This document shows, piece by piece, positions 1-64,000 of a DNA stretch of 64,000 bases. The notes under the pieces were generated by a model, which was given only the letters and a program-made list of their open reading frames with translations, was not told the origin of the DNA and searched no databases. The DNA comes from Octopus vulgaris (Eukaryota): positions 134,664,001-134,728,000 of the forward strand of contig OX597818.1 of assembly GCA_951406725.2 (NCBI GenBank), read 5' to 3'. The position numbers and the translations under genes were made by a program. Each line of letters begins with the position of its first letter. Positions within the stretch are counted from its first letter, which is position 1.

Positions 1-8
1 GGTAATAA

Positions 9-241
9 AGGCGGCGAGCTGGCAGAAACGTTAGCACGTCGGGCGAAATGCTTAGCGGTATTTCGTCTGCCGTTACGTTGTGAGTTCAAATTCCGCCGAG
101 GTCGACTTTGCCTTTCATCCTTTCGGGGTCGATAAATTAAGTACCAGTTACGCACTGGGGTCGATGTAATCGACTTAATACCTATGTCTGTCCTTGTTTG
201 TCCCCTCTGTGTTTAGCCCCTTGTGGGTAATAAAGAAATAG
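9..241 (+). mobile_element. tRNA-derived SINE family A, full-length monomer (central GCCTTTCATCCTTTCGGGGTCGATAAA domain, MetaSINE-like)
   Basis: Head GGCGGCGAGCTGGCAGAA...GAGTTCAAATTCC (A/B-box-like). More than 20 further copies or units occur in the window. Confidence 0.85.
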
Positions 242-678
242 GTGGTGTGGTAATAGTTAATCCCAGGACAACACTGATCGAGCTGTCTTCTGACCAGACT
301 CATTTCAGCCGTAGCTATCCCTTCTTTGTCACATGTACTGGGAACATAGGACGTATTCTTTTCTGAGACAAAAGAGTGTTGTTCGAGTGAGATTTAGTTG
401 CTACTTTTTGCAGATTGAACGACTACATAAATGTTCCTCTGATGGTTCGTACAGCCTCTGCCGTTCTTATGCGTTTGACAAACTGAAGTGAGAAATGTAA
501 AAAGCGAAATTGTTTTGATGAAAAGCAAAGCGTTGCAATAATGAAACTGTAGCATGTGATACATTTAGTCAACGTATTTTCCCATTTAATGCTACTTCAT
601 TTTCCTGGGAAAAAAATATCCTCCGTAAAATCCTCTTATCACTAAAATGCCAGTTCTAGAATCCCAACCCCATGACAT

Positions 679-876
679 ACTCTTTTACTTGTTTCAGTCA
701 TTTGACTGCGGCCATGCTGGAGCACCGCCTTTAGTCGAGCAAATCGACCCCGGGACTTATTCTTTTCGTAAGCCCAGTACTTATTCTATCGGTCTCTTTT
801 TGCCGAACCGTTAAGTGACGGGGACGTAAACACACCAGCATCGGTTGTCAAGCAATGCTAGGGGAACAAACACAGA

Positions 877-923
<47 letters not shown>

Positions 924-998
924 TAAAATTTATTAAAATTTTATGTATTGATTAAGTCTTTCCTTGTTTGTTTTGCAAAATAGTGGTTTTGTCTCTAA

Positions 999-1038
<40 letters not shown>

Positions 1039-1203
1039 TACGACAGGCTTCTTTCAGTTTCCGTCTACCAAATCCACTCACAAAGCATTGGTCGGCCCGG
1101 GGCTATAGCAGAAGACACTTGCCCAAGATGCCACGCAGTGGGACTGAACCCGGAACCATGTGGTTGGTAAACAAGCTACTTACCACACAGCCACTCCTGC
1201 GCA
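679..1203 (-). mobile_element. tRNA-derived SINE family B (CCTTGGGCAAG core, internal TA/CA microsatellite, AAAAGAGT tail)
   Basis: Reverse complement matches the copies at 19992-20403 and 38045-38455. Its microsatellite holds a fragment (~920-1000) of the AT-rich HHR element family seen at 32943-33836. Confidence 0.85.
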
Positions 1204-1817
1204 AATTATATATAATACATTAAAAGTCAGTTTGAATCTTGCTTGCTTACAATGTTACCCAACCAAACTGGAGCGTAATGGGAAAATACAATGAATTAAG
1301 TTTACTCTGAAATGTTAATACAAACAGAATAAAAAAATGTTTCGTGGAAATCGGAAGAGGAGTTATTGAGATGTTCGGGGTTTGGGGGTATAATTACCCA
1401 AAATGTTGCATAATGGGAAAATGTTCCGAATATAACTTCATCCTGAATAAAAAGAAACCCCAACCTTTCGATTTTGTTTTTTATAGTAAATGTTTCTATT
1501 TTCGCTTTTGTTAAACACAATATTTTAATCATTTAGAAATATTTTTAAGTGAATGTGATTTCAAAAATGTAAGTTGTTAGTACAGTAAGTATTTATATTT
1601 TAGCTTTCTTTAAACGGACAATATCTTAATGTTTTTAAAAATTATTTTCAAGTGAATAACATTACAAAAATCTTTTTTGACATATCTAAAAAATATTTTA
1701 TAGCGAAAATGACTTTAAAAATACGGTAAATATTTCGTGAAAGGCCCGTTCGTAACCTCGGTATGAAATCATTTTTTCCATAGGTTTTTTCGAGTGCATT
1801 CAAAGTATCTCAGCTCC

Positions 1818-1936
1818 AAAGATTTGGCTGCTATTTCTAGCACACCCTGCTACCACGTAACAGCTATTTACGATAAAAGACCCAAATTACTTGTTACGTG
1901 GTAGCAGGGTGTGCAAGAAACAGTAGCCAAATCTTT
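1818..1936. repeat. 45-bp inverted repeat with 29-bp spacer
   Basis: AAAGATTTGGCTGCTATTTCTAGCACACCCTGCTACCACGTAACA (1818-1862) is a near-perfect reverse complement of 1892-1936. Confidence 0.85.
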
Positions 1937-2031
1937 CCTTTCCCCGAGCCTTTTACGCGTGATTTCGCTGTCACATTCGTTGAAAGCATACGAAATAACC
2001 TGGAAAAGAAAAGAAGCCACTTGGACCCCTA

Positions 2032-2335
2032 GTGGCTTCCCTCCTCTCACACATTCACGACACTAATCATGCTCTCCGTCTGTTTAACTCTTTCTCCTTT
2101 CCTCTTGGCCCCTCTCAATTTCTGTTCACTCTCGACATAGAATCTTTGTCCAATCCTTCCATCCTACCCTCGAATTCTCCTGCACTGTCTGTAACAATTC
2201 CGTCGAATTTCTCGACATTTCTGTCTACATACACCTTTCCGCTCTCGTCGCCTGCATCCACTACAAACACACAGACTCACACTTCTACCTTAACTTCTCC
2301 TCCTCCCACCCTAACAATACCAAGCTCTCCATCTC
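2032..2335 (+). pseudogene. Penelope-like element (PLE) reverse transcriptase fragment, internally deleted
   Basis: SHIHDTNHAL...FLFTLDIESL resembles the PLE motif SYIKDT...TLDVESLY. In a second frame, HPTLEFS...VEFLDISV...HYKHTDSHFYLNFSSSHP...K resembles HP.IKFT..PFLD..YRKPT...YL.F.S.HP. Confidence 0.75.
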
Positions 2336-2362
2336 CTCCCAAAAATGAATGAACATTTGTCT

Positions 2363-2860
2363 CAATATTTTGTAGGCACTCCTTTTGCTAATGCCGTGGC
2401 TTTTACTGGCTTAGGCTTAGATTTGTTTAAATCATAAAGGAAATTTATGCTTATCTATTCTGTGGTCTATGCTTCTATTAGCTCTGTTACTGATGTAATT
2501 TTCAGCCATCTTACTCGCAGTCTTCTTTCTATATGGTACCATCTTGTATGTTCTGTTGGACTGAAGTCGGAACTATGAGCAACTCATTTCATTAGTTCAT
2601 TTCCGTTAGATTTTTCCAACGCTTGTATAAGCAAGAGATTCTATCACCTTGAAAGATAACGATCTTCTTATCAATTCCTACTTTGAACCATTGTTAATAG
2701 ACACTGTTCATGTATAAGTGGTTTTCAATAAAATTTTATCTCATACCTATCTAGTGCCCAAACTGGCCGCCATACCCTAACTCCATTTCCTCCTCTGCTT
2801 GATCAGCAATAGATACGTCACATAACACTTAAAAGAATACATCTTTGTTGTTTAAGGACC
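2363..2860 (-). pseudogene. Degenerate Tc1 transposase C-terminus
   Basis: Minus frame reads ...SSDFSPTEH..W.HIERRLR...SVTEL...AKGVPTKY*, matching the Tc1 SPDLNPIE..W and A.GG.TKY terminus. It contains stop codons. Confidence 0.6.
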
Positions 2861-3177
2861 GGAGACAGCTACTAAATATTTGAACAACAAGACAGACGAG
2901 GATGCGTTCCCAGCCTCCACATTGTTTAAAATGTCAATTGTGTCAAAATTTGCGTGGGAGATATCACCCATTTCATCAGCTGGTGTTCAGAAATGTCCGC
3001 AAAACACCACTTTGCCATGAGAGACGACTGCCGTTATAACTACCCACGATGCCAACCAGCTATTTTCAGAAACTCCTCAAGGACTGTTTTCACTTAAACA
3101 AATTCGCCACTTTTGTTAGTCATGTGACATGAATTCTGCGAAGGAAAGAAAACTTAAATAAATCCCAAAGATATGTA

Positions 3178-3232
<55 letters not shown>

Positions 3233-3433
3233 TGTTATTTGTATCAGCCATTTGATTGCGACCATGCTGAAGCAACCCAGGACTTAATCTTTGTAAGCCT
3301 AGTACTTATTCTATCGGTCTCTTTTGCCGAACTACTAAGTTACGGGAACGTAAACACACCAACATCGGTTGTCAAGTGATGGAGGTGGAGGGCAAACACA
3401 GACACACATATATACACCCACACCCACACATAG

Positions 3434-3470
<37 letters not shown>

Positions 3471-3474
3471 CATA

Positions 3475-3529
3475 TATATATAAACGGCAAAATGTGTGTT
3501 TGTGTGTGTTTGTGTGTGTGTGTGTGTGT

Positions 3530-3569
<40 letters not shown>

Positions 3570-3892
3570 GTCCTTTATACAAATCCAGAATTTTTTCAGT
3601 TAGAGGGCTCGCACTTTCTATGGTCATTCAAAACCGCCCAAGGGTGGTCGTGCACATCTTTACATTTCCCCAGTCGCAAAGCTATAAAAAATCAATAGAA
3701 GTGACATTTTTGTGAATTTTCTATCCAAAACCCAATCAAAATGCCCGAAACTTGATACGCCAATTGAATGCCAACTAGCTGTATGTGATTGGTCGGAGAT
3801 TTGGGTAGTACTCGCGTGTATGTGCGCACACACGCGGCTGTATATGCATGCACTAGCACTATGACCCGGCGTTGCCGAGTCATAGTGCTAGT
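3475..3892 (+). mobile_element. Non-autonomous Helitron-like element (family H2) inserted in the microsatellite of a SINE B
   Basis: Ends in CTAG after a subterminal imperfect hairpin and is followed by a 41-bp palindrome ACTAGCACTATGAC..GTCATAGTGCTAGT (3852-3892). A second copy lies at 48801-49126. Confidence 0.6.
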
Positions 3893-3949
3893 ATATATAT
3901 ATATATATATATATATATGACGGGCTTCTTTTCAGTTTCCGTCTGCCAA

Positions 3950-4167
3950 ATCCACTCACAAGGCTTTGGTCGGCCCGAGGCTATAGTAGAAGACACTTGC
4001 CCAAGGTGCCACGCAGTGGGACTGAATCTGGAACCATGTGGTTGATAAGCTAGCTACTTACAACAACACACCTATATATATACACACACACACATACATA
4101 CATACATATATACATACATACATACATACATACATACATACATACATACATACATACATACATACAT

Positions 4168-4229
<62 letters not shown>

Positions 4230-4373
4230 GAAAATGAATTGAGAATAGTTGAAATACATTTTATTAATATATTTAAAGTATTAACCGGTTTCACAATTTA
4301 CAGATTATCAAAAGGTTCTATATTAATAAAATGTATTTTAACTATTCTCAATTCATTTTTCCTGTACATATAT

Positions 4374-4407
<34 letters not shown>

Positions 4408-4447
4408 TGTATGTATGTATGTATGTATGTATGTATGTATGTATGTA

Positions 4448-4527
<80 letters not shown>

Positions 4528-4652
4528 GGTGTGTTGTTGTAAGTAGCTGGCTTATCAACCACATGGTTCCGAGTTCAGTCCCACTGCGTGGCACCTTGGG
4601 CAAGTGTCTTCTACTATAGCCTCGGGCCGACCAAAGCCTTGTGAGTGGATTT
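3950..4652. repeat. Fold-back inverted duplication: SINE B head + microsatellite + AT-rich arm on each side of a ~50-bp spacer
   Basis: Inner arms 4224-4270 and 4320-4366 are reverse complements. The two SINE heads share private mutations (ACAACAACACACCTAT / ATAGGTGTGTTGTTGT). Confidence 0.85.
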
Positions 4653-5329
4653 GCGTGGGAGATATCACCCACTTCATCAGCTGGTGTTCAGAAATGTCCG
4701 CAAAACACCACTTTCCCATGAGAGACAACTGCCGCTATGTCGCAGCTGTTTTGTTTCTGACTATTGTATGAAGCTTGCTCTAATTTTATAGGGGGTTCAT
4801 GGTTCAAATTAGTATATATTTTGAATAGGATTTGATTGGTAGAGGTATCAAGTGACGATGTTTGGTGTCGTAAGTTAAGGCTGACACGGTTGACTAAATA
4901 TTTTCTGTCAAGTGTTTATAGAGGATGAAAACATGATTAAGTTTATAACCTTTTGCACGCTTTCCCGCTACGTCTGTGCGTTGGTGTCACGTTATAGTAT
5001 ATTTTGCGCCTAAAATAAAGGCCAACACGATTAAGTGAATATCAAGGAACTCCTGCCCCAATTGCAGGGCCTGCATCAACCTTATTGAAGACACAGCATA
5101 CAAATTCAAATCAGGACAGATTTTTACCGTAATGCATCACTACAAACACTTGGCAGAAAACAGTCAGTCGCTGATTTTGCACCAAGCTAAAAAGCTAGTC
5201 CTAAAATCTCTCTAGGAGAGCAAGTAATGTTCGTAGCCACGTCAACATGGCTGTTCCGTTCTGAAGGACTTGACTGCGATTTTTAAGCCTCCAGCTAGTT
5301 AACAATGCACACCTGCATCCGATATATTC

Positions 5330-5375
5330 AGTACTGAAGAGAGGCAGAAATAGCCCGAAACCAGACTGGTATGCT
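5330..5375 (+). ncRNA. Type I hammerhead ribozyme
   Basis: AGTA-CTGAAGA-G(A)GGC.AGAAATA.GCCC-GAAA-CCAG.A.CTGG-TA-TGCT; predicted GUA cleavage after 5371. Confidence 0.75.
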
Positions 5376-5687
5376 TGTCCCGTCGCTAAACGGTGGTAGG
5401 GGTTTTTGTTCCCCTGTTCGCAGTATATTGGATGCAGCTGTGCATCGTTAACCACCGAGAGGAGATATCCTCTTGCGCTTAAAAAATCGCAGTAAAGTCC
5501 GTTCGAATAGAGCATCCAAGTTGAAGTGGCTATGAATATTACTTGCTAGTATAACAACTGCGATTATCTCCTAGAGAGATTTTAGAACTAGTTCTTTAGT
5601 TTGTTGCAAAATCAGCGACTAAGGGTCACTTGAATTTATATGTTACGAGCAGAGGTGAGCTACTGCCATCTCTAGCAGACGAGGTGT

Positions 5688-5737
5688 CCAGTACTGAAGA
5701 GAAGCATAAATAGCCCGAAACCAGACTGGTTTGCTGG
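5688..5737 (+). ncRNA. Type I hammerhead ribozyme (second tandem copy, stem II weakened)
   Basis: CCAGTA-CTGAAGA-GAAGC.ATAAATA.GCCC-GAAA-CCAGACTGG-TT-TGCTGG. Confidence 0.65.
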
Positions 5738-5908
5738 TCCCGTCGCTAGAAGGTGGAATGGGGTTCGTTCCCTTGTTCGCAATATATCGGAAGCAGTGGC
5801 GCATCGTTAACCAGCTAGAAGAGATGTCCCCTACGGCTTAAAAAATTGCAGTAAAGTCCGTTCGAGTGGAACAGCCATGTTGAAGTGGCTACGAACATAA
5901 CTTGCTAT

Positions 5909-5952
<44 letters not shown>

Positions 5953-6964
5953 CGAGCCCCTTTAAGTGTCTGTCTACCAAATACATCCCCAAGCTTGGTC
6001 GGCCCAAAGTGCCACCCAGTGAGACTGATCCTGGAACCATGTGTCAGGAAGCAAACTTTTTACCACACAGCCATGCCTGCACCTTCACAGTGTGTCTGTG
6101 CGTGCGTGTGTGTGTGTGTATGCAATTCAATTCTGTTGTTAACACAGGGTTTTGTCTTGCTAATGATGATGGCTTCTTTTAATCTCAGGTTCCCAATGTT
6201 GCGTCCCGGGACATCAATGGAGGCCTTAATGTCTTGAGTATTGCCTTTCTCCAGATGTTCTTTAGGCAGAAGAAGCATAACTATAAAGAAATTCGGGGTC
6301 GAAAAATCAAGTACCAGTTGCATACTGGGGTCGATCTAATTGACTGGCCCTCTCCCCACAAACATTTCAGGACTTGTGCCTATAGTAAAAAAGTATATTG
6401 CGACAGTTACAGAATATAGAAAGAAGGGTAAAACCAATAACTATATAATCCAACCAAAATATCTCAGTTACACAAACGTAAACGGAATTACTATTTAGCC
6501 TTAAAATACATCGTACATATTCAAAGAACCCTCTTGGTTTAGTGGTACGGAACGTTTTTCTCGTATTCTTTTATTATTTTACTTGTTTCAATCATTTGAC
6601 GGTGGCCATGCTGGAGCACCAACCAAATTTCTCTTATACTATGCTCTTGTTAGTATTAAGAAAAGGAAAAAAATGTAATTAATATCTTTGATTTTGTTCG
6701 GCTCTATAAATTTAATCTTTTTAATGCTTTCATCCATTACTTGATACAAAAAAAAATGGAAAAATCCTGACCATAACAAGGAAATTGTAACTTAACAAAA
6801 ATATAGAAAGAGAAAGAAAAGGTTGTATTCGAAAGCCAAACGATATTTTATTTTTAATGAGATGTACTTTTATAATTCAAGCAAATTCAAAATTTAAATT
6901 TCGGAACTTAACATGTTATCTGGTGTACGGCCGAACTGAAATGGATAGAAAACCTACAACAAAT

Positions 6965-7000
<36 letters not shown>

Positions 7001-7698
7001 TTGTGTGATTGGGTCTTTAATAACCAGGGGTCAATTTCAGTTCAATCGTAGAAAGGAATTCAATGGAATTCAGCCATTCCTTCTCTCTCTCTCTTTCTTT
7101 TTCACTTCTCTCCTTGCTCGACACACGCATCAAATTTAAGTATCTTAATTTTCCCATTCAGATCGTTCGTGGTTTCAAATCTCCTCCAAAATTACAAGAG
7201 GTCTAGTTAAGAATTTTTATTCAAGTAACAAAATTTCTTTCAACAATATCTTTCTTTTAAGCGTGACGCTCGCGTCAAGTACGTACAAAAAATAAATTGG
7301 CGTATTAATATTCTGATTATAGCTGTATATATAACAACCCCATAATAATATTTTCTTTATTTTCATTTTACATTACCTTATTTCCTTTTTTTATTTATCT
7401 TAGTATAGCAACTTTAATTGGTTTACTTTTATAAAAATATTTTAAAAAGAGAATTTTTTTAGTATAAGTGTTTTTCTTATAATTTTTTTTTATTATAGGC
7501 TATATTAAATCTCTGAGTGATATATAAACAGTAGGCGCAGGAGTGGCTGTATCGTAAGTAGCTTGCTAACCAGCCACATGGTTCTGGGTTCAGTCCCACT
7601 GCGCGGCACCTTGGGCAAGTGTCTTCTGCTATAGCCCCGGGCCGACCAATGCCTTGTGAGTGGATTTGGTAGACGGAAACTGAAAGAAGCCTGTCGTA

Positions 7699-7747
<49 letters not shown>

Positions 7748-7868
7748 ACAATAAAGGAACGGCCATAATAGGCCATTCACCCACTAGAAATAACAGCCAA
7801 AGCTTCAACCGCAAATAAAAGTTAATTCAGTAAACCAGGAGAAAATTTTAAAAAACATTTACCCTGTA

Positions 7869-7975
7869 ATTTCTTATACGATATACCGTTTCATCTGCTG
7901 ATTAGTGGTAAACTAACCTGATTAAATTAAATCAAGCCAATCTTCCACAGGCCCTCAGATTCTTCAGTAAGAAAT
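7869..7975 (-). ncRNA. Type I hammerhead ribozyme (inverted copy)
   Basis: Reverse complement of the HHR at 8402-8508, with TCTTCAG at 7961-7967. Confidence 0.85.
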
Positions 7976-8401
7976 AGCCCAAGACGGAACAGATATTTTC
8001 ACGAGGCATTTCCGACGTTGCCAAGTTAATATCTGACCTAAAATTTTCAAATCGTCGCACTCGCGCCAAATTTATCGGCAGCAAATAAATATAAGCCGTC
8101 GATTCCATTACGGAATTAACCAGAAAATTCATAATTAATCAATATAGGGTGGCAAAAAAAAAAAAAAAAATTTTGTAGAATTCTTTTGCCACCAGCGGCC
8201 TAGTAGGAAAAAATTAAAATAGTCAAAGACTATATTGATTAATTATGAATTTTCTGGTTAATTCCGTAATGGAATCGACGGCTTATATTTATTTGCTGCC
8301 GATAAATTTGGCGCGAGTGCGACGATTTGAAAATTTTAGGTCAGATATTAACTTGGCAACGTCGGAAATGCCTCGTGAAAATATCTGTTCCGTCTTGGGC
8401 T

Positions 8402-8508
8402 ATTTCTTACTGAAGAATCTGAGGGCCTGTGGAAGATTGGCTTGATTTAATTTAATCAGGTTAGTTTACCATTAATCAGCAGATGAAACGGTATATCGTA
8501 TAAGAAAT
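8402..8508 (+). ncRNA. Type I hammerhead ribozyme with long stem II
   Basis: Stem I ATTTCTTA/TAAGAAAT (8 bp); CTGAAGA 8410-8416; stem II ATCTG/CAGAT plus a G.U-rich distal hairpin; GAAA 8485-8488; stem III CGG.TATA.TCG; GUA cleavage after 8500. Confidence 0.9.
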
Positions 8509-8893
8509 TACAGGGTAAATGTTTTTAAATTTTCTCCTGGTTTACTGAATTAACTTTTATTTGCGGTTGAAGCTTTGGCTGTTATTTCTAGTGGGTGAAT
8601 GGCCTATTATGGCCGTTCCTTTATTGTTGATGTTGAACTTAAAAATGGTCTTTGACTATTTTAATTTTTCCTACTAGGCCGCTGGTGGCAAAAGAATTCT
8701 ACAAAATTTTTTTATGCCACCCTATATTGATTAATTATGAATTTTCTGGTTAATTCCGTAATGGAATCGACGGCTTATATTTATTTGCTGCCGATAAATT
8801 TGGCGCGAGTGCGACGATTTGAAAATTTTAGGTCAGATATTAACTTGGCAACGTCGGAAATGCCTCGTGAAAATATCTGTTCCGTCTTGGGCT

Positions 8894-9000
8894 ATTTCTT
8901 ACTGAAGAATCTGAGGGCCTGTGGAAGATTGGCTTGATTTAATTTAATCAGGTTAGTTTACCATTAATCAGCAGATGAAACGGTATATCGTATAAGAAAT
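8894..9000 (+). ncRNA. Type I hammerhead ribozyme (second tandem copy)
   Basis: Identical to 8402-8508 at an offset of 492; cleavage after 8992. Confidence 0.9.
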
Positions 9001-9227
9001 TACAGGGTAAATGCTTTTTAAATTTTCTCCTGGTTTACTGAATTAACTTTTATTTGCGGTTGAAGCTTTGGCTGTTATTTCTAGTGGGTGAATGGCCTAT
9101 TATGGCCGTTCCTTTATTGTTGATGTTGAACTTAAAAATGGTCTTTGACTATTTTAATTTTTTCCTACTAGGCCGCTGGTGGCAAAAGAATTCTACAAAA
9201 TTTTTTTTTGCCACCCTATATTGATTG

Positions 9228-9283
<56 letters not shown>

Positions 9284-9668
9284 ATTGTGTGTCTGTGTTT
9301 GTCCCCCTAGCATTGCTTGACAACCGATGCTAGTGTGTTTACGTCCCCGTCACTTAGCGGTTCGGCAAAAGAGACCGATAGAATAAGTACTGGGCTTACA
9401 AAAGAATAAGTCCCGGGGTCGATTTGCTCGACTAAAGGCGGTGCTCCAGCATGGCCGCAGTCAAATGACTGAAACAAGTAAAAGAGTAAAAGAGTAGTAA
9501 TACGGAATCGTAACATATAATTGCCAACCAAGTGTGACGTCCTATACGAGACACTGCTACTGACGTTTCTATAAGAGATGTCCCAGGAGAACATCTCTTC
9601 CAGCTGGCTAACGACACACATTCTGTGTCCGATTAGTATTTGCGAGGGGAGATCATCGCTCCCATCTC

Positions 9669-9720
9669 TAACAAAACGGACTCGAGTTTCTGAATGGTAA
9701 CTCGTCCTCAGCGTATGTTA
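9669..9720 (-). ncRNA. Minimal type I hammerhead ribozyme
   Basis: Minus strand: TAACATACG-CTGAGGA-cGAGT.TACC.ATTCa-GAAA-CTCGAG-TC-CGTTTTGTTA; palindromic stem III, GUC site. Confidence 0.75.
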
Positions 9721-10426
9721 ATCACCAGCTAGTGATGAAAACTCATGCCATATTTTGCTCAAACGGTAAACTAAGGTTAAAACTTTCTCCTTCAATTTAT
9801 CCAACCCACAATCCTTTAAGAGGTATTCCTTTTAACAGTTCATTTTGTTTGCTTTGAGATGACAATCAAAATAAGCTTTATTAGCCATCCCTATCTCGTC
9901 CTTTCTTTCTATTATCACCACTCTCCCATCAGACATTCTCGTTTACCATCCCATGACCTACCCTTTGGGTGGTTGATATGGCCGGATGTAAAGTTCCATT
10001 TTCTTAGATAGTAGAACGGTCTGTCACGATACTAATTAATCTATTTTTAGATGTTTTGAAGACTGCATTCTCCCTACTGTCTTCGATGTGTAGATAAAGG
10101 GGTCTCTAATCTCATTCACCACCCCCACTCTAGCCTATGCTAATTTCAGGCTTGTCTGTCGCTCTACTGTCCTTTCATTCTGCCCAAAAAGTTAACAGCG
10201 GAATCTTTGTAAATATTTGCTCTCTATTGATGATATAGGCGCAGGAGTGGCTGTGTGGTAAGTAGCTTGCTTACGAACCACATGGTTTCAGGTTCAGTCC
10301 CACTGCGTGGAACCTTGGGCAAGTGTCTTCTACTATAGCCTCGGGCTGACCAAAGCCTTGTGAGTGGATTTGGAAGACGGAAACTGAAAGACCCCGTCGT
10401 ATATATGTATTTATATGTATATGTAT

Positions 10427-11693
10427 ATCGCTGTTTTCGTCCGCCACTATAAAGGCTTTTTCCATTGCGCCAGAGAAAAAATTTGTTTGCTTGTTATCAG
10501 TCGTAAGACACCGTTGTTTTCACCGTTAATGCTTCTGTATTTCATGTTTCTGTATTCCATTATTGTTTTTTGTTTTTTTATATCTGTCCCTTTTGCTGTC
10601 CTGGTGTTCGTATGCATTCGATCCTTCTTCCAGGAAATCTACGCTTCCAGCTTAGTTTTTCTAATGCTCGTTGCTTGTTTTTCTTGGAGGGCTGGCCGTG
10701 ATCTAGTAATCTCAAGATTAATCAGCCGAAATTACTACGATGATCCGGTTCTTGACTGAAGACTGAGGGTTTCGAATGTCCTGTCCGTGTTTATTGTGTC
10801 GTCTTCTAAGAGTTATACGTTCTTGTCCATGTTGTATTTTTCTACATACCTTAACATATATTCCAGGCGCCCCGTACCCCCCTTAACATTTATGTGAGCA
10901 CATATTCTTAATAATTGGTACGACTCTCTGTTTGTCTCTCTCTCTCTCTCATTTTTACTTGATCTGTCCCCCTCTCTCTCTTTTCTCTCTACTCATCCTC
11001 TTTTTCTCTTCTCTTTCCTCTGATTCTTTGGTCTAGTCTTCCACTACCCTCCTATTTCTTTGTCTCGCTCTGCACTCACAGGTCATTCTTCGACACCCAT
11101 CCCTTCTCCTCTCTGATTCCTTCTTTCTCTCTCTTCTCTCTCTTTGTTGCGTTTGTCCCTCCTCTCTCTCTCTCTTCCTTTGCTTCTCTTTCTTTTCTTT
11201 TCCCTCTTCTCTGTCACGTGACTGTTGGCCGAAATCTGCCTTTCAGCCTCTGACCCTCGTTCTGTTAACATCGCTGTTTTCGTCCGCCACTATAAAGGCT
11301 TTTTCCATTGCGCCAGAGAAAAAATTTGTTTGCTTGTTATCAGTCGTAAGACACCGTTGTTTTCACCGTTAATGCTTCTGTATTTCATGTTTCTGTATTC
11401 CATTATTGTTTTTTGTTTTTTTATATCTGTCCCTTTTGCTGTCCTGGTGTTCGTATGCATTCGATCCTTCTTCCAGGAAATCTACGCTTCCAGCTTAGTT
11501 TTTCTAATGCTCGTTGCTTGTTTTTCTTGGAGGGCTGGCCGTGATCTAGTAATCTCAAGATTAATCAGCCGAAATTACTACGATGATCCGGTTCTTGACT
11601 GAAGACTGAGGGTTTCGAATGTCCTGTCCGTGTTTATTGTGTCGTCTTCTAAGAGTTATACGTTCTTGTCCATGTTGTATTTTTCTACATACC

Positions 11694-11697
<4 letters not shown>
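10427..11697 (+). repeat. Two apparently identical 428-bp direct repeats (10427-10854, 11270-11697) flanking a CT-rich spacer, in (TA)n; pseudo-LTR-like
   Basis: Offset 843 bp and identical ORF translations in both copies. TA microsatellite at both outer ends. Confidence 0.9.
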
Positions 11698-11784
<87 letters not shown>

Positions 11785-12240
11785 TATTATATATATAGGA
11801 GTGGCTGTATGGTAAGTAGGTTGCTTACCAACCACATGGTTTCGTGTTCAGTCCCACTGCGTAACATTGGGCAAGTGTCTTCTACTATAGCCTCGGGCTG
11901 ACCAAAGCTTTGTGAGTGGATTTGGAAGACGGAAACTGAAAGAAGCCCGTCGTATATATGTATATATATATGTGTGTGTGTGTGTGTTTGTGTGTGTGTC
12001 TGTATTTGTCCCCCCAACATCGCTTGACAACCGATGGTGGTGTGCTTACGTCCCCGTAACTTAGCGGTTCGGCAAAAAGAGACCGATAGATTAAGTATAT
12101 ATAGGCTTACAAAGAATAAGTCCTGGGGTCGATTTGTTCGACTAAAGGCGGTGCTCCGGCATGGCCACAGTCACATGAAACAAGTAAAAGATATGAATAT
12201 GTTTAAATATCTAACTTGTCCTTTATGCTTGAGGTTTATG

Positions 12241-12332
12241 CAGTCTTCTGAAGAGAGCGGTATTTCTTTGTAATGATGTAATGCTTCCGTTGATCAATTA
12301 AAGGAGTCGCTCGAAATGGCCGTAATGAACTG
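12241..12332 (+). ncRNA. Type I hammerhead ribozyme with extended stem II
   Basis: CAGTCTT-CTGAAGA-GAGCGG...TCGCTC-GAAA-TGGCCG-TA-ATGAACTG; stem I imperfect. Confidence 0.7.
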
Positions 12333-12491
12333 ACACTTATACATCTTTGTTACTACGAAACTGTAATGATAGTGGTAGTAATAGTAGCAATAGTAAAGTC
12401 ATCGCAAAAGAATTGTGATACAGGTGGCTTTTATCCTGTTACACAAAATTATCATGAATACTGTTAATGTTGGTAATACACCCCCCCCCCG

Positions 12492-12549
<58 letters not shown>

Positions 12550-12583
12550 TGAAAGAATGGAGTCGAACGACGATTTAACAAAA

Positions 12584-12659
12584 TTCCTTTATTCTCGACA
12601 TATGTTTCGAAGGAATAAAGGGTGCATTATGCCGCCTTCTCATCAGGAAAAACAAGGAA
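12584..12659 (-). ncRNA. Type I hammerhead ribozyme in a TA-flanked PLE-like terminus (~12545-12990)
   Basis: Minus strand: TTCCTTGTTTTTC-CTGATGA-GAAGG...CCTTC-GAAA-CATATG-TC-GAGAATAAAGGAA. Confidence 0.85.
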
Positions 12660-12993
12660 CTTATATCAGCATCATGACGAACAAAAACTTTTAGATGACT
12701 GTCCACACGGAGTCCATAGTGATAATGAGTGTTTCTTTAAAATATTCCGTTATAAGCAGTGACGTCAAAATTGGTTGGATGGAGAAGATTCTAAAGAGTT
12801 CAAAAGTTCAAAAATTGTTGGAATGGGAAAGTTCTAAGAATAGGAGGGTGACAGAGTGCAAGTCGTATGTATGGTGGTGCGTTGTTGTTTGCTTTTGCTA
12901 ATGAGATTGAGTGCCTATGTGTGTGTATGTATATAACTGCATTCGTGTCTATGTGTGTGTATGTGTGTTCGTGATTGTGTGTGATTGTTCGTG

Positions 12994-13041
<48 letters not shown>

Positions 13042-13663
13042 AGATGTGTGAAGAGAAATAACTGACAGTTTGGTGGAAAATAAAATAAAAGCACTTATTA
13101 CATTACTGAATATCTTACTAAGCGAGTAACTTTGATGGTTGTTTGAAGATATAGTTTATACGAGTAATATGATAGCTTACTACTCGTCTTGGAGAATTTT
13201 AAGCTGGTCACAAGCTATTTTGTTAATACCACCCACACAACACCACATCACATCGCACCACCACGCACACACTAGCACTGACCACTTCCCAGCACCCACA
13301 CCATCATCCACACACCTACACATGCACACACGCACACATCAAGGTCACCAGCCCTCTTCCACACGCACATACATACTCTTATACACACGCACGCACACCT
13401 TCGTTTTGGGATCACCACTACTTTATTATCTCCCCTTCTTTCTAACTCTCCTGTGTGACCCCTCTGTCCGGCATTTGCCATGATAGATCGGAAGCCACTG
13501 CACATTCTTTATTTTATCTCCCTGTTTTTTTTCTGTGTTCTTTTCTGTGGAAGAGCGTAGGCTCTAAACGTTAAAAACTTTTTTCACTTTCCAGGCGTTA
13601 AACTGATACATCTGTTTGTTGTCTACGCCACCTGTCTTCGTCTTTTGTTTTTTTGTGAATTCT

Positions 13664-13732
<69 letters not shown>

Positions 13733-13943
13733 CAAAATAGCTAGTTGTAAAATCTCAAGAGATCAGAGTATTAACTATAATAACAAGTAAAGTCAATAGC
13801 CACATCAAAGTGATTGTTTCATGTTACGACTAGTTTAACCCCAGGCAGATCTTCCGCCAGTTATTTATCGGTGCGGCGCTGCACCCTTTATATATAATAT
13901 ATATTGCTAGCAGTGGGAGCGTGTCCCCTACCATCCTCTAGCA

Positions 13944-16008
<2,065 letters not shown>

Positions 16009-16458
16009 CTCTGGCAGATAACAGGATCGTGAGACTGACCCAGTTTGCAGCTGGTTGGTTCGTCTTCAGTCGCGAGTACCCGATCGCCAGGGTTCGCTCC
16101 AGCCAGAGATCTACCTGGTGTTAAACTAGTAGTAACATGGAACAGCCACTTAGATGTGGCGGTTGACTTTACTTTTTAGTATAGTTACTACTCTGATTTC
16201 TTCTTGAGATTTTACAACTAGCTATTTTGCTTCTTGCAAATCAGTGGCCGATGGTCGCTTTGTTTATGATATATTTATTGCTAGCTGGATCGGACCCTGG
16301 CCATCGTTCCTTCGACCGGGTACTCGCGGCTGAAGATGTATGTATGTATGTATGTATGTATGTATGTATGTATGCATGCATGTACGTATGTATATATGTA
16401 TGTATGTATGTATGTATGAATGTATGTATGTATGTATGTATACATGCATGTACGTATG

Positions 16459-16492
<34 letters not shown>

Positions 16493-16634
16493 CGTATGTA
16501 TGTATATGTAAGGATGTACGCATGTATATATGTACATACATACATTCACACACACGTACGTGCTTACATACATACATTCACACATGCGTCCGTGCTTACG
16601 CACATACATACATACGTACATACATGCATACATA

Positions 16635-17154
16635 CCGTAAATCCTCGAGTATAGTCCGCCCTTGAGTATTATACGCAAGAGATTTTAGGGAGCCGAAATT
16701 CTGAAGAATCTAAACCTTGTGTGTAATACGCACCCCTTCTCTAACTTGAGTCGTGCGTAATTAAGCAAGCAGCACCTAGTTGAACAAACACTTCCGCGCA
16801 TGCGTAATACAATAATGGTGATGTTCTTAACTGTTATATGGGAATGTAAATATGTTTGCAAATTATTTTTGTTACATGTTATTCTGTGTTTTGAATACTT
16901 TCATTTTAATAAATGTTGCTTATTGCAAGTTATGGATGATTCTTTTATGGCTTCATTGCTTTCAGGCTTAGCTTAAGGTATTTTCGCGCCCGACATCACA
17001 AAATGCGTCTGAATAAACTTTGCCGGACAACAAATAGAGACTCGGACATTGCTTAGGATATATTTTTCATTTTTAACCTCGTATATAATACGCATTGGGA
17101 TTTTGACCTTTAAATTTGGGGGAAAAAATGCGGATTATACTCGAGGATTTACGG
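16635..17154. mobile_element. Tc1/pogo-superfamily MITE (Tc2/Tigger-like CCGTA TIRs)
   Basis: TIRs CCGTAAATCCTCGAGTATA / TATACTCGAGGATTTACGG; TA on the left, inside a TACA repeat. Confidence 0.8.
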
Positions 17155-17253
17155 CACATACATACATACAGGTGGTGCTATTAAGTTAGACATGGCCTGG
17201 GCCAATAATGGCCGAAACCTATCAAAGTATCAAAGTATCATACAAACATACAT

Positions 17254-17290
<37 letters not shown>

Positions 17291-17292
<2 letters not shown>

Positions 17293-17472
17293 AAATTACC
17301 CTTTTGTTGATGCTGAAATTCCAATGAAGGGGCCTTGGATCTAGGTTAGAAACCGGTTCTTTCTCTATTGGCAAGAAATCTTGAAATAAACTGAATAACG
17401 GCATACATACATACATACATACATACATACATACATACATACATACATACATACATACATACATACATAAAT

Positions 17473-17503
<31 letters not shown>

Positions 17504-17684
17504 AAAATTACCCTTTTGTTGATGCTGAAATTCCAATGAAGGGGCCTTGGATCTAGGTTAGAAACCGGTTCTTTCTCTATTGGCAAGAAATCTTGAAATA
17601 AACTGAATAATGGCATACATACATACATACATACATACATACATACATACATACATACATACATACATACATACATACATAAAT

Positions 17685-17717
<33 letters not shown>

Positions 17718-17825
17718 AAATTACCCTTTTGTTGATGCTGAAATTCCAATGAAGGGGCCTTGGATCTAGGTTAGAAACCGGTTCTTTCTCTATTGGCAAG
17801 AAATCTTGAAATAAACTGAATAATG
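17291..17825 (+). repeat. Three tandem ~110-bp modules separated by (TACA)n(CA)n, period 212-213 bp
   Basis: Modules at ~17291, 17503 and 17716 are near-identical. Confidence 0.9.
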
Positions 17826-18346
17826 ACAAACATACAAACATACATACATACATACATACAAAGCGTGTATGCTTATTAATTCTAGTAAGGATAGGCATTA
17901 GTTTTATTATCCATACGACTGCACATGGAGTATTTAAATATTTTCGGTATTGCAAAGCACTGATGCACCTGAGTTCTTTTTAAGTTTTAAGAAAGATGTC
18001 CTTGTAAATGAATACCAGATATTTCTGCAAGTAATTGAAACTGTCAAACAGTAACATAGTACTTATTCTGTTTATACCACTAATTTCTGTAATTACTTCT
18101 TCTAGATACAATCTGCCATAATTATTTCTTTAATATGTTTTCTGTACACAGCGTAATGTCGATTAAAAGCGTTTGTTATCTGGTATATGTGGGTTTTCAT
18201 GCTCCAAGAATAATTATTAAAGGATTACTCTCTCAGCTTCTATAGATCAGTGACATAATTTACACGGTGCAACGTGGGAGCATATATAGACATACCTCAA
18301 CTTACGTCGGTAATTGGTTCTAAAATATGCAACATAGCTAGAAAAA

Positions 18347-18652
18347 CGTGAGTGTTTATTGAGCGAAAACACCTAAAAGTTCCACGAGGCTCCGGCAGGG
18401 GATGGTGGTGATCCCTGCTGTACTCTTTCACCACAACTTTCTCTCACTCTTACTTCCTGTTTCTGTTGTACCTGTATTTCAAAGGGCCGGCCTTGTCACT
18501 CTCTGTGTCACGCTGAATATCCCCGAGAACTACGTTAAGGGTGCACGTGTCTGTGGAGTGCTCAGCCACTTACACGTTAATTTCACGAGCAGGCTGTTCC
18601 GTTGATTCGGATCGACCGGAACCCTCGTCGTCGTAACCGACGGAGTGCTTCC
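18347..18652 (+). mobile_element. SINE family C, 5'-truncated
   Basis: Matches the full copy at 24917-25302. Confidence 0.8.
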
Positions 18653-18717
18653 ATCCCATTCCATCCACATAGTTTGTATATATTTTCATATGTATTTAGT
18701 TTGATGTTCCACGTCAG

Positions 18718-18882
18718 CACGGCCGGCTCAAGGTACCGGCAACTCGGGCAGTCGCCCGGGGCGCCGTGTGCTAGGGGTACCAAGGAGAGCGTGACAAAGA
18801 CAAGGACATTTCCACGATCGTCAGCTTGTACACGCCGAAGTTCAGCTTGCCCGGGGCGCAAGCGACCCTAGGGCCGGCCCTG
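18718..18882. mobile_element. GC-rich hAT-like MITE
   Basis: TIRs CACGGCCGGC / GCCGGCCCTG; imperfect 8-bp TSD CACGTCAG / CACTTCAA. Confidence 0.5.
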
Positions 18883-19410
18883 CACTTCAATATTGGTTTG
18901 TTTAGGGGGTTTTTTAATATTTTTATGCTTTTAAATATCTTCGCTGAGACCAACTGCAGCTGGATGAATCAGCTGAGGTGGAGGTTTATCTGTTCCATTA
19001 ATTTCTTTAAAAAAAAACGAAGTGAAGTCGAAAAATACGTAACTCGAAAAGACGTGTGTTGGGGTATGCCTGTACTTGGAAGATTGTACTGAGAAATTTA
19101 AACCTGCTGGGAATAGTAACCAAGTTAGCCTTGAAAACATTCTTGCATTTTTTTTTTTAAAGGGAAACATTAAATATTGTCCTTAATCACCCCAAATAGC
19201 TGGGATTGTCAGAATGTCTTCAACCGGAACTCGATTAGTTCTGCGGTTAAAAAATTTCAACATTACAAAACATATCTGACCTTCTTCACTCACATTCCTG
19301 TCATGTTTTTTTTTTTTATAAATAAACGCAGAAATTATCTACAATTAGTTCTTAAAGTGCTAGCGAAAGTTTTTCAGCAATGGAATCACGAGTTCGTATT
19401 TCCTGCCACA

Positions 19411-19735
19411 GTGAGGGCGCGTGGCTTAGTGGTTAGGGCATTCGGCTCATGATCGTAAGGTTGTGAGTTCGATTCCCGGCGACGCGTTGTGTCCTTGAGC
19501 AAGACACTTTATTTCACGTTGCTCCAGTCCACTCAGCTGGCAAAAATGAGTTGTACTTGTATTTCAAAGAGTCAGCCTTGTCACTCTCTGTGTCACGCTG
19601 ATTATCCCCGAGAACTACGTTAAGGGTGCACGTGTCTGTGGAATGCTCAGCCATTTGCACGTTAATTTCACGAGCAAGCTGTTCCGTTGATCGTATCAGC
19701 TGGGACCCTCGTCGTCGTAACCGGCGGAGTCTTTA
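19411..19735 (+). mobile_element. SINE C-related subfamily with TSD
   Basis: tRNA-like head GTGGCTTAGTGG..GAGTTCGATTCC; TSD ATTTCCTGCCACA on both sides. Confidence 0.8.
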
Positions 19736-19991
19736 ATTTCCTGCCACAAATTGAGAGGGAGAATCTATTACAATACAGTAAGTAGAGTATTGTAGAATGG
19801 ATTAACGTACAGCTGAGAGCAGTACAGCATACTACAGCGTAGTGTTGTAGAGTATATTACATTGCAGATGTCAACTGTATCCTTTGGTAGAGTACAGCAA
19901 GATACCGTACAATAGAGTACAACATACGGAACTTTGTGGTTTCCGTCACTGTTTACAATTATCTTTTAAAAAATCTTCTAATGTATCATAT

Positions 19992-20403
19992 AGGCGCAGG
20001 AGTGGCTGTGTGGTAAGTAGCTTGCTAACCAACTACATGGTTCCGGGTTCAGTCCCACTGCGTGGCATCTTGGGCAAGTGTTTTCTGCTATAGCCCCGGG
20101 CCGACCAATGCCTTGTGAGTGGATTTGGTAGACGGAAACTGAAAGAAGCCTGTCGTATATATGTATATGTATATATATATATGTATGTGTGTGTTTGTGT
20201 GTCTGTGTTTGTCCCCCTAGCATTGCTTGACAACCGATGCTGGTGTGCTTACGTCCCCGTCACTTAGCGGTTCGGCAAAAGAGACCGATAGAATAAGTAC
20301 TGGGCTTACAAAGAATAAGTCCCGGGGTCGATTTGCTCGACTAAAGGTGGTGCTCCAGCATGGCCACAGTCAAATGACTGAAACAAGTAAAAGAGTAAAA
20401 GAG
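19992..20403 (+). mobile_element. SINE family B, full length
   Basis: A box TGGCTGTGTGG, B box GGTTCAGTCCC, internal microsatellite, GTAAAAGA tail. Confidence 0.85.
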
Positions 20404-21369
20404 AGAGAGAGTATATATATGTAATTTTTGACGCTGAATCTGAATTTGCTATTCATTTATTCCAGAAAAAAAATTGCAAAAATGTTACTTGTTTTCAAAG
20501 TTTGATAATTTTCAAAATTTTCAGCCAATCAGAAAACAGCGCGTTCGCTGTTTCTTCCATCATCAGGGGCGAGGCGGAGGACATCGGCATGTCAAAACAT
20601 TTAAACTAGCTACGCGAGCAAATTAAATATTTAAAAGCTACGAACAAGCCAACGGGAGTTGCTAGAAATAACAGTCAAAACATTGTTTAAAACAGACATT
20701 TATTGGTTTAAAAATTTCGAGAAACGAAAGTTTGCAATGCACTCTTGGGTCTTATAAAATAAATTATCTTTCTCGTATCTCCTTCTTCGCATAAATTCAC
20801 AAATATAAGGGTCAACCATGCCCAGGTACTTCCAATTTGTTGAATGTGAGTCCCATCTGTTATGAAAACAAACAATTATAGAACAAGTCGTGGTTACACT
20901 CCTTGTGCGCATGCGCATCATCTTTGGTTACTATGGAAACATAGTTCTTCACAATCAGCCATGGAACACGAAGTGCTTCTTTGCTTTGGTTAAGTCTAAA
21001 ATACTCGCTTCTGATTGGCTAAAATACCTAAATTCTGCAAATTTTAAAGGCTAATAACTTTTTAATTATGGGTTTATAGGGAAAACGAATTTCATTTTCA
21101 TAATTAGTATACAAAACTTAATCCATATACAAAATTTGAAAACAATTGGATCAAAGTTGTAAACAGTGACGAAAGCTACAAAGATCCCAACATACTGCAA
21201 TAGAGTATAGTGTAGAGTACAAAATGATATAGTAGAACTCGGTACAGTAAAGTGCAGAGCTGTAAAACACATTACAGTATAGCCCAATGTAGTGCAATGT
21301 CACACTGGAATAGAAATATTAATAGTATAGAGTAGTACTACAGTACGTTTCAGTACAGCATAGTACTAT

Positions 21370-21752
21370 GGAAGCACTCCGTCGGTTACGACGACGAGGG
21401 TTCCGGTTGATCCGAATCAACGGAACAGCCTGCTCCTGAAATTAACGTGTAAGTGGCTGAGCACTCCACAGACACGTATACCCTTAACGTAGTTCTCGGG
21501 GATATTCAGCGTGACACAGAGAGTGACAAGGCCGGCCCTTTGAAATACAGGTACAACAGAAACAGGAAGTAAGAGTGAGAGAAAGTTGTGGTGAAAGAGT
21601 ACAGCAGGGATCACCACCATCCTCTGCCGGAGCCTCGTGGAGCTTTTAGGTGTTTTCGCTCAATAAACACTCACAACGCCCGGTCTGGGAATCGAAACCG
21701 CGATCCTATGACCGCGAGTCCGCTGCCCTAACCACTGGGCCATTGTGCCTCC
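21370..21752 (-). mobile_element. SINE family C, full length
   Basis: Reverse complement of 24917-25302; TSD CAGCATAGTACTA. Confidence 0.85.
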
Positions 21753-22540
21753 CCACAGCATAGTACTACAGTACTGTACAAAGTAACTGGCTGTTAATCA
21801 GAAGGTATGGAGATCAGTGTGTGATGCTAGAGTGAAACGCTTTGAAACTGAATGTAGGAGACTGCTTTAAGAGATGAGGAGACGTCGTATGTCTGTGTAT
21901 GTATGTATATGTTGCTCGGGGTCATTTTCGGTGCCCTCAGTGACACAAGATCTGCCTATTGCATATCGGTCTTGCAAGCCACGTCCGCTCATATGAGAAA
22001 CAATGTGCTAGAGGCGAAGTAAGATGAATGTCTTGGATCGACGCTGTCATCAACTTTGATGGGCTGCCATAAACCAAAAGAGCTGTACAAAACAGTACAG
22101 TAGAATACACTAACGCTTAGTGTAGTACTACAGTTCATTACATTACAGTACAGGAGAATATATTACTATAATAGAATAACATAGGGTAAAAGCAGCACAG
22201 CAGTCATTCCAACAAAACGGTACAATGCAGTATAGACCGATGTGTAAAGCCGATAGACGACAATTCACTTTTGCATCATTTTGATAACGTATTTTACGAG
22301 TCTTGTCGAGAGACGAATTTAAATGTGGTAACTGGTTTATTGTGAAAATCTTTTCTGGTGAACGTGGCAAGGTTCAGTAACCTGGATCGGTTGTTAAAGG
22401 AAGAATGTCGGATGGATTTCGGTTAATAGACTGTAGAAAAAACATGTTGGTGTAATTAGCGTTAATTTACAATGTTTAGTTGAGTCATGGATTACTCAAC
22501 TAAACTCGTTGATTTAACTTTGACAATATATTTAGTTATA

Positions 22541-23700
22541 CCTATTTCATTATTACCCACAAGGGGCTAAACACAGAGGGGACAAACAAGGACAGACATA
22601 GGTATTAAGTCGATTACATCGACCCCCAGTGCGTAACTGGTACTTAATTTATCGACCCCGAAAGGATGAAAGGCAAAGTCGACCTCGGCGGAATTTGAAC
22701 TCACAACGTAACGGCAGACGAAATACCTATTTCTTTATTACCCACAAGGGGCTAAACACAGAGGGAACAAACAAGGACAGACATAGGTATTAAGTCGATT
22801 ACATCGACCCCCAGTGCGTAACTGGTACTTAATTTATCGACCCCGAAAGGATGAAAGGCAAAGTCGACCTCGGCGGAATTTGAACTCACAACGTAACGGC
22901 AGACGAAATACCTATTTCTTTATTACCCACAAGGGGCTAAACACAGAGGGAACAAACAAGGACAGACATAGGTATTAAGTCGATTACATCGACCCCCAGT
23001 GCGTAACTGGTACTTAATTTATCGACCCCGATAGGATGAAATGCAAAGTCGACCTCGGCGGAATTTGAACTCACAACGTAACGGCAGACGAAATACCTAT
23101 TTCTTTATTACCCACAAGGGGCTAAACACAGAGGGAACAAACAAGGACAGACATAGGTATTAAGTCGATTACATCGACCCCAGTGCGTAACTGGTACTTA
23201 ATTTATCGACCCCGAAAGGATGAAAGGCAAAGTCGACCTCGGCGGAATTTGAACTCACAACGTAACGGCAGACGAAATACCTATTTCTTTATTACCCACA
23301 AGGGGCTAAACACAGAGGGAACAAACAAGGACAGACATAGGTATTAAGTCGATTACATCGACCCCAGTGCGTAACTAGTACTTAATTTATCGACCCCGAA
23401 AGGATGAAAGGCAAAGTCGACCTCGGCGGAATTTGAACTCACAACGTAACGGCAGACGAAATACCTATTTCTTTATTACCCACAAGGGGCTAAACACAGA
23501 GGGAACAAACAAGGACAGACATAGGTATTAAGTCGATTACATCGACCCCCAGTGCGTAACTAGTACTTAATTTATCGACCCCGAAAGGATGAAAGGCAAA
23601 GTCGACCTCGGCGGAATTTGAACTCACAACGTAACGGCAGACGAAATAGCGCTAAGCATTTCGCCCGGCTTGCTAACGTTTCTGCCAAGCTCGCCGCCTT
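22541..23700 (-). repeat. SINE A head + six tandem 184-185 bp bodies
   Basis: Unit starts at 22541, 22726, 22911, 23096, 23280 and 23464; single head at ~23649-23700. Confidence 0.9.
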
Positions 23701-24916
23701 TGCCACCACCATCGTGTTCTGACTCTAAATTCTACGAACATCAACTTTGCTTTTTCTGAAGTACTTAAAATAACGAGCACCTATTATGAACTGAGGTCGA
23801 ATTAATCGACTACACCCATTCTTAAAATATGTGACCTTATTTAGAACAAAGATTTTTATCATTAAACGATCTCAGTCGAGATGGACCAAGGTTAATCTTG
23901 ACCGTGTGTGTGTGTGTGTGTAAATGTCAACCAATACATTTATTCTATTTTTCAACATCCTCTTTCATTTCCTCAAGTGTTAGTTCTCGAATTGTTGTGC
24001 ACTCACAACTGACCAATCATCTTCTACTATTCGTCTGTAGCCGGAGCAAAGTCAACAGCTATGCTCATTATCTTGATAAAATCAATGCATTCCGCCCCAC
24101 TAGCTCCAACACGAACTACATCTTCAGTTTTAAGAGTTGCTGATGATTTTCTCCAAAAGAATGTCATAACAAAATCTTTTTGAACGTGAAATGCCGAGAA
24201 CTGAGGAAGTCAAATATTTCTTCATTTTTTGTTTCTCTTTTTTTTTAATGAAAAGTTAACTGCTAATCGCAAATCTTAATAAATGACCAGTTTTTTTTTT
24301 AATACCTTCTGCTAGTGTTTCAATCACTGTCCAGGTATGACTGCATTCGAACAGAACTGTTTTAAGATTTATTTCCTCAGCTAATGTTTCTGGTACTGCC
24401 CAAGCTTCACTGCTATAGAACAAGAGCTCTATCAATGCAGCTTGGCACCAAGAATGCCAAGACTATGTTGGCCGACGGCTTTTTCTGTTTCCAGACTGAG
24501 GGCACAGTTACGGTATTTAGGTCCTGGTTTAAGCTGGACCTTCAAGTGAATAAGAATAAGTTTGTGAACAAAGTAGCCTGCCGCACTTTGAAATTGGCTG
24601 AGATTTCTGAAAGGTCGGTTGGAAAGTGACTAATGTGTACATCGCCTAGGTTATGGTACTATCGCCTGACCACTATACTTTGTCCCAACAAACATTCGAT
24701 CAGCTTAGAGTGTATTCTATTATATGCAGCAAGAAGCATCCCAAGATTTCCATAGAGTCGATGTTGGCAGTAGATGAATTTCATGACTGGCAAAGTATCT
24801 ACTGCTAACACCTACTCGGTGGAAATCTTGGGATGCTGGCACTAATAACGCACAGGCACAAACTAAGACTGCCACGTATTCAGAATTCCTGTCCACACCT
24901 CATTACTATACAACAA

Positions 24917-25302
24917 GTGGAGGCGCAATGGCCCAGTGGTTAGGGCAGCGGACTCGCGGTCGTAGGATCGCGGTTTCGATTCCCAGACCGGGCATTGTGA
25001 GTGTTTATTGAGCGAAAACACCTAAAAGTTCCACGAGGCTCCGGCAGGGGATGGTGGCGATCCCTGCTGTACTCTTTCACCACAACTTTCTCTCGCTCTT
25101 ACTTCCTGTTTCTGTTGTACCTGTATTTCAAAGGGCCGGCCTTGTCACTCTCTGTGTCACGCTGAATATCCCCGAGAACTACGTTAAGGGTACACGTGTC
25201 TGTGGAGTGCTCAACCACTTAAAACATTAATTTCACGAGCAGGCTGTTCCGTTGATTCGGATCAACCGGAACCCTCATCGTCGTAACCGACGGAGTGCTT
25301 CC
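24917..25302 (+). mobile_element. SINE family C (tRNA-Arg-like head), full length
   Basis: GGAGGCGCAATGGCCCAGTGGTTAGGGCAGCGGACTCGCG...GGTTTCGATTCCC. Other copies at 28574-28965(-), 49520-49730(+) and 52120-52296(-). Confidence 0.85.
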
Positions 25303-25496
25303 ACATGTCATATTTAAGATGTGAGTAGATGTCTATTCACAAGCCCAACAACTGACCACCCATTCCACTCCTCTCACTCGTCTCCCAACTCTTCGCTTCT
25401 ACGACTACCCTTATTGTTAACCCCTCCCTCTTCTAGATCTGATACTCTTATCTCCTTTCACCCATCCCTGTTTCAACACTCCTCAAACCCCCATCG

Positions 25497-26103
25497 ATCT
25501 ATATATTATTCATATAAAAGTACAGTGTACATTTAAACACACAAGAGATGGCCTTAACAGTACATCTGACTCGCTAGACCACTAGTAGCAAAGAAATTTT
25601 CTTAATTTTTTTGCTACCCTAAGATTTATTAATTAATGATAAAAGGTTATTTGGCTAATTTTGAAAGAAAATCGGCATTTGCATTTGTTGCCGAAAAAAA
25701 CCGTGCGTGCGCGTTGGATTTTGAAAAATTATAACATATAAACGCGAGGCATGTTTTTTATTGCCTCGTCTTTATATGTTAATCTTGTCTTCCTGCTGAC
25801 GAGAGCTTTGCCAATTGTAAATTATTTTATTTACAAAAGATTGCTTGAAACTATGCATAGACCAGGAAAAATAGGGTAAATGTTTTTATTTTTCATTCCC
25901 TATCAAAATTACAACTATTAGTGGTTTGTAGTTTAACTATTCTTTCTAGCGAGTCAGATGTCCTGTTAAGGCCATCTCTTATGTGTTTAAATGCACACTG
26001 TGTTTTTATATGAATAATATATAGTCTGTTGACTAATTTTTTTCTTCTCGCTAGACCACTGGTAGCAAAGAATTTTTCTAAATATTTTTGCTACCCTAAT
26101 ATT

Positions 26104-26107
<4 letters not shown>
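25497..26107 (+). mobile_element. Diverged sister of the 492-bp HHR element (unit ~477 bp), with inverted 5' segment
   Basis: 25497-25578 is inverted versus 25945-26025; the terminal ~60 bp is repeated at ~25571 and ~26048; ends at (TA)n. Confidence 0.75.
25790..25868 (+). ncRNA. Type I hammerhead motif with U16.1->A mutation (probably inactive)
   Basis: TTCCTG-CTGACGA-GAGC...GCTT-GAAA-CTATGCATAG-AC-CAGGAA. Confidence 0.7.
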
Positions 26108-26181
<74 letters not shown>

Positions 26182-26214
26182 GAAAGAATGGAGTCGAACG
26201 ACGATTTAACAAAA

Positions 26215-26313
26215 TTCCTTTATTCTCGACATATGTTTCGAAGACTGCATATTCTTAATTCCGAAGGAATAAAGGGTGCATTATGCCGCCTTCTCATCAG
26301 GAAAGACAAGGAA
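26215..26313 (-). ncRNA. Type I hammerhead ribozyme in a TA-flanked PLE-like terminus (26178-26375)
   Basis: Minus strand: TTCCTTGTCTTTC-CTGATGA-GAAGGCGGCATA...TATGCAGTCTTC-GAAA-CATATG-TC-GAGAATAAAGGAA. Confidence 0.85.
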
Positions 26314-26373
26314 CTTATGTCAGCATCATGACGAACAAAAACTTTTAGATGACTGCCCACACGGAGTCCATAG

Positions 26374-26420
<47 letters not shown>

Positions 26421-26423
<3 letters not shown>

Positions 26424-27958
26424 CTGAAATACAAAAGGAACGTCGCACTGTAAAAGATTATTTGTTTCACACACGATATTGAGATTATATCGATTTTATC
26501 ACATTTCTAAGTAATTTGACATCAGGAAGATGCCACTGACCCACATCACCACTCTCTTTTGAAAACGCAAGGATTGCATGTAAGGTTCGAAGTCGCTCAC
26601 TTTTCGTGAACATAGTAATGCTCACGAACGCATCTTTATGAAAAGCATGACGCACGTCCAAAACGTTGATTCATTGGGTATAAAAGGCACCCAAATTTAC
26701 CAGCCAGTCATTTGTTTCCCGAACACAGCAAGCATGCCAAGACTGACACGAAATCAGAGGGAGCAAGCCATCGGACGTCTCCATGCTGGTCAACGCCCAC
26801 GGGTCATTGCTAATGGCTTGAACTGCAGCTTTCGGACAATTGAATGGCTGAGGGGACGATACAATGCCACGGACGATCGTCCACGCAGTGAACGACCGAG
26901 GGTTAGAACGGAACGTCAAGATCGCCGCCTGCACCGACAGCATTTACAGGACCGATTGCGGAGGGCAACGGAATCAGCTAAGCAGACCATAGGGACTTAC
27001 CGCAGACCCATTTGTGCAGAGACAGTTCGCTGCCGGCTGAGTTCTTCCAATATGTCTTGTCGACGTCCGGTTAGGGACCCCATCCTCACAGATCATCATC
27101 GACGGGAACGTCTGCAGTGGGCTCAAGAACGTCAGAACTGGCGATATCAACAGTGGAGGACTGTAGTCTTCTCTGACGATAGTCGATATTGCATTTCTGT
27201 GGCAGATGGCAGAGTTAGGGTTTGAAAAAGAAAGGGTGAATGTCATGCCGATGGCTGTGTGGTGGAGAGAAACTCGTGGGGAGGACACAGCATCATGATA
27301 TGGGGTGCGATTGTACTCAACTAGAAAATTGGACTGATAGTCTTCCAAAACATCGGCCAAGACAGAGGTAATTGAGTAACCGCTGCTCGCTATATCGACC
27401 AAGCGTTGAGGCCTCACATTGTGTCATACTCTGCCCATCATCGGAATCACGTGTTCCAACAGGACAACGCCCGTGCCCAAACTGCCAGATTGACAACAGA
27501 CTTCCTCCAACAGCGCAACATCCAGACCCTACCATGGCCTGCCCTAAATCCGGACTTGAACCTCATAGAGTCCCTTTGGGATGAAATCCAAAGAAGACTA
27601 AATGACATCCGTCAAAGGCCGACAACAGCGGCACAACTCACTGCAAGTTTTTACAGAGTGTGGGCTCCTATCTCCATGGCCTTCATCAATCGATTGGTGC
27701 ATTCAATGTACAAGAGATACCTGGTGGTAATCAACGTTAACGGTGCTCATACGAGATATTGAGTTCATCTGTTTGGATCTAGGACACGTGGCACCATGTG
27801 ACGTCAAATATATTTTTGGAAATGACGTTTTTTTCATTAGGAAAAAACAGTGTCTTTATTAGCATTCTTGAGAGGAAAGAACAGTGTCTTTATTAGCACA
27901 ATGCTATGAGATGTTTCTATTTAGTATGTGTGTGGCGTTTCTTTTGTGTTTAAGTTGA
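26421..27958 (+). mobile_element. Tc1-family DNA transposon with near full-length transposase pseudogene (26734-27762)
   Basis: MPRLTRNQREQAIGRL HTH, RSERPR, VVFSDDSRY, FQQDNAR, WPALNPDLNLIESLWD, GAHTRY*; in-frame stops; imperfect ~25-bp TIRs at 26424 and 27930; TA flanks. Confidence 0.9.
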
Positions 27959-28573
27959 TATATATATAAACTCACACATGTATGTATGTATATATGTATG
28001 TATGAATGTATGCATCTATGTATGTATGTATGAATGTATGTATGTATGTATGTAGGTAGGTAGGTAGGTAGGTAGGTAGGTAGGTAGGTAGGTAGGTATG
28101 TATGTATGTATGTATGTACACACACCCAGATCGTGTATGTCTAAATATATGTATGAGAAGTGGGTGCGAAAACACGTTGCGGTTTCTCTGGGAGCCCTCA
28201 ACCACAATAATTCTATTTTATTGTATAAACGAATTATGTTTGGAAATGAGTAATCGCCCTCACAGCTGCTCATCCAATGCCGAAACTTTACAATATCCGT
28301 ATGTCCGCCAAGTCCTCTTTCCGCGGTAATGAACTGCTCTCACCTATCTTTTGTTACTGGGTTAGTTAACCCGTTCCCATGTCTCTGAGTCATTTATTCC
28401 GTGGCTCTCTTATTTTATTTTTCGCCGATTAAAGGTGCGCAATATACTTCCTTTACTTTACCCAGTCAATTGACCCCTTCGGTTATCTCACCCAATCCAT
28501 CCTACCCAACGCTGGATTAAGGATTAAGAAGCTTACTTTGCAACCGCTGCACTGCAACTGTTTTCTGATGGAT

Positions 28574-28965
28574 GGAAGCACTCCGTCGGTTACGACGATG
28601 AGGGTTCCGGTTGATCCGAATCAGCGGAACAGCCTGCTCGTGAAATTAACGTGTAAGTGGCTGAGCACTCCACAGACACGTGTACCCTTAACGTAGTTCT
28701 CGGGGATATTCAGCGTGACACAGAGAGTGACAAGGCCGGCCCTTTGAAATGCAGGTACAACAGAAACAGGAAGTAAGAGTGAAAGAAAGTTGTGGTGAAA
28801 GAGTACAGCAGGGATCACCACCATCCCCTGCCGGGGCCTCGTGGAGCTTTAGGTGTTTTCGCTCAATAAACACTCACAACGCCCGGTCTGGGAATCGAAA
28901 CCGCGATCCTACGACCGCGAGTCCGCTGCCCTAACCACTGGGCCACTGGGCCATTGCGCCTCCAC
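28574..28965 (-). mobile_element. SINE family C
   Basis: Match to 24917-25302; TSD CTGTTTTCTGAT. Confidence 0.85.
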
Positions 28966-30744
28966 TGTTTTCTGATATAGCTCCGGGATATAGGTTTTTG
29001 ATTCGTTTTATTTTAAGATCGACCTTTGAACTGCTAAATCAGTTGTAATTTAAAATTGTAGTGTCACCAGTAAAACACCAACACGGGGAATTTTATAGCA
29101 GAAAATCTAAAAGACAGCCACATTTTTCAGTGTATTTATTTTCTTCCTGAAAATATATAAATTTCGTAATCTGTTAACAATTTCAAAAAGGATCAAGGGA
29201 CCTTCCCGAGCCATAGGCTCATAAGGCCGGTCTGGCAGAGAATTACTCATTTTTGCCAGCTGAGTGGACTGGTGCAATGTGAAACGAAATGTTTTATGCA
29301 GGAGTAAAACGCATCGCCTGATCCGGTAATCGAAACCACAACTTTACGAGTGTGAGTACAACTCTCTTAACCACTAAGCCACGTGCCTCCGAAATCCATA
29401 ACAATTATAAAGAGATAATGATCAAGTGTAACTCACTAGAGTACACTTGAGGATGTTGTAAATGCATTAACTACTATTGAAAGAATGGGCTGAGCTGTCT
29501 CATATGAATGTGTAAGAGCATAGGCATTCATATGAATGTGTAAGAACATAGGCATTCGTATGAATGAGCAAGAACATAAGCATTCATATGAATGTGCAAG
29601 TATATAACATTTGTGAAAGAATTTAGTATTTAATAGACACTTATATTTTGAATTGCGTACTCAAATGATTCAGAGAGTCCATTAGAATTAGAACGAGAAA
29701 TTACGAGATTATGTTTGAGCAACGAACATAGATGCATATTGTTGAATGTAATTTCTTTTTCATCTGAATCCACACTGAAAAACTGGAATTAATTCCACCA
29801 TTTTTGTTCATAGTCATGTAAGCAGCATTTGATGAATGAGTTTTGTATTTGTGACTTATGACTAAGAATAATCTTTCCTGTGAATTTCTGACTGAAGACT
29901 GATGTTTCGTTTCTTTTTAATTTCTACGGTAATTGTTGTGCTCCACTTTTCTGAAAAAAAAAAACAACAACATAACATTCCTTATTCAAATTGGCGAAAG
30001 TAGTGTAGATGCTGGGAATTAAAATTACTCTCTGACTTCCGATATCTGAAAAATCATGGCACAAGTTATGAAAAAGAAATTGATTGCGTTCTTAGAAGAG
30101 AATTATTTGCTGACCAATAGCGGCTCGTAGATAAAATTAGTGGAGGTGCTGCTTCAGAAAATTTTTAGCCGTTGTTTTGATATTGTGCAAAAAGGAAACA
30201 AACATATAAAACGAAAATTTAAACATAAACTTGATAGGTTCGCGTTTTAGCCACTGCCGGGTAGTGTGTTTAATTTGTTCACTGAACTCCGCCGCGAATT
30301 CCCCCTTGTTTTTCAAAAATCTCCCCTAAATCACAAAATAAAGCGGGGAAATCTGCCCTATTTTCCAAATCCTGACAGCAACACTGTAGCTGGAAGCAGG
30401 ATAATAATATATGTCTACATTTTATCACATTCAAGAATATAAACACGTTTTTAAGCACAACACACGCGGAGTCAAAAAGAAACACTACCTTTCGCCAGCA
30501 CACCATGGTCGGCTCTCTTACCCTAGCGTAGAGCCTCCTATCTCGGACATGTGACCATGCGCACAACAGCCAAACGCAGCTCAGAGAACGGACAGAATTT
30601 TTGCATTATTTTCATAAACTAGGGGATGGCTACTGACATTAAGCTTAAGGATTATATAATGTACAAGTATAAAGAAAGAATTTTAAAAAATAGGACTCAT
30701 TATATTGAATGGAGCTGTAGTTCTGCAGTGCCTATACACGACCC

Positions 30745-30900
30745 GCCACTGTTGCTGACAGATACTCAGCCTGGTTTTCTCCCAGGAAGAAAGTGTCTTC
30801 CACAGTTTTCGTGCAGCACTAAGAACGGGTACTGAAACAGTTGCAAGGCTATTTGAATATAGTATAATTTGACTTGACGAAGTCCTTCGATAGCTCGCCA
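30745..30900 (+). pseudogene. CR1/L2-type LINE RT fragment
   Basis: LLTDTQPGFLPGRKC..Q (QHGF..GRSC) and FDLTKSFDS (DF.KAFD). Confidence 0.55.
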
Positions 30901-31012
30901 ACTGCGAAATTTAGAGTGTAGCTGCATGACGCTTTATGAGGAAGAAGTTAGGCAAGTGTTTGTAGTTGTTGCTGTTGTTGGTTTTGTTGTTGTTGCTCTT
31001 TCTACGTTGTGT

Positions 31013-32550
<1,538 letters not shown>

Positions 32551-32634
32551 CTATTCTTTTATTTGTTTCAGTCATTTGAATGCGGTCATGCTAGAGCAGC
32601 ACCTTTAGTCGAAGAAATCGACCCCAGGTTTTAT

Positions 32635-32679
<45 letters not shown>

Positions 32680-32767
32680 TAAATAAATAAATAAAACATA
32701 TGCATATATACATACATATATGTACGTACCTACCTCTACATGTATATATACATGCATATATGGGTAC

Positions 32768-32818
<51 letters not shown>

Positions 32819-32823
32819 ATATA

Positions 32824-32867
<44 letters not shown>

Positions 32868-32881
32868 TGTGTGTGTGTATG

Positions 32882-32947
<66 letters not shown>

Positions 32948-33028
32948 CGAGACAAAACCACTATTTTAAAACCAAACAAGGAAAGACTTAATCAATACAT
33001 AAAATTTTAATATAAATTAAATAAACCG

Positions 33029-33072
33029 CCACTACAAATGTTTCATGTCTGCTACCGACAATCTTCAGGTGG
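33029..33072 (-). ncRNA. Minimal type I hammerhead ribozyme
   Basis: CCAC-CTGAAGA-T.TGTC.GGTAGCA.GACA.T-GAAA-CATTTG-TA-GTGG. Confidence 0.8.
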
Positions 33073-33628
33073 ATTTTCGATCTAAAAATAGCAATATTTT
33101 AAAATATAATTTAAAATAATTTAAAATAATAAAATAATAAAATTATCAATGAAAGAATGTAAAAAAATAAAAATATAATCTATATATAATCTATATATAA
33201 TCTATATATAATCAATATATAATCTAAAATAATCTAAAATAAACCCTTTAAACAATTGAATATAAAAACCTATTATAAAAGTTCTCATATTTAAAAATGT
33301 ACAAAAACCAAAAAACAACAAGCAAAAAACAAAAACCAAAACCTAAAACCTAAAAACAAAAAACAAAAAAATTTTTTGTTTTTTGTTTGTTTTTTTTTTT
33401 TTTTTGTACATTTTTAAATATGAGAACTTTTATAATAGGTTTTTATATTCAATTGTTTAAAGGGTTTATTTTAGATTATTTTAGATTATATATTGATTAT
33501 ATATAGATTATATATAGATTATATTTTATATTTTTTTTTTACATTCTTTCATTGATAATTTTATTATTTTATTATTTTAAATCATTTTAAATTATATTTT
33601 AAAATATTGCTATTTTTAGATCGAAAAT

Positions 33629-33672
33629 CCACCTGAAGATTGTCGGTAGCAGACATGAAACATTTGTAGTGG
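33629..33672 (+). ncRNA. Minimal type I hammerhead ribozyme
   Basis: CCAC-CTGAAGA-T.TGTC.GGTAGCA.GACA.T-GAAA-CATTTG-TA-GTGG. Confidence 0.8.
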
Positions 33673-33844
33673 CGGTTTATTTAATTTATATTAAAATTTT
33701 ATGTATTGATTAAGTCTTTCCTTGTTTGGTTTTAAAATAGTGGTTTTGTCTCGAATTATATTATATAATATTTTACTATAAAATTGGATTTAACCCTAAA
33801 TCTGATTTTTCCCTGTAATTTTGGATTCATTCCCTAATATTTAT

Positions 33845-33884
<40 letters not shown>

Positions 33885-33904
33885 ATATAATATAATATAA
33901 TATA

Positions 33905-33950
<46 letters not shown>

Positions 33951-33964
33951 TGTGTGTGTGTATG

Positions 33965-33995
<31 letters not shown>

Positions 33996-34002
33996 GATAG
34001 AT

Positions 34003-34059
<57 letters not shown>

Positions 34060-34082
34060 TGTGTGTGTGTATGTATATATAT

Positions 34083-34121
<39 letters not shown>

Positions 34122-35066
34122 GTGTCTTCTGCTATAGCACCAGGCGCGAAAGTTTTCTCCCACGAGAGTTCCGGATCCCAGTAATGAACTCATTTGCATG
34201 CAGCCAATCAGAGTAAAGCCACATTTGTCCTTTCTTCCTTCTTGGTGTTGATACTTCGATGTTCACTGGTTACTCCGACGTTGGCACAACAATACACCTA
34301 CCCAAACTGAATGGCTGGAGTTATTTTTAAAATGTTATAGAGGTTTAAACTTTGATCATTTTCAACCAGTCAGGAAAACAGGTTTTGAAACCTGTTATTT
34401 TGTGCGTGACTGCACATTTTGTCGTCAACATCCTGAAAATGCTTACATTTCTGATACTTTCCGTGAATTTTTCACGGGTCCAGCTAGTTATAATAAATAG
34501 ATCTATAATTTACTACGGATCTTTTCCTTTTGAACGGCAGTTTTTAACATAATTTCTAGGTAACTAAAAAGTTTTAAACTTCGTATACTGGTAGAATGTG
34601 TTTATAAAACATCATTTTCTCTTGGCTTTATTGGGAAAATTCTATAGGTTGTAAGATATTTCGTCTTTAATTTCGAGCATTTCGGCAATTTTAACCAATC
34701 GCCGGACGTCCATTTATTTATATACATATATACTACATTTATATATTACCTTTAATAAATTAGACTTCATAAAGTTCACCTTTAAAATGCCACAACGAGT
34801 CAGAGTACTTTCTCGCCAACCTCTGAAAACCTCTTTCACCAACCTCCAACAATCTCCCCCTCCTCCAGCTGACAGTTTTTTGTACATTTTCCCGACAGAA
34901 AATACACCTTTTGTGGCAGTTATAACGAAATTGCTTTCTTATATCAGAGTAATAAAGCATTTCAATAGAACATCTGTACCCCCTGGTATTACCGGGTACA
35001 CCAGCTAGTGTGTGTGTGTATATATATATATATGTATGTATTATGTATGTATGTATGTATGTGTGT

Positions 35067-35127
<61 letters not shown>

Positions 35128-35242
35128 TGTGTGTGTCCTTATATTTTCGAAGAGACCTCAGCACTTCTATCTGACGCAAAACAACACAGAAAGTGTGTGT
35201 GTGTGTGTGCGTGTACATGATGTATGTATGTGTGTGTGTGTG

Positions 35243-35277
<35 letters not shown>

Positions 35278-35616
35278 AAAACATATATGAATAAGTAAAA
35301 GAATATATATATTATATATGTATACATATATGTATACATTCACGCGTATACATATATGTTGTGTATGTTTGTGTTTCTGTTTGTCTCTACATACACACCA
35401 CATGACAACCACTTTCGGTTTGTCTAGATTCCAGCAACTTGGCAGTCTGGCAAAAGAGAGTGATAGAATATGTAAGACTTGAAAAGAAAAACGTACTGGG
35501 TTGATCTGTTCCACTAAACCTTTCAAGATGGTGCTCCAGTATGACCGTAGTCCAACTGGTCGCCATTGCACACTAGTGTGCAATGATGTAGCAAGTCGTG
35601 TCGCAAAAATAATATA

Positions 35617-36182
35617 TTGGGTTGTCCAGAAAGTTCGTGTCGATTTTTAAAGGAAAGAAAAAGGTCAATAAATACTTGCCATTGCATTTTTAATCAACCA
35701 AATATGAACCATTTTGTTGCACAATGCGTCTCCATCTTTCCTTTAACTTGAAAATACCCTCTTCCCAGAATTGAGGTGGTTTCATGGCAAAGAATTCATC
35801 AAGATATCCTTTTACGTCATCCAAGGAATTGAAATTTTTACCATTAAGACAATTCTGCAGAGACCTGAATAAGTGGAAATCCGAAGGAGCAATATCTGGT
35901 GGATATGGAGGGTGGGGTAACACATCCCAGCCTAGCTGCAGCAATTTTTGTCTGGTTCCCAAAGCATAAAGTGCCGAAAATGAACTTTCTTATCTTCCAT
36001 TTTAAAGGGTTACAGAATTAACACAGGTTATAGGAACATAAACCGTCTTCCACGAAAAGATAGCTTAAACTGTGCTCTAAATGGAAGCGTAGTAAAATCC
36101 TATTTTATGGACTCAACCATGTTCTAAAATATGTCGAAAGGTAAGCTACTATAAATCGGCACGAACTTTCCGGACAACTCAA
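35617..36182 (-). mobile_element. Internally deleted mariner element
   Basis: TIRs TTGGGTTGTCCAGAAAGTTCGTG / CACGAACTTTCCGGACAACTCAA with TA flanks; ORF 35690-35962 WDVLPHPPYPPDIAPSDFHLF (mariner YSPDLAPSD). Confidence 0.9.
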
Positions 36183-38044
36183 TATTTCTGAAAAAGAAAA
36201 TGCGAAAATAACCGAATTTCTAGATGTAAAGTACCTTTAAGGACAAGGCCTGAAAATTTGGGGGCTAGATGTTGGCTAACCAATTACATCGACCTCAGTG
36301 TCCAGTTGGTACGTATTTTATTGGGCCCGAAAGGATCAAAGGCAAAGTCAACCTCGGTAAAATTTGAACCCAGACATAAGGCTGGAAGAAATACCTATTT
36401 CTTTACTACCCACAAGGGGCTAAACACAGAGGGGACAAACAAGGACAGACATAGGTATTAAGTCGATTACATCGACCCCAGTGCGTAACTGGTACTTAAT
36501 TTATCGACCCCGAAAGAATGAAAGGCAAAGTCAACCACTGAAAGAATATTGGCTGATGCGTGCTTACAGTTTTGCCTACTCGTCCCCTTTCTAAATATAT
36601 TTTAATGCGCTTTCAAATTTTGATACAAGGCCAGCAATTTCGGGGATGCAGTAAGTCGATTACATCGACCCCGGTGCTCACCTGGTACTTATTTTATCGA
36701 TCTCAAAAAGATGAAAGATAGAATTTGAACTTAGAACATAAAGACGGGGAAAATGCTCAACGGCATTTTGCCCGGTATAGTAACGATTCTGCCTGGTCGC
36801 TGCCTTAAAAACGTAAAATATTGGTTTCGAATTTTGGCGAAAGGCCAGGAATTTCAGGTAAGGGGTGTATGTAGATTACATCAACACTAGTGCATTGTAC
36901 TTACTTTATCGACCAGTACTTATTTTATTGACTATGAAAGGTTGAAAAACAAAACTGACGTCGGTGGAATTTGAACACATTACTTAAAGACGGTCAAAAT
37001 GTCGCGAAGGATTTTGCTCGGAGTGCTAACGATTCTGCCAGCTCACCGCCTTCGAAATAAATAAACCATTCAAGGCAAATAGTGAAACTTAGTTATATTA
37101 AGGATGAAATTTGAACCTATTTATTTAATCTTGCTTTAAAGACGAGATGGGGGGGGGTTATTACATCATGCATTGAAGATGCAACAGCAGGAATTTTCTT
37201 CCAAATTTTGGAAAATGTTCTTCTATAAGTGAAAAAAAACCGACTCGTGTTTTGTATTGATAACTGTTTCGTTTCCAAAAGCAGGAACTAAATAACTTTA
37301 AAATTATCTGCAATTATTTTTATAGGTTAATAAATACATGACTGTGTGTCAGTGTGTATGTGTATATGTGAGTATGTGCATATGCATGTATGTATGCATA
37401 TGTGTGTGCATGTGTATGTACGTATGTATGTATGTATGTATGTATTCGATTTTTATATGACTAGTGTACTATTTTGGTATTACTACAGAATCAATGACCA
37501 TATACGGACGTTCTACTTTTCATTGTACCTAAACATTCCTGAAACAAAGTCAAGGGAAAATGAAAGCCTTTGAAGACTGTTCCAATCATGTTTATCCTGT
37601 TTTAAAAGCATTCCAGCCATGACGATCCATTTTAAAAGTGTTCAAACCATGACTACTCAAGTTTACAGAAATTGTAAAGACATGTGGCAAACCTCTTTAA
37701 ATCGTTCCAGCTGTGACCACACAGTCTCTTTGAGAGCATTCCAACCATGGTCACCCCACTGTTCCATATATCACCGTCTTCTTCGAGCCATGGATAATGT
37801 AAGCCGGTGTACACTATGCCTGAAAAATAAGCTGGGACGGTCATGGCTACGATGTCCTTGATCATCAGTCACCTGAATCAGAGCTGGCCTGGGGCTGAAA
37901 AATAACAACTAGCGATACAGTGACAGATTCCACGGATGGGGGTTAGGAATCTGTGTTTGTTTACTGCTGTTACTCAATATGCTAGAAATAGCAGCTACAT
38001 TCCTAGCATAAATTTTCTTGTTGAAATACAAAGGAAATCAAAAT

Positions 38045-38455
38045 AGGAGCAGCTGTGTGGTAAGTAGCTTGCTAACCGACCACATGGTTCCGGGTTCAGT
38101 CCCACTGCGTGGCATCTTGGGCAAGTGTCTTCTGCTATAGCCTCAGGCCGACCAAAGCCTTGTGAGTGGATTTGGTAGACGGAAACTGAAAGAAGCCTGT
38201 CGTATATATGTATACATATATATATATGTATGTTTGTGTATATGTTTGTGTGTCTGTGTTTGTCCCTCTAGCATTGCTTGACAACCGATGCTGGTGTGCT
38301 TACGTCCCCGTCACTTAGCGGTTCGGCAAAAGAGACCGATAGAATAAGTACTGGGCTTACAAAGAATAAGTCCCGGGGTTGATTTGGTTGACTAAAGGCG
38401 GTGCTCCAGCATGGCCGCAGTCAAATGACTGAAACAAGTAAAAGAGTAAAAGAGT
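38045..38455 (+). mobile_element. SINE family B, full length
   Basis: Matches 19992-20403; absent from the paralogous segment at ~39865. Confidence 0.85.
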
Positions 38456-38774
38456 ATTTTGATTAAGACCTGAAGAACAAAGGATGGAATGGTCACAATG
38501 TTTGCTTGCGACAGCAGTAAATGCATGATTAATGTTTTAATTTGATCTTATTATAGAAAGTATAAGCGTTTTTATACAAGGATTGTACGAACGTAAATGC
38601 GAATAAGACATAACATTTCCATTTACTCACAAATATCATTCATATTGCAAGTATCGGTAGAGTAATTCTTCTAAGTAAAGGCAAAGTCGACCTTAGCGGA
38701 ATTTGAACTCAAAATGTAGGAACATTCGAAATACTGCCAAGCTTTTGACCCGATGTTTTTCTTTTGTTTTCTGC

Positions 38775-39346
38775 TATAGGCACAAGGCCCGAAATTTGGG
38801 GAAAGGGGAATAGTCAATTTCATCGACCCCCAGAGCGTAACTGGTACTTATTTCATCGACCCCGAAAGGATGAAAGGTAATGTCGACCTCGGCGGAATTT
38901 GAACTCAGAACGTAGCGACAGGCGAAATACCTATTTCTTTACTGCCCACAAGGGGCTACCCACAGAGGGGACAAACAAGGACAGACAAACGGATTAAGTC
39001 GATTATATCGACCCCAGTGCGTAACTGGTACTTACTTAATCGACCCCGAGAGGATGAAAGGCAAAGTCGACCTCGGTGGATTTGAATTCAGAACGTAGCG
39101 ACAGGCGAAATACCTATTTCTCTACTGCCCACAAGGGGCTACACACAGAAGGGACAAACAAGGACAGACAAACGGATTAAATCGATTATATCGACCCAGT
39201 TCGCAACTGCTACTTATTTAATCGACCCTGAAAGGATGAAAGGCAAAGTCGACCTCGGCGGAAATTGAACTCAGAACGTAACGGCAGACGAAATACCGCT
39301 AAGCATTTCGCCCGGCGTGCTAACGATTCTGCCAGCTCGCCGCCTT
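38775..39346 (-). repeat. SINE A head + three tandem bodies
   Basis: GAAATACCTATTTC junctions at ~38925 and ~39107; head at 39295-39346. Confidence 0.85.
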
Positions 39347-40073
39347 CAAAATATATAAAATATTCAAGGCAAATAGTGAAACTTAGTTGTATTAAGGATA
39401 GAATTTGAGCCTATTTATCTAATCATGCTTTAAAGACGAAATGGGGATGTGTTATTATATGGTGCATTGAAGATGCTATAGCAGGAATGTTTTTCCAAAT
39501 TATGGAAATCTGACTCATGTTTAATATTGATGACTGTTTCGTTTTCAAAATCAAGAACTAAATAATTTTAAAATTATCTGCAATTATTTTTATAGGTTAA
39601 TAAATACATGTCTGTGTGTCAGTGTGTATGTATATATGTGTGCATGGGCGTGTATGCATGTATGCATGTATATGTGAGCATGTGTATGTATGTATGTATG
39701 TATGTATGTATGTATGTATGTATGTATGTATACTATTTTTATATGGTGGAATACCGACGGATAGGGGTGAGAATATATGTTTGTTTACTGGTATCATTCA
39801 ATATGCTAGAAATAGCAGCTGCATTTCTCAACGTAAATTTTCTTGTTAAAATATAGAGGAAATCAAAACCGTATTTTGATTAAGACCTAAAATATAAAGG
39901 TTGGTTCCGACATATAAAGGTCTCAGTGCTTGCTTCTGACAGCATTATGTACATGATTAATGTTTTAATTATAATTTGATCTTATTACCGTTTCGTTTCC
40001 AAAATCATGGACTAAATAACTTTAAAATCATATGCAATTATTTTTATAGGTTAATAGATACATATCTGTGAGT

Positions 40074-40136
<63 letters not shown>

Positions 40137-40193
40137 TGTGTGTACTGCTCGACATAGAATTCATCTCAAGCAATGCCTTTGCACAACTATCGA

Positions 40194-40266
<73 letters not shown>

Positions 40267-40402
40267 TTTGTGTGTACTGCTCGACATAGAATTCATCTCA
40301 AGCAATGCCTTTGCACAACTGCCGAACCCAAGACTCGAAAACTCTTTCAAAATGTTCGTCACAGACACGATAGATTTGTACCTCTATGGTTATATTGGTT
40401 TA

Positions 40403-41463
40403 CAGGGTTCGATGGATAAATTGTCGGCATTTAATATTTTTGATTTCGCGCATGCGCATTGTTTGTTTTTATTTTGTCGACTACACAGTATGGTAGGATC
40501 AATTAGGCACCGTCTATAAGAAAAACAGCACCGTGACGCAATTCACTCTGACAGAAATTTGGAAACGACATGCTGTACTGCTTGGCATTCGCGCCGGAAG
40601 CTCAATTCCGAATATTTCGGAGTGTTCGGGTGTCAATACGAGGACATGAACCGAGAGTGATAAAAATCAAACATCCAGTCAACATCATAGTATTTGGAGT
40701 GATCACTAGTGATGCCAATTCTACTATATGGCTCAGAAACCTGGACGTTATCAAAGAAGCTTGAGAGGTAGTTGGATGGAACCTACACTCGCCTCCTTAT
40801 GAGAGCTCAAAATCTCTCGTGGAAGCGCCATCCAACCAAAATGCAAATATATGGGAAACTACCACCTGTGTCATCTCTTGTGAAAGGTAGGAGAGTCCAG
40901 TTTGCTGGACATTGTTGTAGAGCTGAAAAAGAAGTAATTTCTACTCTTCTCCTCTGGAAGCCATCTACTCGCAATACCAGAGGGCGCACACTCTCCTACC
41001 CTGATGTAATCTCCAGGGATACAGGCATCCAGCAACAGGACCTCCGTAATGCCATGATGGACCGTGAAGTCTGGCGTAGCATGGTAAATTCCATTGTCTC
41101 GGCCACGGTCGAACAATGGTGAATGAGTGATGCCTCCAGACTGCAACCCCATTGATATTTGTGTAGGGCGCAGTTGAGCGAGAGACCAACAAAACTCCTT
41201 GCAACACCAAAGATCAACTGAAGGCAAGGATTATGGCACATTGCACCAACTTAAATGAGGAGAACGTCCAGGAGAATTGCAGGAGATTCCGAAGTCGTCC
41301 GGAGGCCGTGGTTGAAGCCAATGGCGATTTTCTTGAATAAATTTACTCTTTAGTATTTCAAGATATTTTTATGTAATTCTGGTAAAGATATCTGTTAAAA
41401 TGAGATGTCAGTGTTATTTTCATTTCTGCATAATTTAGACGACAGTTTGTTCACTGCACCCTG
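40403..41463 (+). mobile_element. Deleted Tc1/mariner (maT/DD37D-like) element interrupted by an RTE fragment
   Basis: TA-CAGGGT...ACCCTG termini; KIKHPVNIIVFGVITSD and PDCNPID...CRRFRSRPEAVVEANGDFLE*. Confidence 0.7.
40717..41125 (+). mobile_element. 5'-truncated RTE-clade LINE 3' end
   Basis: ILLYGSETWTL...RRVQFAGHC; TSD AGTGATGCC (40708-40716, 41126-41134); near-identical to 56635-57121. Confidence 0.85.
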
Positions 41464-41678
41464 GACATTTACCAGCTTAATACTACGCATAAATATTACT
41501 CTTTTTATAGGTTAAACTTATTGTTCTTTAAAAAAAAAAAATGATCTGTGTACGTCTCATATTGCCTTGTATATTTAAATTATAAGTGGTAATTATACAC
41601 GGGCGCGCATACGTACACACATGCATACATACATACATACATACATACATACATACATACATACATACATACATACAA

Positions 41679-41767
<89 letters not shown>

Positions 41768-41963
41768 TAAGAAGTTTCCTTTCCAACTATTTGGTTCCGG
41801 GTTCAGTCTCACTGTGTGGCGCCTAGGATAAGTGTCTTCTACTATAGACCTTGGATGTCTTATGACTTGTGAGCAATGTTGGCGGAAACTGTGTAACAGC
41901 CCGTTATAGGTAAGTAGATAGGTAGGTAGGTAGGTAGGTAGGTAGGTAGGTAGGTAGAGACAC

Positions 41964-42052
<89 letters not shown>

Positions 42053-42196
42053 GTACCTTTATGTTTGTCCTCACTCCACTTGATAGCCGGCGTTGACTCG
42101 TTTACATCCCCGTAAGAGAGAGCGATAGAATAAGTACCAGACTTGCTGAAGCCAATTTGTTTCATAAAAAATGTGTGTGTGTGTGTGCGTGCATGC

Positions 42197-42242
<46 letters not shown>

Positions 42243-42275
42243 ATATGTATGTATATATATATATATGTGTATATA

Positions 42276-42326
<51 letters not shown>

Positions 42327-42419
42327 TATGTAATAATTAAGTAGCTTTCCTGCATTAAACTGCATGCTGTATATTGCGTCCGACTCCTGTTGCAGGTGCG
42401 CAACATCTCCATGGTTTTA

Positions 42420-43070
42420 TATCCTCTCAGAGACTTTTGTATCGTCTGCATATCTACTAGCAAAGATCGCTATCTGAACAACTGAAGGCATGTCTAAGAG
42501 GGCCACTATAAACAGCAGCAAAATGACAGTGGAGCTAAACCATCAAGCATACCAAACCTATCTCAAGCAAAACCGTTCGTCGTGATGTCCACAAAGCTGG
42601 ATACCAAAGGAGAGCTGCACTTGCTAAACCTCTCCTGTTCCCCCATGAACACTGACAAGCGAGGAAACTGATGGTGAAACCACCAGAAGTAGTCAATGGT
42701 TCAATGGAACAATGTTAACTCTGATGAATCATCATTCACCATTTTCCCCCACGTCGAGCAAGTTTATGCTTGGAGATACCCTAAGAAGCCTTCAGTCCTG
42801 ACTTCTTGATCCCTATCATGAAGTATGGAGGTGGCTCTGTTAGGATTTGAGCAGCCATATCACGGAGTTCGTTTGTCCCTTTAGTTGTTCTACAAAGCAG
42901 AGTTAACGCCCAGGATTAGCGGAATATTTTGGCTAATCCTGTCCATCCTATGGCACAAACATTATTCCGTGATGGTGCTACAATTTTGCAGTATAATGAA
43001 TTGATTCACACGGCTAAAGTCATTCAAAATTAGCATTAAGAGCACTAAAGTGAAGTAGACCACTTTGATT
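42420..43070 (+). pseudogene. Highly degraded Tc1 transposase
   Basis: Residual KPLL, SDESSF and MKYGGGSV motifs with many stops and frameshifts. Confidence 0.6.
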
Positions 43071-43752
43071 GTAAATATCAAGAATTCCGGTGTAATTTCG
43101 AAGAAATGGAGACGTAATAATACATTATGACCTACTTGCAATACGAAATGAAAACGAATGAGTAATAACTACAGAAGTGTTACTGCAATACTTGCACACA
43201 TAAGAAGTCAATTATTTCCACTGACTTTTATACATAATATGGATCTTTTCTGTTGCTATAAGTTGTTTTTTTCTGTCTTCAAATTTGGTGCACCGATTTA
43301 GTTTGCTCGGGTTTGTTTCCACCCTTTAGAATTGGAATTTTTGAAAAGTAAAAATTTTGCATTATGTAGCTTGTTATTCTCTTTAAGTGAACATTTTTTT
43401 CTGGTTGAAATACACCGATAAATGGCGACACAGCAGTCAAAAAATCGTAAAAAGTATGGATTTTCATAGGAAAAAAAGCACCTTTTTGATGTAAATAATT
43501 TTTGGTGTTAACATGGTCCGATTTGAAGTTTTTCTTCTACGGAAGGAAGAGCAAACCTTCTATCATACTCTCAATTTTGGTCAACTTACGCCTCAGTGTC
43601 ACGGAAGAGATAGTGTTAGTTGAAGGCTACCAAACCTGCCATACACAGACAACTTCAGCTTTATATAGAGAGAGATTATGAACATGAAATTCATTTTTGC
43701 CATAAATTAATAAATAAAATGGTAATAGCTTTTAAAGCTGGCAAATTTTGAG

Positions 43753-43826
<74 letters not shown>

Positions 43827-45602
43827 AGCACTCCGTCGGTTACGACGACGAGGGTCCCAGCTGATACGATCAACGGAACAGCTTGCTCGTGAAATTGACG
43901 TGCAAGTGACAGAGCAATCCACAGACACGTGTACCCCTAACGTAGTTTTCAGGGAGATTTAGCGTGACACAGAGTGTGACAAAGCCGGCCCTTTGAAATA
44001 CAGGTACAACTCATTTTTGCCAGCTGAATGGAATGGAGAAACGGGAAATAAAGTGTCTTGCTCAAGGGCACAACGCGTCGCAGGGAATTGAACTCACGGT
44101 CTTACAATCGTGAGCCGAATGCCCTAACCACTAAGCCACGTATGCGAGGGTGCATGGCCTAGTTGTTATCGTGTTGCACTCACAATCCAAATGGTGCGTT
44201 GTGTTCTTCAACAAGTCACTTCATTTCACATTGCTCTGCGACCACTTCGACACCTGACGCGTGGTACACAGTGCACCTGTTCAAACAACATCGATTTGAT
44301 TGAAGGGGTGAGCTAATGTGTGGCACGAACATTTTGACCACTGTAAACAAATAATTTGTGCAGGTCGTTCTGCAAAAGCTGAACGCTCATACATCGTCTT
44401 CGACTGGAGAGGGATCTTTTCATTTTGAAGGCCAGATTTTCCTAGTTAACTAAACAATTTGGAACTTCGTATACTGGTAGAATGTGTCAAAAGAAAACAT
44501 TATTGTAAACAAAATTGAAAACAAAAATGAAAAGATCCCTGGAGAGTCCATCATATATATTTGTATGTGTGTGTGTTTTTGCGCCTGTGCTTGTCCCTCA
44601 CCACCACCACCACCACCACCAGTATAGGTGTGTTTACGTTCCCGTAACCTAGCGATTCGGCAAAACAAACTGGTAAAATAAAGTACCAGGCTTAACAAAA
44701 AAAGTACTGGAGTTCATTTATTCGATTAAAAATTCTTCAGGACTGCAATCAGATTGAAACAAGTAAAAGATAGAGGATGGCTGCCAAATAAATACATACA
44801 TGTAAGTTGCTTACATATTTTTCTATGCGAATAAAGCATATACTGTACGAATTAGTTTTATTTTCCTCCCCTTAGTAACCAATATCTAGTTTTCGTATTG
44901 GTATTTCCAATAAGAATGATGTGCTTTGATTTATAAATTTCCCATACTTCAGAAATTACGCCGAAATTCTCCCGGTTTATGATCCCGTTTATTAAATGTA
45001 CAAAATCTAGGTTAACTATTATATATTGAGATGTTCAGACGCTTAACACTTATAAACGCTTTCCTCTACATAAAAATTTAGCAGGGATATGCCCTTGTTT
45101 TGTATGCCGCCTACTCGTTTACTGATACAAAATATAGATTATAATAATTGTAATTTTCCCGTGGATTTTTACACTAACAATTGTCATATTGAGTTTGCGG
45201 TTTGTGTGGTTGTGTCTGTTGCTCATGGCGGCGGTGGTGATGGCGGTCGTGGCGGTGGTGATGGCGGTCGTGGCGGCGGCGGCGGCGTGAGTGTGTGTGT
45301 ACTAACAGCAGATGTACGACAGCAGCAGCAGCAGCGCGCCGCCGCTGCAGGCGCCATCACCGTCATCACAGATGTGTGGCCTAGTAAGTTAGGGTGTTGC
45401 ACTCACGAACGCTAGACCGAGCGGCGCGTTGTTTTCTTATACAAAATACTTCGTTTTACGTTGCTCAAGTCGAGTCAGCTGTAAATGAGAAACCTTGCGA
45501 TGGCTTCATTCGAAAGATGAAATTATGCAAACCGCACTGTGACCTGTAATGCATAACAACACCCGATAGTCTGGTCGTGGTCGATCACGTTATATATATA
45601 TA

Positions 45603-46115
45603 CTAGCAGTATCGCCCGGCGTTGCTCGGGTTTGTAAGGGAAATAACTATATAAGCATTTTTAGAGAGTTACTTCCTTTATAGATGCCAATTCGGGCTTT
45701 CTTAGCCATTTCTGTTTTGGTGTCTTCAAGCCATGAAGTCGTTGTTCTAAAAGAACGCTGGTCTCCTTGACAACGCTTTACGACGTTGATTTCCTTAAGC
45801 TCCCTTCCCCACAGCTTCACGAGGGAGGGAAGAAGGGGGAGAAGCAAACAGGTGCAGGTGTGACCATGGACGCCAACTCCGCCGCCATCGACACACGAAA
45901 AATTATGCATTAAAATGGAATAAAAAATGATGTTAAATTATTTTTAAAATCGTAGACTCATCGTAGACGCGCGCTAATACTCAGACGGGCTCGATATGAA
46001 TCACGACTATAAGATACCCGAATTTGGTTAAACTGCACCGCAAAATGTGGGAGGAGTTAGGAATCTAAATCGTAGGAGACAGACACTCACACAACTACAG
46101 TTTTATATATATAGA
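45603..46115 (-). mobile_element. Non-autonomous Helitron (family H1)
   Basis: Minus strand: 5' TC..., 3' hairpin CCCGAGCAACGCCGGG then CTAG, inserted at A|T. Near-identical copy at 52362-52870(-) and a related copy at 48406-48800(+). Confidence 0.8.
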
Positions 46116-47140
46116 TGACCCCAGGACTTATTCTTTGTAAGCACGCGAACATTGACTGTCAAGCGATGGTGGGAGGACAAACACAGGCACGAAGACATTT
46201 TTCGTCTGCACGCCCTTTCATTTTGCCACCACCACTCACACACGCACACATGCACACTACCTCTGTTCACCTCCCACTATTTTTACTTCTCACCACGACT
46301 CCACCCGAGCATTGCTGACTTGAAGAGTTCCGTAGAACACCTGCAAGTCAAAGGTGGAGCGGATCTGGTTATCAGCTGAGTCCATTATAAAGATCGTACC
46401 ACCTCCTTCCTTTGGCTGAGAAGGTTGAGCTGTTTAGGCGAAAGAGGCTATGTGAGGACCAGGCTGTAAGATCTGAAGACGTGCACCTTCCTCTTTGGTC
46501 AAGCCCTCGTCGACGTTTTTCAAGTTACAGACGAAAAAGACAATGAGGGTAAACTAGGAAATACTGTCCCTGGGGAAATTTGTTGAAATGTGGATGAGAG
46601 TGGCGAGCATGGTCTGGGCGGCCGGGCCTTCTCTGAGCATCTTTATATCTCTTATTATAAAAGGCAGATTTTATCTGCCTCCCTTTGGGAGTTATACAAA
46701 TCTACAATATAGGATTTCTTCAATTACAAGTTACCTTGCATTTTTAAGAGTACAATGCATCGCGTCATGCCAGGTCCAGTTTTTAAAATTTAAACTCCAG
46801 TTAAGCAAAATTTACAGAAAACTCACATTCTGGTGTGTGTGTCAAATGCTTTTCTTAGTCTGGTTTACACCACACGCAAACGCACACACACAGTGGGCAA
46901 CGAATAAAATGAAAGTAATTGACTTACTGTAGTGAGTGATTCTTTCACTCTGCCTCCCACTTCCTCTTTCCACACAGACACGCAAATATATAAATAAAAT
47001 TGTAAGCTAACGTGCGTGTGTGTGAGTGGGTGTGTGTGGGTGTGCGCGTGTGTGTGTGTGTGAGGGTGCGTGTGTGCGTGAGTGTGTGACAGGAAAGTTT
47101 TTTTACGACGAATATAACACCTATATCCAAGTAGCAGAAA

Positions 47141-47620
47141 GATAAGACAGTAAGGTGTGATTTGAGGGAGATTTGGCTGCTATTTCTACCATGTCTAGCT
47201 GCCATGTAGGGGTCTCCCTCATAGGCTCATACATACATATATACATAGATAAGACAGTAAGGTGTGATTTGGGGAAATTTGGCTGCTATTTCTACCAGGT
47301 CTAGCTGCCATGTAGGGGTCTCCCTCATAGGCTCATACATACATATATACATAGATAAGACAGTAAGGTGTGATTTGGGGGAAATTTGGCTGCTATTTCT
47401 ACCAGGTCTAGCTGCCATGTAGGGGTCTCCCTCATAGGCTCATACATACATATATACATAGATAAGACAGTAAGGTGTGATTTGGGGGAAATTTGGCTGC
47501 TATTTCTACCAGGTCTAGCTACTATGTAGAGGTCCCCCTCATTGGCTCATATATATATACATACATAAGACAGTAAGGTGTGATTTGAGGGAGATTTGGC
47601 TGCTGTTTCTACCAGGTCTG
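47141..47620 (+). repeat. Minisatellite, 106-107 bp x ~4.5
   Basis: Unit starts at 47141, 47248, 47354, 47461 and ~47566. Confidence 0.9.
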
Positions 47621-47982
47621 TTAGGCCTTCTCATGTAAACTCAAGCTTTCTCATGCCTTGAACATAAGACCAAAGCAGAGAATGTATTCTTTTATTCTTC
47701 TGCTTTTTCCAGCCATTGGTCTGTGGCCATGCTGGGGCAATGCCTTGAAGAATTGTAGTTTAATGAATCAACTCGTTTTATTTTTGTAAGCATTGTACTT
47801 ATTCTATCTGTTTCCTTTGTCAAACCACTAGGTGACAGGGATGTAAACAAACCAACATTCGTTGTCAAGCAGTGGTGGAGGACAATCACAAGCACAGACA
47901 CGCACACACACACACATACATGCATACACATATACACACATACATACATACATACATATATATATGTGTGTGTATATATATA

Positions 47983-48241
47983 TTGCAGCGTGGAAGGTGT
48001 TTGTAAGCCATTTAAGAAACACACAAAAACCGTTACATTCACTTCAACATTTAAATTTAATTTGCCAAAATATTTTCGTCGCTTTGAGACCGCGACCTGT
48101 TCACTGACAAAAATATCGTGCTAACAGGTCGCGGTCTCAAAGCGATGAAAATATTTTGACAAATTAAATTTAAATGTTGAAGTGAATCTAACGGTTTTTG
48201 TGTGTTTCTTAAATGGCTTATAAACACCTTCAACGCTGCAA
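47983..48241. repeat. ~120-bp inverted repeat in (TA)n carrying a variant HHR
   Basis: 47983-48102 is the reverse complement of 48123-48241. Confidence 0.9.
48062..48110 (-). ncRNA. Type I hammerhead with G3-C8 swapped core (GUGAACA)
   Basis: Minus strand: TTGTCA-GTGAACA-G-GTCGC.GGTCTCAAA.GCGAC-GAAA-ATAT-TT-TGGCAA. Confidence 0.65.
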
Positions 48242-48405
48242 CTGTTTTCGTTCCAGCACACGATCTCAGATCAAGTCACTTGCTATGCAAGTACATCTCT
48301 GTAACTATATATATATTTATATATATATATATATATGTATATTGGTAAAAACAGTAAGATAACAAAAGAAAGAAAGAGACCTCAATATTATGTAAATAGA
48401 GGAAA

Positions 48406-49126
48406 TCTTTATATATAAAAGTGAGGTTGTGTGTCTGTCTCCTACGATTTAGATTCCTAACTACTCCCACATTTTGCGGTGCAGTTTAACCAAAACCGGG
48501 TATCTTATAGTCGTGATTCATATCGAGACCGTCTGGGTATTAGCGCGCGTCTACGATGAGTCTACGATTTTAAAAAAAATTTACCATCAATTTTTCCCAT
48601 TTTTAATCCATTTTTGACATATATAAGGGAAGTAACTCTCTAAAATTTATTATTAAATCTCAGAACGTAAAAAGCTACAGTAACACCCCTCCCCCTTTGT
48701 GGTTAGCCATATTGAGATGGCTATTATACTTTACATCTCTAAAAATGCTTATATAATTATTTCCCTTACAAACCCGAGCAACGCCGGGTGATACTGCTAG
48801 TATATATATAAACGGCAAAATGTCTGTGTGTGTGTCCTTTATACAAATCCACAATTTTTTAGTCAGAGGGCTCGCACTTTCTATGGTTATTCAAAACCGT
48901 CCAAGGGTGGCTATGCACATCTTTACATTTCCCCAGTCACCCCGCAAAGCCATTAAAAAATTCAATAGAAGTGACTTTTTTGTGAATTTTCTATCCAAAA
49001 CCCAATCAAAATGCTCGAAACTTGATACGCCAATTGAATGCCAGCTAGCTGTATGTGATTGATCGGAGATTTGGACAGCACTCGCGTGTATGTGCGCACG
49101 CACACAGCTGTATATGCATGCACTAG
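48406..49126 (+). mobile_element. Two head-to-tail Helitron-like elements (48406-48800 H1; 48801-49126 H2)
   Basis: TC start, hairpin + CTAG end at 48800; the second element matches 3475-3856. Confidence 0.7.
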
Positions 49127-51969
49127 CAGTATGTTACATATCTTGTTACATATCTTTTCCTGAATAACAAAGCTCCCAGGAAGACCAGAGGAGAGAGGTA
49201 ATTGCGTTTGTCAGTAATTAGTGGATGCAAACAGTTACAAGTTAGATTGGAAGGGTTTAAGATAATGAGGATGAGGAAGTTAAAATAATTAGTCATTGAG
49301 ATAACATATTTTTTCTTCTGTGCATAGTTATTTCAAAATACAATAATGTTTGTTGGTCACACCATTAATTTTATTGGTATTGTCAAAACCAGAAGTCAAA
49401 CTGCAGCATCCAGATAATTATGGAGCCTTATAGGGATGTTAAAATTTGGGTGCAATAAATTGGTTATACTTCTACAATCCATAAAATATTTTAACAATTT
49501 TTAGTAATATATTTCCTAGTGTGGAGGCGCAATGGCCCAGTGGTTAGGGTAGCGGACTTGCGGTCGGAGGATCGCGGTTTCGATTCCCAGACCGGGCGTT
49601 GTGCGTGTTTATAGAGCGAAAACACCTAAAGCTCCACGAGGCTCCGGCAGGGAGTGGGGGCGACCCCTGTTTTACTCTTTCGCCCCAACTTTCTCTCAAT
49701 CTTTCTTCCTGTTTCTTGAGTAACGCTGCGATGGACCAAACTGTGTCTCCTAACAGAGAATGTACTGTAGCATCTGTCCGCCTTAGTAGCATCTCGTATA
49801 TAAAACCAAGCGATTTGGTTTCAAATTTTGGCACAAGGCCAGCATATTCGGGGTTAGAGGTAAGCCGATTACATCGAGCCCAGTGCTTAACTGGTACTTA
49901 TTTTATCGACCTTGAGAGCATGAAAGGTATAGTCGTTCTCGGCGGAATTTGAACTCAGAACATAAAGACAGACGACATGCCGCTAAGCATTTTGCCAGGC
50001 GTGCCAACGATTCTACAAGCTCGCCGCCTTGACTCAAACAATAAGTACTTACAGTATTTACGCTTATTACGTTTTGCCGGATGAACCATTGTGAGTTTCT
50101 TGCCACCACCTTTCCTTTTTCTTCCCCCTTTGAACACGTTAAACCTTCACCTGTGTGATCTCTATTTTTCCGTTTAGACGTACTTACGTTTTTTCTAATC
50201 ATCGGTCTATAATTATGAAGAGATAAAACGGTCAGATAAAAAAATATAACATTTCTTTGTCAGAGGTGTAATTAAATAAATGGTATGAAGTGAATAATTC
50301 AAATATATATATTTGACGTGTCAAGCTGACTTTACCTATTTCCGGTTGATCATGCGCATGACGAAATATTACACTCCATTCACTATCTACAGTATCCATA
50401 GCAACAGTTTCGCAACTTGCTTATAACCTTAACATCTTCACAAATGTAACTGGGTACCAAAGTTCGGGACTCATATATGCACTGTGCACTTGTACCAGTA
50501 AATTATTGTTTTGGTGTCATTGTATATTCGTAACGCTTCTATTGTGAGGTGTGATCTTGTCTAAGGTCCCTTTCGTCTTGGGCAAAATACTGCTAAGCAT
50601 TTCGCCCGGCGTGCTAACGATTCTGCCAGCTCGCCGCCTTATAGATTCTGATATAATCGATACCTGCACCTTCTGAAGCGAGCATTTCATTAAGTAGAAA
50701 ATTTCCTTAAAAAGTATCCATTTTTCTAGAAGTTATGAGGAGTCAAATTCGGTAGGGGCACACCTGTGAACGTATGTCTTTACTTTATTAGTATGCTATT
50801 TATTGTTTTTAAATATGCTCATATTTGAAAAAAAAAAAAGTTAATACTAAATTTTCACAAAAATTTACCATCAATGACATCTTCAAAATGTAATGCTCAC
50901 TTTACAAGCCATCGCTGCTGGAAATAGGAGTTCGGTGCAGATTTCGATACTAAAAATATAGATTTTATGCATATAGAACACGTATAAGTTATATACATAA
51001 AGAAACACATTTAGAATATATATACATCACAAAACGAAAGCTCGCCGAGCAGGTATCTTCTGAAACTTTTCATGGAAGCATTGAAATCTTTTTTCACCTC
51101 TTTTCCTTTGCAAATAAGCTTTCGTTCAAATTTTAGCCCTTTACTGCGAAATTCATCGCCACTTTATATTCTTGCCTTTTATCTCTTTCTTTTTTAAAAC
51201 AAGTCACTTCATTGTCGACCATTTTATATACCTCATTCGAAAGACCACTTATTTAAGACAAGCAGGCTTCTCTTTTTTTTTTTAAGTGTCTATGAAAAAA
51301 ATATTTGATTCCTGCAGATTTGGAAACGACCATTGAATTTTGCAAGAATAATTTTGTTAACTTAGAGTGAGTAATCATTTATAGTACACTGCAACCTTTT
51401 TAAATGTTGAGCTCTGCTTATGGACCCATTACCAACACCGCCAAGAAGTATCTTTGTAATCTTAGATCAGAGATTTTGACATGTTTTGTCTTTGTCTTTT
51501 TTTTCCTCTGTGAGGTTAATTAGATGTCACTGTCAGGAATTTGTAAAGAGCTCGTACAAATTATCCAGTCTTAGGTAAGGCTCCAGTGACAAAATAAAGA
51601 AATAAAACAGTTATAAATATTTTGACAGTATATAATATAAACAATAAAAATCTGTCCAATGAGTAATTGCTGGTAGGGGATACAGAAAGCAGAATTTCCC
51701 CGTGGATTTTTTACACTGACAAAAAAATTAGACTGCGTTGGCGGTGACTGGTCACAGCTGCTGCTGCTGCCGCTGCTACTGGTGCCGGTGCTGCTATCGA
51801 TGCTGCTGCTGCTGCTGCTGCTGCCGATGTTCCTACTGCTTCTTGTGGCGACGGTGGTGGGTATGATGTTGGTGTTGGTGGTGGCGGCAGTGGCTGTGGT
51901 GAAGAGCGGGTGTGACAATAGTGGAGGATGTGAGGCGAGATTAATTGGCTGATAAAATCAGTATATATG

Positions 51970-52011
<42 letters not shown>

Positions 52012-52292
52012 CGTGACCGTGACCGACCAGGCCATCAGATGTTGTTACACATCGCTGGTCACAATGCGCTTCGCATTGTTTAAGCCTTCAAATGACGCCA
52101 GGCCAACAGAAGAAAGAATGAGAGAAAGTTGTGGCGAAAGAGTACAGCAGGGATCGCCACCACCCCCTGCCGGAGCCTCGTGGAGCTTCAGGTGTTTTCG
52201 CTCAATAAACACTCACAACGCCCGGTCTGGGAATCGAAACCGCGATCCTACGACCGCGAGTCCGCTGCCCTAACCACTAGGCCATTGCGCCT

Positions 52293-52361
<69 letters not shown>

Positions 52362-52858
52362 CTAGCAGTATCGCCCGGCGTTGCTCGGGTTTGTAAGGGA
52401 AATAACTATATAAGCATTTTTAGAGAGTTACTTCCCTTATATATGCCAATTCGGGCTTTCTTAACCATTTCTGTTTTGGTGTCTTCAAGCCATGAAGTCG
52501 TTGTTCTAAAAGAACGCTGGTCTCCTTGACAACGCTTTACGACGTTGATTTTTTTACACTCCCTTCCCCACAGCTTCACGAGGGAGGGAAGAAGGGGGAG
52601 AAGCAAACAGGTGCAGGTGTGACCATGGACGCCAACTCCGCCGCCATCGACACACGAAAAATTATGCATTAAAATGGAATAAAAAATGATGTTAAATTAT
52701 TTTTAAAATCGTAGACTCATCGTAGACGCGCGCTAATACTCAGACGGGCTCGATATGAATCACGACTATAAGATACCCGAATTTGGTTAAACTGCACCGC
52801 AAAATGTGGGAGTAGTTAGGAATCTAAATCGAAGGGGACAGACACTCACACAACTACA

Positions 52859-52870
<12 letters not shown>
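52362..52870 (-). mobile_element. Non-autonomous Helitron (family H1)
   Basis: Near-identical to 45603-46115. Confidence 0.8.
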
Positions 52871-52895
<25 letters not shown>

Positions 52896-52900
52896 ACATA

Positions 52901-53042
52901 GTGAATTATATTTGCCACTTAAATGTGGCTAACCCCTAAGGGTGGATGCTACTGTAGCTTGTAGCCCCAGGAGTACGACCTCAAGCTACAGTAGCATCCA
53001 CCCTTAGGGGTTAGCTACATTTAAGTGGCAAATATAATTCAC
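52901..53042. repeat. ~61-bp inverted repeat next to (TA)n
   Basis: GTGAATTATATTTGCCACTTAAATG...GTAGCTTG (52901-52961) versus 52982-53042. Confidence 0.85.
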
Positions 53043-54633
53043 GATGTCGTGCAGCTACAAGTTTATACCTCGCTCAGAGATATTTTATTGCTTATGTATA
53101 CATACCTATACATATTTCAAAATAGGGCTCTGTCTTTCAACATAGCACATGCCCTTGGCCAGTTGACCCAACATGTGTTGCTCAAATCCCACCTAGTGTC
53201 CCAATAACAAGCTATAGTTGGCCAAAGCTGCCTAGTCGCTTTCTTTGCGACTTTAACGATAGAACGAACACCTCAACCACCCGCTTTTGCTGCTCCAGTC
53301 CTCTACTTTATTTTCCAATTCCTGTTTTCAAAAATCTTTCTCTAAGTTTTTTTTGTTTAAATGAGATCTGTTCAGTTTAAAGGTAAGTTGGTTGCTACTT
53401 TTGGTAGGTCGAGTGACCAGGTAGGGGCTCGTTCATTGGCTTGTTGCTCATATTCTTGTTCGTGTTATAAAGATTGTAAAGGCGCCGGACAAAATGCCCA
53501 GCAGCATTTGTTCCAGCTTTACTCTTTTACTCTTTTACTTGTTTCAGTCATTTGACTGCGGCCATGCTGGAGCACCGCCTTTAATCGAGCAACTCGACCC
53601 CGGGACTTATTCTTTTGTAAGCCCAGTACTTATTCTATCGGTCTCTTTTGCCGAACCGCCAAGTAACGGGGACTTAAACACACCAGCATCGGTTGTCAAG
53701 CAATGCTAGGGGACAAACACAGACACGCATATATATATACATATACATATATACGACGGGCTTCTTTTCAGTTTCCGTCTACCAAATCCACTTACAAGGC
53801 TTTGGTCGGCCCGAGGCTATAGTAGAAGACACTTGCCCAAGGTGCCACGCAGTGGGACTGAACCCGATTCCGAGATTAAACTCTACTGAGATCAACTTAG
53901 CTTTTCGTTCCTCCGAGATCGAAAAAATAATCTATCATTCAAGTACCATAGTCGATGAAATCGATTAATCACACCCTTCAAAATTACTGGCTTTGTGCCT
54001 AAATTAGAAAATATTGTTGTTGTTGCTACTATTGTTGCTGTTGTTGCTATCGTTATTGGTGATGTTTTTGTTATCGTTGCTATTGTTATTTAACCACAGG
54101 TAAGTTTTCGACAGAGGAAACCTATGATCGGAAACAACCCCGTCTTTATAGGGATGTCCTTAGACATACAAGCATAGCTAGGTGGGGGCGGTAGGGACGG
54201 TCCACCCCGGGCGGCACTTTTAAAGGGGCACCACTTTTGGGGCTGCTGTAGGCAATGTGTGTTCCTTGTGGGGTCCGGGGTGGGGGGGCCGCAAACAGAA
54301 GGGACGCACCGGGTGGCACACACTCTAGCTACGCTAGTGCTTAGGTATATAAAGTGTGCCCAGCCTTGTTTTAAGACAATTGGGCAGAGAGGAGATTTGA
54401 TTGGAGATAGTCTGTGACTGCTATTTCTAGCATGCAGGTGGACTCTATAAAGGCTTCGCGCAAAACTATTGTCGCCACTACCATTGTTGTCAGCTTGTGA
54501 GTGTGAACAAACAAAATAATATATTCCGTTTTCATTTTTGTCTAAATTCAAGTGAAAAACATCTCAGAGTGACCTTGTGATCTACTTGATGATAATATCT
54601 CTTTATTTCCCCTACCCACCCTCTCTCTTTCTA

Positions 54634-56020
<1,387 letters not shown>

Positions 56021-56634
56021 GAATATGCAAACAATTTTTTTTAAATTTCGCCTCTACAGTATTAAGTGTTTCATCCACCAGTGTCATGCTGACAACATAT
56101 TAATGATGTGGAGTGGGGGGGGGGGACTTCAACTTTCACAGTCTTGATTGGTCTACAAACAGCTTGAAACCAGGTTTTTCTACCTCAACCCTTGATAAGG
56201 AAGCAATCGAATTGATTTTTGATTTTATGGATGGGTTTTTCCTGACCCAACTTGTTCGTGCACCAATAAGGTGTCACCAAAACACCTTGAACCTAGTGTT
56301 CAGTAACCACACAGATACTATCCTCAATATTGTAGTGGAAAAAGCACCATTACTCTCAGACCATGACATGGTTCTCTGTGATCTGAGATTCTACCGCCCA
56401 AAGATCAAATCCAGTGACATCTCTCCAGTGCATCCATTTGACACTATGGATCTTCATAACACAGACCGGGATGCAATCAATCATGATCTTTCACAAGTTG
56501 ATTGGGCCTGCACGCACGCACACACCCCTCCAACATAAACTCATCATGGCAGACATTTGTAAATACTGTGACAAATATATGCGCAAAACACACTCCATTA
56601 AGATCAGTATACAAATCTAAGTATAGAATCCCTA

Positions 56635-57121
56635 TGCATAAGATCTGGTCATCAAATCTAAGTAGAGACTTCAAACTTGAAATCTTCAAAGCCACAGTCG
56701 AACCAATTCTACTATATGGCTCAGAAACCTGGACGTTATCAAAGAAGCTTGAGAGGCGGTTGGATGGAACCTACACTCGCCTCCTTATGAGAGCTCAAAA
56801 TCTCTCGTGGAAGTGTCATCCAACCAAAATGCAAATATATGGGAAACTACCACCTGTGTCATCTCTTGTGAAAGGTAGGAGAGTCCAGTTTGCTGGACAT
56901 TGTTGTAGAGCTGAAAAAGAGGTTATTTCTACTCTTCTCCGCTGGAAGCCATCTACTCGCAATACCAGAGGGCGCACACTCTCCTACCCTGATGTAATCT
57001 CCAGGGATACAGGCATCCAGCAACAGGACCTCCGTAATGCCATGATGGACCGTGAAGTCTGACGTAGTATGGTAAATTCCATTGTCTCGACCACGGTCGA
57101 ACAATGATGATGATGATGATG
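56635..57121 (+). mobile_element. 5'-truncated RTE-clade LINE with (TGA)n tail
   Basis: KLEIFKATVEPILLYGSETWTL; 10-bp TSD AGAATCCCTA (56625-56634, 57122-57131). Confidence 0.9.
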
Positions 57122-57562
57122 AGAATCCCTAGAAATAGAAGAACAATTATAAGAAAAATAAAAAGAATTAACAAGAAAAAATCAACCAACTTAAATACTG
57201 CCAGCAGCAACGCATCCATTCGACTGCCATTGCATTACTCGAATCGAAAAAAACACGACCTCCGTAAAAGCATGATGGCCATCATTAACAGTCAAAGAGC
57301 AGCTGAGGAGAGTTGGGCCACTGAGAAAATAAAACTCAATCCCAAAATGTTCTTTTCATTTGCAAAAACAAACAACAACATAAAGACGCTATTCCCACTG
57401 TTGGTCCACTGGTTGACGAGAACAACACTCTATACGATGATGCAAAATCCATGTGCGAGATACTACAGAGACAATACTGCTGATGTGTCTTTAGTGATCC
57501 TAATGTGGTTGATCTGGCTAGTATCAGTGATGTAAACCCTCAACTAACCATATCTGACATAA

Positions 57563-59425
57563 CTATTTCTTTACTACCCACAAGGGGCAAAACACAGAGA
57601 GGACAAACAAGGACAGACAAACGGATTAAGTCGATTATATCGACCCCTGTGCGCAACTGGTACTTATTTAATCGACCCCGAAAGGATGAAAGGCAAAGTC
57701 GACCACGGCGGAATTTGAACTCAGAACGTAGCGGCAGACGAAATACCTATTTCTTTATTACCCACAAGGGGCCAAACACAGAGAGGACAAACAAGGACCG
57801 ACAAACGGATTAAGTCGATTATATCGACCCCTGTGCGCAACTGGTACTTATTTAATCGACCCCAAAAGGATGAAAGGCAAAGTCGACCACGGCGGAATTT
57901 GAACTCAGAACGTAGCGGCAGACGAAATACCTATTTCTTTATTACCCACAAGGGGCCAAACACAGAGAGGACAAACAAGGACAGACAAACGGATTAAGTC
58001 GATTATATCGACCCCTGTGCGCAACTGGTACTTATTTAATCGACCCCGAAAGGATGAAAGGCAAAGTCGACCACGGCGGAATTTGAACTCAGAACGTAGC
58101 GGCAGACGAAATACCTATTTCTTTATTACCCACAAGGGGCCAAACACAGAGAGGACAAACAAGGACCGACAAACGGATTAAGTCGATTATATCGACCCAG
58201 TGCGCAACTGGTACTTATTTAATCGACCCCAAAAGGATAAAAGGCAAAGTCGACCTCGGCGGAATTTGAACTCACAACGTAGCGGCAGATGAAATACCTA
58301 TTTCTTTAATACCCACAAGGGGCCAAACACAGAGAGGACAAACAAGGACCGACAAACGGATTAAGTCGATTATATCGACCCCAGTGCGCAACTGGTACTT
58401 ATTTAATCGACCCCGAAAGGATGAAAGGCAAAGTCGACCACGGCGGAATTTGAACTCAGAACGTAGCGGCAGACGAAATACCTATTTCTTTATTACCCAC
58501 AAGGGGCCAAACACAGAGAGGACAAACAAGGACAGACAAACGGATTAAGTCGATTATATCGACCCCTGTGCGCAACTGGTACTTATTTAATCGACCCCGA
58601 AAGGATGAAAGGCAAAGTCGACCACGGCGGAATTTGAACTCAGAACGTAGCGGCAGACGAAATACCTATTTCTTTATTACCCACAAGGGGCCAAACACAG
58701 AGAGGACAAACAAGGACCGACAAACGGATTAAGTCGATTATATCGACCCCAGTGCGCAACTGGTACTTATTTAATCGACCCCGAAAGGATGAAAGGCAAA
58801 GTCGACCACGGCGGAATTTGAACTCAGAACGTAGCGGCAGACGAAATACCTATTTCTTTATTACCCACAAGGGGCCAAACACAGAGAGGACAAACAAGGA
58901 CCGACAAACGGATTAAGTCGATTATATCGACCCCAGTGCGTAACTGGTACTTATTTAATCGACCCCGAAAGGATGAAAGGCAAAGTCGACCTCGGCGGAA
59001 TTTGAACTCACAACGTAGCGGCAGATGAAATACCTATTTCTTTATTACCCACAAGGGGCTAAACACAGAGGGGACAAACAACGACAGACATAGGTATTAA
59101 GTCGATTACATCGACCTCAGTGCGTAACTGGTACTTAATTTATCGACCCCGAAAGGATGAAAGGCAAAGTCGACCTCGGCGGAATTTAAACTCAGAACGT
59201 AACGGCAGATGAAATACCTATTTCTTTATTACCCACAAGGGGCTAAACACAGAGGGGACAAACAAGGACAGACATAGGTATTAAGTCGATTACATCGACC
59301 CCAGTGCGCAACTGGTACTTATTTAATCGACCCCGAAAGGATGAAAGACAAAGTCGATCTCGGCGGAATTTGAACTCAGAACGTAGCGGCAGATGAAATA
59401 CCGCTAAGCATTTCATCCGGCGTGC
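57563..59425 (-). repeat. SINE A truncated head + ten tandem 183-184 bp bodies
   Basis: Unit starts at 57563, 57746, 57930, 58114, 58297, 58481, 58665, 58849, 59033 and 59217. Confidence 0.9.
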
Positions 59426-59829
59426 TTTTGGTGCTCCTGATATCCTAAGAGAAATAGATAAGATCAAGCACAACTCGACAAATTCCGCCGAGTTCGTCTT
59501 TGCCTTTCATCTTTTTGGGTACCAGTTGAACACTGGGTCGATGTAACTGACTTACCCACTTCCCCGAACCTGCTGGCCTTGTGCCAAAATTTGAAGCCAA
59601 TATAAAAGAGAAACTGTAAAACAGAAGTTGGAGTCACAAATTTTAAAACCTTCGTCACTAAACTGCACCACCTGAAGCAAGAACTTAATGCCTCAGCTAA
59701 AAACCAAAAAAAAATTTTAAATGCGTATTATAAATGTCAAATACTGAATTGACTGTTTACCAGATGTTTACCAGATGTCCCAAATCAATCTACTGCAGCT
59801 TCAATATAAACTCTCTTTTTCTCTTTCTC

Positions 59830-60045
59830 TTTTACTCTTTTACTTGTTTCAGTCATTTGACTGCGGCCATGCTGGAGCACCACCTTTAGTCGAGCAAATC
59901 GACCCCGGGACTTATTCTTTTGTAAGCCCAGTACTTATTCTATCGGTCTCTTTTGCCGAACCGCTAAGTGACGGGGACATAAACACACCAGCATCGGTTG
60001 TCAAGCAATGCTAGGGGGACAAACACAGACACACAAACATATAAG

Positions 60046-60115
<70 letters not shown>

Positions 60116-60158
60116 TACGACAGGCTTCTTTCAGTTTCCGTCTGCCAAATCCACTCAA

Positions 60159-60193
<35 letters not shown>

Positions 60194-60373
60194 CACATAT
60201 ATATATATACGACGGGCTTCTTTCAGTTTCCGTCTACCAAATCCACTCACAAGGCTTTGGTCGGCCCGAGGCTATAGTAGAAGACACTTGCCCAAGGTGC
60301 CACGCAGTGGGACTGAACCCGGAACCGTGTGGTTGGTTAGCAAGCTACTTACCACACAGCCACTCCTGCGCCT
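59830..60373 (-). mobile_element. SINE family B with internal partial duplication
   Basis: Match to SINE B; the 60118-60157 segment is repeated at ~60210. Confidence 0.85.
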
Positions 60374-60588
60374 ATAAACTGCTCAATTTTTGTAAAGTTC
60401 ACTCCATCAGATGCACAAGTTGAGAAAATCTGAAAGTCACTGAAAAATCTTCAATAAGCAAGATACACAGAAGAACTTATGCAAGGCTACTACAAACATG
60501 TGTGACAAAAACAATAAGAAACTAGTGCTACAGTCCTAGAAAGAGTCGTGAAGGAAATGGCAATCCAAATATCCACAAGCCCAGATCT

Positions 60589-60633
<45 letters not shown>

Positions 60634-60687
60634 CGATGACGATGACAATGACGATGATGACGATGACGATGATGACGATGACGACGA

Positions 60688-60771
<84 letters not shown>

Positions 60772-61360
60772 TAATAATAATAATAATAATAATGATGCAG
60801 TACCAGGCAGTGGCTCTCATGGCTTCTGATCTTAACTGATTGGAAGTGTTATCATGTACATTGTTTTGTCTTGGTATAAAAGATGGGCTACAGTAAATAT
60901 TCTGCTCAATACCACAGATTTGCTTGTCAGTTGTTTGACCTTAACCAGTTGAGCATGTCCCTTAGTGGCTGACGATATGTGCATCTCTGATCACGAGCAG
61001 AAGTAGTGGGGGAGCATCATAGCCATGTGTTGAGAAGGATTCTTTGGGGTTTGAATAATTCACCTCTGGAAACATGGGTGTTTCGTTCAACATCCTTAAA
61101 CAACCCTTATTCAGGGACCTTTTGAGCGGGATGGGTTACTCGACCAGAACAAAATTCTAACTGGGCCCCACCTGCAAGGTCATGTGCTGTTTATCTTGAT
61201 ATGAGATCACCATGTCGCGCACATATGGTTGTGATGCATGTGCCTGGTGTACCCTTATCAGACGGGTAGTCATGATGGGTATACTGGGCTTCGTATATTT
61301 TACCCCAGTGTCACTTTGATGGCATGCTCTGCTCGCTCACTCAATAATAATAATAATAAT

Positions 61361-61906
61361 TCCAACATTATGGAATAACAACAGAAAAAAGATGGTATAG
61401 GCACACACCAGAAAAGGTCACAGAAAACGAGAAAGCAACCATACTCTGGGATATGCCGATACACACAGATAGAGAAATTAAGGCCAACAGACCAGATATA
61501 GTTGTCAGAGATCATGAAGGAAAAAAAAATGCTTTCTAATTGATGTATCAATACCGGCAGATGACAACGTGTCTCGAAAAGAAATGGAGAAACTCTCAAA
61601 ATACAAAGACCTGGAAATAGAGGTAACTAGAATGTGGAATCTGAAAACAGAAACAATTCCTATCATAGTAGGTGCATTAGGCATGATAAAAAAATATTCA
61701 GACAAATACATAACAAAAACACCAGGACTTACAAACACATATAACATACAGAAAATTGCACTACTAGGCACTGCACACATCCTACGCAGAACACTTTCCA
61801 TACAATAACCATCAGAGCATCACAACAAATCACAGCACATACCCAAGGCACACAGAGCTGCGCTCGGTAGTGAAGTGAAAGCACGCTACAAAAATAAAAC
61901 TACTGG
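61361..61906 (+). mobile_element. R4/Dong-clade non-LTR retrotransposon 3' end (restriction-like endonuclease) in (TAA)n
   Basis: ILWDMPIHTDREIKANRPDIVV..LIDVSIP..KEMEKLSKYKDLEIE..IPIIVGALG (PD..D/ExK RLE); frameshift in an A-run; (TAA)n on both sides, the known Dong target. Confidence 0.85.
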
Positions 61907-62030
<124 letters not shown>

Positions 62031-62103
62031 TGATGATGATGATAATGAAATTATTGTATACAGTGCTCAGGTGCACCACAACAAAAATTTAATTTTTAAC
62101 GAT

Positions 62104-62185
62104 CGCTGCGAACAGCATTCGAACCTGCGCAGGAAAATCCCATCGGATTTCGAATCCAACACCTTAACCACTCTGCCATCATAGC
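62104..62185 (-). pseudogene. tRNA-Ser(CGA) pseudogene
   Basis: Minus strand: GCTATGATGGCAGAGTGGTTAAGGTGTTGGATTCGAAATCCGATGGGATTTTCCTGCGCAGGTTCGAATGCTGTTCGCAGCG; 82 nt with variable arm and several stem mismatches. Confidence 0.8.
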
Positions 62186-62522
62186 TCTAGTGCTCGGCCA
62201 TCACAGCTCTTACAACAGGAATCTCAAATCTTACGGTTGAGATTTAATTATACTGTAGGGAAAGAGTATCAAGTGTACGTTAGACGTACTTAAATGGGTG
62301 TTAGCTGTAATTACTCTGTTCATTTCAAAAAGTATCCTAACCACCCAAACCAAAAGATACCACCCAACAGCTTGCCAGAACATCATTTATGATATGCACT
62401 GATTGCCCCGACCTGTTTCCCGTATGCCACCAACATTATCAGATCTGATTAGGGAGAGGGAAGGGAATGTGAGGCTGTTCGGAGCAGTCGCTGATCACAA
62501 AATGAAACAGGTATGAATAGTA

Positions 62523-62694
62523 AGGCGTAAGAGTGGCTGTGTGGTAAGTAGCTTGCTTACGAACCACATGGTTCCGGGTTCAGTCCCACTGCGTGGCACA
62601 TTGCGCAAGTGTCTTCTACTATAGCCTCGGGCTGACCAAAGCTTTGTGAGTGGATTTGGTAGACGGAAACTGAAAGAAGCCTGTCGTATGTATG

Positions 62695-62744
<50 letters not shown>

Positions 62745-62976
62745 CGTCCCCCCTCCCAACATCGCTTGACAACAAATGGTGGTGTGTTTACGTCCCCGTA
62801 ACTTAGCGGTTCGGCAAAAGAGACCGATAGAATAAGTGCTACTAGGCTTACAAAGAATAAGTCCTGGGGTCGATTTGCTCGACTAAGGGTGACGCTCCAG
62901 CATGGACGCAGTCAAATGACTGAAACAAGTAAAAAAAAGTAATGACGGAAACTGAAAGAAGCCTGTCGTATATATT

Positions 62977-63017
<41 letters not shown>

Positions 63018-63225
63018 ATGTGTTTGTGTGCCTGTGTTTGTCCCCCTAGCATCGCTTGACAACTGATGCTGGTGTGTTTACTTCACCGTCACTTAGCGGT
63101 TCGGCAAAAGGTACCGATAGAATAAGTACTACTAGGCTTACAAAGAATAAGTCCTGGAAATGATTTGTTCGACTAAAGGTGACGCTCCAGCATGGCCACA
63201 GTCAAATGACTGAAACAAGTAAAAA
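62523..63225 (+). mobile_element. SINE family B with duplicated 3' half
   Basis: Full copy 62523-62940 followed by a second body from GACGGAAACTG (62944) to 63225. Confidence 0.8.
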
Positions 63226-63505
63226 AAAAATAATAAAAAAAAAGTAATGAATCCCAGGAAGTCAGATGTAGTTGTAGCTGAACTACCAAGAAGTCTTTTG
63301 TAAGTATGCGGCATATGTGTATTATGTTGCAGTTGAGCAAAGTCCTAGAACCACCTCGGCGGGGGCTGTTATTCAACACCGAACCAACACTTGTTGATAC
63401 CACTTTTCACGGATGTTGAAACCACTTTTCACGGGTGTCGATAAACAATTGAAATGTTGCTGTCGTCGACGTCGACGTCGTCGCCGCCGTCGCCACGGCC
63501 ATTGC

Positions 63506-63541
<36 letters not shown>

Positions 63542-64000
63542 TCCTGTTGTTGTTTGTTAGAAATCAGCCATTTCTGTAAGGAGAATAATTTTTTTTAAAA
63601 AGAGACATATACACACACATATATTTATATATGTACAAACACATATACACATATAGACACACACGTGCAGGTATACGTACGCACATGTATGCACAAACAC
63701 ATACATACACACACATACATACATACATATATACATGCAAACATGCATACATACATGCATACATACATATATGCATACATACATACATACATACATACAT
63801 ACAAACATACATACTTACATACATACATACATATTTACATACATACATACATACATGCATACATACATACATGCAAACATGCATACATACATACATACAT
63901 ACATACATACATACATACATACATACATACATACATACATGCATACATACATACATAAATACATACATACATACATACATACATACTTACATACATACAT

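What the first reader, a model, noticed from the sequence alone, without database searches (positions are those of the whole stretch)
7744..9232. 492-nt hammerhead retrozyme-like element: tandem units plus a circularly permuted inverted copy, inserted in (TA)n
Seen: two direct units with an exact 492-bp period and one inverted near-full unit. Each holds an intact type I HHR with an 8-bp stem I, CUGAAGA/GAAA core, GUA site and a long G.U-rich stem II (GATTGGCTTGATT/AATCAGGTTAGTT pairs well only with G.U, i.e. as RNA). The inverted copy starts at a different phase and reads across the unit junction. There is no credible RT ORF, and the copies are almost identical, so the element is young. Known: metazoan non-LTR retrozymes are HHR tandem repeats that yield circRNAs, and Penelope-like elements carry minimal type I HHRs in tandem or inverted pseudo-LTRs. 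Inference: a non-autonomous, PLE-mobilised retrozyme that self-cleaves into a 492-nt monomer (8501-8992), circularises, and is copied by rolling-circle reverse transcription. I know of no description of this family.
Basis: partly seen in the sequence, partly recalled or inferred. Interest (0 to 1): 0.92.

Follow-up and report, generated by a model that had tools for sequence, protein, structure and literature searches.

The report
Ribozyme retroelement copied from RNA circles
This is a young, non-coding jumping element of a known kind (a self-cutting 'retrozyme' that borrows a Penelope-type retrotransposon's enzymes), and the shape of its genomic copies points to each insertion being written from both DNA strands off one RNA molecule that was either cut open by its ribozyme or closed into a circle.

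Summary
Confirmed: a 1,489-bp insertion in (TA)n with three intact type I hammerheads and a 492-nt cut-to-cut unit. The class is published (non-LTR retrozymes; Penelope-derived), so it is not categorically new. The family is large (3,932 copies of one motif). What the copies add is mechanism. (1) Insertions are two head-to-head arms; one ends at unit position ~131, the other at ~238 (34 of 36, then 31 more), never alike: the Penelope 'tail', here 107 nt. (2) Arm 5' ends pile up just behind the ribozyme cut (28 of 56 arms); both arms stop there (13 loci) or both read through (6), with one discordant. (3) Variants are fixed across all units of both arms; none of 46 unit-specific variants is shared between arms. 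This fits one monomeric RNA, open or circular, copied by two reverse transcriptases. Not shown: cleavage, circles, or the partner; five autonomous Penelope-like families share no sequence with the unit. Candidate A-to-I edits appear in probable RNA runs. The scan noted a similar TA-targeted repeat with a tRNA instead of a ribozyme in another genome.

The parts
7531..7700 (+). Left half of a ~420-bp dispersed host repeat whose central (TA)n tract received the insertion
   Evidence: left and right halves are contiguous in intact copies (19991-20399, 38045-38450, 11797-12191)
7697..7743 (.). Left (TA)n target tract
7744..8229 (-). Arm 1 (cDNA primed at the short start site): unit phase 148 to 492, through the cut, to 131; 3' end at 7744 = short end
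7869..7975 (-). Type I hammerhead of arm 1, cut after 7877
8229..8230 (.). Head-to-head junction of the two arms, 1-nt overlap
8230..9232 (+). Arm 2 (cDNA primed at the long start site): phase 222 to 492, one full unit, then 1 to 238; 3' end at 9232 = long end
8402..8508 (+). Type I hammerhead 1: stem I 8402-8409 with 8501-8508, core 8410-8416, stem II 8417-8484, GAAA 8485-8488, stem III to 8499, cut after 8500
8501..8992 (+). 492-nt monomer between the two cuts (predicted linear and circular RNA); non-coding
8514..8515 (+). Splice donor 14 nt behind the cut; one contig of run X3 joins it to a host exon
   Evidence: L119
8584..8609 (+). Candidate A-to-I editing sites at 8584, 8590, 8609 (unit 84, 90, 109)
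   Evidence: no matched DNA run, so candidate only
8894..9000 (+). Type I hammerhead 2, cut after 8992
9125..9232 (+). The 107-nt 'tail' between the two RT start sites, with a GC-clamped hairpin at about 9178-9215
   Evidence: compensatory change in the related family at 26060-26095
9233..9276 (.). Right (TA)n target tract
9276..9490 (+). Right half of the interrupted host repeat

Best explanation
A non-autonomous Penelope-like element (non-LTR retrozyme) moved in trans by a (TA)n-cutting Neptune-type RT/GIY-YIG protein. Steps: (1) read-through transcription of a tandem arm [inferred]; (2) hammerhead cleavage releases the 492-nt monomer [motif shown, activity inferred from 5'-end pile-up]; (3) part of the monomers are ligated into circles [inferred]; (4) the borrowed enzyme cuts both strands of a (TA)n tract and primes two cDNAs on one RNA, one at unit position ~131 and one at ~238 [ends and pairing shown; single RNA inferred]; (5) on an open monomer both RTs run off at the cut and give a ~350-bp ribozyme-less dead insert; on a circle both read through the cut and roll, giving clonal arrays of up to ~10 units [patterns shown, template state inferred]; (6) the two cDNA ends are joined head-to-head by microhomology or short fill-in [junctions shown]. 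The window is a read-through event with 1 pass on one arm and 2 on the other.
For: Pairing: 34 of 36 two-armed loci have one short and one long end, none alike; in 40 loci picked only by the short end, 31 have a long far end, 0 a short one; older subfamilies follow the rule; the autonomous family N2 does too, 3 of 3. Run-off: 28 of 56 arm 5' ends lie at unit 1-25, against 3 and 1 in the flanking 25-nt bins. Concordance: both stop 13, both pass 6, discordant 1 (p=1.8e-4); with the 9 loci of the same list held earlier, 13/13/1 (p=7e-7). Clonality: site 341 never mixed in 37 loci; in 76 loci 41 fixed, 5 partial, 97 singleton variants, 26 fixed across both arms, 0 of 46 unit-specific variants shared between arms. 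Junction across the cut exact in 169 of 176. Ribozyme under selection: no fixed variant in the 11 invariant core positions, three loci fixed at free N7; 99% of cells paired, one compensatory pair. Two rare genomic A>G alleles at sites that look edited in RNA occur in both arms of 3 loci. Known biochemistry: PAc cuts and extends both strands, starts at two internal RNA sites that define the tail, and is a predicted dimer (PMC11167929).
Against: No raw RNA reads: circles, cleavage ends and strand are not shown. The partner was not found: none of five young autonomous families shares sequence with the unit, and their tails are 32-40 nt, not 107. Five partial variants (L034, L039, L059, L062, L187) and some masked ones (L046, L065, L035) show that arrays are not always clonal. 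In L032, L067 and L198 one arm stops at the cut and the other passes it. Stops behind the cut are also enriched on later passes (11 of 70), which partly cleaved linear multimers would give as well. The stop zone is A/T-rich and holds a splice donor, and other stall zones exist (215-222, 458-473). If most singletons are assembly errors or arose after insertion, the cross-arm test has little power. PAc did not need its ribozyme in vitro and no reads ended at its cut (PMC11167929).
Confidence: 0.65

Rival explanations
1. Same element and enzyme, but the template is a linear, partly cleaved multimer; the ribozyme only trims the 5' end and no circle is used.
For: Explains run-off at the cut on first and later passes; L060 has two full units in each arm and both stop at 13-16. 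PAc uses unprocessed RNA in vitro (PMC11167929).
Against: Linear copying can only shorten arrays and cannot fix new variants in all 4-8 units. Unit-specific variants of the parent should recur in both arms: 0 of 46 do. In three loci one arm passes the point where the other ran off.
Confidence: 0.17
2. A linear cleaved monomer is copied repeatedly by RT jumping from its 5' end back to its 3' end, telomerase-style; equivalent to a circle without ligation.
For: Gives clonal units and stops at the cut. Two of 176 junctions carry short insertions at the cut. PLE RTs are kin to telomerase (PMC8557442).
Against: 174 of 176 junctions have no indel, and stop or pass is shared by both arms, as expected of an RNA state and not of independent jumps.
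Confidence: 0.1
3. Short two-armed inserts arise by PLE priming, and arrays grow afterwards as satellites by unequal crossing-over and conversion (the local-amplification model of bioRxiv 10.64898/2026.07.22.740005).
For: Partial periodic variants in L039, L034, L059; inverted arms can convert each other; L046 has a perfectly symmetric centre.
Against: Would have to act on both arms of most loci within about 0.1% divergence yet leave only 5 partial against 97 singleton variants; does not explain shared stop or pass at the cut.
Confidence: 0.08

Closest known systems
Metazoan non-LTR retrozymes (Cervera & de la Pena 2020, PMC7229834, passages read; Li, Clavereau & Pollet 2026, bioRxiv 10.64898/2026.07.22.740005, parts 1-3 of 5 read)
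   Same: Non-coding tandem units, one type I hammerhead per unit, low GC, proposed circRNA intermediate, proposed PLE origin; unit length within the 51-972 bp range of the preprint.
   Different: 68-nt stem II; dispersed two-armed inserts in (TA)n with two fixed ends; no homology to a pLTR found (24 of 57 Xenopus families had one); the parts read describe no head-to-head arms, paired ends, run-off at the cut or clonality test.
Penelope-like elements, Neptune and Poseidon clades (PMC11167929 parts 1-2 of 4; PMC8557442, PMC3846280, PMC4209133 passages)
   Same: Head-to-head inverted copies, a tail at one end, AT-rich or (TA)n targets, hammerhead upstream of two internal RT start sites. Cut-to-short-end distance 131 nt against 137 nt in the genome's own family N2.
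   Different: No ORF; tail 107 nt against 30-40 nt; canonical hammerhead with 4-bp stem III against minimal ones; the tail is strictly one per insert here, 'optional' in the papers.
Non-autonomous Chlamys elements such as MRC1 (PMC8557442, passage)
   Same: Non-autonomous PLEs with multicopy head-to-tail insertions.
   Different: Those resemble their autonomous partner at the 3' end and mostly lack canonical hammerheads; this one has the ribozyme and no detected partner homology.
LINE-1 twin priming (recalled, not from a call)
   Same: Two cDNAs primed from the two target ends give an inverted insert joined by microhomology.
   Different: There the second primer site is variable and the two pieces abut without overlap; here both sites are fixed and both arms re-copy the same sequence many times.

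Membership tests
Non-LTR retrozyme | Type I hammerhead in each tandem unit | tested here: met
   (211 hammerheads, 35 haplotypes in 90 loci)
Non-LTR retrozyme | Short tandem repeat of a few hundred bp, GC under 45% | tested here: met
   492 bp, up to ~10 units; 161 G+C in 406 unmasked positions, the masked ones mostly A/T
Non-LTR retrozyme | No protein coding, no LTR | tested here: met
   longest frame 66 aa; bounded by (TA)n; PBS and PPT not searched
Non-LTR retrozyme | Self-cleavage of the RNA | not testable with these tools
   indirect only: 28 of 56 arm ends at 1-25; active fold 1.8 kcal/mol above the MFE, stem III can pair as a dimer
Non-LTR retrozyme | Accumulation of circular RNA | tested here: inconclusive
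   wrap-around contigs in 4 of 4 runs laid, one a single 523-nt contig; a tandem transcript or DNA gives the same, and RNA is only a guess
Non-autonomous Penelope-like element | Tandem plus head-to-head inverted copies | tested here: met
   36 of 39 loci two-armed; 31 of 40
Non-autonomous Penelope-like element | Tail extension at one end (two RT start sites) | tested here: met
   ends at 126-133 and 228-242; 107 nt, longer than the published 30-40
Non-autonomous Penelope-like element | Microsatellite or AT-rich target | tested here: met
   (TA)n at the outer ends of two-armed loci; empty-site comparison in the window
Non-autonomous Penelope-like element | Sequence homology to the pLTR of an autonomous PLE | tested here: inconclusive
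   none with the five families examined; 6,136 GIY-YIG candidates exist and only 150 were scored
Autonomous Penelope-like element (ordinary pseudo-LTR) | RT plus GIY-YIG ORF between the repeats | tested here: not met
   PLE protein hits in 3 of 90 loci, all outside the element

The most novel reading that the evidence does not exclude
Double rolling-circle target priming: a Penelope-type enzyme pair copies one ribozyme-made RNA circle from two fixed sites at once, one for each end of the cut (TA)n target; whether the hammerhead is open or ligated decides between a dead 350-bp insert and a fertile array; and adenosine edits on that single RNA are written into every unit of both arms. The same rule would explain the tandem, inverted and tailed shape of Penelope-like elements in general, including the 4.27-kb tandems of the autonomous family in this genome.
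Probability: 0.5. Interest if true: 0.85.

Novelty: new variant of a known kind. Interest (0 to 1): 0.66.

Why it matters
That retrozyme circles are the templates of retrotransposition, and what hammerheads do for Penelope-like elements, are proposals: one review calls the in vivo role 'still a mystery' (PMC7761336, passage) and the only in vitro PLE system did not need its ribozyme (PMC11167929). This family records the answer in about a thousand young genomic inserts: run-off at the cut, shared fate of both arms, clonal units. It supplies a 492-nt substrate, two mapped start sites and five candidate enzymes, so the question becomes a direct bench test. It also suggests a route by which RNA editing reaches the genome.

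Tried and rejected
Rfam scan: no hammerhead match; the MIR5048 and mir-1277 hits are the inverted arms and TA tracts, below gathering score. Assembly artefact: rejected, same anatomy at 79 further loci on many contigs. Ordinary pseudo-LTR: rejected. Partner search: Pfam PF26215 is not in the library; GIY-YIG and three protein searches found five young RT+GIY-YIG families, none with sequence similarity to the unit; N2 is the best guess by geometry only. The loose end in run X3 that looked like an ORF start behind the ribozyme is a splice into a host exon. L183 looked like a chimera with a PLE arm; the PLE fragment is a decayed copy about 880 bp away. No RNA holder on record was listed; this is no evidence on expression. 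Contigs cannot show ends or strand. The uniform-null test (p=1e-21) ignores short-arm bias, so I rely on the flanking-bin control. Rows left out: L064 (diverged, gapped); L184 and L190; L171, L182, L184, L190 and all one-armed loci in the 56-arm list; 86 of 492 positions masked near homopolymers. The A>G excess among fixed variants (6 of 16 against 5 of 87 singletons, p=0.002) can also come from selection on pairing (against G>A only p=0.05), so it is not counted as proof of editing. Literature searches found no description of this family or of the stop/pass and clonality patterns; subscription papers, repeat libraries and supplements were not seen.

Full report
Observation. Between two (TA)n tracts lies a 1,489-bp insert: a minus arm 7744-8229 and a plus arm 8230-9232, joined head-to-head. 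A motif scan finds three type I hammerheads with 8-bp stem I, cutting after 8500, 8992 and 7877; 0 of 3000 shuffles give one. Rfam has no hit. The cuts are 492 nt apart. The insert splits a ~420-bp host repeat at its central TA tract; the two halves are contiguous in other copies in the window. Below, unit position 1 is window 8501.

Family. The genome (G000, 2.8 Gb; octopus-like by my guess, unverified) gave 252 matches in the 39 scored of 939 candidates, the listed ones 96-100% identical. One 28-nt motif occurs 3,932 times. Long ends next to TA number 610 on the forward strand, so about 1,200 in all (the reverse count is inflated by overlapping matches). Short ends of the youngest subfamily number 98 forward, about 190 in all. 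Twelve loci with a long end but no exact short end were mostly older subfamilies, 75-97% identical. Singletons at 0.47 per unit put the youngest wave near 0.1% divergence.

Two fixed ends, one of each. Of 39 loci, 36 are two-armed; 34 of these have one outer end at 126-133 and the other at 228-242, two have a long end with an odd partner, none has two alike. That set favours long arrays, so I took 40 more loci chosen only by the short end (all not yet held on contigs 1-4 but one): 31 have a long far end, one a degenerate long end, 7 are one-armed, one runs out of the fetched stretch, none has a second short end. This is the Penelope 'tail', described as a 30-40 bp extension at one end (PMC8557442, PMC3846280, passages) and shown in vitro to lie between two internal RT start sites, with both target strands cut and extended by a predicted dimer (PMC11167929, parts 1-2 of 4). 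Here it is 107 nt and holds a hairpin with a compensatory change in a related family. The autonomous family N2 shows the same pairing in 3 of 3 two-armed loci. Inner junctions mostly show 0-6 nt of overlap or short inserts.

Footprint of the ribozyme. In the 28 simple two-armed loci of the second set, 28 of 56 arm 5' ends fall at positions 1-25, against 3 at 26-50 and 1 at 468-492: a sharp edge at the predicted cut. Thirteen inserts are ~350-bp forms in which both arms stop there and carry no ribozyme core. Where both arms reach the cut, both stop (13) or both pass (6), one is discordant (p=1.8e-4); adding the nine loci of the same list held earlier gives 13, 13, 1. The fate is a property of the event, as expected if both RTs copy one RNA that is open or closed. 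Against a simple reading: the zone is A/T-rich and holds a splice donor, stops there are also enriched on later passes (11 of 70), and three loci have one arm passing where the other stopped.

Clonal units. Site 341 is A or T in the family yet never mixed in 37 loci. In 76 loci there are 41 fixed, 5 partial and 97 singleton variants; 26 fixed ones span both arms, 6 of them private to one sampled locus; none of 46 unit-specific variants is shared between matching units of the two arms. The junction across the cut is exact in 169 of 176 passes, with five single substitutions and two short insertions. Linear copying cannot lengthen an array or fix a new variant in all its units, so a monomer must be copied repeatedly; a ligated circle is the simplest such template. 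The test loses power if singletons are mostly assembly errors, and the partial variants (L039 has a period near three units) show some multimeric templates or later duplication.

Selection on the ribozyme. Fixed variants never hit the 11 invariant core positions, while three singletons do; three loci are fixed at the free N7. Across 14 haplotypes 99% of cells pair, with one compensatory pair and seven further pair types; the sequences are related, so this is support and not proof. Loop III stays palindromic or nearly so and the site varies GUA to GUC. The active fold lies 1.8 kcal/mol above the minimum and stem III pairs far better as a dimer, a known control that favours cleavage in multimers and spares circles (PMC4209133, passage).

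Partner. The genome holds at least five young RT plus GIY-YIG families; N1 and N2 carry the CX2-5CxxC linker of Neptune elements (motif as in PMC8557442). All end in TA; four show two ends 32-40 nt apart. None shares sequence with the unit. N2 is the best guess: 76 of 76 scored copies round to 100% protein identity, it has a minimal hammerhead 137 nt before its short end (131 here) and forms full 4.27-kb tandems. PLE protein hits occur in 3 of 90 unit-bearing loci, all outside the element.

RNA. No run on record as RNA was listed; 14 holders are guessed RNA, contigs only. All four laid runs wrap across the unit, one as a single 523-nt contig, which a circle, a tandem transcript or DNA would all give. 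One contig joins unit position 14 to a host exon at an AG acceptor, which suggests real spliced RNA. A>G at positions 84, 90 and 109 makes 15-59% of contig depth in three runs of three studies but is absent from about 300 genomic segments held; genome-wide, G84 occurs 5 times against 3,932 and G109 6 times. In three loci these rare alleles sit in both arms, in one case in all four units. This fits edits copied from one RNA, but no matched DNA was available, other unexplained differences exist, and one run is from another species label.

Comparison and verdict. It works like, and meets every testable feature of, a non-LTR retrozyme (PMC7229834) and a non-autonomous Penelope-like element; homology to a partner is open. 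The circle model (PMC4209133, PMC7761336) and the PLE origin (bioRxiv 10.64898/2026.07.22.740005, parts 1-3 of 5; supplements closed) are published proposals. Seven literature searches found no account of this family or of strict end pairing, run-off at the cut and clonal arms; an octopus repeat annotation lists recently active Penelope families and does not contain the word ribozyme (passages). Repeat libraries and supplements were not seen. Verdict: real, a new variant of a known kind, valuable as genomic evidence on an open mechanism. Identity as a PLE-mobilised retrozyme about 0.93; the full one-RNA, open-or-circular model 0.65; interest 0.66.

Noticed in passing
window 25567-26109: Related, diverged retrozyme copy (about 480-bp period) ending in (TA)n at the long end; different stems I-III around the same core, cleavage triplet mutated, same donor motif behind the ribozyme, compensatory change in the tail hairpin. 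Relatives at L124 and L213.
   Followed up: partly
window 5166-5910: A second hammerhead family: 360-bp period, 83-84% identity, cores at about 5335 and 5695, an inverted arm at 5166-5284, ends in (AC)n; a PLE endonuclease fragment lies at 5057-5161.
   Followed up: partly
window 12597-12646 (-) and 26280-26310: Further type I hammerhead-like motif with palindromic stem III on the minus strand, present in at least two dispersed copies (a similar one in L076).
   Followed up: no
L077:208 and L077:455: Another hammerhead family with a 59-nt stem II in an inverted pair.
   Followed up: no
L152, L154, L158, L160: Autonomous family N2 forms full-length 4.27-kb head-to-tail tandems and two-armed inserts with one short and one long end; clonality of its units was not tested.
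   Followed up: partly
L113:881-4581: Neptune-type families N1 and N2 appear to have a separate upstream ORF (479 aa in N1) overlapping the RT ORF, unlike the single ORF described for PLEs; no canonical hammerhead seen in N1, N3 or N5.
   Followed up: no
window 8514/8515 and L119:1499: The unit's splice donor is joined to an exon of a host gene on contig C21 in one contig of run X3: possible exonisation. The donor copy upstream was not located.
   Followed up: partly
window 8308-8333: An E2F-like site followed by a CHR-like site (both consensus motifs recalled) upstream of the ribozyme; a similar pair occurs in the 25.6-kb family and E2F-like sites in family N3. Could be an internal cell-cycle promoter; untested.
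   Followed up: no
L031, L035, L049, L057, L163, L169, L171, L184, L211: Extra template switches near the inner junction (short unit pieces out of order), and AT-rich fill-in repeats at junctions of L060, L165, L170, L182.
   Followed up: no
window 22538-23648, 38822-39297, 57559-59402: Tandem arrays of a 183-185-bp dispersed repeat, up to 10 copies at 96-99% identity; no hammerhead found there by the scan.
   Followed up: no
window 10427-11569: An exact duplication of at least 300 bp with an 843-bp period.
   Followed up: no
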